Shown here piece after piece: positions 1-58,974 of a stretch of DNA of 58,974 nt (the stretch's first letter is position 1; the number at the start of each line of letters is the position of its first letter). The notes below the pieces were generated by a model. It was given only the letters and a program-made list of their open reading frames with translations, had not been told where the DNA came from and searched no databases. Where the stretch lies: positions 2,934 through 61,907 of the forward strand of contig CAZMNK010000013.1 of NCBI GenBank assembly GCA_964567625.1, written 5' to 3'. Both the position numbers and the translations under genes were made by a program. Source of the DNA: an uncultured Enterobacterales bacterium. GTDB taxonomy: Bacteria; Myxococcota_A; UBA796; CAJQPC01.

Positions 1-597
1 GACCTCCTGGTAGCCGTGCTCGGAGGTGTGCAGGTCCAGGAACAGGCTGGTGAGCGCCCGGTCCAGTCGGGCACCCAGGCCCTTGAGCACCGCAAAACGG
101 GCCCCGGACATCTGGGCGCTGGCCTCGGTGTCCAGGATCCCCAGTGACTCGGCCAGCTCGTCGTGGGCCTTGGGCTCGAAGTCGAGGGTCCGCGGGGTGC
201 CCCAGGTCCGCACGGTGACGTTGTCGTGGTCGCTGGTGCCGTCGGGAACGTCGTCCGCCAACAGGTTGGGAAGCTGCATGAGCAGGTCCGTGCGTTCGTC
301 CTCGACGGCCTTGATCTCGACCTCGATTTCCTTGGCACGGGCACTGGCATCGCGGACCTGGGCCTTGAGCCCCTCGGCCTCGTCCCGCTGGCCGGCCTTC
401 ATCAACTGGCCGATCTGGGGAGAGAGCTGGTTCCGGGTGGCCCGACAGGCCTCGCTCTCCTGGAGCAGGGCGGAACGTCGGGAGGTCAGGCTGGCGACCT
501 GGTCCGGCATGGCCAGGGTGGCCTCGTCGGCACCGCGTCGCACCAGGTGGGCGCGGACGTTGGCGGGATCCTCCGAGACAGCGCGGGGGTCAAGCAT
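1..597 (-). CDS. serS: Serine--tRNA ligase, N-terminal part (runs off window edge)
   Basis: Manual translation from ATG 597: MLDPRAVSEDPANVRAHLVRRG...LPNLLADDVPDG.SDHDNV.VRTWG...KAHDELAESLGILD...SGARF...GARLDRAL...HGYQEV, the typical SerRS coiled-coil arm and start of the catalytic domain. Absent from the ORF track because it has no stop in the window. Confidence 0.95.
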   Translation of the reverse strand, partial: MLDPRAVSEDPANVRAHLVRRGADEATLAMPDQVASLTSRRSALLQESEACRATRNQLSPQIGQLMKAGQRDEAEGLKAQVRDASARAKEIEVEIKAVEDERTDLLMQLPNLLADDVPDGTSDHDNVTVRTWGTPRTLDFEPKAHDELAESLGILDTEASAQMSGARFAVLKGLGARLDRALTSLFLDLHTSEHGYQEV

Positions 598-620
598 GGC
601 TTCTCCTGCACCCCGGCCGT

Positions 621-1229
621 CTAACGCAGCAGGTCCACGAGGTGTGCGACCAATGCGGTCTGGACGGCCGTCTTCTCCAGGGGCCGGCCCGCCTGGGCGA
701 CCATCGAGGTCAACAACCCGCTCTCCAGGCCACAGGGGTGAATCCGCTGGAAGTAGTCCAGGTCCACGTCGACATTCAAGGCCAGGCCGTGCCAGGTGAC
801 CCACTGCCGGCAGGCAATGCCGACAGAGCAGACCTTGCGTCCCCCGACCCAGGCCCCCGTGTTCCGGCCGTCCCGGCCAGCGACCAGGTCGAAGTCACCG
901 CAGGTTCGAATGGCGGCCTCTTCCAGCCGCCGCAGGTGATCGTGCAGATCCTGCCGGGCTCCTTCCAGGGCCACGATGGGGTAGACCACCACCTGGCCGG
1001 GCCCGTGAAAGGTGACGTCCCCCCCGCGCTCGACGGGGATCACCGGGACGTCTCCGGCGTCGAGCAGGTTGGCCTTGGCGCTGCGCTTTCGGCCCAGGGT
1101 GAAGACCGGGTCGTGTTCGACCACCAACAGGGTGTCGGGGGTGGTCCGGGCGATGCGGGCGGCCAGGACCTCCTGTTGCAGGGCATGGGCTTCCCGGTAG
1201 CCGAGGCGACCCAGCTCCCGGACGTTCAT
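621..1229 (-). CDS. lipB: Octanoyltransferase LipB
   Basis: Motifs EHDPVFTLG, RGGDVTFHGPGQ, KVCSVG, HGLALN, IHPCG. Confidence 0.95.
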   Translation of the reverse strand: MNVRELGRLGYREAHALQQEVLAARIARTTPDTLLVVEHDPVFTLGRKRSAKANLLDAGDVPVIPVERGGDVTFHGPGQVVVYPIVALEGARQDLHDHLRRLEEAAIRTCGDFDLVAGRDGRNTGAWVGGRKVCSVGIACRQWVTWHGLALNVDVDLDYFQRIHPCGLESGLLTSMVAQAGRPLEKTAVQTALVAHLVDLLR

Positions 1230-1819
1230 GGCAGGAAGTCGGCGACGGCGGCCATCACCCGGGCATGGACCTGGTCGGGGGTTCCCCGGGCGTCCACGGG
1301 CACGATGTGCTCTCCCCGAGCCGCCAGCAGTGCCAGGGCCGCGCCATAGGCCGCGGAGACCTGCTCCAGGGAGCTCCGGGTCTCGAAGCGGTCCAGGGGT
1401 CGTCCCCGGGCGCTGATCCGGTCCAGGCAGTCGTCGATGGACAGGTCCAGGAAGAGGGTCACGTCAGGGGCGCGGAACGCGGCGTTCAGGGACAGGACCT
1501 GCTCCAGGGGAGCGGCGAGGGACTGGTAGGCCAACGAGGAGTGGTAGTAGCGATCGGTGACGACCATCCGACCGGCTTCGATGGCGGGCCCGATCTCCCG
1601 GTCCAGGTGGTCCCGGCGATCAGCGGCAAAAAGGTACGGAAGCACCCCATCGGAGAGAGGGTTCTTTCCGGCCAGGGCAGCCCGGATCAACTGGCCCACG
1701 GGCCCGGTGGAGGGCTCCGCTGTCGCCAGTGCCCCCTCGACGGCCGCCACCAGTTTCTGGACCTGGGTCGTCCCCCCGGATCCGTCGAGCCCTTCGATGG
1801 CGATGAAGGCACCTTTCAT
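1226..1819 (-). CDS. tmk: Thymidylate (dTMP) kinase
   Basis: FIAIEGLDGSGGTTQ P-loop, EPS, LFAADR, DRYYHSSLAYQ. Stop overlaps the lipB start (ATGA). Confidence 0.9.
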   Translation of the reverse strand: MKGAFIAIEGLDGSGGTTQVQKLVAAVEGALATAEPSTGPVGQLIRAALAGKNPLSDGVLPYLFAADRRDHLDREIGPAIEAGRMVVTDRYYHSSLAYQSLAAPLEQVLSLNAAFRAPDVTLFLDLSIDDCLDRISARGRPLDRFETRSSLEQVSAAYGAALALLAARGEHIVPVDARGTPDQVHARVMAAVADFLP

Positions 1820-1930
1820 GGGTCGAAAGTAACTCTTTACAGGGGGCTGTCATCGTGCGGTTTAGGGTCTGTGGGCGAAGGAGGGGGATTCGCCCCGTCC
1901 ATCCCGACGTCCTGCACCGAGACCTCGTCG

Positions 1931-3502
1931 ATGACTTCTCTCCTCCTTCTTGGCGCCGCCCTGGCTGCCCCGGCGCATGTGCATCCCACGGCCGACACCC
2001 TGACCAAGCAGTCCCTCACCGAGAGCGTCTGGGAACACTTCGACCCGGCAACGGCCTCGCCATCGCTGGTGGACCGTTTTGCCTGTGGCACCGGCGTAGT
2101 GCAGCAGTTGAAGGACAATTGGGACTGGTTCACCCCTGAAGAAAGGGCCGAGCTGACGAACCTGGTGGCTCCTTTCAAAGAGGACCTGCTCCAGGCACTC
2201 CCGGCGAATCCTCCACCGCCCCCGGGTGAGTTCCCCGAGGGAACCTGCTGGGAACAGATGGGCACCTACCGACACGCCACCGATCACTTTGCAGTGGAAT
2301 GGGACGGGTCGAACATCGAGGAGTCCGACATCGAGGACTTCGGCGAGGCGTTGGAGACGGCCTGGAGCAACCAGGTCGAAGAGCTGGGTTGGAGGCAGCC
2401 CCACAAGAGCGACGAGTACAAGGTGATGGTCTACGTGGACAGTTCCAACTACGCCGGCGCCTACACCTCGGTGGAGGTCTGCTCCGGCTCCCAGTTGGCC
2501 TACATCGTCACCGGCAACGGCATCTTCTGGGGGGACTGGTACCAGGACCTGGCGGCCCACGAATTCAACCACGCGATCCAGTTCGCCTATGGCTACGCCC
2601 ACGAGTTCTACTTCTGGGAGTCCACAGCCACCTACATCGAGGAGCAGACCTACCCGTCCCACAATGCCTGGGCTCCGTACATCGCCGGCTACACGGCGAA
2701 CCCCTGGATCGCCATGAACGCGTCCAGCCAGCAGAGCCAGGACATCTTCAGCCACATGTACGCCATGGCGATCCTGAATTTCTACCTGGATGAGTACGTG
2801 GGGGGACACGATCTCATCCGGGAACTCTGGGAGTACTCAGAGCGCTTTCCCATGGACGTCTACAACCTGTACCTGCCGGATGCCCTGGAGTCCCTGGACC
2901 ACGACTGGAACGAGATCTACACCGGCTTCATCGCGGCGAACACGGTCATGGACTACGAGGAAGGCAACCGCATGGGCCGCGTCGAACGCATGGACTGGTT
3001 CGACGAGTTGCCCGTGAATTCGGCCAACAGCGAGCGAGTCACCCGACCCGAGAGCCTGGGCCAGAACTTCTGGCGACTCAATGGCGATGCGGCAGACAGC
3101 GATGAGCCGGACCTGGTGCTGCTCTTCGAGGGTGAACTGGACGGTGAATGGCTGGTGCTCCTGGTGGGCACCACCGACGACCGGGTCCAGCGGATCGTGA
3201 CCGCCGAGGCCGTTGATGGCGATGACGATGTGGAAACCTACGAGGCCTTGATGACCGACTGGGGCCAGCACGAGGACGTCTGGGTCGTGATGTCGCCCAC
3301 CACCCGGTCCGATGAGGACTTCAGCTATGTCTTTGACCTCTGGGCCGAGGCCCCTCCCGTGGAGGAGACGGCACCGGAGGAAGAAGCTGAGGAAGGGACT
3401 CGGCTGCCCATCGTGGGCTCCTGCTCCACCTCGCCTCTCGCACCGCGACCGGCCTGGCTGTGGCTCGCCCTGGCCGGCCTGGTGGTTCGCCGCCAGCGCT
3501 GA
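1931..3502 (+). CDS. Secreted zinc metalloprotease (MXAN_6640-like) with MYXO-CTERM-type C-terminal anchor
   Basis: Signal peptide MTSLLLLGAALAA from ATG 1931, HEFNH zincin motif with downstream WESTATY, acidic body, C-terminal GSCSTS...WLWLALAGLVVRRQR. The ORF-track start at 1265 overlaps tmk. Confidence 0.8.
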   Translation: MTSLLLLGAALAAPAHVHPTADTLTKQSLTESVWEHFDPATASPSLVDRFACGTGVVQQLKDNWDWFTPEERAELTNLVAPFKEDLLQALPANPPPPPGEFPEGTCWEQMGTYRHATDHFAVEWDGSNIEESDIEDFGEALETAWSNQVEELGWRQPHKSDEYKVMVYVDSSNYAGAYTSVEVCSGSQLAYIVTGNGIFWGDWYQDLAAHEFNHAIQFAYGYAHEFYFWESTATYIEEQTYPSHNAWAPYIAGYTANPWIAMNASSQQSQDIFSHMYAMAILNFYLDEYVGGHDLIRELWEYSERFPMDVYNLYLPDALESLDHDWNEIYTGFIAANTVMDYEEGNRMGRVERMDWFDELPVNSANSERVTRPESLGQNFWRLNGDAADSDEPDLVLLFEGELDGEWLVLLVGTTDDRVQRIVTAEAVDGDDDVETYEALMTDWGQHEDVWVVMSPTTRSDEDFSYVFDLWAEAPPVEETAPEEEAEEGTRLPIVGSCSTSPLAPRPAWLWLALAGLVVRRQR

Positions 3503-3518
3503 AGGATAGAACCTGTCG

Positions 3519-4145
3519 ATGATCGCCATCGACGAACACCCGCTGCTCGACCTCCAGGCCTTTGAGGCCATCTTTCCGGATGTCCTGGGTCCACTGACCT
3601 CGCCCCAGTCCTGGCTGGATCTTCTCCAGCCCGAGGCTGTGGGTCCCATGCAGACCAGTGCCGAGGTGAAGCTGGCGGTCCGCGACCTGCTCCGTCACGG
3701 GGGTTTCAAGCCCAGTGGGCGCAGCAAGCCGGCATCGGAGTACCTCCTCAAGGCTGCTGCGGGGGGATTTCTGGGCCCCATCAACCCGGTGGTCGACGCC
3801 TGCAACGTGGTGAGCCTTCACAGCGGCCTGCCGATCAGCGTGGTGGATGTGGATCGGGCAGTCGGGTCCCTGAGCGTGGCCATCTGTCCCCCCGAGACCA
3901 GCTACGTCTTCAACGCCAGTGGCCAGGAGATTCGGCTGGACGGCCTGGTCTGCCTTCACGATGGTGAGGGACCCTGCGCGAACGCGGTCAAGGACTGCCA
4001 GCGCACCAAGACCCACGAGGGCACGACTCGGGTGGTCTGCGTGGTCTGGGGAACGACGGCCCTTCCCGGTCGCGCAGCGGAGGCGGCGGGCTGGTACCGA
4101 GAACTCCTGGAAGAGGTGGGGGCGACGACGAGCGCTCTGTCGTGA
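3519..4145 (+). CDS. Stand-alone B3/B4 domain protein (PheRS beta editing-domain-like)
   Basis: GFKPSGRSKPASEYL, INPVVDACNVVSLHSGLPISVVD, DGEGPCANAVKD. Confidence 0.8.
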   Translation: MIAIDEHPLLDLQAFEAIFPDVLGPLTSPQSWLDLLQPEAVGPMQTSAEVKLAVRDLLRHGGFKPSGRSKPASEYLLKAAAGGFLGPINPVVDACNVVSLHSGLPISVVDVDRAVGSLSVAICPPETSYVFNASGQEIRLDGLVCLHDGEGPCANAVKDCQRTKTHEGTTRVVCVVWGTTALPGRAAEAAGWYRELLEEVGATTSALS

Positions 4146-4160
4146 CCCCCTTGCCCGGTC

Positions 4161-5564
4161 CTACTTGTTCAGCACGTGAATCGCCTCGCCAAGGGCGGCC
4201 TTGGCGGCTTCCATCACGCTCTCCCCCAGGGTCGGGTGGGGGTGGATGGTCAGCCCGATGTCCTGGGCCTCTGCGTCCATCTCGATGGCCAGGGCACACT
4301 CGCTGATCAGGTCGCTGGCGTGGGCGCCGACAATGGTGACGCCCAGTACACGGTTGTCGTTGGCGTCCAGGACGACCTTGACGAAACCGTCGGTGTCGTT
4401 GGTGGTGAGGGAGCGGCCCACGGCGGCAAAGGGGACCTTGCCGACCTTGAGTTCGTGGCCACGGTCGCTGGCCTCGTGCTCCATCAGTCCGGCAGTGGCG
4501 ATCTCCGGGTCGGTGAACACCACGGCTGGCACAGTCCGGGCCTGGTTTTCGACGTTGTGGCCGGCGATGACCTCGGCGACGACCTCGCCCTCGTGGGTGG
4601 CCTTGTGGGCGAGCATGGGCTGGCCGGCCACATCGCCGATGGCGTAGAGCCCGGGCACGCTGGTCTTGCACTGCCGGTCGATTTTGATGAACCGGCCGTC
4701 CATCTCTACCCCCAGGTCCTCGAGTCCCAGGTTCTCGGTGTTCGGACGGCGACCGACCGTGACCAGGATCACGTCGGTCTCCAGGCTTTCGGTGCCCTTG
4801 GGGGTCTCGATGGTGACCACGGCCCCGTTCTCACCCTCTTCCCAGCCCAGCGCCTTGGACTTGAGCTTGATGTCGACCTTGTTCTTCTTGAGTTTGCGGG
4901 CGATGACCTTGACCACGTCCGGGTCGAATCCAGGCATGAGCTGGTCCATGAATTCGACCACCGTCACGTGGCTGCCAAACTTGTTCAGCACGCTGCCGAG
5001 CTCCAGGCCGATGTAGCCCCCGCCAATGACGACCACACGTTCGGGCAGGTCCTGGATGTCCAGGGCCCGGGTCGAGTCCATGATCCGGGGATCGGCGAAG
5101 CTGAAGCCGGGGATCTCGACCGGCCGGGAGCCCGTGGCCAGCACGATGTGGTCGGACTCGACTCGCACGGTGCCCTCGGCGGTCTCGACCTCCAGGGCCC
5201 CAGGCCCCACGAGCCTGGCGGTCCCGGACATCCGGTCCGCGCCATTGCCCTTCAGGAGTGCCTGGACCCCGTTGGTGAGCTTCTTCACCACGCTGCCCTT
5301 CCAGGCTTGCATCGTCGGTATGTCCAGGGTCGCCTCGCCGCTGACCTGGATGCCCATGGCTCCGGCCTTGCGGATCTCGTGCAGGCGCTTGCCGGCGGTG
5401 ATCAGGGCCTTTGACGGAATGCAGCCCACGTTCAGGCAGACGCCGCCCCAGTACTCCTTTTCGATGCAGAGGGTCTCGACCCCCAACTGTGCGAGGCGAA
5501 TGGCGCAGGGGTAGCCCCCGGGGCCTGCTCCGACCACGACGGCCTGGTACCGCTTGGTTTCCAT
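4161..5564 (-). CDS. lpdA: Dihydrolipoamide dehydrogenase (E3)
   Basis: GAGPGG FAD motif, GGVCLNVGCIPSK redox disulfide, GGGYIG NAD motif, HPHPTLGE. Confidence 0.96.
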   Translation of the reverse strand: METKRYQAVVVGAGPGGYPCAIRLAQLGVETLCIEKEYWGGVCLNVGCIPSKALITAGKRLHEIRKAGAMGIQVSGEATLDIPTMQAWKGSVVKKLTNGVQALLKGNGADRMSGTARLVGPGALEVETAEGTVRVESDHIVLATGSRPVEIPGFSFADPRIMDSTRALDIQDLPERVVVIGGGYIGLELGSVLNKFGSHVTVVEFMDQLMPGFDPDVVKVIARKLKKNKVDIKLKSKALGWEEGENGAVVTIETPKGTESLETDVILVTVGRRPNTENLGLEDLGVEMDGRFIKIDRQCKTSVPGLYAIGDVAGQPMLAHKATHEGEVVAEVIAGHNVENQARTVPAVVFTDPEIATAGLMEHEASDRGHELKVGKVPFAAVGRSLTTNDTDGFVKVVLDANDNRVLGVTIVGAHASDLISECALAIEMDAEAQDIGLTIHPHPTLGESVMEAAKAALGEAIHVLNK

Positions 5565-5585
5565 GACTTCTCCTGCTGTTCTGCT

Positions 5586-6278
5586 TCAGCCGACGCTGAG
5601 GCCGACGTCCCCGCTGGGATCGGTTTCGTTGAGTTTATTCCGGGTTCGCTCGAGGGGGTCCTCGCCGGGGGTGAGATGGGCTTCAATGAACCGGGGTCCT
5701 CCGGCTGCGCGGGCGTTGGAGACCGCGCTCAACACCTCACTGAGCAGGCCCCCGTCCACCTTGCGGGCCTGGATCCCAAAAGCCAGGGCGTGATGGCTCA
5801 AGGTTCCGGACAACTGCTCCGCGTAGGGAGCGTCTTGGCCCCTCTGCCATGCGTGGGCCAGGAAGATGACCCGCAGGTGGTGGAGGGCGGCGAAGTTCAG
5901 GGACTCGTGAAAGGCGCCGCAACTGGCGGAGCCCTCGCCCAGAAAACAGAGCACCGCGTCCTTGGGGTTGGCCATCGCCAGGCCGCAGGCGTGAAGCATG
6001 CGGGCAGCGGGGGAGGTGGTGACAGGTGCGACCCGCCAGGGCCGGGCGCCGGCGTGACCGTCCACCAGTCGCTCCGTTGGGCATCCTCGCAGGACCACCC
6101 CCAGCCGTTCCCGCAGCCCGGGGATGACCCAGTCGGTCTTCTCTATACCCAGAAATCCTCCAGCGATGACGGCCTCCAGGCCCTGGGCGGGCACCGGCAG
6201 CGGAAGGGTTCTCGCCGCCTGCAAGGCCTGGTCGGTCTCGCGGATCAGGCTCAGGGCATCCCACATCGACAGCTTCAC
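5586..6278 (-). CDS. Short, degenerate 2-oxoacid dehydrogenase E1 alpha-like protein
   Basis: GLEA, DWVIPGLRE, LCFLGEGSASCGAFHESLNFAA, VDGG, GGPRFIEA all match E1alpha. It is only 230 aa, the NN of the ThDP motif is replaced (FLAHAW) and the YR..H loop is absent. Confidence 0.75.
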   Translation of the reverse strand: MKLSMWDALSLIRETDQALQAARTLPLPVPAQGLEAVIAGGFLGIEKTDWVIPGLRERLGVVLRGCPTERLVDGHAGARPWRVAPVTTSPAARMLHACGLAMANPKDAVLCFLGEGSASCGAFHESLNFAALHHLRVIFLAHAWQRGQDAPYAEQLSGTLSHHALAFGIQARKVDGGLLSEVLSAVSNARAAGGPRFIEAHLTPGEDPLERTRNKLNETDPSGDVGLSVG

Positions 6279-7597
6279 GAGAGGTCCAGGATCAGTGTGG
6301 CGGGGGTCTCCAGGATCTTCTTCAGGGCGGCCACGAACCGGGCGCCTACGGCCCCATCGATGATCCGGTGATCAAAAGAGGGGGACAGGTACATCATGTC
6401 GCGAATGGCGATCTCGCCATCGACGACCATCGGCCGTTGGACGATGCGGTTCACGCCGAGGATGGCGACCTCGGGCACGTTGAGGATCGGGGTGGCGAAA
6501 ACGCCGCCGATGTTGCCGACGCTGGTCACGGTAAAGGTGCCACCCTGGAGCTCCTCCATGCGGACCTTGCCCGCCCGGGTGCGCTCGACCAGGTCCGCCA
6601 TCTCCGCTGCGATCTGCAGCACCGACTTCTGCTCGACGTTCTTGACGACCGGCACGAACAGGCCCTGGGGCGTGTCCGTGGCCACGCCGATGTTCACATC
6701 GCCCTTGACCACCAGGGTGAAGGGATCCTCCTCGAGGACCGCATTGACGTTGGGGAAGTCCCGGAAGACGAGGCTGGCGGCCTTCATCACAAAGGGGAGG
6801 TAGGTGAGTTTCACACCCCGGGAGGCAGCTTCCGTCTTGAGCTGGTTCCGAACCCGGACCAACTCGGTCACGTCGATCTCGTCCACATAGGTGAAATGCG
6901 GGGCGGTCTGCTTGGCGTGGACCATCTGCTCGGCGATCTTGCGGCGCAGGCCGATGATCTTGATGCGTTCTTCGGCGCCGCTGGGCACGGCATTGGCCTG
7001 GGGCACCGCGGGGGGCGCCTTGGGTGCGGGCGGCGGGGTGGCAGCGGCTGCCTGGGCTGCAGGAGAGGTCAGGGCCACCAGGTCCGCCCGGGTCACGCGG
7101 CCATCCTTGCCACTGCCAGTCACGGCACGCAGATCGATGCCCAGCTCCTTGGCCTGGCGGCGCACGGCTGGGCTGGCCAGGGCCTTGGAAGGCGCTGGTG
7201 GGACGGGGACAGGGGCCGGCTCGGCGGCTGCGAGTGGGGGCACTGCGACGGGGCCCGGAGGGGGCACGAGGGTGGGCTTTGTGGCTCCTCCGTTCTCCGG
7301 GGGTTCGGGGCGGGTCTTGGGCGCCATCGTGGACTTCGCGGGGGCCGCAGCGGCCTGGCCGTCGCCCGTGGCGATGTCGACCAGCGGGGCGTGAACGGCC
7401 ACCACATCGCCGGCGGCATGGTGCAGCTTGGCGATTCGACCGGACCTGGGAGTACTGATCTCCACGGTGGCCTTGTCGGTCATGATCTCGCAGACCGGCT
7501 GGTCTTCGTTGATCACGTCTCCTTCGGAGACCAGCCAACGAACGACTTCACCTTCGATGATGCCTTCGCCGATTTCGGGCAGTTTGAACTGGAACAT
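6275..7597 (-). CDS. Dihydrolipoamide acyltransferase (E2) of a 2-oxoacid dehydrogenase
   Basis: Lipoyl domain with MTDKA, Ala/Pro linker, peripheral subunit-binding domain (ASPAVRR..GSGKDGRV), catalytic DHRIIDG. Confidence 0.95.
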   Translation of the reverse strand: MFQFKLPEIGEGIIEGEVVRWLVSEGDVINEDQPVCEIMTDKATVEISTPRSGRIAKLHHAAGDVVAVHAPLVDIATGDGQAAAAPAKSTMAPKTRPEPPENGGATKPTLVPPPGPVAVPPLAAAEPAPVPVPPAPSKALASPAVRRQAKELGIDLRAVTGSGKDGRVTRADLVALTSPAAQAAAATPPPAPKAPPAVPQANAVPSGAEERIKIIGLRRKIAEQMVHAKQTAPHFTYVDEIDVTELVRVRNQLKTEAASRGVKLTYLPFVMKAASLVFRDFPNVNAVLEEDPFTLVVKGDVNIGVATDTPQGLFVPVVKNVEQKSVLQIAAEMADLVERTRAGKVRMEELQGGTFTVTSVGNIGGVFATPILNVPEVAILGVNRIVQRPMVVDGEIAIRDMMYLSPSFDHRIIDGAVGARFVAALKKILETPATLILDLS

Positions 7598-7609
7598 GAG
7601 GGAGGACTC

Positions 7610-8524
7610 CTAAAACTGAACGCTGCTCACCAGGGCAGCAGCGACCTGGTCCGGGTTGCCTGCTGCGACGGCAGGCGGGGACTCCAGGTAGAGAAAGGCG
7701 GCATCGGTCGTGGCTCTGATGAGCCGGTCTTCCAGGGTTTGATCGGAGGACTCCGATCCGACCACCAGGACGCGACCGGTACGACGGACGGACTTGGCGA
7801 GGGTGGCCAGGTCCAGGGGGGACAGGGAGCGGAGATCCAGGACCTCGGCCTTGTAGCCGTGGGGTTCGCAGGCCTCGGCAGCGGCGAGGGCGGTGGCCAC
7901 ACCGGCTCCCCAGGAGAGCAGGGTGATGTGGGCGCCACGACGGACGATGCGGGCGGAACCCAGGGGGACCGGGTGTTCGTTCACCGGTCCCTGCGTGGCG
8001 TAGAGGGCCATCGGCTCCAGGATCACGACCGGTCCCCGGTGGCGCACGGCGGATCGGAGCAGTCCGCCGGCATCCTGGGGGGTCGAAGGGCTTACCACCG
8101 CCAGTCCCTCGGTGCTGCTGAGCAGGCCGGCAACGCACGCTTCCTCCAGGGCCCCGACCGGGCCAAAGGGCAGGCGCAGGATCAGAGGCGCCACGAATTC
8201 GCCACGGGTTCGCCGGGCCAGGGTGCTGATCTCCCCCAGGAGCTGGTCCAGGGCCCCGTGCACCCGTCCGGCAGAGGGCAATTCCACGATGGGAATCCGA
8301 CCGCCCATCGCCAGGCCTGCCGCCACGCCGAGCAGTCCGGATTCGCTGAGAGGCGTCTGGATCACCCGTTCCGGTCCGTAGGCAGCCCTCAGTCCCTCGC
8401 AGGTCCCGGCCACGCCACCCAGCGTGTCGACGTTCTCCCCCAACAGGAGGATGTCCGGCTCCTGGAGCATGAGCTCTTCAAGGGTGTCTCGGATGGCTCG
8501 GGCCATCGTGATGGAGGTGCTCAC
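7610..8524 (-). CDS. Degenerate 2-oxoacid dehydrogenase E1 beta-like protein
   Basis: LLGENV..GGV, RVIQTPLSE, PSTPQDA.GLL, LDLRSLSPLD, RTGRVLVV match E1beta. EIQF is replaced by ELPS and the HS catalytic motif is missing. Confidence 0.85.
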   Translation of the reverse strand: MSTSITMARAIRDTLEELMLQEPDILLLGENVDTLGGVAGTCEGLRAAYGPERVIQTPLSESGLLGVAAGLAMGGRIPIVELPSAGRVHGALDQLLGEISTLARRTRGEFVAPLILRLPFGPVGALEEACVAGLLSSTEGLAVVSPSTPQDAGGLLRSAVRHRGPVVILEPMALYATQGPVNEHPVPLGSARIVRRGAHITLLSWGAGVATALAAAEACEPHGYKAEVLDLRSLSPLDLATLAKSVRRTGRVLVVGSESSDQTLEDRLIRATTDAAFLYLESPPAVAAGNPDQVAAALVSSVQF

Positions 8525-9429
8525 AGGGTCAGCTCCTCTGCAGGCGTTTGCCCGTGCTGCAGGAACTCGCGGATGTAGTACTCCCCGGCCTTGTAGCTCG
8601 AGCGAACCAGCGGGCCCGAGGCCACCACTTCAAAGCCCATGGTCCTGGCTTCCTCTTTCCATTCGTCGAAGCGCTCGGGATCGATGTAGGCATCGACCTT
8701 GAGATGCTTTGCGGTGGGCTGCAGGTACTGGCCGAGAGTCAGAAAGGAGACACCGACGTCACGCAGATCTCGCATGCACTGGCGGACCTCTTCCGTGGTC
8801 TCGCCACACCCCACCATGATCGAGGACTTGGTGTGGTGGGTCGGGCGGCGCTGTTTCAGCCAGGCGAGCACGTCCAGGCTCTGCCGGTAGCCGGCCCTGG
8901 GATCCCGGACGGTTGGGGTCAGCCGTTCCACGGTCTCGATGTTGTGGGCGATGACGGTCGGGTTGGCGGCGACGATGTGTTCCAGCAGGTCTGTACGGCC
9001 CTGGAAGTCCGGGATGAGCACTTCGACCAGGGTCTTCGGGGCGGCCTGGTGGATCGCCCGAATGCAGGTGGCGTAGTGGTCGGCCCCCTGGAGCGGAAGT
9101 TCATCGCGGTTCACCGAGGTGACCACCACGTAGTCCAGGTCCAACTCCCGGATGGTCTGGGCCAGGTTCGTCGGCTCGTCGGGATCCAGGGGGGCGCCAG
9201 CCCGACGGGTGTTCACCGCGCAGAAGCGGCAGCCGCGGGTGCAGATGTCACCCATGACCATGAACGTGGCGGTTCCGCCACCCCAGCACTCCCCGATGTT
9301 GGGGCAACGGGCTTCCTCGCACACGGTGTGCAGGTTCAACTCGCGGGCTCGAGCCTTGATCCGCGCGTAGCGGGCCTGGCGCTCGCCGGACGGCTGCCGA
9401 ACCTTGATCCAGGGGGGCTTGCGACCCAA
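8521..9429 (-). CDS. lipA: Lipoyl synthase
   Basis: KPPWIK, CEEARCPNIGEC, CTRGCRFC, PLVRSSY. TTG start at 9429 has GGAGG upstream; the 558-aa ORF extension is antisense to the peroxiredoxin gene. Confidence 0.95.
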   Translation of the reverse strand: MGRKPPWIKVRQPSGERQARYARIKARARELNLHTVCEEARCPNIGECWGGGTATFMVMGDICTRGCRFCAVNTRRAGAPLDPDEPTNLAQTIRELDLDYVVVTSVNRDELPLQGADHYATCIRAIHQAAPKTLVEVLIPDFQGRTDLLEHIVAANPTVIAHNIETVERLTPTVRDPRAGYRQSLDVLAWLKQRRPTHHTKSSIMVGCGETTEEVRQCMRDLRDVGVSFLTLGQYLQPTAKHLKVDAYIDPERFDEWKEEARTMGFEVVASGPLVRSSYKAGEYYIREFLQHGQTPAEELTL

Positions 9430-9507
9430 GATGCGTGCCTCCCGTTGGGGGAGATTCTCGTAACCGACGCACTGGGGGTGCTCCAGGGAGGGGGTTAGGC
9501 TCATGCC

Positions 9508-10038
9508 ATGTCGCAACGAAGAACCCCCCCCTCGGTGGGCCAGGCAGCACCTTCCTTCAGCCTGCTGGATCAGCACGGTCAGCGGCACCGGCTCGTCGAC
9601 TATGACGGCCGGGCCCTGGTGCTCTGGTTCTACCCCAAGGACTTCACCAAGGGTTGAACGATCGAAGCTCGCGGGTTCCGCGAGATCTGGGATCAGTGCC
9701 GGAGCCACGGGGTTGCAGTGCTGGGAATCAGCCTGGACTCTGCACAGCGCCACAAGGCCTTTGCCGAGTCTCTGGACGTTTCCTACCCACTGCTGGCGGA
9801 CACCCGGGGCGAGATGGCGCGGGCCTACCGGGTCAAGCGAGGCCTTGGCCCGTTGAGCGTGGCGGCACGGAAGACCTTTCTGGTAGGGCCGGATCACTGC
9901 GTGCTCAAGCGGTGGGACGAGGTGGACGTCTATGCCCACCACACCCAGGTGCTGGTCGCCCTGTCCGAGGCGGGCCTGCTCGGCGAGGAGAACATCCCGG
10001 TTCGCGGGCTGCGGAAGAACAAGCCGAAGTCGGACTGA
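9508..10038 (+). CDS. bcp: BCP/PrxQ-type peroxiredoxin containing selenocysteine (U50)
   Basis: Continuous frame from ATG 9508: ...VGQAAPSFSLLDQHG...LVLWFYPKDFTKG-TGA(9655-9657)-TIEARGFRE...VLGISLDS...YPLLAD...RKTFLVG. The TGA occupies the Cys of PxxxTxxC. Confidence 0.9.
9668..9684 (+). promoter_or_regulatory. Putative bacterial SECIS element
   Basis: Perfect 7-bp hairpin CTCGCGG-GTT-CCGCGAG starting 10 nt after the in-frame TGA. The apical loop begins with G, 17 nt from the TGA. Confidence 0.8.
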
Positions 10039-10131
10039 AGCGGCTGTGAACGGCCCCCAAACCCCCTGAAGCGCGAGGCTTCGGGCGGGAGAGCCCGTGG
10101 TCCATGGCGTTGACGGCACGTCCTCACGAGG

Positions 10132-10160
10132 AAAAAAGGGTGGAATTTCCACCTTTTTTT
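10132..10160. terminator. Near-perfect palindrome; possible bidirectional intrinsic terminator or operator
   Basis: AAAAAAGGGTGGAA-T-TTCCACCTTTTTTT: 14-bp arms with one G:T, A-tract on the left and T-tract on the right. Confidence 0.5.
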
Positions 10161-10167
10161 GATCCTG

Positions 10168-10242
10168 ATGGGAGAAAACACCACCATAGAGCGCCATGAC
10201 GTGGTATTAAATCTCCCATGATGGTAGAAAACACACCATCAT
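10168..10242. promoter_or_regulatory. AT-rich operator-like repeat array upstream of the regulator gene
   Basis: Direct repeats ATGGGAGAAAACACCACCAT (10168-10187) and ATGGTAGAAAACACACCAT (10221-10239); inverted repeats ATGGGAGA/TCTCCCAT and ATGATGGT/ACCATCAT, the latter overlapping the ATG at 10241. Confidence 0.55.
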
Positions 10243-11443
10243 GAGTACCCTCGCCGACGCCGTCTCCGTCTTCCGCGGAAACCCCTTCACAGACGACGCC
10301 GTCGCATCCCGTGCCCGCCTGGGCCGACTCCTCCTGAAACCACCTGCCTCATGGGCGTTCCGCGGCGCCCGGCAGGGGGAGGTTCCCTACGGTCTCGAGG
10401 ACCTGGTCCTGGCCATCGCCCACGCCCGGGCTTGCGCTCTGGTGGATCCCAGGGGAGTGTTGGACGAGGCCGTGGTTCCAGACACCGTGATGGCGGAATT
10501 GCCCCGGTCGCGCCTGGACTACACGCGAATCGCGCTGGCCGCCAGTCGCTGCTTTCGCGCCCTCCAGGGCTTTCCGGGTCGGTCCCCCGCCATGGCTCGG
10601 GTGCGGCGACAGGCCTGGACCCGGGCCCTGGGCAGTTCTCTTGTGGAGGCCCTGGACACGGAATCCCTGCGACGGGCTCAGCCCCTGGTGCTCTGCGGGG
10701 AACCGGGGACCGGTCGCCGGGCCCTGGCCCTGGCCATGCTCTCGGGGTTGCCGGCGCCCTCGGGCCGCACTCCCTGGACCGGTCCGACGTTGGCCCCCTG
10801 GACCCCCGCCGGGGTTCCCTCGCCGGCCGGAGGGTTGGTGGTGGAGGGACTGGCCAGTCGGGGGCCAGAGGAGATTCGGATGCTCCGTACAGCGCTGGGC
10901 CAGCCTGGCACGGCACGGTTGGCCTTTGTCTGTGGTCCATGGGAACTGGTGGCACCGGTTCTGCCGCCCGACCTGGTGGCGCGTCTGGCGCCCCTGCGGC
11001 TGGCCATTGCGCCACTGCGGGACCGGCCCGAGGACCTGGAAGCCCAGGTTCTCGCTCGACTGGTGACCTGGGGGCCACAGTTGCGGTCGAGTGGCGCACC
11101 CGGTCTGGACTTCGACCGGGTGCTCCGGTGGTTCTCGGGGCCAGAGGCCCTTCAACACGGCTGGCCGGGCAACCAGGATGAGCTGGAGACCGCGGTCCGT
11201 GCCCTGGTATTGGGGACCTCCCCCAGCTTGCCGACGGCGGAGAGGGCCGAGACCGAGGCGCCCTCAAAGGACCTTCCAGCCGGACTCGCTGGGGGGACCT
11301 GGAGCGATCGGCAGGTTCGGGACTGGTACCTCAAGCGGGTCCACGAACGGACAGGTCGGGTCGGGAAGACGGCCAGCGTCCTGGGACTGGATCGGGCCAC
11401 GGTGAGACTTCGCCTCCGGGAAACCGGTTCGGAGGTTTCGTGA
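10241..11443 (+). CDS. Degenerate sigma54-activator-like (AAA+) regulator with Fis-type HTH
   Basis: GRSPAMARVR, LCGEPGTGR, PLRDRPEDL, HGWPGNQDELE, C-terminal KTASVLGLDRATV. No GAFTGA and no recognisable Walker B DE. Confidence 0.7.
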   Translation: MSTLADAVSVFRGNPFTDDAVASRARLGRLLLKPPASWAFRGARQGEVPYGLEDLVLAIAHARACALVDPRGVLDEAVVPDTVMAELPRSRLDYTRIALAASRCFRALQGFPGRSPAMARVRRQAWTRALGSSLVEALDTESLRRAQPLVLCGEPGTGRRALALAMLSGLPAPSGRTPWTGPTLAPWTPAGVPSPAGGLVVEGLASRGPEEIRMLRTALGQPGTARLAFVCGPWELVAPVLPPDLVARLAPLRLAIAPLRDRPEDLEAQVLARLVTWGPQLRSSGAPGLDFDRVLRWFSGPEALQHGWPGNQDELETAVRALVLGTSPSLPTAERAETEAPSKDLPAGLAGGTWSDRQVRDWYLKRVHERTGRVGKTASVLGLDRATVRLRLRETGSEVS

Positions 11444-11832
11444 CGACCTTTGGGGACCTGGTCCTGCGAGTGGCCAGCGCACGGGCCCAACGGGGGGAAC
11501 TGGACGCGTCCTGGCTGGACGCTTCGGGACTTCTGTTGGGCCTGTCTGGCCTTCGCCGCCTGGTGCAGGCCCTGCACGCCGGCCAGGCGCTTCCCGGTGA
11601 ACTGGCGGCACTCGCCGAGGCGGACCGGGCCAGCGAAGGCCCCCGGCGCCTGGCAGCCCTGGTCGGTGGGCTCAGCGATCGGGAGCTGAGTCGTTCCAAC
11701 GCAGTGCAGTTGGAACGGGCTCGCCTGCACCTGGAACTACTCGCCGGCCTTTCACCGGGGCGCTCCCAGGACGTCGCGGAGGAGGTTGACCAGGTGGTCG
11801 AGGACCTGGTGCTGGGGCGGGAGTTGCTCTGA
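11440..11832 (+). CDS. Hypothetical helical protein
   Basis: 130-aa ORF with GTGA overlap to the regulator stop and genome-like codon usage. Confidence 0.55.
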   Translation: MTTFGDLVLRVASARAQRGELDASWLDASGLLLGLSGLRRLVQALHAGQALPGELAALAEADRASEGPRRLAALVGGLSDRELSRSNAVQLERARLHLELLAGLSPGRSQDVAEEVDQVVEDLVLGRELL

Positions 11833-11839
11833 GGGTTCG

Positions 11840-13543
11840 CTACTTGATGCGGTGGCCGCCCATCTCGTTGTTGAAGATCCAGGCCACGACCTCGCCCAGT
11901 TCAAAGCGATCGCTCATGAAGGTCTGGATGTTGGCGGCCGCCGAGCCCGCCTGTCGCAGGTCGGTGCGGGCCTGTTGCATCAGGGCCACCCGCCGGCGCC
12001 AGCGACGAATGTTCTCGGGTCGCAGGTCCACCCAGCCCTTGCGGGCCCAGGCGTCCACGCTCTCGGCGGTGAGGTGGGCCGTGTCGACGTGGCCCATCAC
12101 TTCGGGGACATTGATCCGGGGACCCCGAAGGAGGGTCTCTCCATCGGGGAGCAGCACCGGGATCCCGATGCTTGGGGCCAGGCGAGCGATGCCAGAGGGA
12201 ACGAGGGCCTCCTCCATCGCTTCGGCCACCACGCTGGCGTCTCTGGTGTCGGCGAGCAGGGCAGCAGTGGTGCCCTTGCCGCGCTTGCCGTAGATGGCTT
12301 TCAGGAGTGACGCCTCAAAGAGCAGCTTGCTCAATTCCGGGGGCCCCAGGCGCCCCAGGGCGATCGAGGGCACTCCCTCACCGCTGGCGAGGACCTGTTC
12401 TTCACAGGCTGCCAGGTCTCGCAGGGCGACACTGCGCACCAGGCCTGCCTTGTAGCTGGGGTCCAGCACGGAGCTGTCCAGGGCGGAGATGATGTCCCGG
12501 CCGGTGTTGCGGCCTCGGAGTTCCTGGACGACGGTGTGGGCGATCTCCTCGGGGGTGATGTACTCCATCTGCCCCAGGGCGGTGATGGCAGCGAATTCTC
12601 CCCAGGTGAAGACCCCGTTTTCACCGGTGTCGAGCACGGGCACCTTGAGGTCGCCCACGGCTTCATAGGACGAGAACTGTTCGGCCAGGGGCAGTGCTTC
12701 ACCGGCCTTGAGTGCCAGGGTCTTGGGCAGGAAGATCCGTTTGTTGCCGTGCTTGTCGGTGACGTGCTTCACCTGGACGGCCCGGTAGCCGATCATCGCT
12801 GCGGGCTTGACCTCCTTGACGATGGGGCTCTCGGGGGTCCGGGCCAGCAGGAAGAGCAGGCCAGTGTGGCCAAAAGCGGCCTCGTTCTTGGCCAACAGCT
12901 TCTTGGAGGGCCGGTCTTCGGAGTGGGTGTAGGGGATGTTCAGACCCATGCCCCCGGTGCCGGTGGTGCCGACCTTCAGGTAGACCTTGGTGCCATATTC
13001 ACTGGTCGCACGGTGCAGGAAGCGGATGTGCCGGATGATCTGGGGCACCGACTGGGACAGGAGAAAGGTCTCCAGGTCCTTCGTTCCCTCGGAACTGAAG
13101 CCGTCCTCGTCGATCCAGCTGCGCACCTTGGCGGCGCCGTCGAAGACGTCCTGGTAGCTCAGACCGGTGGCGGTGTTGACCGCATCCACGATCACGTCTG
13201 GCCGGTGGCGCTGGATGAGCTGGACAAGGTGGTTGTTGCCGTAGGCATCTTCGATGGGTCCGTAGAGGGCCTCGAGCAGTTGGCTCCGCTGCGCGATGTT
13301 GTCCAGGACCTCGCCACGTGGGCTGTCGGCGAGGCTGGTGGGGACGAACAGGTTGCCCCAGGCGGGAACGAAGCTGACCCGCTTGCCGAACTCCTGCTGG
13401 TGGACCCGACAGGCGTCCTCCGCCTCCTTTTTCTGGAGGCTGGCGACGATGATGCGGTGGGGGTCCAGGGAGCGCACGATGTGCCGCACGACCTGCGTGC
13501 CCACCAGTCCGGCGCCGCCCAGGATCAGGAAGTCATGGTGCAT
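11840..13543 (-). CDS. Large Rossmann-fold NAD(P)-dependent oxidoreductase, uncharacterised
   Basis: N-terminal LILGGAGLVG, DAVNTAT, KVGTTGTGGMGLNIPYTHSE; 567 aa. Confidence 0.7.
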   Translation of the reverse strand: MHHDFLILGGAGLVGTQVVRHIVRSLDPHRIIVASLQKKEAEDACRVHQQEFGKRVSFVPAWGNLFVPTSLADSPRGEVLDNIAQRSQLLEALYGPIEDAYGNNHLVQLIQRHRPDVIVDAVNTATGLSYQDVFDGAAKVRSWIDEDGFSSEGTKDLETFLLSQSVPQIIRHIRFLHRATSEYGTKVYLKVGTTGTGGMGLNIPYTHSEDRPSKKLLAKNEAAFGHTGLLFLLARTPESPIVKEVKPAAMIGYRAVQVKHVTDKHGNKRIFLPKTLALKAGEALPLAEQFSSYEAVGDLKVPVLDTGENGVFTWGEFAAITALGQMEYITPEEIAHTVVQELRGRNTGRDIISALDSSVLDPSYKAGLVRSVALRDLAACEEQVLASGEGVPSIALGRLGPPELSKLLFEASLLKAIYGKRGKGTTAALLADTRDASVVAEAMEEALVPSGIARLAPSIGIPVLLPDGETLLRGPRINVPEVMGHVDTAHLTAESVDAWARKGWVDLRPENIRRWRRRVALMQQARTDLRQAGSAAANIQTFMSDRFELGEVVAWIFNNEMGGHRIK

Positions 13544-13614
13544 GAGGAGGCTCCGGTCGTCCTGGCTGGAGCCTCCTATCGCGGCGCTGGGGCGAGGGCT
13601 CAGGTCGGCTTCGA

Positions 13615-14988
13615 CTAGGGCTTCCTCACCGTCACGTACATCCGGCGGTTCTCCCTTTCCACCGCCACCAGTACGCTGGCGTCCGCTCGTTCGATGAGGC
13701 GCCGGGCGCTGGCAGCGTCGGTGACCCGTTTGCGCTCGATCTCGATGACGATGTCCCCCCGGCGCAGCACGCCGTGGGCCGGACTGCCTTTATCGACGCT
13801 GTTTACGCGCACGCCGGACTGGGTGTCCATCAACTCAAGACCGAGCACCAGTGCCATGGGGTTCGGCTGTGGAGAGGGAGCGGCCTGAGCCATGATTTCA
13901 CCATCCTCGGGGAATTCACCCAGGGTGATGTTCAGCATCTGTTTGCGGCCGTTTCGGACCACAGCGACCTTGACCTTCTTGCCGGGTGGGGTCAGGCCGA
14001 CCACCCTGGCCAGGTCCTGTGGGTCCTCGATGGGGGTGTCGTCGACCCGCAGGATGACGTCGCCGGGCTGGAGTCCACCCTTCATGGCGGGAGAGGCTGG
14101 CGTGACCTCGGCCACCAGGGCACCCGACGGTCGATCCAGGTTCAGTTCCTCGGCCAGGTCGGCATCCAAAGACTGCATGCGAATGCCCAGCCAGCCGCGG
14201 GCCACCCGTCCCTTCTCCTTGAGCTGGGGAAGCATGTCCTGGACCATGTTGCTGGGAATGGCAAAGGCCAGCCCGTCCGCGGAGGCGATGATCGCGGTGT
14301 TGATGCCCACCACCTGGCCATGCAGGTTGAACAGGGGTCCGCCGGAGTTGCCGGGATTGATGGCGGCATCGGTCTGGATGAAGTTGTCGAAGGGGCCGGC
14401 GCCGATCGAGCGGCCCTTGGCCGAGACGATGCCCTGGGTCACGGTGTGGCCCAGACCATGAGGATTGCCCATTGCCACGACCCAGTCGCCAACCCGGAGT
14501 GCCTCGGAGTTCCCGAGGGCCAGGCTGGGCAGGCCCTTCTCTTCGACCTTCAACAGGGCCACGTCGGTGTTCTCGTCGGTTCCGATGATCCTGGCCACCA
14601 GGTCGCGTCCGTCGATCAGTTTCACCCGGAGCTCGGTGGCGTTCTTGATGACGTGGTAGTTCGTCAGAATGTAGCCGTCGGAACTGATGATGAAGCCGCT
14701 CCCGACGCCCTGGCGAGGGGGCTCCTGGTAGACGATGCCGTCCCCGTCTCGATCGAAGAGGTGTCGAAGCAGGGGGTTCAGGTCGTTGGCGGAAACGGGC
14801 AGCGCCTGGGCGATGACCTCCACGCGCACCACGCTGGGGGAGAGTTGTTCCACCAGGGGCGCCAGGCTGGGGACCCCCACTGGGCTGGCTGGAGGCGCCC
14901 CGGCGGAGACGGGTTCGACGAGGGAAGAACAACCCGCACTGGCAAAGAGCACCAAGGCGATGAGGGCGGACAGGCGGCTGTTGGTCAT
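13615..14988 (-). CDS. DegP/HtrA (Do family) serine protease with PDZ domains
   Basis: Lipobox-like ASAGC, GSGFII, TNYHV, TDVALL, IQTDAAINPGNSGGPL, RGWLGI PDZ domain. Start taken at ATG 14988. Confidence 0.93.
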   Translation of the reverse strand: MTNSRLSALIALVLFASAGCSSLVEPVSAGAPPASPVGVPSLAPLVEQLSPSVVRVEVIAQALPVSANDLNPLLRHLFDRDGDGIVYQEPPRQGVGSGFIISSDGYILTNYHVIKNATELRVKLIDGRDLVARIIGTDENTDVALLKVEEKGLPSLALGNSEALRVGDWVVAMGNPHGLGHTVTQGIVSAKGRSIGAGPFDNFIQTDAAINPGNSGGPLFNLHGQVVGINTAIIASADGLAFAIPSNMVQDMLPQLKEKGRVARGWLGIRMQSLDADLAEELNLDRPSGALVAEVTPASPAMKGGLQPGDVILRVDDTPIEDPQDLARVVGLTPPGKKVKVAVVRNGRKQMLNITLGEFPEDGEIMAQAAPSPQPNPMALVLGLELMDTQSGVRVNSVDKGSPAHGVLRRGDIVIEIERKRVTDAASARRLIERADASVLVAVERENRRMYVTVRKP

Positions 14989-15123
14989 CTCGTGAAGCTC
15001 CTGCGGGAATGCTGTGCACAACACCCCAGATGTCGTCGGCTTTCCATACCTCTTGGACACCGGACAGCCCTCCGACCACACCTTGTGGCCGAGATTTCAA
15101 TGAGATCGGGTTAGGGGACGGCC

Positions 15124-15963
15124 ATGAGTCGCATGATCCAGCTGGCCGGAATTGCCGTGGACGCCCTTTCCGTGGGAGGCCTCGAGACCTGCATCCAGAT
15201 CCCGGGATGGGATCTCGCCTTTGACATCGGGCGTTGCCCCGCCAGCGTGGTCAGTCGGAGCCACGTGCTGTTCACCCACGCTCATATGGATCACATGGGC
15301 GGTGTGGCCTTTCACGCGGCGACCCGTTCGATGCGAAACATGGCGCCCCCGACCTACCTGGTCCCTCGGGAGAACGTCGAGGCCTTTGGGCAGCTCTTCG
15401 AGGCCTGGCGCAAGCTCGATCGGTCGCGGATGCCGCACACCGTGGTGCCCATCGGTCCTGGCGAGACCTTCAGCCTGCCCTGTGGCCACGAGGTTCGCCC
15501 CTTTCGATCCCTGCACCGCGTGCCTTGCCAGGGCTACGGCGTCTGGTCCATTCGCAAGCGTTTGCGAGAGGAGTTTCGAGGCCTGCCGGGCCCTGAGATC
15601 GCCCGTCTGCGCAAGGAGGAGAACGTCGAGGTCTCGGAGTCCTTTGAGGCGCCGGAGTTCGTGTTCACGGGCGATTCCAAGATCGAGGTGCTGGACCGGG
15701 AGTCGGTGGTGGGGCAGGCACGGGTGCTGGTCATGGAGGTCACTTTTGTGGACGACCGGGTCACAGTGGCCCAGTGCCGCTCCAAGGGACACATCCACCT
15801 GGACGAGATCGTCGAGCGAGCGGATCAATTCCAGAACCAGGCGATCCTCTTCACCCACTTCTCCGCCCGCTACAGCCGCCGGGACATCCTGAAGAACCTG
15901 GACAAGAAGCTGCCCCCGGATCTGCGGGAGCGGGTCACGCCCCTGCTTCGGAGTCATCGCTGA
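15124..15963 (+). CDS. MBL-fold metallo-hydrolase, RNase Z (short type)-like
   Basis: FDIGRCP, THAHMDHMGG, HRVPCQGY, FTGDS, MEVTF, GHIHL, HFSARY. Confidence 0.8.
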   Translation: MSRMIQLAGIAVDALSVGGLETCIQIPGWDLAFDIGRCPASVVSRSHVLFTHAHMDHMGGVAFHAATRSMRNMAPPTYLVPRENVEAFGQLFEAWRKLDRSRMPHTVVPIGPGETFSLPCGHEVRPFRSLHRVPCQGYGVWSIRKRLREEFRGLPGPEIARLRKEENVEVSESFEAPEFVFTGDSKIEVLDRESVVGQARVLVMEVTFVDDRVTVAQCRSKGHIHLDEIVERADQFQNQAILFTHFSARYSRRDILKNLDKKLPPDLRERVTPLLRSHR

Positions 15964-17251
15964 GGGTGGATGGGACCGAGGCCCCCAGGGTCAGCACCCG
16001 GGCGACCATGAACACGGCCAGCGCCGCCCAGAGCAGGGTCGGATCGCCCCGGGACCATGCCCAGGTGGCCAGGGGCACGAACCCCACCAGAGCAGAAGCG
16101 GTCATCGCCCTTCGCAGAGTCCTTCCGGCACTCAGTCCGATGAAGTACCCGTCCAGCGCGTAGGCGGCGGACCCGACCCCCAGAACCGGGAGCAGCCAGA
16201 AGGCGTGACGGGTGGCCTCGGCCAGCACTGGGGTTTGATTCGTGAGCACCCCCAGCACGATGTCAGGGGCGAGCAACAAGGTGCCTGCCAGCACCAGGCC
16301 CGTCGCGATGCTCGCCCCCAGGGACAACCCCAAGAGGCCTCGCAAGGCCTTCCTGTCACCCGTTCCCTGGGACTGGCCCGCGAGGGTCTCGGTGGCAAAG
16401 GCGTAGCCGTCGACCAGCCAGGCCCCTGCACCCAGGAGCTTCAGGAGAACCGCGTTTCCAGCCAGCACCAGGGTTCCCATGCCCGCCGAGAGGTTGGTGA
16501 ATGCCGCAAAGACCGTGACCAGGAAGAAGGTGCGGATCACGATGTCCCGGGACAGCCCGAGGTATTCGCGCAGGGCCTCGGGGTCGCGGGCCTTCTTCAG
16601 GGCCGCCCCCAGGGGTCCCAGTTGGGGTCCGGCCAGGATCAACCCGGTACCCAGGGCCAGGGTCTGGCTGGCCGCAGTGGCCCATCCCGCTCCGGCAGCC
16701 CCCCAGTCCAGGTGCCAGACGAACCAGATGTCCAGCGCGATGTTGCTCAGGCTGCCCACCGCGGTCATGGCCAGGGCCCGCCCCGCCTGTTCCCGCCCCA
16801 GGAACCAGCCCAGCAGCACGAAGCCTCCGGTGGCACAGGGCACGCCCCAGAAGCGCGCGGACACATAGGCTTTTCCCGCCTCTTCGACCTCGGGTCCGCC
16901 TTCCAGGATCGCAAATCCGAGCTCCGTCAATACTGGCGACGCCAGGAGCAATCCACCCCCCAGGATCGCCGCCAACAGCATCCCTCGCAGGAGAACTGCG
17001 GTGACCTCTGCCTTGTCTCCGCCGCCTGCCGCCCTGGCCGTGGGACCCACGGTGCCCATCCGCAGAAAGCCGGCGGTCCACAACAGGTAGTCGAAGATCA
17101 CCGCGCCGAGGGCCACTCCAGCCAGGTGTCGCACCTCGTCCAGGTGCCCCAGGATCGCCACGTCCACCAACCCGGCCATCGGCACCAGCAGGTTGCTGGC
17201 CACGTTGAGCGCGGCGAGCCGGGCAAAGCGCCCGGTGAGAGAAGTAGCCAT
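15935..17251 (-). CDS. MATE family efflux transporter (DinF-like)
   Basis: PMAGLVDVAILGHL, FLRMGTVG, NIALD..GAAGAGWAT, DGYAFATE; many TM segments. Start ATG 17251. Confidence 0.9.
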   Translation of the reverse strand: MATSLTGRFARLAALNVASNLLVPMAGLVDVAILGHLDEVRHLAGVALGAVIFDYLLWTAGFLRMGTVGPTARAAGGGDKAEVTAVLLRGMLLAAILGGGLLLASPVLTELGFAILEGGPEVEEAGKAYVSARFWGVPCATGGFVLLGWFLGREQAGRALAMTAVGSLSNIALDIWFVWHLDWGAAGAGWATAASQTLALGTGLILAGPQLGPLGAALKKARDPEALREYLGLSRDIVIRTFFLVTVFAAFTNLSAGMGTLVLAGNAVLLKLLGAGAWLVDGYAFATETLAGQSQGTGDRKALRGLLGLSLGASIATGLVLAGTLLLAPDIVLGVLTNQTPVLAEATRHAFWLLPVLGVGSAAYALDGYFIGLSAGRTLRRAMTASALVGFVPLATWAWSRGDPTLLWAALAVFMVARVLTLGASVPSTLSDDSEAGA

Positions 17252-17336
17252 CTCGGCACCGATAGCCCCTTCTGGCGCCTTGTGGCTTGTCCTTGGCGCT
17301 CTCGCCGCGCAGAATGACTGCCAATTGGAGGCAGGA

Positions 17337-18200
17337 ATGTTGTTGTTCACCCTGTTGGGATGCGACGTGATCCAGCTCCTTCTGGACGTCCAGGAGACCG
17401 TGGATGATCTGACCAACCCGGTCATTCTCCAGGCGACCTTTCTGGGGATGGGCGATCCACCGGAGGGGCTGGAATTTCCAGATGGGGCCAACATCGGTGC
17501 GATCGCCCAGGCCTTTCTGGCGGACACCGAGAGCACCACTGACCTGGCGGAGAGCCCGGTGTCGGGTGCAAACGCCACGATCCAGGTGGGGAATTTTGCC
17601 CCCATCACGCTCCAGGAGGGGTCCGGGACCGAGGATCCGCCGGGGTACTCCGCCAGCGCCGAAGATGGCCTCTACTACCTGGTGGGGTCGGACTCACTCC
17701 TGCGGATCGAGGCCGGAAGCATCGAGGCCTCTGCCCGCTGGGTCCTGCCGGATGGGCTGGACTTCGATGTGCCCTGTCGGCTGTCCTCCCAGCAGGACCT
17801 GGTCATCGCGATGAACAGCATCGAGTACCACTCACCCCTGGTCGCCGTGTTCAACCAGGAGGGCGTCATCACCTGGACCAACATCCCCCAGGACATCGAC
17901 GCGGCGGTGGAGTGGGTCAACAGCGGTGGCTTTTCCAGCGTGACCATTATCGGTACGGAGGCCTTTGCGGTGGACGGGGCCTACCTGCTCGGCATCGCCC
18001 CGGTGCAGAGGGCCTCGACGGATGCCTTTGAGGGGGTGAACACCTCCCTGTCCTCGTACATGGTGGGACAGATGCGCTTCTGGGCCACCTTCACGGGGGA
18101 CATCGAGATTCCCTGGCCGGACACGGCCTTTCCCATTCCGGACACGGCACTGCCGACCCTGTCAGACACGGCCTGCCCCGACCTGGACGGGCTGGGCTGA
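17337..18200 (+). CDS. Hypothetical acidic lipoprotein
   Basis: MLLFTLLGC lipobox with GGAGG upstream; C-terminal PDTA repeats. Confidence 0.7.
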   Translation: MLLFTLLGCDVIQLLLDVQETVDDLTNPVILQATFLGMGDPPEGLEFPDGANIGAIAQAFLADTESTTDLAESPVSGANATIQVGNFAPITLQEGSGTEDPPGYSASAEDGLYYLVGSDSLLRIEAGSIEASARWVLPDGLDFDVPCRLSSQQDLVIAMNSIEYHSPLVAVFNQEGVITWTNIPQDIDAAVEWVNSGGFSSVTIIGTEAFAVDGAYLLGIAPVQRASTDAFEGVNTSLSSYMVGQMRFWATFTGDIEIPWPDTAFPIPDTALPTLSDTACPDLDGLG

Positions 18201-18250
18201 GGGCTTGTCGAGAGGGGTCGAAATTTTCCCTGGGCCTCTGAACGAGAGGC

Positions 18251-19975
18251 TCAGCCGTCCTGGCAGCCGTCGAGGCCGCAGGTGAAGGTGGCGGGTGCGG
18301 CATAGGCCGTGTCGGAGGCCACGATGTCTTCGGGGCCATTGTCCTCGGCCCCGTCCCCCCAGTTGCAATCCAGGCAGCCCAGGCCTCCGGCGGACTGGTC
18401 GAGCCAGGCGCCACCGGCCTGCTCGGTGGCGGTATTCCGGCTGACCTCGACGTCTTCGAACCAGGCCAGGCCCCCGTTGTAGAGAAGCAGGCCAGCGCCC
18501 GTCGCCGCGCGGTTGTCCACGATCCGGTCACCCCTGGCCACATACTCGGCGTCGACCTCCAGCAGGACCCCGGCGCCCAGGGGGGCCTCGTTGCCGCTGA
18601 CCAGCATTCCGCTCCCTTCGAGCCGGGCCGCGTTGGCGTAGAGACCTCCGCCGCCGACCAGGGCGATGTTGTCCCGCACCTCGGTGTCAGGACCGAAGCG
18701 GCAGGTCACCTCGCTTGCCAGCAGCCCACCGCCGTAGGGGGCGACATTGGCAGCGATGGTGGCGTGGTCGGCCTCCAGGGTGGCCTCGCCGAAGATGGCC
18801 AGGCCGCCCGCCCAGGCTTCGGCGGTGTTCTCGAAGACCCAGGTGTCCTCTTCAAAGTGCACCGAAGCCTCTTCGGTGATGTAGAGGCCGCCACCGCGGT
18901 AGGCGTTGTTGGCGTGAAGGGAGGCACCCCGGAAGACGGCACTTCCACCGAGCAGGTAGGCGGCGCCTCCGTGGTCCGCCTGGTTGCCGGACAGGGTGCT
19001 TCCCACCAGGAGCACCTCGCTCTCTCGGGCAAAGACGCCGCCACCAGACGTGCCCCCTGTGTTGTCGGTCAGGGCTGTGGTCTCGTCAGCGACCAGGGAG
19101 CCGCCGGCCAGGTGGACTGCGGCCCCGTAGTCGGCTGTGTTTCGCTGCAGGGTGACGTTCTGAAGCACCAGCTCGGTGGTGGTCAGCGCCAGGCCCCCGC
19201 CCTTATCGGTGGCCAGGTTGTCCTCGACGACCACCGTGTTGAAACTGGCGATCGCCTGCTCCAGTGCCAGTCCCCCGCCGCTCTGGGACTCCCCGAGCCG
19301 GGCCCAGACATTCTCGGCCAGGATCTCACCGCCGGCCAGCATGGCTCCGCCCCCCCGCTCTGTGGCCGTGTTGGCGGTCAATTCCACCCCGACCAGCTCT
19401 ACCCGCTCCACGTCGGCGGTGAACAGGCCCCCGCCGAGCGCCGCCTGGTTGTGGTGCAGGCGCACGTTCTCCAGTCGTAGCAAGGGGGCGTCGGCGGCGT
19501 AGACCCCACCTCCTGCACGGACAGTTCCACCCAGGGGGTCCTTCCAGAGGTTCCCCCCGCCACTGGTGATGTCCAGCCCCACCAGGGTGACCGCCGCACC
19601 CTCGGTCGAGATCACGCTCTGGTCCTGGTTTCCCACCAGGAAGGTGAACCCGAGTCCGTGTTCGCTCTGCAGGACGATGTCTCGGGTCAGGTGCAGGGAC
19701 TCGTGGAAGATCCCGTCACAGAGAGTGAGGACCTGGCCGGATTCCGCCTGGTCCAGGGCCTCTTGAATGCCTGGAAGAAGCTCGGAGCCCAGTCGAACAT
19801 GATCACGAACGCAGTCGGTCTGGCCGGGTCCGATCGGGTCCTGGGCAAAGCCTTCCAGGGCGAGGGCCAGGTCCGGGTGGGTGAAGCCTCGATCCTGGTG
19901 GTCTTCTCCGTTTCCACCCAGGGGCAGCCCGGTGCCATCAGCGCAGGCGAGCAACATTAGGAAGGGAAGGGGCAA
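18251..19975 (-). CDS. Lipoprotein with right-handed beta-helix (pectin-lyase/Pmp-like GG repeats)
   Basis: LLAC lipobox; repeated N-x-A-x-x-GGG[LAV] units along the protein. Confidence 0.8.
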   Translation of the reverse strand: MPLPFLMLLACADGTGLPLGGNGEDHQDRGFTHPDLALALEGFAQDPIGPGQTDCVRDHVRLGSELLPGIQEALDQAESGQVLTLCDGIFHESLHLTRDIVLQSEHGLGFTFLVGNQDQSVISTEGAAVTLVGLDITSGGGNLWKDPLGGTVRAGGGVYAADAPLLRLENVRLHHNQAALGGGLFTADVERVELVGVELTANTATERGGGAMLAGGEILAENVWARLGESQSGGGLALEQAIASFNTVVVEDNLATDKGGGLALTTTELVLQNVTLQRNTADYGAAVHLAGGSLVADETTALTDNTGGTSGGGVFARESEVLLVGSTLSGNQADHGGAAYLLGGSAVFRGASLHANNAYRGGGLYITEEASVHFEEDTWVFENTAEAWAGGLAIFGEATLEADHATIAANVAPYGGGLLASEVTCRFGPDTEVRDNIALVGGGGLYANAARLEGSGMLVSGNEAPLGAGVLLEVDAEYVARGDRIVDNRAATGAGLLLYNGGLAWFEDVEVSRNTATEQAGGAWLDQSAGGLGCLDCNWGDGAEDNGPEDIVASDTAYAAPATFTCGLDGCQDG

Positions 19976-20103
19976 GCGGCGCCTCGCGGTCTCCTTCCAT
20001 TACCCCTCGGATCGGCTTGCTGTGACGGGGAATTCGCTGTGGTGCACTTCAGCCCCCCGTGGATGCCCTCGGGTCCCTCTCCTCTGGTCGGGGTGGGGTG
20101 GCC

Positions 20104-20832
20104 CTACAGGGTCTCCTCGACCTCGCAGATGTAGCCAAAGGCGTTGCCGGTGTGGGTGTCGCCCACGGCCCAGACACCGTCGACCGCGTAGAAACTCGCG
20201 ACGTCCTCGTCGTAGTCACCCCCGGTGTCCTCGTTGAATTCGCCGTTGTCCGGTTGTCCCACGTGCCAGATGCCCTCTTCCTCGATGTTGGTGTTGTCGG
20301 GGTACCCATCACCCACGTAGAACCAGCCAAAATCGATGCTGGGGGCTGTGTTCTCCTGCTTCAGGCCGTACCAGTACCAGGCATCGGGGACCAGGTTGAC
20401 CGCCATGGCCTGCAGTGCCTGGAATTCCCCCAGGTACAGGGTGCTTACCAGGTCACCGCCAGGCCAGCTGTCGTAGCAGCGCTGGCGGCTCTCCTGCCAA
20501 CCGACCTCGCGGGTGCAGTTGTAGTAGCGCGAACGGATGGCCGGGCCCCCGGTGTCGGCGACCGGGTGGTCGTAGGTGCCCAGGTCAGTGCAGTCCCAGC
20601 CAGGGCAGTCATCCCAACTGGAGGCATCGGTGTCGTCGCAGTCGTCCTTTTCCGGAGAGAAGTTGGGCGGTTGTTCACAACTCTCGCTGGGAAAGTCCAC
20701 ATTGCCGTGACCGTCTCCGTCCTCGTCCCGGTACCAGGTAAAGATCCTGCAGGCCCCGGTGTCATCGCTGTCACTGGTGTCCACCTGTGTGGAGGTGCAC
20801 GCGATCGCGGTGAGGACAAGGGAGGCGAACAT
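20104..20832 (-). CDS. Lipoprotein with Asp-rich putative metal-binding motif and C-type-lectin-like domain
   Basis: TAIAC lipobox; WYRDEDGDGHG...DDCDD motif; W..SRQRC..GGDLVS...YWYGL...QPDN...YICE. Confidence 0.7.
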   Translation of the reverse strand: MFASLVLTAIACTSTQVDTSDSDDTGACRIFTWYRDEDGDGHGNVDFPSESCEQPPNFSPEKDDCDDTDASSWDDCPGWDCTDLGTYDHPVADTGGPAIRSRYYNCTREVGWQESRQRCYDSWPGGDLVSTLYLGEFQALQAMAVNLVPDAWYWYGLKQENTAPSIDFGWFYVGDGYPDNTNIEEEGIWHVGQPDNGEFNEDTGGDYDEDVASFYAVDGVWAVGDTHTGNAFGYICEVEETL

Positions 20833-20954
20833 GGCTCCAATCTACCCCGTGCGTGCTCCGGAAGCCTCGGTGGGTGTGAAGTGGGCTGGTCGGCCGTCTG
20901 GCTGCAACGGGCCAGGGCGGATCGGTTACCCGCCACCCCCCCCAGGAGACCCTC

Positions 20955-22283
20955 ATGATGCTGTTCGTCCTGGCCACCCTGGGTACGGCCCTTGCCGACG
21001 ACTCGGGACTGGTGATCCCCTACGAGAAGTACGAGTTGGCCAACGGGCTCGATGTCATCCTCTCCGAGGATCACTCGGTGCCGATCGTCCAGGTGAACCT
21101 CTGGTACGGCGTCGGCTCTCGGGACGAGGTCGAAGGCCGCACGGGCTTTGCGCACCTGTTCGAGCACCTGATGTTCAATGGGTCCGAGCACTGGCCGGGG
21201 GAATACTTCGAACCTCTCCAGGAGGTGGGTGCCCGGGTCAATGGGACCACCAACCTGGACCGCACGAACTATTTCGAGGAGGTCCCCAGCGCCTACCTGC
21301 CCCTGGCCCTGTGGCTGGAGAGCGACAGGATGGGTTTCCTGCTGCCAGTCCTGGATGGGGAGAAGCTGGCCAATCAGCAGGAGGTCGTCCGCAACGAGCG
21401 CCGGCAGAGCTACGAGAACCGGCCTTACGGCACCGCCTGGATCACGATGCTGGGCAGCGTCTTCCCGGAGGGCCACCCCTACCACCACCCGACCATCGGG
21501 TACCACGAGGACATCGAGGCAGCGACGCTCGAGGATGTCTCGGCGTTCTTTCAGCACTGGTATGTGCCGAGCAACGCCAGTCTCGTCATCTGCGGGGACT
21601 TCGATCCCGACGAGGCCAAGGACCTGGTCGACCGGTACTTTGGCGACCTTCCAGTGGTGCCTGCCCCGGAAAGGGTCGAGGTGCCCACCTGGAAGATGGC
21701 TGAGGAAGTGGTGGTCCGGCAGACCGAGGCTGGAGTACCCCACCAGAAGGTCTGGTTGGCCTGGCCGTCACCGGCGCTCCACGCCGAGGGGGATGCAGCC
21801 CTGGACGTGGTCAGCAGCGTGCTCTCGGGAGGCAAGGACGCGCGGCTGCAGAAGTCGCTGGTTCACGAGAAGCAGATCGCCCAGAAGGTGTCTGCGAGCC
21901 AGGCGAGTTTTGCCGAGGGCTCGATGTACATCATCCAGGCCACCGCGGCGAAGGGACACACCACCGAGGAACTCGTGGTCGAGATCGACCGGATTCTCAC
22001 CGAGCTGGCGGCGGAGGGGCCCACAGAGCGGGAACTCACCGATGCCCTGGTCAACTGGGAGGCGGGTTTTGTCCGCAGGCTGGCCCGGGTCTCGGCCAAG
22101 GCCAACCTGTTGAACTCCTACAACCTGTACCGGGGTGACCCCGGGTTCATCCAGGACGACATGGAGCGGTACCTGGCCCTGACCGCCAGCGATGTCCAGT
22201 CGGCGGTGGAGTCCTACCTGCCCATGGACGGACGCTTGCAGCTGCACATCCACCCTGAAGTTGCCGAGGAGGTGGCGGAGTGA
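20955..22283 (+). CDS. M16 family zinc peptidase, catalytic subunit
   Basis: LANGL, GSRDE..GRTGFAHLFEH (HxxEH), NGTT, EVVRNERR, YVPSNA. Confidence 0.93.
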   Translation: MMLFVLATLGTALADDSGLVIPYEKYELANGLDVILSEDHSVPIVQVNLWYGVGSRDEVEGRTGFAHLFEHLMFNGSEHWPGEYFEPLQEVGARVNGTTNLDRTNYFEEVPSAYLPLALWLESDRMGFLLPVLDGEKLANQQEVVRNERRQSYENRPYGTAWITMLGSVFPEGHPYHHPTIGYHEDIEAATLEDVSAFFQHWYVPSNASLVICGDFDPDEAKDLVDRYFGDLPVVPAPERVEVPTWKMAEEVVVRQTEAGVPHQKVWLAWPSPALHAEGDAALDVVSSVLSGGKDARLQKSLVHEKQIAQKVSASQASFAEGSMYIIQATAAKGHTTEELVVEIDRILTELAAEGPTERELTDALVNWEAGFVRRLARVSAKANLLNSYNLYRGDPGFIQDDMERYLALTASDVQSAVESYLPMDGRLQLHIHPEVAEEVAE

Positions 22284-23791
22284 ACGCCTTGAACCCCCCT
22301 GGAAGGTCCCTGGTCCTGCCCGGTTTCCGCCGGCCCCTTCGACCCCTGGTGGTCCTGGGCGCGGTGATGCTGGCCGTCGCCTGTGCCCCCAAGGCCCAGC
22401 CCGGCCCGGTTGCACAACCCCTCCCGCCCGTGGACCGCACGGCCCGACCACAACCCCTGGAAGCCCAGTCCTTTGAACTGCCTGCCATTCACGAAGGAAC
22501 CCTGAGCAATGGCCTCCGGGTCACCGTGGTCGAGAACCACGAGTTGCCACTGGTGGACATCCGGCTGTCCTTTGATGTGGGTGGGTGGACGGACCCGCCG
22601 GGGCAGGAGGGCCTGGCCCAGGCCGCCCTCGACATGCTCAATGAAGGGGCTGGTGAGCTCGATGCGCTGGGGATCTCCGCGGCGCTGAAGTCCCTGGCTT
22701 CCCGGTTGAACACCAGTGCCAGCGTGGATGGTTCCAGCATCCACATCGACACCTTGAAGAAGAACCTGGAACCCACCCTGGACCTGATGGCCTCGGTGCT
22801 GCTCCAACCCACTTTTCCGGAGAACGAGTGGGAGCGGCTGCAGAAGCAGCGCATCCAGGCCCTGGCGACGGAGAAGGCAGACCCTCGCAAGCTGGCCCGA
22901 CAGGTCGCGCGAACCCTGGCCTATGGCGATGCCTACATGGGGGTCCAGGCCACGGAAGAGACCGTGGCCGGCATCACCGTGGCGGACATGAAGGCCTGGG
23001 TCGAGCAGTGGCTCGTGCCGGGTCGGGCCATGCTCCTGGTGGGGGGTGACACGACCCTGGAAGAGATCATGCCCCTGCTCGAGGCTCGGTTTGGTGCCTG
23101 GTCGGGCGAGACCCCCGTGGCCCGGCCACCCCGGCCCTCGATCCAGCCGGATGCCACCGTGGTCTACCTGTTGGACAAGCCGGGCGCAGCCCAGAGCGTC
23201 CTCTACCTGCAGCGCTTCATCGGGGAGCGAACCGACCCGGAGTACCCGGCCCTGGTGTTGGCGAACCAGGCCTGGGGCGGGCAATTCACCGCCCGTCTGA
23301 ACATGAACTTGCGGGAGGACAAGGGCTACACCTATGGCGCCCGGAGTTCCTTTGGCCATGGCTACGCGCCCGGCCGCTGGGTCGCCAGCGCGTCGGTTCA
23401 CACCGAGGTCACCCGGGCCAGCCTGGACGAAATCTTCAGGGAACTGGAAGAGGTGAATGGCGAGCGTCCACTGACGGGCGAGGAGATCGAATACGTGCGC
23501 AGTGGGTTGATCCATGGCTACCCGGGACGTTTTGAGGAGGCCGAACCCCTGCTTCGGGAAATCGCCACCGTCTGGCGATATGGCTTGCCGGACGACTGGC
23601 TGGGCGGCTACCTGGATCGCGTTGCAGCCGTGGACCCTGCACAGGCCCAGGCTGTCTTCTCGGAACGGGTGACGACCCAGCCCCTACAGGTGCTGGTGGT
23701 GGGAGACCTTGCAGTTGTTCGGGAAGACATCGAGGCTCTGGGTCACCCGGTGGTTCTTCTCGATACCGATGGCAAGCCAATCCAGGAGTAG
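22280..23791 (+). CDS. M16 family peptidase, non-catalytic partner subunit (lipoprotein)
   Basis: LAVAC lipobox, LSNGL, no HxxEH, RLNMNLREDKGYTYGA R/Y pair; GTGA overlap with the upstream gene. Confidence 0.9.
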   Translation: MNALNPPGRSLVLPGFRRPLRPLVVLGAVMLAVACAPKAQPGPVAQPLPPVDRTARPQPLEAQSFELPAIHEGTLSNGLRVTVVENHELPLVDIRLSFDVGGWTDPPGQEGLAQAALDMLNEGAGELDALGISAALKSLASRLNTSASVDGSSIHIDTLKKNLEPTLDLMASVLLQPTFPENEWERLQKQRIQALATEKADPRKLARQVARTLAYGDAYMGVQATEETVAGITVADMKAWVEQWLVPGRAMLLVGGDTTLEEIMPLLEARFGAWSGETPVARPPRPSIQPDATVVYLLDKPGAAQSVLYLQRFIGERTDPEYPALVLANQAWGGQFTARLNMNLREDKGYTYGARSSFGHGYAPGRWVASASVHTEVTRASLDEIFRELEEVNGERPLTGEEIEYVRSGLIHGYPGRFEEAEPLLREIATVWRYGLPDDWLGGYLDRVAAVDPAQAQAVFSERVTTQPLQVLVVGDLAVVREDIEALGHPVVLLDTDGKPIQE

Positions 23792-23796
23792 TCCAG

Positions 23797-24717
23797 ATGT
23801 CGATTCGCTCCGAAGTGATCTGGATGGACGGAAAGTTCATCCCCTACGACCAGGCACAGGTCCACGTTCTCAGCCACACCATGCACTACGGGCTCGGGGT
23901 GTTCGAGGGCATCCGCGCCTACGAGCAGACAGGCTCCGGCCGTGGCGGTGTGTTTCGGCTGGATGAGCACCTGGTGCGACTCTTTGACAGCGCCAAGATG
24001 TGCCTGATCGAGATGCCGTTCACCCTGGACGAGGTGAGGGATGCGTGCCTGGAGACCCTCCATCGAAACGGTCTGAAGGAGGCCTATGTCCGACCCCTGG
24101 TACACCTGGGGCACGGCAAGATGGGCCTGGGGGCCCGGACCAACCCGGTTCACGTGACCATCGCGGTCTGGGAGTGGGGTGCCTACCTGGGCGACGAGGG
24201 CCTGTCACAGGGCATTCGTTGTGCAACCTCCAGCTTCACCCGGCACCACGTCAACGCCAACATGCAGCGGGCCAAGGTGGTCGGCCACTACGTGAACAGC
24301 ATCATGGCCAAGTACGAAGCCAACGACAATGGCTTCGAAGAGGCCATCATGCTCGACCAGAACGGCCTGGTTGCCGAGGGCACCGGAGAGAACCTCTTTG
24401 TGATGCGCCACGGCCTGGTGAAGACCCCCTCGATCACGAACATCCTGGGCGGAATCACCCGCAAGACGGCCATTCGCATCCTTCGAGAAGAGGGACACGA
24501 GGTGATCGAGACCCAGTTCGGACGGGACGCACTCTATGTGGCAGACGAGGTCTTCATGACCGGAACCGCCGCAGAGGTGACCCCCGTGCGCGAGGTCGAT
24601 CACCGCACGGTGGGCGCCGGCAAGCCGGGCCCGATCACGAAGCGGGTGCAGGAGACCTACCTGTCCGGCGTGCGCGGCGAGGTGGACTTCATGCGGGAGT
24701 GGATCACCCTCTTGTAG
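23797..24717 (+). CDS. ilvE: Branched-chain amino acid aminotransferase
   Basis: HYGLGVFEGIR, AYVRP, AKVVGHY, EGTGENLF, LGGITR, FMTGTAAEV. Confidence 0.95.
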   Translation: MSIRSEVIWMDGKFIPYDQAQVHVLSHTMHYGLGVFEGIRAYEQTGSGRGGVFRLDEHLVRLFDSAKMCLIEMPFTLDEVRDACLETLHRNGLKEAYVRPLVHLGHGKMGLGARTNPVHVTIAVWEWGAYLGDEGLSQGIRCATSSFTRHHVNANMQRAKVVGHYVNSIMAKYEANDNGFEEAIMLDQNGLVAEGTGENLFVMRHGLVKTPSITNILGGITRKTAIRILREEGHEVIETQFGRDALYVADEVFMTGTAAEVTPVREVDHRTVGAGKPGPITKRVQETYLSGVRGEVDFMREWITLL

Positions 24718-25732
24718 GTGGGTCTGGTGACGACCGGGGGTGATTGGACGCCCGGCCGACGGCGGCCAGGGAAGGTGCCCGAGTCAGGGCCCAGAGGCGC
24801 CGAATCGGTCGCCCACAGGCCTCTACGTGGGCTCCTCTCCAGCGTTGGGGTTCCGTCTGTGCCAGGACCTCCAGCCGACCGCGGGGACGGCTGTTGACCT
24901 CCAACAGGTGAGGCTGTCCCGTCCCGTCAATGGCAAAGTCCACCCCGACCTCGACCGCCCAGGTACCGTCCGGGTGGGCGGCAACCGCCTGAGCCACGAG
25001 GGCGGTCTGTTCCTGAATCCCGGTGAGGGTCTCCGGGCCCAGGACCTCTCTTGCCGGGCAGGCCGTCGCACCCTGGCTGACATTGGCCACGACCTCGCCA
25101 GGGGGCGCAAGCCGGGCCACGCCGGGTAGCTGGATCCAGTCTCCGCCGGGCAGACGCTGAACCAACTGCCTGACGGCGATCGCGCCGGTTCTGGGGGCGG
25201 GCACCTCCCGCTGCAGGAAGGTGGGCTCCAGGATCCCGACCACCGCCCCCTGGACTTCCAGGGGCAGTTCGTCGCCGGGGAGTACCCGTTGGATCCCCCG
25301 CCCCATGGCTCCGTAGCGCGGTTTCAGGAACGCCGAGCCCCATGTCGCGAGCGCTTCTGGAAAGTGGGCTGGCCGGTACTCGATGGCGGGCATGGGCACA
25401 CGGGAGGTCAGCCAGTGCTGGCTGGCGATCTTGTCCCGGCACAGGAGCGTCAGGCTCTCCGGGTTTCCCATGGGGGGGTGCCCCAGGGCTTCCAGGGCCT
25501 TGCGATAGGCCTGGGGTCGGGTCTGGGAAGGAAAGCGATCCTGGACCGCCATGACCCGGGAAGGGACCACCGGGTCCCAGCCCCCAGGTCGTGCCTGGAA
25601 GAACGACCTGCCATCGGTGCTGAAGGCCAGTGAAATGCCCTCGGAACGGATGTGCAGGGCGGCACGTCCGATGGGGGTGGTCTCTGGCGCCGGGGGGGCT
25701 CCCGGTCGTGGGCCGACGAGCACGACGATCAT
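24704..25732 (-). CDS. ATP-grasp protein (YheC/YheD-like)
   Basis: CRDK, FLKPRYGAMGRGI, VANVSQG, EVGVDF, LLEVNSRP. Confidence 0.75.
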   Translation of the reverse strand: MIVVLVGPRPGAPPAPETTPIGRAALHIRSEGISLAFSTDGRSFFQARPGGWDPVVPSRVMAVQDRFPSQTRPQAYRKALEALGHPPMGNPESLTLLCRDKIASQHWLTSRVPMPAIEYRPAHFPEALATWGSAFLKPRYGAMGRGIQRVLPGDELPLEVQGAVVGILEPTFLQREVPAPRTGAIAVRQLVQRLPGGDWIQLPGVARLAPPGEVVANVSQGATACPAREVLGPETLTGIQEQTALVAQAVAAHPDGTWAVEVGVDFAIDGTGQPHLLEVNSRPRGRLEVLAQTEPQRWRGAHVEACGRPIRRLWALTRAPSLAAVGRASNHPRSSPDPPTRG

Positions 25733-25760
25733 GGTCGGTTCCTATCCCACGCCGGGCCTG

Positions 25761-27845
25761 CTACCCGGGGCTTCGGGGCAATGTGGCCGGAAAGTAGACC
25801 TGCTCCGTGTAGTCCCGCACCATTCGATGGGTGTTGAAGTGGGGAACACAGGTCAGGATGGCGCGGCGCATCATCGCCACCCACCGACCTGGGGTGCCGT
25901 CGACCCGGTCCAGGAAGGTCGGCACGACCTCCTGCTCCAGCAGGGAGAAGAGGGACTCTGCGTCGTCCCGGTCCTGGATGATGGGGTCGCTGTAGGTCTG
26001 TTCGTGGCCGATGGCCCACCCGTTGGTGCCGTCGTAGGCCTCTGGCCACCACCCGTCCAGGATGCTCAGGTTCAGACCACCGTTCAAGGGCACCTTCTGG
26101 CCCGAGGTGCCGGAGGCCTCTCGGGGTCGCCGGGGGTTGTTGAGCCAGACATCGGCGCCGGCGGTGAGCAGCCTGCCGGTGTGGATGTCGTAGTCCTCAC
26201 AGAACACCACCTTTCCCCGGAAGCGCGGGTCTTCGGTCCACCTCAGCACCTCGGCGGCGATGGCCTGTCCCTCGGTGTCCCGCGGGTGGGCCTTGCCGGC
26301 GAAGATCAGTTGGAGCCCCGGGGAGGTGTGGACCAGTGTGGCCAGTCGCTCGGGTTGGGAGAAGAGCAGGTTGGCGCGTTTGTAGGGCGCGAAGCGTCGG
26401 GCAAACCCCAGGGTGAGCCCGTGTGGATCCAGGCGGCTGTGGCCCACGGTCCAGGCCAGGTGGTCGACCAGCTCCTGGCGACAGGCCTGGTGGGTCTTCC
26501 AGATCTGCCCGTCATCGAGACCGGTCAGCAGGCTTCTCCAGGTCTCGGGATCCCAGAGCCGCTCGGGCTGGCGCCAGTCGAGGGTCTGGGTGTCGAAGAG
26601 GGCTTGCCAGCGGGGGTGCATCCAGAACAGAGGGTGAACGCCGTTGGTGATGTGGCCGATGGGGACCTCGGCCACCGGTCGATCCGGGTAGAGCGCCGTC
26701 CACATCTGGCGGCTGACCTCTCCGTGCAACTGGCTGACCCCGTTGGCTGCTCGGGTGGTCTTCAAGGCGAGCACGGTCATGCACAGGGACTCGTCCTGGT
26801 CTTTGGGGCTCACCCTGCCCAGGCCCATGATGGTGCCTGGAGACCAGCCCATTTCCCTCCGATAGGCTCCCAGGGCCTCGTCGACCTGTTCCCACGCGAA
26901 GCGATCGTGGCCGGCGGGAACAGGGGTGTGGGTCGTGAAGACCGCTTCCTGGCGGGCGGCTGCCAGGGCTTCGGAAAAAGGAAGGCCCCGACGCTGGCGG
27001 CTGGCCAGTCGTTCGAGGGGCGCAAAGGCACAGTGCCCCTCGTTCAGGTGGATCACCCCGGGGTCGATGCCCAGGGTCTCCAGCAGGCGTACACCACCGA
27101 TTCCCAGCAGGATCTCCTGTCCCAGGCGGGTTCTGGCATCCCCGCCGTAGAGCCGATGTGTCAGGGCTCGGATTTCGGGGGGATTGGATGGCAGATCGGC
27201 GTCCAGGAGCCACAGCCGCACTCGCCCCACGTCCAGTGCCCAGACCTGGGCCAGGCCGGTGAACTCACCGATGGGGAAGGGGATGGTCAGAGGCTGCTCG
27301 TCCCGAAGCAGGCGGGTCAGGGGCAGTCGTGTGAAGTCGGTGACCGGGTAGCGGGCCACCTGGGCCTGGTCCTGGATGACCTGTTGGAAGTACCCCTCCC
27401 GATAGAGCAGGCCCACCCCCACAAATGGCAGTCCCAGGTCCGATGCGGATCGCAAGTGGTCCCCCGCCAGCACCCCGAGTCCGCCACTGTAGATTCGAAG
27501 GCTCTCGTGCAGCCCGAATTCCATGGAGAAATAGGCCACAGGTCGGATTTCCCCTGTCCGGGTGCCCTGGCGCCGTGCGCTCCAGGTGTCCTGGTCCTCC
27601 AGGTAGGCACGGAAGGCCAGGTGGATTCGCTCCAGTTTCTCGAGGAAGATCGAATCGTTCTCCAACTCGCCCAGGCGGTCTGGCTCCAGGTCCTGGAGGA
27701 GGGCGACGGGGTTGCCTTGCAACGCCGCAAAGCGGGCGGGGTCCAGGTCCCGGAACAGGTCGATCGCCGGGGGGTGCCAGGACCACCAGAGGTTCCTGGA
27801 GAGTGCCTCGAGAGGCTTCAGTCGTGGAGGAGTAAGTGTCCGCAT
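25761..27845 (-). CDS. glgP: Alpha-glucan (glycogen) phosphorylase
   Basis: NLWWSW, AYFSMEFG, YSGGLGVLAGD, HLNEGH, FARRFAPYKR, EASGTSGQK PLP site. Confidence 0.95.
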   Translation of the reverse strand: MRTLTPPRLKPLEALSRNLWWSWHPPAIDLFRDLDPARFAALQGNPVALLQDLEPDRLGELENDSIFLEKLERIHLAFRAYLEDQDTWSARRQGTRTGEIRPVAYFSMEFGLHESLRIYSGGLGVLAGDHLRSASDLGLPFVGVGLLYREGYFQQVIQDQAQVARYPVTDFTRLPLTRLLRDEQPLTIPFPIGEFTGLAQVWALDVGRVRLWLLDADLPSNPPEIRALTHRLYGGDARTRLGQEILLGIGGVRLLETLGIDPGVIHLNEGHCAFAPLERLASRQRRGLPFSEALAAARQEAVFTTHTPVPAGHDRFAWEQVDEALGAYRREMGWSPGTIMGLGRVSPKDQDESLCMTVLALKTTRAANGVSQLHGEVSRQMWTALYPDRPVAEVPIGHITNGVHPLFWMHPRWQALFDTQTLDWRQPERLWDPETWRSLLTGLDDGQIWKTHQACRQELVDHLAWTVGHSRLDPHGLTLGFARRFAPYKRANLLFSQPERLATLVHTSPGLQLIFAGKAHPRDTEGQAIAAEVLRWTEDPRFRGKVVFCEDYDIHTGRLLTAGADVWLNNPRRPREASGTSGQKVPLNGGLNLSILDGWWPEAYDGTNGWAIGHEQTYSDPIIQDRDDAESLFSLLEQEVVPTFLDRVDGTPGRWVAMMRRAILTCVPHFNTHRMVRDYTEQVYFPATLPRSPG

Positions 27846-27864
27846 AGGGTATTCTCCGCCGACC

Positions 27865-30063
27865 ATGGCAATCGGTCAGGGAGTCACACGCGCCGACGGC
27901 GGCGCCAAGGTCACAGGTCGGGCAGTCTATGTCGATGACCTGCAACCGACAGGGTGTCTCTACGGCGCCACGGTCCGATCTCGCCATGCCCATGCCAGGG
28001 TGGTTTCCATCACCCGTGATCCGGCGTTTGATTGGGAGGGAATCACCCTCCTGACCGCCGACGACATCCCGGGAAAGAACTGTATTTTCCTGATGACCGA
28101 GGACCAGCCGGCCCTGGCGCCGGGGGTGGTCCGACATGTGGAGGAACCCATCGCCCTGGTGGCCGCCCCCACCCGGGAGCTGGCCGCCCGCGCCGCAAGG
28201 CATGTTGTTGTGGAATACCAGCAGCTTACGCCGGTATTTGACCCCCGGGTCGCGGAAGGAAACGATTCGGTGATTTTCAAGCCGGACAACGTCTTCTCTC
28301 GCATTCGAATCGACAAGGGGGACCCGGCCGCTGTGACAGGGGGCCGCTTGATCGAGGGCTTCTACCAGACCGGCCTGCACGAACAGCTCTACATCGAGTG
28401 TCAGGGCATGCTGGCCATCCCCCGGGAGGACGGTGGGCTCACGCTGACCGGATCGCTCCAGTGCCCGTACTACATCACCAAGGCCATCTCCAAGCTGCTG
28501 GGGTCCGAATACGAGGAGCCGGGCCGCATCAATGTGGTTCAGGCCTGCACGGGTGGAGGCTTTGGCGGCAAGGAGGAATACCCCTCCATCGTGGCGGCCC
28601 ACGCTGCCCTGTTGGCTGTCCACACAGGCCGGCCCGTCAAGTTGATCTACAAGCGTGACGAGGACCTGCGGGCCACGACCAAGCGACACCCCTGCGAGAT
28701 CGGCATCCGGACCCGGGTCGACGAAGACGGACGCCTGCTGAGCTTTGAATGCGACATGCTGATCGATGGCGGGGCCTACAACACGCTCACGCCGGTGGTG
28801 TTGTCCAGGGCCGTCATCCACGCCACGGGGCCCTATCGGTGTGAACACGTGCGAATCCAGGGTCGGGCGGTCGCCACACACACGCCGCCCAACGGAGCCT
28901 TTCGAGGATTCGGCGCACCCCAGGCGCATTTTGCCGCCGAGCGACACATGGACCGCATTGCCCGGGAACTGGGGATCGATCCCGTTGAGTTGCGTCGTCG
29001 CAACCTGTTGCGGGACGGGGACATCTCCGCCACGGGCCAGGAGATGATCGACGTGGGGGCAGCGACGGTCCTGGACGCTGCCCTGGAGGCGGCCAATGCC
29101 TCGGCCCCCCGAGCCCTGCCGGACCTGCCCGGGGGAGGACTCGCGGTCTCGCGCCTGGCCCAGGGCCGCGGGGTGAGCCTGGTCTTCCATGGCTGCGGCT
29201 TTACCGGCAATGGAGAGGCCGCATTGAAGGGCCGGGTGGCCCTGGAGTTGGTGGGAAAACAGCTGCGGATCCTGACGGGCTCCACAGACATCGGCCAGGG
29301 CACTCGCACGGTCTTTCCCCAGATCGTGGCCGAGGAGCTTGGCATTGACATGGCCCTGGTGGTGGTGGTCGAGCCTGACACCGCCGAGGTGCCTGACTCG
29401 GGCCCCACGGTGGCAAGCCGTACAGCGATGGTGGTCGGTGGCGTCTGCCAGGAGGCGGCCAAGAAGCTCCGAGATGCCCTGCAGTTGGAGATGGGTCGAC
29501 AGGCACCCTTCTCGGAGCTGCTCGCCGAGCGGAGCAGCCAGGTCGTGCTGCGGGTCGAGCACGTCTACGAGGACGACGGCAGCCTGACCTGGGACCCCGA
29601 GACCTACCAGGGGGATGCCTACCCGACCTATGGCTGGAACTGCAACGTGGTGGACCTGTCGGTGGACCTGGAGACCGGAGCGGTGCTCTACAACCGCCTG
29701 GTGACCGCCACGGACATCGGCAAGGCCCTCAACCCTGTCCTGGCCAGCGGCCAGATCGAGGGGGGTGCCCTGCAGGGATTGGGGTGGGCCACCCAGGAGG
29801 AGGTCGTGCTCGACCCCGAACGCCGGATGCGAAACGACCGGCTCACCAACTACATCATTCCGACCTCGCTGGACGCCCCTGAACTCAAGACCATCCTGGT
29901 GGAGATCCCCTACAAGGGAGGTCCCTTTGGAGCCAAGGGGCTGGGGGAGATTCCGTTGGATGGTCCTGCCGCTGCGGTGGCTCAGGCCATCGAGGTGGCC
30001 ACAGGCGCTGTCCTCGACACCCTGCCCATGACCCCTGAGAGGGTCCTGGAGGCCTTGTCTTGA
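27865..30063 (+). CDS. Xanthine dehydrogenase family, molybdopterin-binding subunit
   Basis: AKVTGRAVYVDD, GGGFGGK, AFRGFGAPQ, IGQG, TVASR, GQIEGG, GAKGLGE. Start ATG 27865. Confidence 0.92.
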   Translation: MAIGQGVTRADGGAKVTGRAVYVDDLQPTGCLYGATVRSRHAHARVVSITRDPAFDWEGITLLTADDIPGKNCIFLMTEDQPALAPGVVRHVEEPIALVAAPTRELAARAARHVVVEYQQLTPVFDPRVAEGNDSVIFKPDNVFSRIRIDKGDPAAVTGGRLIEGFYQTGLHEQLYIECQGMLAIPREDGGLTLTGSLQCPYYITKAISKLLGSEYEEPGRINVVQACTGGGFGGKEEYPSIVAAHAALLAVHTGRPVKLIYKRDEDLRATTKRHPCEIGIRTRVDEDGRLLSFECDMLIDGGAYNTLTPVVLSRAVIHATGPYRCEHVRIQGRAVATHTPPNGAFRGFGAPQAHFAAERHMDRIARELGIDPVELRRRNLLRDGDISATGQEMIDVGAATVLDAALEAANASAPRALPDLPGGGLAVSRLAQGRGVSLVFHGCGFTGNGEAALKGRVALELVGKQLRILTGSTDIGQGTRTVFPQIVAEELGIDMALVVVVEPDTAEVPDSGPTVASRTAMVVGGVCQEAAKKLRDALQLEMGRQAPFSELLAERSSQVVLRVEHVYEDDGSLTWDPETYQGDAYPTYGWNCNVVDLSVDLETGAVLYNRLVTATDIGKALNPVLASGQIEGGALQGLGWATQEEVVLDPERRMRNDRLTNYIIPTSLDAPELKTILVEIPYKGGPFGAKGLGEIPLDGPAAAVAQAIEVATGAVLDTLPMTPERVLEALS

Positions 30064-30524
30064 AGCTCGATTTCACCCTGAATGGCCGGACCGTCCAGGT
30101 CGATGCTCCTCCGGCGGCCCGGCTTCTCGACGTGTTGCGTGAGGCCATGGGCGAGACCGGCAGCAAGGAAGGCTGTGGAGAGGGAGAGTGTGGGGCCTGC
30201 ACGGTGCTGCTGGATGGGCGGAGCGTCTGCAGTTGCCTGGTGCCCGCGATCCAGGCCCAGGGCGCCACCTGCGTCACGGTCGAAGGATTGGAGGCCTCGG
30301 ACGGGGAGTTGCACCCGGTCCAGAAGGCCTTCCTCAAGCATGGGGCAGCCCAGTGCGGCATCTGCACGCCCGGGTTCGTGGTCACCGCGGTGGAGTTGCA
30401 CCGTCAGGGAGGAACCTGGACCAGGGCCAGCATCCGAGAGGCGCTGGCGGGCAACCTGTGTCGGTGCACGGGCTACCAGAAGATCATCGATGCGGTGGCC
30501 GAGGTGCTCGATGCCCGCCACTGA
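30060..30524 (+). CDS. Xanthine dehydrogenase family, 2Fe-2S subunit
   Basis: GCGEGECGAC, QCGICTPG, GNLCRCTGY. Confidence 0.93.
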   Translation: MKLDFTLNGRTVQVDAPPAARLLDVLREAMGETGSKEGCGEGECGACTVLLDGRSVCSCLVPAIQAQGATCVTVEGLEASDGELHPVQKAFLKHGAAQCGICTPGFVVTAVELHRQGGTWTRASIREALAGNLCRCTGYQKIIDAVAEVLDARH

Positions 30525-31380
30525 TGGACATCCGGAGCTGGGTCGGTCGGAGATCGCCTGCGAGCGGGCGACTTCCCTGTCCCAGGCACTGGACCTGCGT
30601 GCCCGGCACCCGGACTGCACGGTACTGGCAGGTGGCACCGACGTGATGGTGGACCTGGAATTCGGGGTAAGGCGGCCCGATTTCCTGTTGGACATCTGGT
30701 CGGTCGAGGAACTTCGGGGGGTGAGCCCACGGGATGATTGGACCCGGATCGGTGCTCTGACGACCTACACCGAGTTGATTGGCTCGCCCAGGGTCCAGGA
30801 ACAGGCGCCCTCGCTGGTCGAGTCCGCTCGGACTGTCGGGGCCCTGCAGATCCAGAACCGGGGAACCCTGGGGGGCAACCTGGGAAACGCTTCACCGGCG
30901 GGAGACACCCTTCCCGTGCTCCTCAGCCTGGATGCCGAGGTCGAGCTTGCCAGCCGGGATCGGGGGGTGCGTCGGATCCCGGTGGCGGACTTCTTCGTGG
31001 GCTACCGCCAGGTCCAGCTGGCGAAGGATGAGTTGATCACCGGGGTCTGGTTGCCGGCACGTCATCCCCAGGACCACACCCACTACCGCAAGGTCGGGAC
31101 CCGCTCGGCCCAGGCGATCTCCAAGGTGGTCTTGGGAGGAAGACTCCGGATCCAGGAGGGGACGGTCCAGGAGGCTCGGATCGCATTCGGGTCGATGGCT
31201 GCCATCCCGATCCGTTGCAGCCAGGTGGAAGAGGCCTTGACCGGCCGACCCGTGGACCCGTCGGCTGCGGCGCTTCTCTCCCGGGATCTTCAGCCCATCG
31301 ACGATGTGCGGTCCACAGGGGTCTACCGGACGAAGGTCGGGCAGAACCTCCTTCGGGCCTGGCTCGAGGCTCTTCGCTGA
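30511..31380 (+). CDS. Xanthine dehydrogenase family, FAD-binding subunit
   Basis: LAGGTD, QIQNRGTLGGN, ASPAGD, PIDDVRS..YR. Start inferred at ATG 30511. Confidence 0.9.
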   Translation: MPATDGHPELGRSEIACERATSLSQALDLRARHPDCTVLAGGTDVMVDLEFGVRRPDFLLDIWSVEELRGVSPRDDWTRIGALTTYTELIGSPRVQEQAPSLVESARTVGALQIQNRGTLGGNLGNASPAGDTLPVLLSLDAEVELASRDRGVRRIPVADFFVGYRQVQLAKDELITGVWLPARHPQDHTHYRKVGTRSAQAISKVVLGGRLRIQEGTVQEARIAFGSMAAIPIRCSQVEEALTGRPVDPSAAALLSRDLQPIDDVRSTGVYRTKVGQNLLRAWLEALR

Positions 31381-31409
31381 CCCGACAGCGGGTACTCGAA
31401 GGGGTCAAC

Positions 31410-32468
31410 ATGCTGGCCCTGGTGATCGCTGCCAGCGTGGTGGCGGGCGTCTCTCCAACGGCAACAGTCGAGTGCGGTGTGCACAATTGTTGTGACGGGA
31501 TGGTCTTCCGGGGCGTGGGGGAGACCCTGGCTGAAGGGGGCGAGGGCGTCTATGCCTGGCGCACCCTGGAGACCTGGTGGCTGGAGACCACCGGACAGGC
31601 ACCCGAGGTGGTCCTGCCTTTTGCCTACCCGCCCACGGCCCTGCCCCTGTTCCACGGGTGGGCCTTCGGTTCTGCCCAGGGTGCGGCGGCTGTTGCAGCA
31701 GGCGCCTCCATGGCCGCTTTCCTGGCCGTGGCTGCAGCCCTGGGCGGAGGACTGGTGGCCGTGGCCGCCGGGCTGGGCGGTTGGGCATTTTTTACCGCCT
31801 GGCTGGCTCAAACGGGCTTGTGGTTGGGTGCCGGCGGAGGACTGGTCTGGCTGGGGCTGCGCAAGGAGTCCGCATTCTGGTCCGGACTCGGTCTGGCGAT
31901 CCTGTGCCTCAAGCCGCACTACGGGGTCTATCCAGCCCTGTTTCTACTCCTGGCCGGTCGGTGGAAGGACCTGGGTGTGGCGCTGGGCTTTCTGGGGGCC
32001 TTGGCTGGCATCAGCGGGGCCCTCTACGGTCCTGAACAGTGGGTCGCATGGATGCAGGCGATCCAGGAGGGCGTGGGTGGGGAACACCCGGCCCTGGACT
32101 TCAAGGTCATGACCAGCTGGGTTGCCCTGGTGCCCGGCGGGCCCGAACTGGCCCGTGTGGGCATGGTCTTCTGGGTACTGGGCCTGGTGCCTGTGGGGAT
32201 CTGGTCACGCCGTCGTCCGCCCCAGGTGGCCCTGGCGGCGAGCCTCCTGCTGAGCCTGCTGCTGGCACCCCATGGCCATCCCTACGATCTCTCGCTGTGG
32301 CTGGTACCCTCGTTGTTGCTCTGGCCTCGCCAGCCCAAGCCGCTACTGGCCTTGGGGATCTTCCACCACGTCACCTTGTTTGTGCACGCCCGTTTCGCCA
32401 TGCCTCTGGCCACCGGCTGGCTCCTCTGGCGTGTGCTTCGAATCCGGGATCGAGAGGGCGAACCGTGA
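31410..32468 (+). CDS. GT-C membrane glycosyltransferase, GT87/DUF2029-like
   Basis: FAYPPT, AQ, LKPH, PHGHPYDL motifs in a polytopic membrane protein; start uncertain. Confidence 0.7.
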   Translation: MLALVIAASVVAGVSPTATVECGVHNCCDGMVFRGVGETLAEGGEGVYAWRTLETWWLETTGQAPEVVLPFAYPPTALPLFHGWAFGSAQGAAAVAAGASMAAFLAVAAALGGGLVAVAAGLGGWAFFTAWLAQTGLWLGAGGGLVWLGLRKESAFWSGLGLAILCLKPHYGVYPALFLLLAGRWKDLGVALGFLGALAGISGALYGPEQWVAWMQAIQEGVGGEHPALDFKVMTSWVALVPGGPELARVGMVFWVLGLVPVGIWSRRRPPQVALAASLLLSLLLAPHGHPYDLSLWLVPSLLLWPRQPKPLLALGIFHHVTLFVHARFAMPLATGWLLWRVLRIRDREGEP

Positions 32469-34102
32469 ATCGGAGATGGTTCGGTACCAAGGGGTCCGGT
32501 CGTTCTGATTCCGATGGGCCCCCCTCTCTCACCGAGGGCGCCGAGGAGCGCTACAGCCGGTTCTTCCAGGACTACCCCACGGCGCTCTTGCTGGTGGATC
32601 CGGACACTGGCACGGTCGTGGATGCCAATGAGCGGGCCCAGGAACTCACAGGGACCGGTGCCCAGGAACTCCAGGGGCAGGCGCTGGCCTCGCTCTTCGT
32701 GGGCCAGGTGCCCGAACTGGTGGACAAGGGAAGATTCACCCTGCGCCGCAGAGGCGAGGACCCCCTGCCTGTCGGGGGTCGGACCAGCAAGCTCCTGGTG
32801 AAGGACCGTGCCTACCAGGTCGTCGCCTTCCAGGACATTCGCCAGGAGTTGGAGGACATCGAACGACAGATCCGGATCGAGCGCCTCGAGGTGGTCAGCC
32901 GGGTGGCTGGCGGTCTTTCACACGACTTCTCCAACCTGCTTCAGGGAATCCTGGGCTATGCCGGCCACCTGGCACCCAGCAGTTCACCCGAGGTCCTTGC
33001 CACCGGACTGGAGGCCATTCACCGCTATGCGCGGCGCGGCTCCCAGATCGCCAGGCGCCTGCGGGCTCTCTCCCAGGAACCGGAGTTCCTGCGGGGAAAT
33101 TGCAGCGCCAGCGAGGTGGTTGCCGATGCCCAGGAGTTGATCGAGCGGGGTGTGGCCCTGGGCATGACCGTGGAGGTGTCCATCTGTGAGGATCCGGCAC
33201 CCATTGGGATTCCCGCCGGTCGACTCCAGGACATCCTGTTGAACCTGGCGATTCATGCCGCGGACAACATGCCGGGCGGCGGCTTGCTGCGTATCGAGGT
33301 GTCCCTTGAGAGCCTGGATCCCGACAGGGACCACCCGGGTGTGGATCTGCAGCCGGGCCCCTACGTCCTGTTGGCGATCACCGACACCGGTGGTGACGTC
33401 GATCCGGAACGCTTGAAGCAGGTCTTTGAACCCTACCGTTCCCTGGAGGATGGCAAGGCCGGCCTGGGCCTCGCCGTGGTGTGGGCCACCGTTCGTAGTG
33501 CAGGGGGCTGGGCCGAGATCGATGCGGAACCCGGGGTGGGCACCACGATTCGGCTGCTCTTTCCCCGGGTGGACGACCTCGCTGTCCAGGAGGTCCAGGG
33601 AGCAGTTGGATCTCTGACCCCGCCCACCAGCTTTCAACTGCTGGGGGCGGATCCAGGGGTCTCGTCGGAGTCTGAAATGCCCGGGAAGCCACCGGAGGAA
33701 CCGGCGGTGGTGGTGGCGAGAACGGGCGTTGTCCGTCGGGTCCTGGTGATCGACGACGAAGAGGATCTGCGCTCGATGATCGACATCCTGTTGGGGGCCC
33801 GGGGCATCGAGGTGGTCGGTGCGGCAGGCGGTCGGCAGGCGATCCAGTTGCTCGAAGAGGACCCTTCCTTTGACGCGATCATCCTGGACATGGTCATGCC
33901 AGGAATGGATGGGAACGAGGTCCTGCAGGTCCTGTCCACCATGGGACTGAACATCCCGGTGGTCCTTGCGACCGGCTATGCACCTGAGGAGTTGGATCCC
34001 GCTGCCCGGGCTGGGGTCTCAGCGACCCTGCGCAAGCCCTTTCAAACCGATGCCCTTGTGGCGGCCCTGCGGGCCAGCGTCGAGGCCGTCTCCGACACCT
34101 GA
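32465..34102 (+). CDS. Hybrid sensor histidine kinase (PAS-HisKA-HATPase-REC)
   Basis: DANERA PAS, SHDFSNLL H-box, LNLAIHA, GLGLAVV, VLVIDDE..ILDMVMP..KPF receiver. GTG start at 32465 overlaps the upstream stop. Confidence 0.9.
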   Translation: MNRRWFGTKGSGRSDSDGPPSLTEGAEERYSRFFQDYPTALLLVDPDTGTVVDANERAQELTGTGAQELQGQALASLFVGQVPELVDKGRFTLRRRGEDPLPVGGRTSKLLVKDRAYQVVAFQDIRQELEDIERQIRIERLEVVSRVAGGLSHDFSNLLQGILGYAGHLAPSSSPEVLATGLEAIHRYARRGSQIARRLRALSQEPEFLRGNCSASEVVADAQELIERGVALGMTVEVSICEDPAPIGIPAGRLQDILLNLAIHAADNMPGGGLLRIEVSLESLDPDRDHPGVDLQPGPYVLLAITDTGGDVDPERLKQVFEPYRSLEDGKAGLGLAVVWATVRSAGGWAEIDAEPGVGTTIRLLFPRVDDLAVQEVQGAVGSLTPPTSFQLLGADPGVSSESEMPGKPPEEPAVVVARTGVVRRVLVIDDEEDLRSMIDILLGARGIEVVGAAGGRQAIQLLEEDPSFDAIILDMVMPGMDGNEVLQVLSTMGLNIPVVLATGYAPEELDPAARAGVSATLRKPFQTDALVAALRASVEAVSDT

Positions 34103-34112
34103 GAGTTCCCCG

Positions 34113-35297
34113 ATGCCTCGCTTCCTTCAACCCGCTTCCCAGGTCGCCGAGATGGAGGGCGCGGTCTTTTCTCGGCTCGCCCACAAGATTGCGGCCATCG
34201 AGGGGCCGGTCTTTCCGCTTCACGTGGGTGACACATGGCTGCCTCCCTTTGAGGCCGGGCGCATGGAGAACCTGCGCTACGACGACTGGACCGGCATTCA
34301 CAAGTACTCCTCGCCCCAAGGCCTGCCGGCGCTGATCGACGCGGTGGTGGACAAGGTGCGTGGGGAGAACCGGATTCCAGTGGAGCGGGACGGCGTCCTG
34401 GTGACGGCCGGGACGACCGGCGGCCTGGGGGCTGCGGTCGGGATGCTTGCAGGGCCGGGTGAGGAGGTCTTGATCCTGGCGCCTCATTGGCCCCTCATCC
34501 GGGGCATCGTGGAGTCCTTTCGGGCCCGCCCGGTCCTGGTGCCGTTCTACGACCGGGTGGACTCTGCGGAGGCCGCGGTCGAGGCGGTTCGGGAATGCAT
34601 CACTGAGCGGACGGTGGCCCTGTACGTGTCGACACCTTCCAACCCCACTGGTGTCGTTCTTCCAGCCGCCTGGCTCCAGGCTCTGGCCGAGCTGTGCCGC
34701 TCCCAGGACCTCTGGCTGCTCAGCGACGAGGTCTACGAGTACCACGCCTACCGGGGCGAGCACGTCAGCATGGGGGGCTTTGCCCCGGAGCGGACCCTGA
34801 GCGCATTCAGCTTCTCCAAGGCCTACGGGATGGCCGGCAATCGAACCGGGTACCTGGTCGGACCCCCGGAAGCGATCGCCCAGTGTCGGAAGATCTCGAC
34901 CCACACCTTCTACTCGGCGCCCACGGCGGGCCAGATCGCTGGACTCAAGGCCATACAGGAAGGCCAGGATTGGGTGGCTGAGTCCCGACGGATCTACCAG
35001 GAGGCCGGCGATCATGCGGCGGAGATCCTGGGTCAGCCCCGTCCGGAGGGCTCGACCTTCCTGTTCCTGGACGTGGCCGATCAGCTGGATGAACGAGGCA
35101 TCTTCGGGTTCCTGGAGGACTGCCTGGAGGACGGCCTGGTGATGGCACCAGGGCCCTCTTTTGGACGAGGGATCTACGACAGCTACGTGAGGCTCTGCTA
35201 CACCTCGGCGCCGCCGGACCACGTGGCGGAGGGGTGTCGGAGGCTGGCGCGGCGGTTGGGTCGCTCCCTCAGTCCACCAGTCGGCGATGTGCCCTGA
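34113..35297 (+). CDS. PLP-dependent aminotransferase class I/II
   Basis: PSNPTG, SDEVY, SFSKAYGMAGNRTGY, YVRLCY. Confidence 0.92.
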   Translation: MPRFLQPASQVAEMEGAVFSRLAHKIAAIEGPVFPLHVGDTWLPPFEAGRMENLRYDDWTGIHKYSSPQGLPALIDAVVDKVRGENRIPVERDGVLVTAGTTGGLGAAVGMLAGPGEEVLILAPHWPLIRGIVESFRARPVLVPFYDRVDSAEAAVEAVRECITERTVALYVSTPSNPTGVVLPAAWLQALAELCRSQDLWLLSDEVYEYHAYRGEHVSMGGFAPERTLSAFSFSKAYGMAGNRTGYLVGPPEAIAQCRKISTHTFYSAPTAGQIAGLKAIQEGQDWVAESRRIYQEAGDHAAEILGQPRPEGSTFLFLDVADQLDERGIFGFLEDCLEDGLVMAPGPSFGRGIYDSYVRLCYTSAPPDHVAEGCRRLARRLGRSLSPPVGDVP

Positions 35298-36084
35298 TCG
35301 GGATCGCCTGTCGGATTGCCCGGGAACGTTCCAGGTCGATCTCGGCCAGGCAGAGCCCTTCCCCGTCACCACACTCCGCGACCACGGCGCCCCAGGGATC
35401 GATGATCACGCTGTGTCCATAGGAACAACGCAGTCCGTCGTCGTCGTGGGCCCCCCATTGACCGGGGGCCAGCACCCAGCACTGGGTCTCGATGGCCCGT
35501 GCCCGTAGCAGGACATGCCAGTGGTCCTTGCCGGTCATCAGGGTGAAGGCGGAGGGGACCGCGATCAGATCGGCTCCCTGGTCCACCAGGGCGCGGTAGA
35601 GCTCGGGAAATCGCAGGTCGTAGCAGATCGTCAGCCCGAGCCGCCCCAACGCGGTGTCGGCCACGACCACCTGCTGGCCTGGCGCACAGGTGGCGGACTC
35701 CTGGAACTGCACACCTCCTGGAATATCGACGTCGAACAGGTGCATCTTCCGGTAGCTCCGGATCAGCGCCCCGTCCGGGCCGAAGAGCAGGCTGGTGTTG
35801 TGGCAGCGTTCGGTCTCTCCTTCCGCGCGTTCGGCCACTGAGCCCACCAGCAGGTGAATGCCCAGTTCTCGGGCCAGCTCACCCAGGCGACGATGTGTCG
35901 GGCCGTCCACCTCTTCCGCGAGCAGGATCTTGCGAGCGTGAGGACCCAGGTAGGTGGTGGCTTCCGGGGTGGCGATGAGTTGTGCACCGGCTGCCGCGGC
36001 ACGACGGACCAGTTCCTCGGTGCGGGCCAGGTTGCGCTCGACATCCGAAGAACCCTGGATCTGGACACAGGCGGCGAGGAACAT
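35269..36084 (-). CDS. Carbon-nitrogen hydrolase (Nit1/deaminated glutathione amidase-like)
   Basis: Triad motifs TPE, YRKMHLFD, ICYDLRFPE; RARAIETQ. Confidence 0.9.
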   Translation of the reverse strand: MFLAACVQIQGSSDVERNLARTEELVRRAAAAGAQLIATPEATTYLGPHARKILLAEEVDGPTHRRLGELARELGIHLLVGSVAERAEGETERCHNTSLLFGPDGALIRSYRKMHLFDVDIPGGVQFQESATCAPGQQVVVADTALGRLGLTICYDLRFPELYRALVDQGADLIAVPSAFTLMTGKDHWHVLLRARAIETQCWVLAPGQWGAHDDDGLRCSYGHSVIIDPWGAVVAECGDGEGLCLAEIDLERSRAIRQAIPIRAHRRLVD

Positions 36085-36092
36085 CGGGGGCC

Positions 36093-37748
36093 TCAGGTCT
36101 TGCCGGACTTCTTCTGCTTGACCGCCATGTAGAGGTTTCGCGCCTCTTCGGACGCGCCTCCTTTCTTGATGACAAAGGCGAGTCGCTTTTCAGCGTCGTC
36201 GTAGTAGCCCATCTCGGACTCCAGTTTTGCGATGAAGAACTGGGTCGTCTGGATCTTGGGGGACAGGGACTCGGACATCTTCAACAGGTCGCTGGCCTCG
36301 TGGAGCCGTTCAGTCTCCTGCAGGCGCTGGTCATGAAGCGTGGCCCAACCCAGGTAGGCGAGGTTTCGGGGGCTGTGCATGTCGTGTTCGCGAGCGGCGG
36401 TGAAGCAGCGCACCGCCAGGGGGAAGTCCCGCTTGCGCTGGGCAGCAAAGCCTGCGGCAAAGGCGGCTTCTTCCCGGGAATCGCCGACGCAGTCGCTGCC
36501 ATACTCCTCGGCGGCGACGCAGAGGGCCTGGAGATTCAGGGTGGCCCGTTCAACCCGCTGGGTCATCTTGAGGGCCAGGACCTTGAGCTCCTTGACGGTC
36601 GACTCCTGTGCCATGGTGTTGTACCGGGAGTGCATGCGGGCCCCGGCCTGCTTGATGCGGTCGAGGTCATACCCAGGAGAGATGGCCAGGACGGTCCAGT
36701 CGTCGGTGTCCTTCAGGCGTTCCACGTCCTGGCGCAGACGCTTGGAGACCAGCTCCCGGTGCAGGCGAGCCATGTCGGTGCTGCTACCCCCGGATCCGGC
36801 CTTGCCTGTCGCACTGCTGACCACGGAACCGGCCCCGTTCTTCACGGCGCTTCGGGTCGACTTGGCGCTGCCCTTCCGAATCTTGAGTCGCTTGAACTCG
36901 ACCATTCGGAGCAGGTAGAGCGCCTCCAGTTGCCCGGGCAGGTCCGGGTCGTCCAGGCTCAACTGGGTCAGTCGACGTTCCAGTGGCATGGGGGAGGTCG
37001 ATGCATCGATCAACTGGGCCACAGCATCTCCGATCGGAAGCAGAAAGGCCCGCTCGTACAGGGCCAGTCGGTTCAGGGATCGGGAGCCCCAGCGTTTCAT
37101 GAAGTCGTCGCTGGTCAGGGAGACCGCGGCCTCCCAGATGGCCAGGCCCACGCTGAAGGTGTCGGCCAGGCCCTCCTGCTCGCAGGGTTCAAAACTCAGG
37201 CCCCCTTCTGCCAGGGCAGCGTGAATGAGTTGGGTGCCGTCACTGTCGATGGTGCCGCCACCCACCACCACGGCCTCCCTGCCGTCTGCAAGCTTCACCA
37301 GGCCGGTCTCTTCGTGGCCCCAGATTCGCGACAGCAGGTCGAGGGCGTAGCGGCTGGGCTGGCCCTCCACCATCCGGTGGGAGTCGGCCACCGCGTTCTC
37401 CACCAGGGTTCGCAGCCGGGCCATGGGCGTGTCTGTGGAAAACCGGCGGTAGATGCCCAGATCGTCGAGGATCCGGGCGGCTCGCGGGTCGCCTTCGCCA
37501 AGCCCGATCAGTGCAACCACCGGAATATCCGCGGCTGGGTGGGCGGATTGAACCTGGCGGATCAGGCGAACACCCTGCTTGTGGAGGTTCTGGACATCGA
37601 CGACCAGGGTTTCTGGCAACGCCTGGTCGATCCGTGCCAGGATGGCTGATGGGTCCGCGCACACGTCCAGACCCACGCCGATCGACTGGAGGATCGGTGT
37701 CAACTCGGCTTCGCGCTCATCAGCGCCTGGAACGAGAAGAAGCGACAA
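36093..37748 (-). CDS. Multidomain signalling protein: receiver-like N-terminus, J-domain-like region, C-terminal TPRs
   Basis: N-terminal REC-like beta/alpha pattern (LVVDV..IPVVAL); DWTVLAIS..RIKQA J-like helix; TPR-like AAFAAG..AVRCF..AYLGWA. Confidence 0.55.
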   Translation of the reverse strand: MSLLLVPGADEREAELTPILQSIGVGLDVCADPSAILARIDQALPETLVVDVQNLHKQGVRLIRQVQSAHPAADIPVVALIGLGEGDPRAARILDDLGIYRRFSTDTPMARLRTLVENAVADSHRMVEGQPSRYALDLLSRIWGHEETGLVKLADGREAVVVGGGTIDSDGTQLIHAALAEGGLSFEPCEQEGLADTFSVGLAIWEAAVSLTSDDFMKRWGSRSLNRLALYERAFLLPIGDAVAQLIDASTSPMPLERRLTQLSLDDPDLPGQLEALYLLRMVEFKRLKIRKGSAKSTRSAVKNGAGSVVSSATGKAGSGGSSTDMARLHRELVSKRLRQDVERLKDTDDWTVLAISPGYDLDRIKQAGARMHSRYNTMAQESTVKELKVLALKMTQRVERATLNLQALCVAAEEYGSDCVGDSREEAAFAAGFAAQRKRDFPLAVRCFTAAREHDMHSPRNLAYLGWATLHDQRLQETERLHEASDLLKMSESLSPKIQTTQFFIAKLESEMGYYDDAEKRLAFVIKKGGASEEARNLYMAVKQKKSGKT

Positions 37749-37848
37749 GGGCAGGAGGGTTCAGGGGCGCCGAGAAGAATAGCGCAATCGAGGCGATGAT
37801 GAGGCCCCAGCCTTGCCCGCTCCCGGCAAAGGCTGCTCATTCCGGGCT

Positions 37849-38859
37849 TCAGTCTTGGGCCGGCAGGCCATTGATATCGGGGTGGGAATTCGACCAACCC
37901 TCGGACAGAAGTTCCTCGAATCGGAGCAACGCCATGGCTCCCAGCAAGACGCCGAACCAGAGTGTGGCCACTCGGACGAGGAGCGCGGCAGCCACTGCCA
38001 CCGGCTCGGGCACCGCCATGATCGCCATGGCGCCTCCCACCAGGGCGCCATCGGACACACCCAGGCCGCCGGGCATTGCCCCGCCGGCCACCGTGGCAAA
38101 GGCGTAGAGAAAGGTCGCTGCATCCAGGTTGACCGCGGCCCCAAGGCCACGAAAGCAAAGCTGGTACCCGATGCACTCGGCACCCCAGGCCACCACTGAC
38201 ATCAGGGTGGTTGCTATGAGGGGCAGGGGGGCGAGGCAGGAGCGCATGGCGCGGTAGAGCTCCTCCAGCTTGTGGGACACGCGGCCGATCAAGGGGAGCC
38301 TGGCCAATCCTCCCAGGATGCTGAGGGACAGGCCCTCATGGGCGAGCACCAGCAGACCCGCCAAAACGGCGCCTGCCAGGGTCCAGAGAATCCAGGCCTG
38401 GTCCGCGGCGTAGGTACCGATGCTGAGCGCGGCCAGGATCATCAGGGCGATGCCATCGGTCAGTCGCTCGGCGATCAGGGCGGGCAGGGTGGTCGCCAGG
38501 GGGACCTTGGTGCGCTTGGAGACCAGGTAGGGCTTGAGGAGCTCTCCCGCCTTGCCGGGGGAGATCACCATCGAGAGGCCGGCCACGAAGATGTTCAAGT
38601 TGACCCGCCAGGGGATCGAAACGGTCAGCACCTTCAGCAGGTAGTGCCACTTGACGAAACGCAGGCCGTAGTTGACCAAGGTCAGGCCAAGGACGACCGC
38701 ATAGAGCGACCAGTCAAAGCGGGCGACCTGTCCGGAGACCTGGTCGAACCCGGCCCAGACGGACCCGGCGACGTAGAGCAGGACCCCGACCACGATCGCC
38801 CACACCACCCACTTGCGAAAGCGGAGCAGCAGGTCCTGTTGGGGAGGAACGGTGGCCAT
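37849..38859 (-). CDS. Lysylphosphatidylglycerol synthase TM domain / flippase-like protein (UPF0104)
   Basis: LRFVKW, SPGKAGELLK, ERLTD, PGGLGVSD, RVATLW. Confidence 0.85.
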   Translation of the reverse strand: MATVPPQQDLLLRFRKWVVWAIVVGVLLYVAGSVWAGFDQVSGQVARFDWSLYAVVLGLTLVNYGLRFVKWHYLLKVLTVSIPWRVNLNIFVAGLSMVISPGKAGELLKPYLVSKRTKVPLATTLPALIAERLTDGIALMILAALSIGTYAADQAWILWTLAGAVLAGLLVLAHEGLSLSILGGLARLPLIGRVSHKLEELYRAMRSCLAPLPLIATTLMSVVAWGAECIGYQLCFRGLGAAVNLDAATFLYAFATVAGGAMPGGLGVSDGALVGGAMAIMAVPEPVAVAAALLVRVATLWFGVLLGAMALLRFEELLSEGWSNSHPDINGLPAQD

Positions 38860-38889
38860 GTTGTGATCAGGCTGGCAGCGAACAGCCCG

Positions 38890-39645
38890 CTAGGGTGCCC
38901 GGAACTTGATCGAGGTCACCAGGGTCTTCATCTCCACTCTCAGCCGGTCCTGGAGCTGGCTGTAGACGTCGTAGTTCTCACCATCGGTGTTGTCCGGATC
39001 CTGCATGCGCGCGGGGTGCTTGTAGAGCCAGAACTCCAGGGTTGTTCCATCCTCGAATTGGAAGTGCCACTTGTGGCGACTCACGACGGTCCACTTCTTG
39101 CCGTCCAGGGTGGTCGCAGTGGACTTGATCTTCACCTCGCAGGTGTACATCCAGGGGTTGTAGTCGGAGCTATAGGCGCAGTCGCTGTCCGCCGGGTTGC
39201 CCTTGGCGATGACCACGCTCTTGAGTTCGTCCCAACTCACCTCGACCTCGGTGCCATAGCCCTCCAGGGTGAGCTTCAGGTCACCAGGGGCATCCAGCCA
39301 GTCGGCCTCGCCCCACCAGTCGCTCGAGCGCTCGACTCGCGTGACCCTGGCCGTCACCGTGGAGCCGTCAGCCCGCTTGATATCCACGGTCCAGTCCACG
39401 TTGTCTGGGGGTGGTGGGGGAGGTTCGTCGGGAGCGGGTTCTTCCTCGGCCTCGGCAGGAGCTTCCTCTCCTTCTGTTTCGGCAGCCGCCTGGGGAGCCT
39501 CCTCTCCTTCTGTTTCTGTGGTGGCCTGGGGGGCCTCCGCTCCCTCAGTGGCCGCATCGGCAGAAGAGGCCGGTGCCTTCTTCTCCCCACATGCGCCGAG
39601 GATCAGTGTCCCGGCAGCCAACCATCCTAGCCAACGCCTTGCCAT
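38890..39645 (-). CDS. Hypothetical lipoprotein with acidic repeat linker
   Basis: LILGAC lipobox from ATG 39645 (GGAGG upstream); TEGEEAPQA repeats, then a globular domain. Confidence 0.75.
   Translation of the reverse strand: MARRWLGWLAAGTLILGACGEKKAPASSADAATEGAEAPQATTETEGEEAPQAAAETEGEEAPAEAEEEPAPDEPPPPPPDNVDWTVDIKRADGSTVTARVTRVERSSDWWGEADWLDAPGDLKLTLEGYGTEVEVSWDELKSVVIAKGNPADSDCAYSSDYNPWMYTCEVKIKSTATTLDGKKWTVVSRHKWHFQFEDGTTLEFWLYKHPARMQDPDNTDGENYDVYSQLQDRLRVEMKTLVTSIKFRAP
39458..39555. repeat. 36-bp coding tandem repeat (about 2.7 copies)
   Basis: GGAGCTTCCTCTCCTTCTGTTTCGGCAGCCGCCTGG / GGAGCCTCCTCTCCTTCTGTTTCTGTGGTGGCCTGG / partial third copy. Confidence 0.85.
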
Positions 39646-39694
39646 GAGAGCCTCCTCCCGAAAGAGAGGGGCCGTAACCCCAAAGCACCCGGAT

Positions 39695-40753
39695 TCAAGT
39701 GTCTGTTGGAGGGGACCGGGTCGCATTCGCCAGGGCGAGCGCACCCAACAGCAGCAGGATCAACTGCTGAACGCTCACCAGGGCTGTCATTGCCAGGGCA
39801 TCGGCCAGGCTCACACCGGTGGTGCTGACGAAGAAGGCACAGAACAAGGCGTCCCAACCCGCCATGCCGGCTGGCAACGCGTAGAGGGCCACAATGCTCG
39901 CCGTCGCGGCGCAGTAGGTGAAGAGGATCCCCGGCAGGTGGGCGTCCATTCCCAGGGCGTAGCTGCCAAGCCAGATCCCCGTGGTCACCGAGAAGTGACT
40001 GCAGAGGCTCCAGGAGAGGGCCTTGAGCCAGGTCAGGGGAGACTGTCGGCCGACATCGCCCAACGCAGCGGCCGTCTGCTGGACCACGGTGTCCAGCCCT
40101 TTGAAAGAGCGACCCAACCACCCGGGAAGCCCTGCCAGTGCGCCTGCGGTCGCCCCGGACAGTCGAGCCAGCAGGGATGGCCAGGCGCTCAAGACGCCCA
40201 GGGCCACTGCGAAGACGGCCATGAAGATGGCCACGCCCGCCACGAGAGGCTCTGCTTCCGGGGGAATGGGGAGGTCTCCCAGTGCCCAGGCCGCCAGGGC
40301 CAGGGCCCCCGCCGCGCCCAGTCCCAGGAATCGGGAGTGGATGCCCGCAGCCAGGGCCAGGGTGGCTGGCACCCCGAATCGTCGCTTGACCAACATCGAG
40401 GCGCCCACCTCTCCCACAGGACCGGGCAGGGCAATGTTCATCAGCATGCCCGCGCAGACGATCCCCGTCATGGGTGGCAGCGACAGTTCGGAGCCTCCTG
40501 GGATCAGGGTGCGCCAGCGCAGGGCCAGGAAGACGACCGCGGCGGTCATGATGCCCACGGCACCCAGTAGCGGTAGTGGACGGGTGCGGCCCCAGAGTTC
40601 CACCAGGGCCTCGGCCCCGGTCCTGGTGTGGGACAGGGCCAGGCCCAGCAGGAGCAGTGCCACAAGGCCGCCCAGGCCCAGCGCCACGCCGGTCCGGATG
40701 GCTCGTTCCAGGGCCGGACCTGGGGTCTCATCAGGCGCGTGAAGATCGCTCAC
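39695..40753 (-). CDS. Second LPG-synthase TM domain / flippase-like protein
   Basis: ALRWR, NIALPGPVGEV, LPAGMAGWDA; polytopic membrane protein. Confidence 0.75.
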   Translation of the reverse strand: MSDLHAPDETPGPALERAIRTGVALGLGGLVALLLLGLALSHTRTGAEALVELWGRTRPLPLLGAVGIMTAAVVFLALRWRTLIPGGSELSLPPMTGIVCAGMLMNIALPGPVGEVGASMLVKRRFGVPATLALAAGIHSRFLGLGAAGALALAAWALGDLPIPPEAEPLVAGVAIFMAVFAVALGVLSAWPSLLARLSGATAGALAGLPGWLGRSFKGLDTVVQQTAAALGDVGRQSPLTWLKALSWSLCSHFSVTTGIWLGSYALGMDAHLPGILFTYCAATASIVALYALPAGMAGWDALFCAFFVSTTGVSLADALAMTALVSVQQLILLLLGALALANATRSPPTDT

Positions 40754-40923
40754 ATTGGGTGAAGCAGACCACAGTTGTCGCGTTTGTCGCGAAGGGTGCT
40801 GCGCTCGACGCCCGGGAGACGACAGGTCTCAGGGCAGTCTCTCCGGGCTTCTTGCTGGGCCTGTTCGGGGGCTCGCCGCTCCTGGCTCTCCTCCGGGGGG
40901 CGCCTCACCGTCTGGGGCGTCAT
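40750..40923 (-). CDS. Possible 57-aa small protein
   Basis: Its ATG overlaps the rnd stop (ATGA) and its stop overlaps the next GTG start (GTGA); fills the gap exactly. Confidence 0.3.
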   Translation of the reverse strand: MTPQTVRRPPEESQERRAPEQAQQEARRDCPETCRLPGVERSTLRDKRDNCGLLHPM

Positions 40924-42098
40924 CCCTTTTCCCTGGAGGCGGGCGTTGTGCCCGTAGTGGGGTCCAGACTCAGAGCCAGTTCGTGGGCCAGCAATTGCCT
41001 GATCTCTTTGCCGGCAGCGTCCTCCAGCCAGGGGGGAAGATCGCCACAGGTCCCGGTCTCGAGCCAGTTCACCAGCAGGCTCTCCAGCCGCCAGGAGGGC
41101 ATGACCAGTCCGGCCGCAACGCCGGCTCGGGCTTCGAACCCGTGGGCCCAGGCCTGGAGGAGAGCCTGGGCCGACCGGGCGGCAGGCGTGCTGGCCAGGG
41201 GTCGAAGGGTCGCGGTCGGTGCCTCGGCGATCATCTGGATCACCAGGGGGCCGTAGCGCCGCTGGAGGCCCTTGGGGGTCAACCGGTTGGCCGACATCTC
41301 CGCCAGGCTGGTGGGTGCCCTTCGGGCCATGTCCACGAGGACCGGGTTCGAGGCGACGTGAAAGGGCATCAGGTTGCGTTGGGATGCCTCCTGGACGCGC
41401 CAGGCTGCCAGGTGGCGCAGGCGCTCCCGCTCCCTCTGCCCGAGCACGCGGGCGGCAGGGATCTGCCGCCAGGCCTGGAGTGGGTCCATGGGTGTGAGCC
41501 AGCGATCCTGCAACTCCTCGGTGGCCGCCAGGGCCCATTCGATCTGCTGTGGACTACCGCGTTGCTCCAGGGCATCGGTCAGCTCGTGGAGGATCGCCAC
41601 GTCGGCGATCGCATAGGCCTTCTGGGCGTCGCTCAGGGGTCGCCGAGACCAGTCCGAGAGCCCCGTATTGCCCGGCTTGACGGGTTCGTCCAGCAGCAGC
41701 TCGGCCAGGTCCTGGAGACGTCGGGGATAGCCCAGGCCCACCATCCCGGCGAGCACCTGGGTGTCCAGGACGTCCTTGGGTGCCAGGTCGGCTCGACGGG
41801 TGAGCAGCTGGAGATCCCGCTCCCCGCCGTGGAGGAGGATCTGGCACTCGGAGAGGGCGCGCCCAAGTGGCCGCAGGTCCTCGACGGCCCGGGCATCGAC
41901 CAGGAGGGTGGGGTGCCCCGGGACATGGACCTGGACCAGGTGCAGGTCCGGCAGGTGGCGCCGTTCCGAGTGGAACTCCGTGTCCACGCCAACCCGGCCA
42001 GACAGGTGGTCACAGGCTGCAGCAAGCCCCTCGGCCTTTGTGATCAGGGTCGAGGGGCGGACATCAACTCGCGCGTTGGCGGGGGACGAGACAGGCAT
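40920..42098 (-). CDS. rnd: Ribonuclease D (3'-5' exonuclease plus HRDC)
   Basis: GVDTEF, HGGERDL, LDTQV, SDWSRRPLS..QKAYAIADV, HRDC L.AWR..EA..RN. Confidence 0.88.
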   Translation of the reverse strand: MPVSSPANARVDVRPSTLITKAEGLAAACDHLSGRVGVDTEFHSERRHLPDLHLVQVHVPGHPTLLVDARAVEDLRPLGRALSECQILLHGGERDLQLLTRRADLAPKDVLDTQVLAGMVGLGYPRRLQDLAELLLDEPVKPGNTGLSDWSRRPLSDAQKAYAIADVAILHELTDALEQRGSPQQIEWALAATEELQDRWLTPMDPLQAWRQIPAARVLGQRERERLRHLAAWRVQEASQRNLMPFHVASNPVLVDMARRAPTSLAEMSANRLTPKGLQRRYGPLVIQMIAEAPTATLRPLASTPAARSAQALLQAWAHGFEARAGVAAGLVMPSWRLESLLVNWLETGTCGDLPPWLEDAAGKEIRQLLAHELALSLDPTTGTTPASREKG

Positions 42099-42121
42099 GA
42101 TTCAGGAAGGACTTTAGCGCC

Positions 42122-42838
42122 TCAGAAGGCCCAGCCTGCATTCCACTGTTGTCCCTGCACTTGTGCCACCCAGGTCTGCTGGTCCAGAACATCGCCGGCA
42201 GAAACGGTCTCGATTTCCAGGACGTGGTACCTGCCGGCGTCGCGCGTGCTGGCGCGGTGCCACTGACCGGGCACCAGAGGCTTGAGGAGATCCTGGAGAG
42301 CCTGGGGGGTGATGCGTGGTGCCAGGCGATCGAGGCCTTGTTCGGCACAGCGCTCCAGCACCGTCTCCAGGCAAGCGCCCAGCACCTCGAGGTCCCGGGA
42401 CAACACCACGGCGTGGCAACTGGCTTCGGCGTCCAGGCAGACCTGGGCTCCCAGGGACTCGGGAAGTGCATGCTGGGGTGCTGCCAGGATGCTGCTCGGG
42501 AGGGTCTGAGCGATCTCTTCGGGGGTCACATGGGGACCCACCACGGCGGCCTGGACCGGCTCACGCAGGCCAAGGATGGCCCGACCAGGACCCAACCACC
42601 CACCTCCCGGTAGAGGCTGGCAGCCGACGGGAGCCGGCAGTGGTGTCAACACGGCGAGCTGGTTGCCCAGGGCTGTGGGGTACAGGGCGGCACCGAGCTC
42701 TCGAGCCGTGGTCGGAGCCAGGTAGAGAGACCGGGTGCCTCCGCCTTCGTCGTAGGCGGCGAACCACGCGCTTCCCCTGTTTCTCTCGCGCGCCAGTCGG
42801 CGCGCCAGAACAGCGCTCTGAACGGAAGGAGTCGGCAT
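42122..42838 (-). CDS. Hypothetical protein
   Basis: Open frame with genome-like codon usage, co-oriented with rnd; no motif recognised. Confidence 0.6.
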   Translation of the reverse strand: MPTPSVQSAVLARRLARERNRGSAWFAAYDEGGGTRSLYLAPTTARELGAALYPTALGNQLAVLTPLPAPVGCQPLPGGGWLGPGRAILGLREPVQAAVVGPHVTPEEIAQTLPSSILAAPQHALPESLGAQVCLDAEASCHAVVLSRDLEVLGACLETVLERCAEQGLDRLAPRITPQALQDLLKPLVPGQWHRASTRDAGRYHVLEIETVSAGDVLDQQTWVAQVQGQQWNAGWAF

Positions 42839-42897
42839 TCTGTCCCTGCCCTCTGCGGCTTGAACATACCCGGATTTCAAGGTGACCGATAGAGGGT

Positions 42898-43935
42898 TTG
42901 AGCCTGTTCTCAGAGAGGGTTTCCTTGCTCCTTTCCGTCGCTCTTGTCCTGGCCGTTGGTTGTGGGGACCCTGGGCCTGTTTTGCCCGCCGATCCTCTCT
43001 CCAGTGTCGCCAGAGATCCCCGAGAACTCGAGCCGGCGCAAAAGGTCGGCGCTGCGGATTTTGATGGGGACGGTTCGGACGAGGTGGTGTTGATCTCGGA
43101 CGGTGTGGCTCGTTGGGGTGGACATGCCATCGAGCTGGGTGGAGAGGTCCAGGTCGTGCGTCGGGGGGACCCCGATGGGGATGGGCACGAGGTCCTGTTG
43201 TTGGGGACGGGAATGGGTCGGACGGCTCGCAGTGCAGAGACCCGGATCTGGTCGCTGGGACAAGGGGGGGCAGAGTTGCTCTTCCAGCGGAAAGTCACCC
43301 GGAACCAGGTGGCGGATATCGACTTCCTGGGGGAGCGGATCTGGTTGGCGCTCTTCGGGCAGGGCAAGACGGTGGAGGCCGGGTGGCTGGAGGGCCGACA
43401 ATTCCAGGCGGTGGAATCCCGGGAGTTGGCCACGACCTGGTTGCCACTCGGGGAGGACCGCCGGGTGGTCGGTCGGGTCTACGGCGATGTCCCCAGGGCT
43501 CCAGGGGACCTGCGCGTGGTGGGTCCCGAGGGAGAGCGCACCTTGCCCTCCCTTCGTGGGGTGCGCTCCCTGGCGGCGATGGACCTGGATGGCGACGGTC
43601 ACGATGAGCTGCTGGTCGGGGACGGCTGGCACTACTCCTATGGCAAGCAGGGCATCGGGCGGGTGCGCCTGCTCGAGGGTCCCGACTGGGAGACCGGGCG
43701 CACGATTGCCATGTTCGATGGGGAGTACACGGCCTGGAGCCTGGAAGTGGTGGGCGATCGCATCCTGGCCACTGGCAACAGGCATGTGCACCTGCTGACC
43801 CGAGATGCCCTGGGCTGGTCGGATGTGCGGGTGTCCCCGGTGACCGAGACGGGGAATGCCGTGGCCTTCCGGGATGGATCTGGCTGGTGGGCCCTGGTGT
43901 CTGGTTCGCCGGCCCGCCTGGTGCCGCTGGACTGA
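42898..43935 (+). CDS. FG-GAP/VCBS-repeat lipoprotein
   Basis: LAVGC lipobox; three Ca-binding repeats DFDGDGSDE, DPDGDGHE, DLDGDGHDE. Confidence 0.8.
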   Translation: MSLFSERVSLLLSVALVLAVGCGDPGPVLPADPLSSVARDPRELEPAQKVGAADFDGDGSDEVVLISDGVARWGGHAIELGGEVQVVRRGDPDGDGHEVLLLGTGMGRTARSAETRIWSLGQGGAELLFQRKVTRNQVADIDFLGERIWLALFGQGKTVEAGWLEGRQFQAVESRELATTWLPLGEDRRVVGRVYGDVPRAPGDLRVVGPEGERTLPSLRGVRSLAAMDLDGDGHDELLVGDGWHYSYGKQGIGRVRLLEGPDWETGRTIAMFDGEYTAWSLEVVGDRILATGNRHVHLLTRDALGWSDVRVSPVTETGNAVAFRDGSGWWALVSGSPARLVPLD

Positions 43936-43986
43936 CGGGTCCGAACCTCTCCAGCACGCATCGCAGCAAGCCCGGCCAGGGGATAG

Positions 43987-44874
43987 GTGGAGACCGTGGT
44001 TTCGACCGATCATCCGCTGCTCGACAAGCCGGTTCCCGTTCGCGTCTGGGCCTATCTCCAACAGCGCTTTCCACCGGTTCCCTACACCCTGCTGGTGGTG
44101 CTGTTCTACGGGTCCGCGGCGGCGGTGGCAAGGGACCTTGGCGGGGGGGGGAAGACGCCCTGGACCGGGGCGCTCGTGGTGCTCCTGGTCTTCTTTCATC
44201 TCCGGGTCTTCGATGAGCACAAGGACGCAGAAGCCGATGCTGCGGCCTACCCGGATCGGCTGCTGACCCAGGAGGTGGTCACCCTGCCCCTGCTTGGCTC
44301 CATGGCGGCAGGGGCCATCTTTGTCGAGGCGGCTCTCTCGGCCTGGATCGGTCCATCGGCACTCATGGCCTGGGCCGCCACCTTTGTCTTTACCCTGGCC
44401 ATGCGGGCTGAATTCGGGGTGGGGAAGTGGCTTCAGGAACGCATGGTGCTGTACGCGGTGACCCACAATCCAGTGACTGGACTGCTGGCGGTCTTTGCCT
44501 GGGCCTGCACCAGTACCCCCTGGTCTCCCCGGTACTGGGCCTACATCGTCTTTGCCAGCTTTGGCAGTCTGGCGTTTGAGGTCGGGCGCAAGGTCCGCCT
44601 GCCTGCCGAAGAGGTCCCGGGAGTGCCCAGCTACACCACAGTGCTTGGCCGTGGCAGGGCGCTGGGTCTGTTGGCCGGCAGCATGCTGTTGGCGGCGTTG
44701 GGTGTGGTCTGTCTGCTGGGAACCTCCCCGATCGCTCTTGCTGGCGCCCTGGTCCCCACTGCCCTGGGTCTGAGTTGCCTGCTGCCCCCGGCTTCCTCGC
44801 CAGCCGGGCGCGTCGAGGCCGGTGCGTCTCTGTACCTGTTGGGGTCCTTTGCGGTGCTCTGGTGGCTGGCATGA
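43987..44874 (+). CDS. UbiA-superfamily prenyltransferase-like membrane protein
   Basis: QRFP, Asp-rich RVFDEHKDAEAD..YPDRLL, FEVGRK; about 8-9 TM segments. Confidence 0.75.
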   Translation: METVVSTDHPLLDKPVPVRVWAYLQQRFPPVPYTLLVVLFYGSAAAVARDLGGGGKTPWTGALVVLLVFFHLRVFDEHKDAEADAAAYPDRLLTQEVVTLPLLGSMAAGAIFVEAALSAWIGPSALMAWAATFVFTLAMRAEFGVGKWLQERMVLYAVTHNPVTGLLAVFAWACTSTPWSPRYWAYIVFASFGSLAFEVGRKVRLPAEEVPGVPSYTTVLGRGRALGLLAGSMLLAALGVVCLLGTSPIALAGALVPTALGLSCLLPPASSPAGRVEAGASLYLLGSFAVLWWLA

Positions 44875-47534
44875 ACCCGCCCCCTGGAGAACCAAAGGGA
44901 CAGCCGGAAGCCGAGGGAGGCACCGGGGAAAGGTGGGTCGCTGCCTGTGACCGCTTGACGGGTCGTCCTGGGGACCACCTGTCACGGGTGGGTGGAAAGG
45001 GCGTGGGCCTGTTGGCGCTGGTCGCCAAGGGGCTCAGGGTCCCACCGTTCTTCGTGGTGGAAACGGGGGCATGGCGCCTCGAAGGCGATCCTCCAGATGG
45101 GCTCCGGGAGCAGGTGGCCGAAGCTCTGAAGGCGCTGGGTGGACGGGTGGCGGTTCGCAGCTCGGCGGTGGGCGAGGACTCGGAGAGCGCCAGCTTTGCG
45201 GGACAGCTCGAGTCGGTCCTGGGGGTGAAGGGGCTCGACGATGTGATGGCGGCCATTGGCACCTGCTGGAGGTCTGGGGACAGCGAACGGGTCCAGGCCT
45301 ACCGGAAGCTGCACGGTCTCCCCAGGACCCCTGTGGCCGTGATCGTTCAGACCATGCTGGAGCCCGATGCGGCAGGGGTGTTGTTCACCCGGAATCCGGA
45401 CGAGCCGGACAACACCCTGATCTCGGCCAGCTGGGGCCTGGGGGAGGGGGTGGTCCAGGGAACCGTGAACTGCGACACCTGGTCGGTGGGGCCCCGGGGC
45501 ACGGCCCTTCGTGTGGAGACCAAGACGGAGACGCTGGTGATCCAGGGCGCGGGCCCTGAGCTGGTCCCGGTGCCGGCTGAGCGCGTGGAGGAGCCATGCC
45601 TCTCCCCAGAAGTGGTCGAGGAACTCGTGACAACCGGTCGTCGGCTCGAAGAGGATCTTGGTCGGCCCCAGGACATCGAATTCGCCGTGGTCGACGGCGT
45701 GGTGCACTTGCTCCAGGTGCGGCCGATCACCGTGCCCATCGCTTCGGGCAGGCGGTTGCTCTGGGACAACTCGAACATCGTGGAGTCCTTCAGTGGTCCC
45801 ACGACCCCGATGACCTTCTCCTTTGCCCATCGGGCCTACACGATCATCTACCAGCTCTTCAGCGCGGTGATGGGGGTGAAGGCCACGACCATTCGGGAGC
45901 ATGAGGGGACCTTTCACAGGATGATCGGGCTGATCCGCGGACGGGTCTACTACAACCTCAACGCCTGGTACCTGGTCATCTCGCTCCTTCCCGGCTTCCA
46001 GGTGAACCGGAAGTTCATGGAGCAGATGATGGGCGTCTCCGAGGTCGCCTCGGACGAGGATGCCCTGCTGGACAGCCGTCTCAAGCGGGTGGTGGTCCAT
46101 GGCCCCCGAACCCTCTGGATGGTGGTCAAGCTCATCTGGCGTCTTGTGCGGCTCGAGAAGGACATCGCCCGTTTCCGCCGGTCCTTTGACGCCGCCTACC
46201 GGGAGCACCGGGGCAAGGCTCTGGACGCCTTGAGTCCCTTTGACCTGCTGGCGGTCTACCACGACCTGGAGCGTCGCCTGCTCTGGGCCTGGACCCCGCC
46301 GATCGTGAACGACTTCTTCGTGATGATCTTCTACGGGGTGTTGCGGTCCTGGTGCCAGAAGCTCACCGGCGATCCGGACACCAACCTGCACAACGAACTG
46401 TTGGCAGGCGAGGGCGGGCTGGAGTCCACCGAGCCCACCCTGGAGGCTCTTCGCATCGCGGACCTGGTGCTCAAGGAACCCGACCTGCTGGCCCTGCTGC
46501 GCGGTGACGGCACCGACACCGAGGTCCTGGCCCAGGCCCGGGCCTGGCGGTGGTTCGACAATCGGCTCGCCACCTACCTGGATCGCTACGGAGACCGGTG
46601 TGTCGACGAACTCAAGCTCGAGGTGCCGTCCTTGCGGCAGCGCCCGGAGTTCCTGGTCGCTGCGCTGCGCAACTACGTTCGGGAGGGGGCGGCACCCATT
46701 GACGTCACGAGATTCGGGGCCGAGGAGCGCAAGATGCGCAAGACGGCTGAGATCCGGGTCTGGAGCCTGGTCCAGGGCTGGCGGGAACGCCTGTTCCAGT
46801 GGGTGCTGGGCCAGGCTCGCCTCCGGGTCAAGGAGCGGGAGAACCTGCGCTTCGCCCGGACCCGTATCTTCGGGCTGGTCCGAGACCTGGTCCGGGCCAT
46901 GGGTTGGAAGATGGTCCAGGCGGATGTGCTGGACGAGCGGGAGGACGTCTACTGGCTCTCCATGGAGGAGTGCCTGGCCTGGATCCGGGGGACGGCCGTG
47001 ACCACGAATCTCCGGGCGCTGGTCCTGCTCCGCCGCCAGGAATTTGCGGGGTATGCCGAACAGCCAGCCCCGGACGAGCGCTTCCACACCCTCGGCGCGG
47101 TCTATGCCCACAACCGCTTCAAGGGACCCAGGGTCGCCGCCGAGCTCCAGGACGGGGTGCTCTCGGGCATCCCCTGTTGCCCGGGGCAGGTGGAGGGTCC
47201 GGTGCGGGTGTTGGAGAACCCGTCCGAGGGAGGCAGGCTCTCGGGGGAGATCCTGGTCGCCGAGCGCACGGACCCTGGCTGGGTACCGCTCTACCCCAGC
47301 GTGTCCGGGATCCTGGTGGAGCGTGGAAGTGTGCTCTCCCACTCGGCTGTGGTGGCCCGGGAGTTGGGAATACCCACCGTGGTGGGGCTGCGTGGCCTGA
47401 CCGCCCTGGTGGGGGACGGGGACCGGGTTCGCATGGACGGGGGTGCAGGCACTGTGGCGTTGCTGAACCCCGATGAACCGGGCACAGGCGAGGAAGAGGA
47501 AGCTTCCGCAGACGTCTCGAAACCGGACGCCTAG
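44871..47534 (+). CDS. PEP-synthase/RPH-like phosphotransferase (ATP-grasp, substrate domain, phospho-His swivel)
   Basis: VGGKG, AVRSSAVGEDS..SFAGQ, GLGEGVV, QDIEFA..LQVRPIT, central WDNSNIVES, C-terminal TDPGW..GSVLSHSAVVARELGIP. Confidence 0.9.
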   Translation: MNPPPGEPKGQPEAEGGTGERWVAACDRLTGRPGDHLSRVGGKGVGLLALVAKGLRVPPFFVVETGAWRLEGDPPDGLREQVAEALKALGGRVAVRSSAVGEDSESASFAGQLESVLGVKGLDDVMAAIGTCWRSGDSERVQAYRKLHGLPRTPVAVIVQTMLEPDAAGVLFTRNPDEPDNTLISASWGLGEGVVQGTVNCDTWSVGPRGTALRVETKTETLVIQGAGPELVPVPAERVEEPCLSPEVVEELVTTGRRLEEDLGRPQDIEFAVVDGVVHLLQVRPITVPIASGRRLLWDNSNIVESFSGPTTPMTFSFAHRAYTIIYQLFSAVMGVKATTIREHEGTFHRMIGLIRGRVYYNLNAWYLVISLLPGFQVNRKFMEQMMGVSEVASDEDALLDSRLKRVVVHGPRTLWMVVKLIWRLVRLEKDIARFRRSFDAAYREHRGKALDALSPFDLLAVYHDLERRLLWAWTPPIVNDFFVMIFYGVLRSWCQKLTGDPDTNLHNELLAGEGGLESTEPTLEALRIADLVLKEPDLLALLRGDGTDTEVLAQARAWRWFDNRLATYLDRYGDRCVDELKLEVPSLRQRPEFLVAALRNYVREGAAPIDVTRFGAEERKMRKTAEIRVWSLVQGWRERLFQWVLGQARLRVKERENLRFARTRIFGLVRDLVRAMGWKMVQADVLDEREDVYWLSMEECLAWIRGTAVTTNLRALVLLRRQEFAGYAEQPAPDERFHTLGAVYAHNRFKGPRVAAELQDGVLSGIPCCPGQVEGPVRVLENPSEGGRLSGEILVAERTDPGWVPLYPSVSGILVERGSVLSHSAVVARELGIPTVVGLRGLTALVGDGDRVRMDGGAGTVALLNPDEPGTGEEEEASADVSKPDA

Positions 47535-48626
47535 GTGGCGGACCTGGACGCTCTGGCTCGCCGGATCTCCTATGCCCAGTGCTGGGAGGACTCGGCGGTG
47601 TTGGTCGAGGCACTTGCACCCACGGCGGACGACCGGGTTCTCTCCATCGCGTCAGCCGGGGACAACACGTTGGCTCTTGCCCTGGCGGGGGCTGGCAGGG
47701 TCACTGCGCTCGACCTGAGCGAACCCCAGTTGCACCTCCTGGCGCTGAAGCTTGCCGGGGGCCACCTGGCCTACGAGGAATACCTTCAACTGCTCGGACT
47801 GCTTCCGGGTGGGCGCCGGGTGCTGCTCTACCACGGGGTTCGCGAACACCTGGCCGAGGATGCCCGGCGCTACTGGGACGCCCACGAGGATGTCATCCGG
47901 ATCGGTCTGCTGGGTGCAGGGAAATTCGAGCGCTACCTGGGGACCTTTCGGGAGCGTGTTCTACCCCTGGTTCACAGCCCTGCCGAGATCGAGGCGCTCA
48001 GTCACCTGGACGACCCGGAGGCTCAACGGGACTTCTATGAACGGGTCTGGAACAACAGGCGCTGGCGTGCCCTGTTTCGGGTGTTCTTCTCCCGGGCGGT
48101 CATGCAACGGCTCGGGCGGGATCCCGCCCAGTTCGCCCAGGTCCAGGGCTCGGTGGCCGATCGCCTGTTGGAGCGAGCCCGCTGGGTGCTGACCGAGCTG
48201 CCCATCGCCGGCAACCCCTACCTCCAGTGGATCCTGACCGGGGGATACCCGGATCTGGAGCAGGCCCATCCCTACCTGGGGCTGGCCGCACACGGTCGGT
48301 TGCTGGAGTTGTCCGAGCGCATTCAGCTGGTGCACGCCACCCTCGAGGCCCACCTGGCCTCTGTTCCAGCCGGGACCTACAGCGCCTTCAACTACTCCAA
48401 TCTCTTCGAATACGTGCCCGCCGAGGCCCACGAAGCGATGCTCCGGGAGACCGTTCGCGCAGCAGGTCCGGGCGCCCGGGTGGCCTACTGGAACCTGTTC
48501 GTGCCACGGTCCTGCCCGGCGACCCTGTCCGACCGATTGCAGTCCCAGGACCAGCGGGCGGCCGCGCTCTACGCAAAGGATCGCGCCTTCTTCTACAGTG
48601 CATTTCGGCTGGAGGTGGTCCAGTGA
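47535..48626 (+). CDS. DUF3419 / BtaA-like SAM-dependent 3-amino-3-carboxypropyl transferase family protein
   Basis: YAQCWED, LSIASAGDN, DLSEPQ, GKFERY, YWNLFVPR, DRAFFY. Confidence 0.82.
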   Translation: MADLDALARRISYAQCWEDSAVLVEALAPTADDRVLSIASAGDNTLALALAGAGRVTALDLSEPQLHLLALKLAGGHLAYEEYLQLLGLLPGGRRVLLYHGVREHLAEDARRYWDAHEDVIRIGLLGAGKFERYLGTFRERVLPLVHSPAEIEALSHLDDPEAQRDFYERVWNNRRWRALFRVFFSRAVMQRLGRDPAQFAQVQGSVADRLLERARWVLTELPIAGNPYLQWILTGGYPDLEQAHPYLGLAAHGRLLELSERIQLVHATLEAHLASVPAGTYSAFNYSNLFEYVPAEAHEAMLRETVRAAGPGARVAYWNLFVPRSCPATLSDRLQSQDQRAAALYAKDRAFFYSAFRLEVVQ

Positions 48627-50869
48627 GTGCCCGGCAAGCCCTTGGGGAGCGAATCGTGGGAGTGGTCTGGGACCACCGCCACGCATTCCTGGCCCTGAGT
48701 CTCGTTCTGACGGTTCTCGCAGGCTGGGGGGCCTCTCGGGTCGGTGTGGACAACGCGGTCGAGATCTGGTTCGTCGAGGATGACCCGGCCCTGGTGGCCT
48801 ACCAGGACTTCCAGGACACCTTTGGCAACGACGAGGTCGTGGTGCTGGCCTTCGAGGATCCCGAGGGCCTGCTCGACGACGAAGGCATGGCGTTGCTGCG
48901 GGCTGTGGGCGAGGCGGCGACCTCGGTGGAGGGCATTGCCGAGGCGGTGTCACTGGCCAGCGTCCAGGACATTCGCTCGGAACAGGACTGGTTGGAGGTG
49001 GGGCCCCTGGTGCCTCAAGGGCCCTTCACCGATGAGCTGGCCCGCCGCATCCTGTCGGACCCGTTGCTGGTGGGCAAGCTGGTCAACGGGGACGGCACCG
49101 TGGCGGTGGTGCTGGCCAGGATGGCCTCGATGGGGGACATCGATGCCCGTCGAGACGCCATCCTTTCCGACCTTCGAACTGCCGTGGACGGGGTGGAAGA
49201 GGACTACCGGGCGGCGGGCATCGGGGTCATCTATGCGTCCTTGAACCAGCTGAGCACGGTGGACTCCGCGGTCTTCATCGTCGCGTCCTACCTGCTCATC
49301 ATCGTTCTGCTCTGGGCCTTTTTCCGACGGGCCGGCCCCGTGGTCCTCACGCTCGGAATTGTGGGGGTGGCCGCCACCTGGCTGATGGGGATCTACGGGA
49401 TCGCAGGTCGCGACATCAACATGGTCACCATGGTGATGCCGACCCTGGTGCTCCTGATCGGGATCTCGGACTGCGTGCACATCCTGGTCCACGTGTCTCG
49501 ACAACCCGCCCTCGAAGGGGAGACCCGCCGGGACCGGGTGGTCCGCGGGGTGGGGTTCATGTTCTGGCCCTGCCTGTTCAACACCCTGACGACCGCCACA
49601 GGCTTTGCAGCGCTGGCCACTGCGCCAATGCAGGTTGTGCGGGACCTGGGCCTGTTTTCGGCCATCGGGCTGGTCGGGGCCTTTGCCGCCACCATGATCG
49701 GATGTACCTGGGCCCTGGCCAGCGAGCGGTTTGAGCCTCGGATTCGGCAGCAGGGGGTCCTGCAACGGGCCGTGGAGGGCCTGTCCGATCTGGGCCTGCG
49801 GCGGAAGGAACTTGTCCTGGCCCTGACCGGTGTGGCGACCCTGACGGCCGCGCTGGGGGTGTCCAGCATCCAGGTCGACACCTACTCCATCGACTTCCTG
49901 CTCGCAGACCACCCGGTACGCCAGGACTCCGAGTACATCGAGGCCTCGTTCGGGCCGTACACGCCCCTGGAATTCGTGGTCGAAGCCCCGGGCAAGGCCC
50001 TCTCCCCAGAGGTCCTCCAGGCCCTGGATGCCTGGCAGGAGCGAGCCGTCGAAGACCCCCGGGTGGGCTGGAGCCGGTCCATCGTGGAGGTGGTCGAGAA
50101 ACTCGAACAGGTGCTGGGGAGTGGCGAGGCCCGGGTGCCGGACGACCCCAACCGCATCGAGCAGGCGCTCCTGGTCTATGGCTCTGGCGCCGACAGCGAC
50201 CTGGATGACCTGGTGGACGGTGTCGACCGGTTGCGGGTGACCTATGGCATCCAGATGCAGTCTGCCCAGGGCATCGCGTCCACTGTGGAAAGCCTGCAAC
50301 AGGTCGCGGAATTTCCCGCCGGCGTCACCGCCACCCCGGCTGGGTACCTGCCGCTCTACACCCACATGATGGACTACATCGTCCGGTCCCAGATCACCTC
50401 GTTCGGACTGGCCTTCGGGGTGGTCTTTGCGCTCATCGCGGTGTTGTTTCGGTCGATCCGGCTCGCGGCCCTTGCCGTGCCCGCAAACCTGCTTCCGGTG
50501 CTTGTCACCCTGGGGGCGATGGGTCTGCTGGGGGTCCGGCTGGATGTGGCCACGGTCACCATCGCTGCGGTGGTGCTGGGGCTGGTGGTCGATGACACGG
50601 TCCAGTTCCTCTACCGGCTGCGCCATGAACTCTCTCTGAATCCGGATGACCCGGATGCGGGAGTGAGGGCCGCCGTGTCCTCGGTTGGACGATCCCTGGC
50701 CATCACCACGGTGGTGCTGTGTCTGGGGTTCAGCGTCCTGGGGCTGGCCCAGATCAAGAGTGTGATCTGGTTCGGGCTCCTCATCAGCCTGGCGATGGGG
50801 ACGGCGTTGATCGCCGATCTGCTGGTGCTTCCCGCCCTGGTGGGCCTGCTCAGGCCGCGCCTGGACTAG
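48623..50869 (+). CDS. MMPL/RND family transporter
   Basis: Two repeats of a TM bundle plus periplasmic loop; IGISDCVH, NTLTTATGF, GLVVDDTVQF. GTG start overlaps the upstream stop. Confidence 0.88.
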   Translation: MSARQALGERIVGVVWDHRHAFLALSLVLTVLAGWGASRVGVDNAVEIWFVEDDPALVAYQDFQDTFGNDEVVVLAFEDPEGLLDDEGMALLRAVGEAATSVEGIAEAVSLASVQDIRSEQDWLEVGPLVPQGPFTDELARRILSDPLLVGKLVNGDGTVAVVLARMASMGDIDARRDAILSDLRTAVDGVEEDYRAAGIGVIYASLNQLSTVDSAVFIVASYLLIIVLLWAFFRRAGPVVLTLGIVGVAATWLMGIYGIAGRDINMVTMVMPTLVLLIGISDCVHILVHVSRQPALEGETRRDRVVRGVGFMFWPCLFNTLTTATGFAALATAPMQVVRDLGLFSAIGLVGAFAATMIGCTWALASERFEPRIRQQGVLQRAVEGLSDLGLRRKELVLALTGVATLTAALGVSSIQVDTYSIDFLLADHPVRQDSEYIEASFGPYTPLEFVVEAPGKALSPEVLQALDAWQERAVEDPRVGWSRSIVEVVEKLEQVLGSGEARVPDDPNRIEQALLVYGSGADSDLDDLVDGVDRLRVTYGIQMQSAQGIASTVESLQQVAEFPAGVTATPAGYLPLYTHMMDYIVRSQITSFGLAFGVVFALIAVLFRSIRLAALAVPANLLPVLVTLGAMGLLGVRLDVATVTIAAVVLGLVVDDTVQFLYRLRHELSLNPDDPDAGVRAAVSSVGRSLAITTVVLCLGFSVLGLAQIKSVIWFGLLISLAMGTALIADLLVLPALVGLLRPRLD

Positions 50870-50872
50870 CGC

Positions 50873-51940
50873 CTATACGGCGTCCTTGAAGGGAATCTCC
50901 ACCGCGACCGTGGTGCCTTGGCCGAAGTGGCTGTCGATGTGGATGGTGCCGCCAGCGGCCTCCAGCAGATCCTTGCAGATCGAGAGCCCCAGCCCGGTTC
51001 CCGTCTTCTTGGTGGTGTAGCCGCGTTCCAGAGCCTGGGACAGGTCCGTTGCGGTCATGCCCGCACCATCATCGGTGATGGCGATCAGGGCCCCTTCGGA
51101 CCCTTGCTGGGCTTCGATCTGGATGTTGATGGCGCCGGCGTGGAGGGCGTTGAGCGTGGTGTTGAGCAGGATCTGGGCCAGCTGGTGGGTCGGCAGGGCC
51201 ACGGGTGGAAGATCGGGTTCCAGGCTCACCAGGACCTCTCGTCCGCTGCGGGTACCGGTCATGGTCACGACGGCCTGGACCGCTTCGGTGACATCGCCCC
51301 CTACGTGGCCCACCCCCAGCAGGGCACTACCCGAGCCGACCAGTGCGGAGAGGTACCGGGTGACCTGGACCAGGTCCTGGATGGTCTCGCGGACGACGGG
51401 GGTCGTCTCATCCAGGCTCTGTCCAAGGCTGTGAACGTTCATCTCCAGGGTGCCCAGGACATTGCGGACCTCGTGGATCACCACCTGGGCCACCCGGGTC
51501 TGGACCCCGTCGCTGGCCACGGGGCCGTTGCCCAGTCCGCGGGCCAGGGTCTTCACAGCTTTTGTCTGCGACAGGCGCTTGTCGACCCGGCTGCTGTGGG
51601 CGGACAGGACGCGCAGGACCTCGAAGGGATCGTCCGGGTCCCGGAGCCAGTCGATCGCGCCGGCTTCAAAGGCGGCCTGGAGTTGACCTGGCTCGGGTGG
51701 ACCGAGCAGGGCGACTTCGATCAAGCCCGGTTCGGCCAGAACCATGGGTTCGGCTTCCGGCTCACCCAGGACCAGGACGGGCATGCCGGGTGTCGCCAGT
51801 CGCCGTGCCTGGATGTTGTTGGAGGCAAACTGGATGCGAATCCCCAACTCGGCGGCAACGCGCTGGAGTTGGAATCGAGGTTCGCCGTCCGTGAGGATCA
51901 GCAATTCATAGGGGGAGCCGCTCACGACGTGGTGCCTCAA
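50873..51940 (-). CDS. Histidine kinase with degenerate N-terminal receiver-like domain
   Basis: AFEAGAIDWL, IHEVRNVL, LNTTLNA, DDGAGM, TTKKTGTGLGL. Confidence 0.85.
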   Translation of the reverse strand: MRHHVVSGSPYELLILTDGEPRFQLQRVAAELGIRIQFASNNIQARRLATPGMPVLVLGEPEAEPMVLAEPGLIEVALLGPPEPGQLQAAFEAGAIDWLRDPDDPFEVLRVLSAHSSRVDKRLSQTKAVKTLARGLGNGPVASDGVQTRVAQVVIHEVRNVLGTLEMNVHSLGQSLDETTPVVRETIQDLVQVTRYLSALVGSGSALLGVGHVGGDVTEAVQAVVTMTGTRSGREVLVSLEPDLPPVALPTHQLAQILLNTTLNALHAGAINIQIEAQQGSEGALIAITDDGAGMTATDLSQALERGYTTKKTGTGLGLSICKDLLEAAGGTIHIDSHFGQGTTVAVEIPFKDAV

Positions 51941-52244
51941 CTACCCCCCCCAGGGGCCCCCCGCCAGGTCACCAGCCTACCAGAGCGAGGCCCTCTCGAG
52001 ACACTGTTTTTCAACATCTGATTTTCCAGGTCGAAGTGGAGGCACAGGCCCCAGAGTCCGGCTCATCACGGACCCGGCAGAAGGGCAGACAGCCCCGCGA
52101 ACGACCGGGCGGTGTGGAGACCGGCGGACCCGCGCGCCCCGTGCCCCCCACTCCCAGGGCAATGGCCGGGCCGGATCGCTGGTCGTCCCGGCGGACGAAG
52201 GCACAACTGGGGGCCAGGGGGGCGCCGGGGATGGGCGAGACCCG

Positions 52245-52535
52245 CTACCAGTAGTCGGCGGTGATGACCAGGGGTCCGCTGAGTACCCTGGTGACGCAGC
52301 TCAGACGGAGGCCCGGGTCGACATCATTGTCCTGCTTTACCCGCTTTTCCGCGGGGGTTTCGGGGCTCAGGTGTTCTCGCCCGGCCAGGGGTCGCAGGCC
52401 ACAGCGGCCACAGATCCCTTCGGCCTCACAGGCGGTTCCGACCGGGAGTCCGGCCTCCCTGGCTGCGGCAAATAGCGAGGTCTCCGGCGCCACCTCGCAT
52501 CGGATGTCCTGGGGATGGAAGAGAACCAGTGGCAA
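52245..52535 (-). CDS. 2Fe-2S ferredoxin
   Basis: CEAEGICGRC...RLSC. Confidence 0.88.
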   Translation of the reverse strand: MPLVLFHPQDIRCEVAPETSLFAAAREAGLPVGTACEAEGICGRCGLRPLAGREHLSPETPAEKRVKQDNDVDPGLRLSCVTRVLSGPLVITADYW

Positions 52536-52570
52536 GAAGTCACCGCGGTCATCTGGGGTACCCTTTCAGC

Positions 52571-52963
52571 ATGGCACAGTTGGCCCGGGTCCTGATCGTC
52601 GACGACGAGCCGACCTTGTTGAGGGCCTGCCAGCGAGCGCTCAGCCAGGACTTCGACGTGGTCACGGCCGGTGGTGGTGCCGCAGCCGTGGCACTTCTCA
52701 AGGAGGACCCGGATATCCAGGCGGTGGTCTGTGACCTGCAGATGCCCGAGGTGGATGGGCTCGATGTTCATGCCGCCATCCAGGAGCACAGACCCGAGCT
52801 TGTGATGCGGACGCTCTGGGCGACCGGGGGAGCCACCACGGCGACATGCCAGGCTTTCCTGGAACGACCGGACATCAGGCACATCTTGAAGCCCTATTCG
52901 GGGTCCGTGCTGAGAGATGCGGTGGCTGGCTTGATCGGAAGACTGGTCAGCCGGGGAAACTAG
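52571..52963 (+). CDS. Single-domain response regulator
   Basis: VLIVDDE, CDLQMP, ATGG, KPY. Confidence 0.9.
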   Translation: MAQLARVLIVDDEPTLLRACQRALSQDFDVVTAGGGAAAVALLKEDPDIQAVVCDLQMPEVDGLDVHAAIQEHRPELVMRTLWATGGATTATCQAFLERPDIRHILKPYSGSVLRDAVAGLIGRLVSRGN

Positions 52964-52979
52964 CTCTGGGCAGCTGAAC

Positions 52980-54365
52980 TCAGTCCTCGTAGAGGCTGAC
53001 CAGGTCTGACTGGCCCAGGATCCAGTCACCCTTCAGGGCAAGTTCCCAGAGGGTGTCTCCGTCGTCGTCGACCTCGTGAAGCAAGCCCATCAGCCCGTAG
53101 TTGACCAGGGTGTTCCCGTCGGGAAGACGTACAGCCCGCCCCAGAGCGTGGGTGCTCACGTCAGGATCGCGGCCACTGTTCCAGACCTCGGTGGCCCTGT
53201 GGGGGCCGATCTCAAACTCCGCCGCCCAGCTTCCGGCGCCGCTCAGACCACGGTTCACGAAGAGCACCAGGGTGTCATCTTCGGTCCATGTGGGGCTGTG
53301 CTGCATCATGAACCCGGTCTCTTCGGGAGTCAGGGTCTGGCCCTCGAGGGTCCACAACGCCTCACCGTCCTGGGCGTCGATCTCCATGACCATGGACTGA
53401 CCGGCCAGGGACAACAGGAAGCTGTCGCGGGTGACGCTGTAGGTCAGGCCATTGGCGTGGGTCCAGTCGTAGCCATCGGTGTACCAGTTGCCGTTCCAGG
53501 TCTCGCTGGTGCCGTTGGGGGAGTCCAGCAGATCCCAGGTGCTGCAGACGATGGTGGGGTTCTCGTTGCTCGTGGCCACCATGATCCGGTCGCCGTAGAC
53601 CTTGCCGTACCTGGAGGTGTTCTGGGCGTCGGCCTCCAGCCATGCGATCCCGCCATCGGGAAGGGGGGACAGGTCATGGTGTGCGTCGGGTGCATCGATC
53701 ACCTGGTCCACCTGGCCATCCAGACCGAACCGGACCACCCGGTTGTTGGTGCGGGAGTCGCCGGTCTCCTGGAGAACCCAGAGGCCCTCATGGGTCCAGG
53801 CCGCGCTCACCACACTGACCTGGGCTTCCGCGTTGTCGATCGCCCAGACCGGGTTTCCACTGCGGTCGACCAGGGCGACTCCCCCGTAGTCTTCGCCGAA
53901 CCAGGAGATGAGCAGCAGGCCGTCTGCAAGAACGCCGTTGGTCGAGGTCGAGGCGCTGCTCTGGAGGGGCACGTTCACGGAGAGCTGGCCCGTCCGGATG
54001 TTCACGGTCTCTGAGGAGAAGGGCACCTCGTCGACGGAACCCTCGAGCCAGATCGACAACTTGGTGTCTTCGGGCGTACCGACCAGGTAGGCCTCGAAGC
54101 CGTTGTCGGTTCGGGAGCCTTCGGTCCTGCGGGTCACCCCCTCGTACCGGTAGACCACATCGGCAAGAGCCAGGTCCCAGGTCACATGCACCACCGTTTC
54201 CATGTGCTCTGAGAGGCTCAGATCCAGCTCGAAGCTATCGGCGGTGACATCACCGTCAGTGTTCAACTCGGCTTCGGGAAGTACAGCATCCAGGTCTGCG
54301 CCGGCGTTGGGGGTACCGAATTCCCCCATGGTGCAAGCTGCGAGGAACGCAAGCGTCGTCAGCAT
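52980..54365 (-). CDS. Aryl-sulfate sulfotransferase-like beta-propeller lipoprotein
   Basis: FLAAC lipobox, AHHDL..LPDG, DWTHAN, QHSP, RLPDGNTLV. Confidence 0.72.
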   Translation of the reverse strand: MLTTLAFLAACTMGEFGTPNAGADLDAVLPEAELNTDGDVTADSFELDLSLSEHMETVVHVTWDLALADVVYRYEGVTRRTEGSRTDNGFEAYLVGTPEDTKLSIWLEGSVDEVPFSSETVNIRTGQLSVNVPLQSSASTSTNGVLADGLLLISWFGEDYGGVALVDRSGNPVWAIDNAEAQVSVVSAAWTHEGLWVLQETGDSRTNNRVVRFGLDGQVDQVIDAPDAHHDLSPLPDGGIAWLEADAQNTSRYGKVYGDRIMVATSNENPTIVCSTWDLLDSPNGTSETWNGNWYTDGYDWTHANGLTYSVTRDSFLLSLAGQSMVMEIDAQDGEALWTLEGQTLTPEETGFMMQHSPTWTEDDTLVLFVNRGLSGAGSWAAEFEIGPHRATEVWNSGRDPDVSTHALGRAVRLPDGNTLVNYGLMGLLHEVDDDGDTLWELALKGDWILGQSDLVSLYED

Positions 54366-54558
54366 GAAAGGCGCTGAGGCATTGGTGCAAGGCCCTGAGA
54401 GTAAGAACATGGGCACGATAGGAGATGCCCTGTCATGGGGGTGTCAACTCCGGCCCTGGTTTGTCAACGGTATGTGGAGGACCGAGCCCGAATTCCCACC
54501 CCGCGGTCCGGGTCTTTTCCCTGTTCCTGTTGGCGTGCCCTGTGTCCTCGGGGGGAGA

Positions 54559-54687
54559 CTACCGGGCCAGGGCGTTCCGGGACTCGGCGACGGCCTGGGT
54601 GAGATCCGAGTCGGGGCCTGCACCCAACGCGGCGACGATGGCCTCGGCCTCGGCAAGGGCGGAGTTGGCGGCTGTGGGGTCACCAGC
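54559..54687 (-). pseudogene. 3' remnant of a cyclase-STAND-TPR paralogue
   Basis: Encodes AGDPTAANSALAEAEAIVAALGAGPDSDLTQAVAESRNALAR*, 27/42 identical by hand count to the C-terminus of 55913-58963. No upstream start in frame. Confidence 0.85.
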
Positions 54688-54689
54688 AG

Positions 54690-54887
54690 GGAGAGGTGAC
54701 CTGTGAAACCTGGGGCCCTTGTGACCAGGCGTCAGAGGTCGTTTTCTGTACCGTCCAGGATGGTGGACATACCTGGCCAGGGGGGCGGGGGTACTTCATC
54801 CCCGGAATTGAGATCGGTCCGGTCACGAAGGACATCGCCGCAAGTGAGGCGATGTGGGCGTTCTTCCGGGACCATGTCGTGGAATGA
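54690..54887 (+). pseudogene. 3' remnant of a PHB-depolymerase/LpqC-like esterase
   Basis: GEVTCETWGPC..SEVVFCTV.DGGHTWPGG...IAASEAMWAFF is the C-terminal His-containing part; the nucleophile region is absent. Confidence 0.75.
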
Positions 54888-54929
54888 GAGCCGATGGGTG
54901 CTGCAGCCGATGGTCCCGGACCCGGCGAG

Positions 54930-55892
54930 TCACTCGCGCTCGGCGTAGTACATCTTGTTGGTGCCCACGAAGTCGTCCCCGTCCGCGGTGATCGTCAGCT
55001 CCAGGAACACCATCTGCTGGCCATCACGGGTCATCGAGAACTCGCCCACGCCGCCGTAGGTGCCCGCTTCCTCGTCGGGCTGGGGATGGGAGACGAACAA
55101 CTCGGGATCGCCCCAGTCAAGGTCTCCGAGCCGCTCGGATCTGTAGACCTGGAGCGGGAAATTGCTGCTCGTGCTGCCCCGTGACGAGGTGAAGTACATC
55201 GTCTGGCAATCGTCGGTCAGGAAGGGGTGGAGGTCCAGCGTGTCTGCCAGGTTGATCGGCTCCGAGAGTACAGTGGTCTCACCCTCTCTGGAGACCACCA
55301 CGTCAGTGTCTCCGGACTCGTGCTCGATGTTGGCGTAGAGTTCATCGAGTTCGTCGCAGTAGTGAGGGTTGTCCTCTATGACCCCCGTCCCCAGGTCCAT
55401 GATCGTGGTGCCGTCGTTGATGACGATGCTGATCGGTCGTTCTTCATGCGGGGGGGGCGGGTCCAGGACAATGAACGTTCGCGAGTAGTAGATGTCGCCC
55501 GCCTCGGAGATGTAGGGTCCGGCCTCGGCGTTGTAGTCATCGGAAGAAATGGGGTGTTCTGTTCGGGTCTGAAACGGACGTTCCGTGTAGTAGATCTTGG
55601 GGTCTGTGTCATCGCCGCCCCAGGTGGGTACGTAGTAGAACAGAATGTAGCGCCCGTCCCTCGTGATGTAGGTGCTGTCTTCAGCGCCGTCGTCATCGAC
55701 TTCCATTCGTACGGGGGTGGACCAGCCCTCCTCCTCGATCACTGCGCGCCCATCCTCCTCTCCGGTGACCGGGCTCGAGTCCACATCGTCGCCCACCACG
55801 AAGGGATGTGCGTACGGTTCCTCGCTTGCTCCACACCCGGCCAGGCCGGGAGCGAGCAGCCACGGCAACGCAAGCGAAAGAAAAGGTCCCAT
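54930..55892 (-). CDS. Lipoprotein with WD40-like (PD40) beta-propeller repeats
   Basis: LAGC lipobox; repeats ITRDGRYILF, PYISEAGDIYYS, PFLTDDCQTMYFTSSR, MTRDGQQMVF. Confidence 0.72.
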   Translation of the reverse strand: MGPFLSLALPWLLAPGLAGCGASEEPYAHPFVVGDDVDSSPVTGEEDGRAVIEEEGWSTPVRMEVDDDGAEDSTYITRDGRYILFYYVPTWGGDDTDPKIYYTERPFQTRTEHPISSDDYNAEAGPYISEAGDIYYSRTFIVLDPPPPHEERPISIVINDGTTIMDLGTGVIEDNPHYCDELDELYANIEHESGDTDVVVSREGETTVLSEPINLADTLDLHPFLTDDCQTMYFTSSRGSTSSNFPLQVYRSERLGDLDWGDPELFVSHPQPDEEAGTYGGVGEFSMTRDGQQMVFLELTITADGDDFVGTNKMYYAERE

Positions 55893-55912
55893 GGCCAATT
55901 CTAATCCGGAGA

Positions 55913-58900
55913 CTACCGGGTCAGGGCGTTGCGGGCTTCAGCGAGGGCTGTGCTGAGCTCGGAGTTGGGGGTGACTTCCAGCTCGGCGACGATGGACTCT
56001 GCCTCGGCAAGGGCGGTCGAGGCGGCATCGGGGTCACCAGCGAGGTGTTCCACCCGCGCCTTCTTGCAGAGGAGCTTGCCCAGCTCCAGCTTGTGAACAC
56101 CACGAACCTGGGGTTCTCCCTTGTCGAGGAGAGCGCGGGCCTCCTTGAAGGCGCCCTGCTGGGCACGGAGGAGGGCGAGGGAGGCACGAGAGACGCCCGC
56201 GATCAGGGGCTTGGGCTCGTCGCAGATCGCAATGGCTTCTTGCAGGTGGGGCTCGGCGGCGGGGAGATCGCCCAGGCCGAACAGCATTTCGCCGAGGTCT
56301 CGGAGGGTGATGCCCTCATGGTTGCGATTACTCACCTCGCGATGAATCCCAAGGGCGCGGTGGTAGTGCTCCAGCGCCTCCGGGATGCGGCCCTGGTGGC
56401 GATGGAGGTTCGCGAGTTTCCCGAGGGTGATGCCCATGCCCGGGCGATTCCCCACCGCCTGGTGAATCGCCAGGGACTCGTGGTAGTGCTCCAGCGCCTG
56501 CGGGATGTGGCCTTGCCGGAAATGGACGTTCCCGATGTTTCCGAGGGTGAGGCCCTCGAAGCCGCGATTCCCCAACTCGCGAGCAATCGCCAGGGCCTGG
56601 TGGAATTGCTCCAATGCCTCCGCTGGGCGGCCCTGTTGCTCAAGGACGTTCGCGCTGTTTCCAAGGGCGTTGCCCTCGAGTCGGCGATCCCCTATTTCGC
56701 GAGCAATCGCCAGGGCCTGGAGTTGGTGCTCCTGCGCGTCCGACACGCGGCCCAGGTCCTGGTAGAGGAGCCCGAGGTTTCCCAGGGTGTTGCCCTGGTC
56801 TCGGCGACTCCCCACCTCGCGATGAATCGCCAGGGCCTGCTGGCGGCGCTCCAAGGACTCGGCCAGGCGGCCTTGCTTCCAGTGGAGGGTCGCGAGGTTT
56901 CCGAGGATCCCACGCTCAGTCAGGCGATTCCCCACCTTGCGAACAAGCGCGAGGGCCTGGTGGTAGTGCTCCAACGCCTCTGCAAGGCGCCCCGACACGT
57001 ACAACAGCCAGGCGGTCATGTGGACCAGGCCCACCCGGGTCGCAGGGCAGACCGGTTGGTCCGAGAACCGATCCAGCAGAGCGATGGCGTCGGAATACGG
57101 GCCGTGCAGCAACAACACCTCCGCTGCTGCCAGCGCACAGCTCGCCGCACCCTCCCACTCCCCAGCCGCCAGCCCCTCGTCGACCCCCGCCAGCAGGTTC
57201 TGCAGCTCAAGGGCCAGGGCCTTGCGTCGTTCCACGCCACCGTGGGTGCGAAGGGAGGCCAGGTGGGTCTCATTCCCCAGGGACGCGAAGTGCGACCCGT
57301 GACGAAGGGACGTCGCTGCAGTCTCCTCCCCCAGCTTCTCCGCCGCGTACTCCCGGATCGACTCCAGCATCCGGTAGCGAACGTGCCCTGGGTAGGGCTC
57401 CACTCGCCGCAGCAGGCTGTGGTCGATCAACGCCTCGACCAGGTCAGGCACCCATGGCTCATCCTCAAACCTCTCCAGGTTCACCACCGCCTCGGCCGAC
57501 TCCAGCGTGCAGCCGCCGTGGAACACCGAGAGTTGCGCCAGGGCGGACCGCTCGTGGGGCTTGAGCAGCTCCCATGACCAGTCGATGGCGCCTCGAAGGG
57601 TGGCCTGGCGGGCCGGCTGGTCACGACGCTGACCCCGCAACAGCTTGAAGCGTTGCGAGAGCCGGGAGAGGATCTTCCTGGGCGGGAGCATCCGAACCCG
57701 GGCAGCAGCAAGCTCCAACGCCAGCGACATGCAGTCCAGGCGTTCGACGATCTCGGTCACCACCGCCTCGTTGTCGCCCGTTCGCACAAATCCCGGCTGC
57801 ACTGCCCGCGCACGGTCGTAGAACAGGTTCACCGCCTCGGCCGTGGGAAGCGGGTCGAGAAGGAACACCTTCTCTCCCGAGATGTGCAGCGGCGCCCGGC
57901 TCGTCGCCAGGAACACCGCCTCGGGAGCCCGCTGCAGCCAGCTTCCGACCGTGTCCGGCGCCTGGTCCACCACCTGCTCGAAGTTGTCCAGGATGACCAG
58001 TACTCGTCCCCGATCCAGGATGACGTCGGCGAGCTGCTCTGCCGGGTCCTTGCCGGTCAGGGGTACCTCCAGGGCAGAAGCCATCGCACTCAGGATTCCA
58101 GACCTGCTCTGTGTCTCGGTCAGGTCGCAAAACCACACCCCACCGGCGAAGTCCCCAAGCTGGGTGCCGCCAAAGTGCTGCGAGAGTCGGGTCTTGCCCA
58201 TACCGCCCGCGCCCAGCACCGTGATGAGGCGCTGGCCACCCGCGATTCGCTGCGTCAACTCCGAGAGTTCCCGCTCCCGGCCGAAAAAGGAATCCAGCCG
58301 GGTGGGCAGGTTGGTCTTCTTCAGATTCGGGGTCTTCAGCCGGGGCAGGGTCCGGCCAGCCAGGGTGCCGGGCAACGCCTGCCGCAGGTGCTCCCGGCGG
58401 CGTTCGAGTCCCTTCAGTGCGTGCTCACCCAGGTCCTCGACAACGGTGCCTTCCGGTAGCCCATCACTGCCCGTGGCCTCCCAGGTCGCCTGGCTCACCA
58501 CCAACTGTCCGCCGTGGCCCACGTCGCACACCCGCGCCGCCCGGTTCACCATGGGACCGAAGTAGTCCATGCGGCCGGTCACCGGGTCGAGCTGGCAGTC
58601 CGGGTTGCCGGTGTGCACCCCCATGCGGACACGAAGGCCGCGGAAGCGACCGTCTTCGGTGGTGCCTGAGAGGCCCACCACGGCCACGTCGTTCAATGCA
58701 TCGGGCCACTCGGCTTCCTGGAGTCGCTCCTGCATCGCCAGGCACATCGCCACCGCGGACCCGGCGTCCTGGAAGGCGATCATGAAGGCATCGCCAATGG
58801 TCTGCACCTCGTAGCCCCCGAACTCGTCGATGGCGGCCCGGAAGAGCGCGTTGTGCAGGTCCAGCAGAGGCTTGAACTCGTCCCCGAAGTGTTCCCAGAG

Positions 58901-58963
58901 GACGGTGGAGCCCTGGATGTCCGTGAAGACCAACGTGACGGTGCCGGTGGGGGCCTGGACCAT
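55913..58963 (-). CDS. Class III nucleotide cyclase - STAND/NB-ARC ATPase - TPR protein
   Basis: FTDIQGST, TIGDAFM, RMGVHTG, DYFGPMVNRAAR; GAGGMGKT, LVILDNFE, LALELAA; about 40-aa TPR repeats. Confidence 0.92.
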   Translation of the reverse strand: MVQAPTGTVTLVFTDIQGSTVLWEHFGDEFKPLLDLHNALFRAAIDEFGGYEVQTIGDAFMIAFQDAGSAVAMCLAMQERLQEAEWPDALNDVAVVGLSGTTEDGRFRGLRVRMGVHTGNPDCQLDPVTGRMDYFGPMVNRAARVCDVGHGGQLVVSQATWEATGSDGLPEGTVVEDLGEHALKGLERRREHLRQALPGTLAGRTLPRLKTPNLKKTNLPTRLDSFFGRERELSELTQRIAGGQRLITVLGAGGMGKTRLSQHFGGTQLGDFAGGVWFCDLTETQSRSGILSAMASALEVPLTGKDPAEQLADVILDRGRVLVILDNFEQVVDQAPDTVGSWLQRAPEAVFLATSRAPLHISGEKVFLLDPLPTAEAVNLFYDRARAVQPGFVRTGDNEAVVTEIVERLDCMSLALELAAARVRMLPPRKILSRLSQRFKLLRGQRRDQPARQATLRGAIDWSWELLKPHERSALAQLSVFHGGCTLESAEAVVNLERFEDEPWVPDLVEALIDHSLLRRVEPYPGHVRYRMLESIREYAAEKLGEETAATSLRHGSHFASLGNETHLASLRTHGGVERRKALALELQNLLAGVDEGLAAGEWEGAASCALAAAEVLLLHGPYSDAIALLDRFSDQPVCPATRVGLVHMTAWLLYVSGRLAEALEHYHQALALVRKVGNRLTERGILGNLATLHWKQGRLAESLERRQQALAIHREVGSRRDQGNTLGNLGLLYQDLGRVSDAQEHQLQALAIAREIGDRRLEGNALGNSANVLEQQGRPAEALEQFHQALAIARELGNRGFEGLTLGNIGNVHFRQGHIPQALEHYHESLAIHQAVGNRPGMGITLGKLANLHRHQGRIPEALEHYHRALGIHREVSNRNHEGITLRDLGEMLFGLGDLPAAEPHLQEAIAICDEPKPLIAGVSRASLALLRAQQGAFKEARALLDKGEPQVRGVHKLELGKLLCKKARVEHLAGDPDAASTALAEAESIVAELEVTPNSELSTALAEARNALTR
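56300..56990 (-). repeat. 120-bp period coding repeats (TPR units); boundaries approximate
   Basis: AATCGCCAGGG..TGGTAGTGCTCCA-like blocks recur near 56341, 56461, 56581, 56701, 56821 and 56941. Confidence 0.85.
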
Positions 58964-58974
58964 GGGGGAAGACT

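Follow-up and report, generated by a model that had tools for sequence, protein, structure and literature searches.

The 2-oxoacid dehydrogenase complexes are textbook assemblies, and the closest solved relative of the E1-like and E2 proteins considered here is the pyruvate dehydrogenase of Geobacillus stearothermophilus, in which an alpha2beta2 E1 (E1p; 1W85, 3DUF) works with E2 and E3 and the genes are arranged alpha-beta-E2-E3. The roles of the E1p residues compared below, namely, the Mg/ThDP ligands, the catalytic His and an aromatic stacked against ThDP, follow passages of PMC2663715, in which the E1beta His (H128) is described as conserved in all known E1s and the H128N variant as inactive. 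In eukaryotic pyruvate dehydrogenase, E3BP (protein X), itself paralogous to a catalytic component, has no known catalysis according to a passage of PMC8146983 and serves as a structural and docking subunit. In Carassius, as outlined in excerpts of PMC5554223, neofunctionalised E1 paralogues serve an ethanol-producing pyruvate decarboxylase pathway, with catalysis kept and E2 binding proposed to have been lost via betaD319N. Finally, the split transketolase of Carboxydothermus (6YAJ/6YAK) consists of a PP-domain protein of ~230-280 aa and a Pyr/C-terminal-domain protein of ~310 aa. E3BP is the known non-catalytic paralogue subunit of the 2-oxoacid dehydrogenase complexes, and a full-text literature search for a non-catalytic (bacterial) E1 returned no report.

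Here we describe an operon in which both E1-like subunits, denoted alpha' and beta', have lost active-site residues across their entire family; judging from sequence comparison, we consider it fairly probable that they are a selected, non-catalytic "pseudo-E1" pair that descends from the E1alpha and E1beta of a Geobacillus-type pyruvate dehydrogenase. The likeness to the Geobacillus system lies in the domain folds and in an E2 composed of one lipoyl domain, a PSBD and a catalytic domain, and the difference lies in gene order and in the parts that alpha' and beta' lack. For E3BP, the parallel is a works-like analogy only, that of a non-catalytic paralogue kept in a complex: E3BP is E2-derived and belongs to the core, whereas alpha' and beta' are E1-derived, bacterial and paired. 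The Carassius proteins share with them the theme of duplicated or redundant E1 subunits that enter a new relation to the complex, but present the mirror image, alpha' and beta' having lost catalysis while keeping, as proposed here, a complex-bound role. The split transketolase resembles them in the size and domain content of its two proteins but keeps the ThDP motifs and is the weaker match, and alpha' and beta' sit in a lipoate-dependent operon.

An operon in which E2, E3 and LipA keep their motifs

The window, that is, the whole stretch of 58,974 nucleotides analysed, carries on its minus strand five genes in the order lipA-beta'-E2-alpha'-E3 (Table 1; taken from the list of open reading frames). 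The start codon of lipA is uncertain because the open frame extends to 10197.

Table 1. Genes of the operon, with positions in the window
Gene	Product	Positions	Strand	Remarks
lipA	lipoyl synthase	8521-~9450	-	first gene of the operon; PRK05481 and TIGR00510 matches
beta'	E1beta-like, 304 aa	7610-8524	-	Transket_pyr and Transketolase_C; E1beta fold
E2	dihydrolipoyl acyltransferase, 440 aa	6275-7597	-	2-oxoacid_dh, Biotin_lipoyl, E3_binding
alpha'	E1alpha-like, 230 aa	5586-6278	-	Pfam E1_dh; truncated, PP-domain core only
E3	dihydrolipoyl dehydrogenase, 467 aa	4161-5564	-	last gene of the operon; TIGR01350

The three partner proteins retain their catalytic motifs. LipA scores 399.8 bits against NCBIfam PRK05481 (cut-off 203) and 394 bits against TIGR00510, and keeps both Cys motifs, CEEARCPNIGEC and CTRGCRFC. 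E2, with 296 bits for 2-oxoacid_dh in addition to the Biotin_lipoyl and E3_binding matches, has as its nearest solved chain the E2 of Geobacillus pyruvate dehydrogenase (3duf_I; E=7.5e-96, full length); it retains TDKA, PAVRR and DHRIIDG, and its PSBD residues are invariant among 19 orthologues. E3 scores 552 bits against TIGR01350 (cut-off 408.8), is the only protein of the genome above that cut-off, and keeps CLNVGC and HPHPTLGE.

The genes are tightly packed: a GTGA overlap joins the E2 stop to the GTG start of alpha', another joins the lipA stop to the beta' start, and 21 bases separate alpha' from E3. The possibility that the missing C-terminus of alpha is encoded separately, in a split gene, was rejected given this short gap and the mere three E1_dh matches in the genome. 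A scan of positions 3400-10400 found no promoter-like sites, and 5 terminator-like sites vs 3.7 expected. In one metatranscriptome run (X20), two contigs of 151 bases map to lipA and a single partial one to E2; none covers alpha' or beta', which is silent either way on their expression.

Residues and folds of the two E1-like subunits

Alpha' belongs to the E1alpha superfamily (Pfam E1_dh, 54.8 bits, above the cut-off), and the neighbours of its homologue P0030 in the atlas are only other E1_dh clusters, but it falls below the cut-off of TIGR03181 (93.3 bits vs 411). It aligns to residues 71-263 of the 368 of Geobacillus E1alpha (E=7e-11), from which it is shorter by ~47 N-terminal and ~70 C-terminal residues. 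Within the aligned part, Y102 is replaced by L55, D173 by E115 and N201/N202 by A143/W144; GEG stands at 114, FLAHAW at 139 and FIEAHLTPGEDPL at 197, and no match to G.G-X(24-30)-NN was found in the protein. H271, the outer active-site loop and the C-terminal helices are missing, the alignment ending at Geobacillus residue 263/264 with only 30 further residues in alpha', among which there is no YR..H. These losses are those of a family: among 85 members, the position of the GDG Asp is occupied by Gln in 54, Glu in 13, Ile in 6, Val, Leu and Thr in 3 each and other residues in 3, and Asn is found at neither of the NN positions, Trp, Arg or His standing for the Mg-ligand Asn. Altogether, 18 of 33 columns invariant in canonical proteins are lost. 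R56, P151 and Q155 of alpha' correspond to R103, P209 and Q213 of Geobacillus and are retained, so residual binding of a cofactor or ligand is possible, and ten positions are invariant specifically in alpha' (A15, L19, G54, R58, G60, L63, R70, L71, P80 and R93), with G54, R58, G60, R70, P80 and R93 as its newly conserved residues. Alpha' is the more conserved of the two subunits (mean pairwise identity 0.55 vs 0.43 for beta'), and one of its sub-clades has gained a Rho_N/SAP-like C-terminal domain (32-43 bits, cut-off 24.9, in all 6 proteins scanned).

Beta' is closer to its canonical relatives (E=2.7e-58 to Geobacillus E1beta in phmmer), with 72.7 bits for Transket_pyr and 74.5 bits for Transketolase_C, both over the Pfam thresholds, and likewise remains below the curated NCBIfam beta models (190 vs a cut-off of 454, and 185 vs 321). 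TPLSE is found at 57, ELPS at 81 and PFGPVGALEE at 119; EIQF and HS were looked for in beta' and neither is present. Relative to Geobacillus E1p, Q81 becomes P83, F85 becomes R87 and H128 becomes E127 or a gap, while E59 is kept as E61. All 19 operon-derived orthologues lack the His at the H128 position, through replacement or deletion, and at the position of the ThDP-activating acid they hold Glu (12), Asp (6) or Ser (1); the ThDP-stacking aromatic at the F85 position, Arg in the window, is Phe in 2% of 44 family members. Of the canonical-invariant columns, 34 of 71 are lost, and only three positions are newly invariant. Conservation in beta' is strictest in a C-terminal patch (AFLYLESPP), which lines up with the face by which canonical E1beta binds E2: F277, L280, E281 and P283 are present in 44/44 proteins, as is an aromatic last residue, found in 58/92 canonical proteins. 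By analogy with the Geobacillus E1-PSBD structure, E281 and the terminal aromatic are putative PSBD contacts. In its C-terminal tail, beta' lacks part of the canonical sequence, including the D/P-rich segment and R286, so the mode of E2 binding may differ, or binding may be lost.

Both subunits are nevertheless predicted to keep E1 folds. The model of alpha' has a pLDDT of 91.4 and a TMq of 0.78-0.82 to E1alpha chains, and the AlphaFold model of beta' has a pLDDT of 92.7 and superimposes on 1w85_B with TM 0.95/0.90 and an rmsd of 1.5 A; the domain homology and fold of a heterotetrameric E1 (PF00676; PF02779 plus PF02780) are thus found in the pair. Identity as a split transketolase was rejected, the motifs being lost and beta' matching that protein at E=6.8e-13 and TM 0.78, vs 2.7e-58 and 0.95 for E1beta. 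Every motif that the sequence-only reading had quoted is present; its description of a non-canonical gene order, of intact frames with the alpha' start coupled to the E2 stop, of catalytic motifs retained in E2, E3 and LipA and of active-site residues lost from both E1 subunits agrees with the alignments reported here, which extend the losses to the whole family.

Retention of the pair and the other E1 genes

The alpha'/beta' family is confined to a single order of uncultured genomes labelled Myxococcota, and all the genomes compared are metagenome-assembled. Alpha' was matched in 38 of 41 relatives and, in a sampling across the order, in 25 of 28 genomes, with alpha of canonical length alone found outside the order. 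The same five-gene order recurs at 17 of 20 related loci, the other three comprising two cut by contig ends and one without a lipA match. At 20/20 loci, the stop of E2 overlaps the start of alpha' or adjoins it with zero gap, and lipA and beta' overlap at 14/18. Frames are intact at 19/20 loci for alpha' and 18/18 for beta', across identities down to 36% and 31%, respectively; the single exception, the alpha' of genome G005, is frameshifted in its assembly, and a near-identical, intact copy of its protein is represented by cluster P0028 (28 member sequences). On the evidence of dN/dS, which is 0.12-0.38 for alpha' and 0.25-0.51 for beta' and resembles that of the neighbouring genes (E2, 0.19-0.36; lipA, 0.20-0.32; E3, 0.12-0.31), purifying selection acts on both genes. 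Their rate of evolution exceeds that of the adjacent genes, and the branches are long (2.28 substitutions per site on the alpha' stem, up to 1.8 on the end branches of beta'). Three studies provide independent contigs, from their DNA runs, that match both the alpha' and the beta' regions with zero insertions or deletions; therefore, the frames are not artefacts of assembly, and that explanation is ruled out. The early proposal of a maintained non-catalytic E1 is supported by the family-wide loss of residues, the conserved gene order, the purifying selection and the confident models, and the synteny and dN/dS comparison that had been suggested for it yielded the values above; orthologues intact in close relatives, with decay confined to this genome, were not seen, same-genus orthologues carrying identical losses.

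Two features had not been foreseen by the sequence-only reading, a fused E1alpha-beta and a series of states in sister lineages. The fused protein, a single chain of 745 aa with E1_dh, Transket_pyr and Transketolase_C, has an orthologue in 37 of 41 relatives and, in the source genome, is encoded on contig C3. The 14 motif positions checked, which cover the catalytic and cofactor residues as well as adjacent positions, are all preserved in 120/120 clusters. It shares superfamily domains and genomes with alpha' and beta', but differs in being one chain with its motifs kept, nearest to the BCKDH E1beta of Thermus and Pseudomonas (its JGI label is '2-oxoisovalerate dehydrogenase E1 component'), with a conserved C-terminal tail of its own and a gene that lies apart from any E2 and never adjoins the operon. 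In two genomes that are 95-96% complete (G007 and G014), the single full E2 is that of the operon, and the only E1_dh genes are those of the fused E1alpha-beta and alpha'. The fused protein probably supplies the decarboxylase activity, its pairing with the operon's E2 being argued by exclusion.

In two sister families, the corresponding loci contain alpha*, a second and older degenerate alpha, next to intact subunits: the arrangement is lipA-alpha*-beta-E2-alpha-E3 in f9, with alpha and beta intact, and lipA-alpha*-beta-E2 in f8, with beta intact; an intact alpha adjoins the fused E1 in both of the f8 genomes for which that locus was examined. An alpha-beta-E2-E3 cluster in a further family, f2, was considered as the ancestral state and set aside because its E2 is merely 39-41% identical, which makes orthology doubtful.

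A candidate non-catalytic E1 and its alternatives

The features by which a pseudoenzyme is recognised, namely, catalytic residues lost, frame conserved, purifying selection and fold kept, are all found in the sequences and models of alpha' and beta'. In the scheme that we favor, decarboxylation for the E2/E3 core of the operon would come in trans from the fused E1alpha-beta, whereas the pseudo-E1 would assemble and dock on E2, likely via the beta' C-terminal patch and terminal aromatic, and would be a peripheral subunit whose role is structural or regulatory rather than enzymatic. A more specific version of this scheme, argued by analogy and of rather low probability, would make the pseudo-E1 an E1-side counterpart of E3BP, a docking or gating subunit that either tethers the fused E1alpha-beta to the Geobacillus-type E2 core or controls how the lipoyl arm reaches it; in that case, the former cofactor pocket of alpha', putatively lined with Arg, might be gated by a ligand. 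That pocket is also the basis of a different and similarly tentative proposal, in which alpha' has been neofunctionalised so that the pocket, with a putative lining of Arg and Gly newly fixed in the family, binds a phosphorylated or otherwise anionic metabolite without metal, and alpha'beta' is an allosteric sensor or has a new activity beyond canonical E2 docking. The ten alpha'-specific invariant positions, the excess of conservation in alpha' over beta', the mere three newly invariant positions of the latter and the Rho_N/SAP-like domain, which would attest to continued functional tinkering, are all in line with such a role, as are R56, R64, R79 and R82, apparently kept near the segments that touch the diphosphate in canonical E1. 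However, the tight operon and the coupling to E2 suit a complex-bound role at least equally well, and the proposal overlaps with that of a pseudo-E1 subunit.

Alternatively, alpha'beta' could be a still active, ThDP-dependent E1 for the operon's own E2, with an unorthodox mode of cofactor binding. The intact predicted folds, the strong purifying selection, the Glu or Asp retained at the ThDP-activating position in 18 of 19 beta' orthologues, the G114-x-G116, R56, P151 and Q155 of alpha', and the f8 operon, where the degenerate alpha* lies next to a fully intact beta, would all be compatible with activity. We nevertheless regard this as improbable: the Mg ligands are swapped (Asp for Gln, Glu, Ile, Val or Leu; Asn for Trp, Arg or His), Y102 has given way to Leu, the H271 loop has been deleted along with the C-terminal residues of alpha', F85 is replaced in beta', the scores are far under the NCBIfam equivalog cut-offs, and a fully competent fused E1 is encoded in the same genomes; moreover, the His that, in the passages of PMC2663715 cited above, is conserved in all known E1s and gives an inactive H128N variant is missing from beta' in 19/19 orthologues. 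That the two genes are neutral relics, pseudogenes whose frames have yet to break after the fused E1 made both redundant, would be in keeping with their faster evolution, their long branches and the frameshift in the G005 alpha'. This explanation is already contradicted by the observations and is extremely improbable: the frames are intact across distant genomes, dN/dS is well below 1 and neighbor-like, the stop/start coupling is conserved, the models are confident, alpha' has invariant residues of its own, and the G005 protein has an intact near-identical copy.

If, then, alpha' and beta' are a pseudo-E1, a dead E1 pair co-translated with E2 and conserved throughout an order would imply that E1 can have, in the complex, a role that is separable from catalysis, and that an E1 encoded at another locus can serve an E2 core. 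The comparison suggests that dehydrogenase complexes can hold a previously undescribed, non-enzymatic subunit derived from E1. Should the likeness to E3BP prove real, the alpha* of f8 and f9 would indicate that non-catalytic E1 paralogues are long-standing components of such complexes in this bacterial class. The series of sister lineages, from intact alpha and beta accompanied by one degenerate alpha to the degeneration of both subunits, amounts to a natural experiment in the passage from enzyme to pseudoenzyme within a multienzyme machine. In practical terms, automatic annotation labels alpha' and beta' 'pyruvate dehydrogenase E1' or 'thiamine pyrophosphate-dependent enzyme', which would lead metabolic reconstructions of these marine bacteria astray.

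The operon and its missing active site

By ORF calling, the operon consists of five minus-strand genes of the window, arranged head to tail in the order lipA, beta', E2, alpha', E3 (table below), where alpha' and beta' are the E1alpha-like and E1beta-like proteins that together make up the pseudo-E1. LipA, E2 and E3 obtain ordinary family-level scores and all three retain their catalytic motifs. The two E1-like proteins match E1 Pfam domains, yet remain far under the cut-offs of the NCBI curated models, with 93 bits for alpha' (cut-off 411) and 185-190 bits for beta' (cut-offs 321-454). Every motif that the sequence-only reading had quoted in describing both subunits as pseudo-enzymes was found at the position assigned to it. 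All gene calls were made in this analysis, and all genomes are metagenome-assembled. Where lipA ends and beta' begins, stop and start overlap as GTGA, and the same holds for E2 and alpha'. Three separate marine studies supply DNA runs whose contigs match the alpha' and beta' regions free of indels; one of these runs may be the source sample.

Locations of the operon genes, other E1-type genes and degenerate E1alpha loci
Feature	Location	Strand	Length	Remarks
lipA	window 8521 to about 9450	minus	about 309 aa	start uncertain
beta' (E1beta-like)	window 7610-8524	minus	304 aa	
E2	window 6275-7597	minus	440 aa	
alpha' (E1alpha-like)	window 5586-6278	minus	230 aa	
E3	window 4161-5564	minus	467 aa	
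pseudo-E1 pair	window operon			E1-type
ORF	window 10241-11443	plus	400 aa	divergent from lipA; no Pfam match at E<=0.001
ORF	window 11840-13543	minus	567 aa	near operon; no Pfam match at E<=0.001
SucA with SucB	contig C58, own genome			E1-type
AceE adjoining AceF	C47:18464-21129 (aceE), own genome			E1-type; outside window; frameshift near C47:19440-19490
fused E1alpha-beta	C3:15137-17371 (= L002:220-2454), own genome	minus	745 aa	E1-type; no E2 alongside
alpha' of G005	L050:7083-7746			frameshift in its assembly
alpha* of G117	L168:5042-5872			
alpha*	L164:9787-11016			
alpha*	L165:~5290-6244			
alpha*	L166:~5000-5961			
alpha*	L169:~5640-6560			

The reference for the active site is the E1 of Geobacillus stearothermophilus pyruvate dehydrogenase. 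According to PMC2663715, D173, N202 and Q200 of its alpha chain form the Mg/diphosphate network, Y102 touches the thiazole and the phosphate, and H271 lies beside the outer loop 275-293; in the beta chain, E59 activates the cofactor, F85 is stacked on the pyrimidine, and H128, which is "conserved in all known E1s", cannot be replaced by Asn without inactivation (H128N, Table 3 there). When the window proteins are mapped onto these chains by phmmer alignment, alpha' keeps R103 (as R56) and has L55 for Y102, E115 for D173 and H142/A143/W144 for Q200/N201/N202, and beta' keeps E59 (as E61) and has P83 for Q81 and R87 for F85; H128 falls on E127 in one alignment and on a gap in another. The alignment of alpha' spans only residues 71-263 of the 368 of Geobacillus E1alpha; alpha' has nothing to match some 47 residues at the N-terminus, some 70 at the C-terminus and the H271 region. 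Both proteins are members of the E1 superfamily by homology, but because the defining catalytic features of E1 fail in them, neither is filed here as an E1 enzyme.

Loss and retention across the family

Short relatives of alpha' (177-269 aa, E<=1.8e-25) make up 85 clusters among 5.8 billion searched proteins; after them comes a gap, and canonical E1alpha begins at E=2.7e-10. A profile run against 1.84 billion representatives gave 38 clusters at E<=1e-30, among them P0048, which is also one of the rows of the query alignment; 36 of these are short (133-267 aa) and one has 618 aa, and canonical proteins of 330-390 aa appear from about 117 bits down. Across the 85 clusters, the position of the Asp in GDG is occupied by Gln (54), Glu (13), Ile (6), Val, Leu and Thr (3 each) or other residues (3), Asn is found at neither NN position, and the equivalent of Y102 is Leu in 75. 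Compared with 72 canonical relatives, alpha' has lost 18 of 33 invariant columns and acquired ten newly invariant positions, several of them Arg or Gly. For beta' (44 family members against 92 canonical proteins), the loss amounts to 34 of 71 invariant columns, with only 3 new ones. Membership in this set of 44, which combines 19 operon-derived and 25 database proteins, was assigned by the missing catalytic His, so that its absence from all 44 is by construction. None of the 19 sequences taken from operons has the His; at the position of the cofactor-activating acid, 12 have Glu, 6 have Asp and 1 has Ser.

The C-terminus of alpha' varies. In one sub-clade (P0027, P0029, P0033, P0039, P0042 and P0048; 245-269 aa), it carries a Rho_N/SAP-like helix-extended-helix domain that scores 32-43 bits (cut-off 24.9); in the clade of the window, the tail is acidic ('GEDPL..A.DELTETDP'), and a third group ends straight after 'IEA'. 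Other short E1_dh clusters, of 235-296 aa, are found among the protein-atlas matches to the homologue P0030, and in one of these, the few taxonomically recorded members are mostly tailed phages (Uroviricota). Stand-alone short E1alpha-like proteins may be distributed more widely than the alpha' family.

Among related genomes, 38 of 41 have a match to alpha', the exceptions being G018 (78% complete), G022 and G034; in family f2, what is matched is a canonical alpha of full length. The gene order is identical in 17 of 20 fetched loci, two others being cut by contig ends and one (L056) having no lipA match. With start codons picked by a heuristic of this analysis, E2 and alpha' overlap or have zero gap in all 20 loci, and lipA overlaps beta' in 14 of 18. 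Of 201 genomes sampled from the phylum, 28 belong to the order of the window, and alpha' is present in 25 of these; every alpha found outside the order has canonical length. All named records with the family, whose source organisms are marine bacteria, are uncultured metagenome-assembled genomes tagged Myxococcota or Deltaproteobacteria, some evidently mislabelled. The records L069, L070, L076-L078 and L080-L082, which carry the operon, have 'uncultured Enterobacterales' or 'Alphaproteobacteria bacterium' as their titles; given that the nearest relatives are tagged Myxococcota or Deltaproteobacteria, these titles look like automatic mislabels.

Both families come out as one group in their respective trees, with one branch (SH-aLRT 100) dividing beta' from canonical beta and a stem of 2.28 substitutions per site leading to alpha'. 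Within the genus, dN/dS (Nei-Gojobori) ranges over 0.12-0.38 in alpha' and 0.25-0.51 in beta', next to 0.19-0.36 in E2, 0.20-0.32 in lipA and 0.12-0.31 in E3, ratios that, at 67% G+C, are probably inflated alike for all genes. Both pseudo-E1 proteins evolve faster than their neighbours, with mean pairwise identities, over the same 17 genomes, of 0.55 for alpha', 0.43 for beta' and 0.64-0.69 for the neighbouring genes. The alpha' gene of the genome G005 is frameshifted about two-thirds along; a near-identical intact version exists (P0028, 28 member sequences in the protein collection).

AlphaFold2 models derived from the orthologue alignments reach pLDDT 91.4 and pTM 0.89 for alpha' and pLDDT 92.7 and pTM 0.91 for beta', confidence that may be inflated by solved E1 structures in the training data. 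Superposition of the beta' model on Geobacillus E1beta gives TM 0.95/0.90 at an rmsd of 1.5 A; alpha' compares with E1alpha chains at TM of about 0.8 query-normalised and about 0.5 target-normalised, the lower value reflecting that it is a core domain only. Both are predicted to be folded proteins rather than debris.

E1 genes elsewhere in the genome and in sister families

The genome itself has four E1-type genes and three E2 genes. The aceE gene (E. coli-type PDH E1), next to an aceF-like E2, lies in two frames, one base being gone from a T run (GCT TT. GTC). AceE turned up in only 4 of the 41 relatives, with no match in the three genomes of the same genus, and looks like a sporadic acquisition that is broken or mis-assembled here. 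An orthologue (61-82% identical) of the fused E1alpha-beta, a single-chain E1, is present in 37 of 41 relatives; the other four all belong to family f2. The fused protein is nearest to the BCKDH E1beta of Thermus and Pseudomonas. In 120 of 120 clusters, it keeps residues equivalent to Y102, R103, D173, N202, H271, E59, Q81, F85 and H128, those of the alpha half being assigned from the motif pattern. Past the canonical E1beta end, the fused protein carries a conserved C-terminal extension (consensus gW.W.PPRyF) in which W, W, P, P, R and F each occur in at least 90% of the 120 clusters; this tail could be a docking peptide. In two genomes that are 95-96% complete (G007 and G014), the operon E2 is the sole full-length E2, and E1_dh genes are limited to fused E1alpha-beta and alpha'; in the genome of the window, the operon E3 is the sole lipoamide dehydrogenase match above the cut-off. 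By exclusion, then, the fused E1 would be the enzyme that serves the E2/E3 core of the operon.

The fused E1 is present, too, in f8 (4 of 5) and f9 (2 of 2), sister families within the same taxonomic class, where a further degenerate E1alpha paralogue, alpha*, sits between lipA and an intact E1beta, so that a dead alpha coexists there with an intact beta. In f9, the G117 operon reads lipA-alpha*-beta-E2-alpha-E3: the upstream alpha* is a short, degenerate protein with GEG and without NN, an intact beta follows, and the alpha after E2 is intact over its full length and retains GDG, NN and TYRxGAH; G064 has the same E2-alpha-E3 end. In f8, the operon of four genomes reads lipA-alpha*-beta-E2, with an intact beta and a full-length degenerate alpha* (GPA for GDG, SS for NN, no YR..H), and an intact alpha adjoins the fused E1 gene in both genomes examined there. 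The f8 alpha* is itself under purifying selection (dN/dS, in one genus pair, of 0.285 versus 0.088 for beta). The alpha' profile scores intact alphas at 78-107 bits and alpha* at 53-66 bits, and alpha' occupies the E2-alpha-E3 slot of the intact f9 alpha. Together, these scores and the shared slot suggest that alpha' and beta' are degenerate orthologues of the intact f9 pair and that alpha* would be an older, separate dead paralogue. A quick tree did not join alpha' to alpha*, with the placement of alpha' not confidently resolved. The f8, f9 and window lineages form a series.

A likely role in docking on E2

Our coverage of the literature, at the level of abstracts and thin for subscription journals, yielded no report of a non-catalytic E1 subunit; the likeness of the pseudo-E1 to E3BP, a non-catalytic subunit of eukaryotic PDH complexes, is a works-like analogy only. 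The strongest constraint in beta' falls on a C-terminal patch, with F277, L280, E281 and P283 present in 44 of 44 sequences and an aromatic last residue in 44 of 44, versus 58 of 92 canonical proteins. E281 aligns with E285/E286 of Geobacillus E1beta, a Glu that, along with the C-terminal carboxylate, presumably touches arginines of the PSBD, a domain of E2. We take the human residue betaD319 to correspond to this C-terminal motif of beta'. According to the carp study PMC5554223, betaD319 makes the key salt bridge to E2. The PSBD covers roughly E2 residues 134-182, and its basic and glycine positions are invariant in 19 E2 orthologues. Counting against docking, beta' has lost a conserved residue nearby, R286, and the D/P-rich segment of the tail. 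On balance, the constraint on the patch, the alignment of E281 and the invariance of the PSBD favour the view that the pseudo-E1 still docks on E2, and the newly invariant residues of alpha', along with the Rho_N/SAP-like tail of one sub-clade, leave room for a ligand-sensing or adaptor role for alpha'.

Follow-up and report, generated by a model that had tools for sequence, protein, structure and literature searches.

This locus raises the question of whether a peroxiredoxin reading frame that is interrupted once by an in-frame TGA encodes a selenoprotein or merely the remains of a gene. It lies in a window of 58,974 nucleotides, the whole stretch of DNA that was analyzed. The frame starts with an ATG at 9508 and ends with a terminal TGA at 10036-10038; its sole interruption is the TGA at 9655-9657, and it contains no other stop and no frameshift. 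With this TGA read as U, the frame yields a single protein of 176 residues containing the segment FYPKDFTKGU-TIEARGFRE, and its initiator methionine aligns with the methionine of its orthologues. The program-made list of open reading frames contains only two pieces of it, 9508..9657 (49 aa) and 9718..10038 (106 aa, with a GTG start), and public protein sets hold nothing but tails of 104-111 aa (P0002, P0003, P0004 and P0006). A preliminary description, made from the letters alone, had recognized one BCP-type peroxiredoxin frame between 9508 and 10038 with an internal TGA separating FYPKDFTKG from TIE, and had predicted that annotation would miss the gene and keep a 106-aa tail; the sequence and its translation, the list of reading frames and the public tails all agree with that account. 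The reading argued for here, to which we give a probability of roughly 90%, is that 9508-10038 is one selenoprotein gene of the BCP/PrxQ type, split in two by gene callers, with selenocysteine (Sec) at the peroxidatic residue. The features of the locus are collected in Table 1.

Table 1. Coordinates of the Sec peroxiredoxin candidate and its neighboring features in the window.
Feature	Position	Strand	Basis or remark
E3-type disulfide reductase / flavoprotein	5564..4161	-	Pfam
E1alpha-like ORF, short, 230 aa	6278..5586	-	Pfam, partial E1_dh match
E2	7597..6275	-	Pfam
E1beta	8524..7610	-	Pfam
lipA	9504..8521	-	TIGR00510, 394 bits
Probable Sec-containing BCP/PrxQ peroxiredoxin CDS	9508..10038	+	176 residues + terminal TGA
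Active-site motif P43-K-D-F-T47-K-G-U50 (PxxxTxxU)	9634..9657	+	Aligned with PKDxTPGC of Cys homologues
UGA codon predicted to be read as selenocysteine, U50, peroxidatic residue	9655..9657	+	TGA in all orthologues
Putative SECIS upper stem-loop, 7-bp stem, loop GUU	9668..9684	+	Fold -10.6 kcal/mol, bSECIS criteria
R121 codon	9868..9870	+	Invariant in alignments A1 (17 sequences) and A3 (69 sequences)
C-terminal extension, clade-specific, basic tail, ~residues 154-176	9967..10035	+	Sec orthologues only, absent from Cys homologues
Hairpin GGTGGAAATTCCACC between A-run and T-run, ~100 nt past stop	10139..10160	.	Inverted repeat I1; reported on - strand

The read-through protein belongs to the AhpC/TSA fold and, within it, to the BCP/PrxQ subfamily. 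Residues 10-132 match the Pfam AhpC-TSA model (PF00578) with an E-value of 1.8e-33 and 115.5 bits against a cut-off of 26. Within NCBIfam the protein scores highest against PrxQ (113.9 bits) and BCP (88.1 bits), ahead of AhpC, Tpx and PrxU; both scores lie under the equivalog cut-offs of 260 and 140, so the protein is not an equivalog of either model. An identity with PrxU (NF040737, 54.1 bits against a cut-off of 270) or with the thiol peroxidase Prx-SUH (NF045827, 16.9 bits against 298) was considered and rejected, since both scores are far beneath the cut-offs. The eleven best matches in a PDB sequence search are BCP-type or unnamed peroxiredoxins. An AlphaFold2 model built on a 69-row alignment has a mean pLDDT of 92.2 and a pTM of 0.86, with uncertainty confined to the last ~18 residues, and its top Foldseek matches are BCP/PrxQ structures (target-normalized TM 0.83-0.89), followed by 1-Cys AhpE. 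The C-terminal extension of the Sec clade follows a pattern like LLGE-x-N-[IV]-P-V-RGLRKKKK and ends in a basic run; model confidence there is low from about residue 160.

The active-site residues P43, T47 and R121 are all present, and we take R121 to be the conserved catalytic arginine of peroxiredoxins. According to a passage in PMC8945050, the peroxidatic motif of BCP/PrxQ proteins is Pxxx(T/S)xxC. Alignment with Cys homologues places the TGA at the catalytic Cys of PxxxTxxC, where the preliminary description had put it.

A six-frame search covered 41 genomes, namely the window's own and 40 relatives. Orthologues (67-71% identity) were found only in the window's genome and in three genomes of the same genus. 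The peroxidatic codon is TGA in all four of these genome orthologues, one of which is split over two contigs, and is a Cys codon in every one of the 16 distant genome homologues examined (32-42% identity), which mostly read ..TPGC..(x4)C. The pairing of Cys with TGA among homologues, which the preliminary description had named as a check, is thus borne out. A scan of one genome per species returned the same three relatives together with L044, a 40%-identical sequence from another phylum that also has U at this position. A metagenome scan with the orthologue alignment gave 61 loci, in which the codon is TGA in 25, Cys in 35 and unalignable in one; because selection relied on two peptide patterns of the C-terminal half, the loci do not form a random sample. 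Two of the loci, L046 and L047, specify the same protein as the third relative (G003), and the metagenome scan added L048, a fifth distinct orthologue, again with TGA. Overall, five distinct orthologue sequences share 66-74% identity, with the TGA and the hairpin described below in every one. The TGA forms comprise TKGU, which is the type of the window's clade, a large TPGUTHEAK group, a single TPGUTVEAS and a single TPGUTIQGK. As described in a passage of PMC13188914, the Cys/Sec-pair method asks for TGA-bearing homologues in other organisms, and such homologues do occur here. The window's own orthologues are not independent, all being close kin.

The genome of the window (6.03 Mb in 303 contigs, 96.7% complete) holds the complete decoding set that the preliminary description had proposed to look for. 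A tRNA-Sec was found at 67.8 bits against a cut-off of 47, and ARAGORN calls it tRNA-SeC with the anticodon tca; selA (495 bits), selB (287 bits) and selD (391 bits) accompany it, and all four score above their curated cut-offs. The selD gene (contig C110:5573-6499, plus strand; nt 1531 of locus L018) itself has an in-frame TGA in GGGUGCK, presumably the usual Sec form of the SelD motif, and its SECIS has a GGG loop at +20 to +22. On that identity of the motif, selD supplies a case of UGA decoding from within the genome.

In nine of the genome's 30 AhpC/TSA-family matches there is a single in-frame TGA, which always falls on a redox-motif position (three TxxU, five UxxC-like and one UPVA), and the organism appears to be rich in thioredoxin-fold selenoproteins. 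Two of these are further TxxU-type Sec peroxiredoxin paralogues, located at C121:15574-15924 on the plus strand (about 757-1218 of locus L107) and at C56:9293-9646 on the minus strand. One paralogue reads FYPLADTPGU-TEEGC and, unlike the window's gene, has a Cys at +5, so it could form a selenenyl-sulfide; the other reads WTDCU-TEQGR. Both possess the hairpin core GCGG-GUA-CCGC, which shares its reading frame with the window's GCGG-GUU-CCGC and has its loop at +20.

Ten bases (9658-9667) lie between the TGA and a hairpin composed of CTCGCGG (9668-9674), GTT (9675-9677) and CCGCGAG (9678-9684), and the sequence thereby confirms the perfect hairpin with a G-first loop that had been reported ten nucleotides past the codon. 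These 17 nt fold at -10.6 kcal/mol, a value equalled by one of 200 shuffles. The 50-nt stretch taken overall is not special for GC-rich DNA, with a z of -1.0 and 36 of 200 shuffles as good. The bSECIS criteria, as set out in the legend to Fig. 2 of PMC13188914, comprise a loop of 3-9 nt that has a G in its first two positions, as a rule with G or U after it, an upper stem of 4-16 bp, a UGA-to-loop distance of 16-37 nt and an MFE of at most -7.5 kcal/mol. The window's hairpin falls within all the criteria given there, with a GUU loop of 3 nt, 7 bp, a spacing of 17 nt and the fold energy stated above, which settles in its favor the check for a bacterial SECIS that the preliminary description had proposed. 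Its loop starts at +20 from the U of the UGA, the same position as in this genome's selD. An Rfam scan of 9450-10250 with E-values up to 10 gave chance matches only (E > 2, all well short of the gathering scores), and hence no curated SECIS family fits.

None of the 17 nt of the hairpin differs among the five distinct orthologue sequences, and consequently no compensatory change can be counted. Its six codons are identical in four of four sequences, compared with 31 of 86 other degenerate codons for conserved residues. Among the invariant codons is GCT, a T-ending alanine codon whose T pairs with the A of GAG; T-ending alanine codons are rare in GC-rich genomes. The eight codons directly 5' of the TGA (FYPKDFTK) are likewise identical in the first four sequences, with L048 differing at the Pro codon, and the conservation of the hairpin might stem in part from the conserved peptide ARGFRE and from codon bias. 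The stem is 9 bp long in L023 and L046 and 7 bp long in the window and L024, a difference that comes from the flanking codons (GAG/CTC versus GAA/ATC). This split was considered as covariation support and rejected, as it fits one event on the tree and proves nothing.

Genome-wide counts place the hairpin against its background. Hairpins of five or more pairs, with three or more G-C pairs among them and a 3-4 nt loop that begins with G and is located at +19 to +21, were found at six of ten sites made up of the nine AhpC/TSA sites and selD, versus 1,690 of 139,708 TGAs (1.2%) and 2,345 of 198,805 TGCs (1.2%) in the whole genome; the enrichment at Sec sites is overstated, since this definition was chosen after the sites had been seen. 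A G-first hairpin as strong as the window's, with its loop at +19 to +21, occurs at 39 of all 139,708 TGAs (0.028%), a rarity that, together with the shuffling result for the 17 nt, excludes chance. The hairpin is present in four of four distinct sequences of the window's clade versus one of 49 distinct Cys-form loci, and it therefore tracks the TGA and not the peptide. Fold energy 3' of the codon separates the two forms weakly, with means of -12.0 kcal/mol for TGA forms and -10.4 kcal/mol for Cys forms (one-sided p 0.019). A pre-adaptation, in which the BCP peptide [C/R]-G-F-R would encode a ready hairpin and ease the change from Cys to Sec, was rejected because the hairpin occurs in one of 49 Cys-form loci, against a background of ~1.2%.

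Hairpins of the TPGUTHEAK Sec clade are placed further downstream than the window's. The TPGUTHEAK loci L066, L072, L073, L082, L088, L090 and L098 have the hairpin GGACTTCC..GGAAGTC, of which the stem is kept and the loops vary (AGGAGC, AGGAGT, AGGCTT and AGGCTG); other members of that clade fold differently. The window's genome lends itself well to the description of a lineage-specific SECIS with a G-first loop of 3-4 nt at +20.

These observations bear on the possibility of a selenium-free readthrough of the UGA, in which a near-cognate Cys or Trp tRNA, or a changed code, would give an ordinary Cys or Trp protein. Homologues do have Cys at this position, and the residue inserted is not decidable from the sequence alone. 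However, the peroxiredoxin gene and all its orthologues terminate in TGA, so TGA is otherwise a stop in this organism, and a complete Sec machinery is present alongside nine AhpC/TSA-family genes and selD with TGA at redox-motif positions. With a SECIS within the published criteria directly 3' of the codon as well, selenium-free readthrough is very unlikely.

Selection was estimated from a codon alignment of the four genome orthologues, for which dS is ~0.5-1.0. Upstream of the TGA, dN/dS is 0.23-0.28 (3 pairs, as the split gene lacks the upstream part), and downstream it is 0.26-0.52 (6 pairs). Values of 0.23-0.52 on both sides indicate that both halves are kept as protein in one frame. Relaxed selection 3' of the TGA, which the preliminary description had given as a sign against its own reading, was looked for, and purifying selection was found instead. 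With both halves under such selection, a recent pseudogene is excluded and a separately made tail is disfavored.

The pseudogene reading supposes that a nonsense change of TGC or TGT to TGA struck the catalytic Cys of a BCP gene, leaving it dead, and that the hairpin is a GC-rich coincidence. Such a change takes one base, GC-rich DNA folds readily (z -1.0) and gene callers give the tail only. Nevertheless, the TGA stands in five distinct orthologue sequences at dS ~0.5-1.0 with a downstream dN/dS of 0.26-0.52, further stops and frameshifts are absent, the invariant hairpin sits at selD's spacing and the genome decodes Sec, all of which leaves a dead gene with a very low probability. Still more improbable is that translation ends at the UGA and that a 106-aa protein is made separately from the GTG at 9718: the open reading frame 9718..10038 exists and public protein sets hold such tails (the same P0002, P0003, P0004 and P0006), but the tail has neither the active-site motif nor the opening strands and helix of the fold, in-frame conservation extends over the codons that separate the TGA from 9718, and the two halves are under the same purifying selection in one frame.

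The stretch was found in marine, seawater and hydrothermal-vent metagenome runs from 15 studies, and among the runs listed with it there is no RNA run. None of the runs X4, X6, X7 and X8 belongs to the study that may be the source, and X4 and X6 represent two different studies. Contigs of X4 and X6 cover 9400-9697 and 9400-9815 with 0 differences across the TGA and hairpin; in X7 and X8, no contig over the TGA was found. A sequencing or assembly error at the Cys codon, which the preliminary description had proposed to recognize by TGC or TGT in place of TGA and to which an assembly in 303 contigs might lend itself, has a negligible probability, given that contigs from two other studies keep the TGA and that three other genomes and further metagenome contigs have the same one. 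The decoding machinery, the conserved TGA, the purifying selection and the bSECIS hairpin all favor the earlier proposal that the codon is Sec, and the insertion of Sec at U50 is predicted on these sequence-based grounds.

The relationship of Sec and Cys forms was examined by maximum likelihood with a quick method, on 76 distinct rows of which 27 are U and 49 are C; long branches were flagged in the tree. Three duplicates, one row with an upstream stop, the partial or redundant L025, L042, L043 and L045, and L105 were left out. The five U rows of the window's clade group together on a long branch (SH-aLRT 99), apart from a 19-row U clade (SH-aLRT 100). At least four changes between U and C are needed on this tree, and the strongly supported branches alone force one. 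An independent origin of Sec in the window's clade was considered and is not upheld, since the supported branches force only one change and a single origin fits. Cys and Sec forms are interspersed on the family tree, and the window's clade adds one lineage.

In the proposed mechanism, SelB carrying Sec-tRNA(Sec) would bind the hairpin (9668-9684, with its GUU loop 17 nt past the UGA), and the UGA at 9655-9657 would then be decoded as Sec and not as a stop. The resulting selenolate, held in the usual pocket of Pro, Thr and Arg (P43, T47 and R121), would attack peroxide and become a selenenic acid. The oxidized Sec would then be reduced by an outside thiol, most likely thioredoxin or glutathione/glutaredoxin, as in 1-Cys BCPs. 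Peroxidase activity of the Sec protein is accordingly a prediction of this scheme.

The +5 position, which holds the resolving Cys in 2-Cys BCPs, is R55 in the window's protein, and no CxxxxC is found. C64 occurs in two orthologues and C131 in one, and L023, L046 and L048, which make up three of the five distinct orthologue sequences, are without any Cys. No Cys is thus conserved in the clade, so Sec is its only conserved redox residue and, once oxidized, would need an external reductant. The nearest full-length Cys homologue, P0005 (49% identity), reads GCTIEARGF and also lacks the +5 Cys, suggesting that the loss of the resolving Cys is probably older than the Sec form. The preliminary description had remarked on the missing CxxxxC and had called the recycling route unclear for that reason. 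The absence stands and is ordinary, because most prokaryotic BCPs, according to a passage in PMC8945050, are without a resolving Cys.

PMC8945050 also describes one 1-Cys BCP, that of Burkholderia cenocepacia (Clarke et al. 2010), for which thioredoxin serves as a direct reductant and GSH/Grx serves better. The Burkholderia cenocepacia protein resembles the window's in having no resolving Cys, and its direct reduction is the mechanism proposed here; it differs in using Cys and not Sec and is only a distant relation. By this analogy, the reductant of the window's protein is most likely thioredoxin or GSH/Grx.

The peroxiredoxin gene stands head to head with a lipoate-dependent 2-oxoacid dehydrogenase cluster (4161-9504, minus strand). 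If lipA starts at 9504, the two start codons are 3 nt apart. An antisense ORF at 8521..10197 that overlaps the peroxiredoxin is the lipA frame extended upstream, and its domain matches are confined to residues 252-478. The head-to-head order is found at all four orthologue loci with upstream sequence, in this genus only. Adjacency to lipA or E1beta was found at none of 75 other BCP loci, and a general link of BCP to either gene was therefore rejected; the conserved arrangement of peroxiredoxin and lipA may be mere shared descent.

Peroxidases can be recycled through the lipoyl groups of E2 together with E3, as in the Lpd-DlaT-AhpD-AhpC relay of Mycobacterium tuberculosis and in lipoyl-dependent Ohr. 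The window resembles the mycobacterial relay in that the predicted Sec peroxiredoxin adjoins lipA-E1beta-E2-E1alpha-like-E3-like genes, and differs from it in that no AhpD-like adaptor lies beside the gene; the likeness is one of gene adjacency alone. Recycling of the Sec by dihydrolipoyl groups of the head-to-head 2-oxoacid dehydrogenase complex, and not by thioredoxin, is unlikely. If true, it would be a selenium-based counterpart of the mycobacterial Lpd/DlaT-linked peroxidase relay that works without an AhpD adaptor.

On the other side of the gene, the GGTGGAAATTCCACC hairpin is probably a bidirectional intrinsic terminator that ends the transcript. Beyond it are two copies of TGATGG[G/T]AGAAAACAC, at 10166-10181 and 10219-10234, 53 nt apart within an AT-rich spacer, and these repeats may be an operator pair. 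An ORF just past the repeats (10241-11443) has no Pfam match and a faint likeness to the C-terminal part of sigma-54-type activators. The distance from the peroxiredoxin stop to the homologue of this ORF is ~1.1-1.3 kb in L023 and L046 versus ~200 nt in the window; either an additional gene seems to be present at this place in these relatives, or one seems to have been lost from the window.

Selenocysteine peroxiredoxins are known from earlier catalogues, one of which refers to COG1225, which we take to be the Bcp-type COG. Catalogue entries for TxxU Sec peroxiredoxins (COG1225) go back to the 2005 Sargasso Sea survey (PMC1088965), Table 1 of a 2006 survey counts 12 Sec peroxiredoxin genes and five Cys-to-Sec events (PMC1794560), and the listing in a 2026 review includes Prx (PF00578, TxxU) with a conserved PxxxTxxU motif (PMC13188914). 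On these entries, peroxiredoxins whose peroxidatic residue is Sec (TxxU) form an established bacterial family, and an abundant one, and the novelty was overrated in the preliminary description. A look through the literature on selenocysteine and PrxQ gave no bacterial Sec-PrxQ by title among the papers listed; one may be in print all the same, since the catalogues say only 'Prx'.

The window's gene adds to this known family, its comparison with catalogued members being made by their descriptions only. It shares with them the AhpC/TSA fold, the replacement of the peroxidatic Cys by Sec, and a SECIS that follows shortly after within the coding region. In contrast to the usual TPGC/U, the window's clade reads FTKGU-TIEAR; it also lies on a long branch, has a basic C-terminal extension and conserves no Cys. 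PrxU of Eubacterium acidaminophilum, reportedly described as a Sec peroxiredoxin by Sohling et al. in 2001, is likewise a bacterial peroxiredoxin with Sec at the peroxidatic site, but it belongs to another subfamily: the window's protein scores 54.1 bits against the 270 required for PrxU and is nearest to BCP/PrxQ.

The gene opens no new question, and it is a clean example of a peroxiredoxin with Sec as its sole conserved redox residue. What is predicted to be a working antioxidant enzyme is recorded publicly as a fragment of 104-111 aa, and automatic pipelines will keep truncating it because the public records are fragments and no NCBIfam model reaches its cut-off. The selenoprotein-rich genome that carries it, in which 9 of 30 AhpC/TSA matches have an in-frame TGA, is a useful training case for selenoprotein finders.
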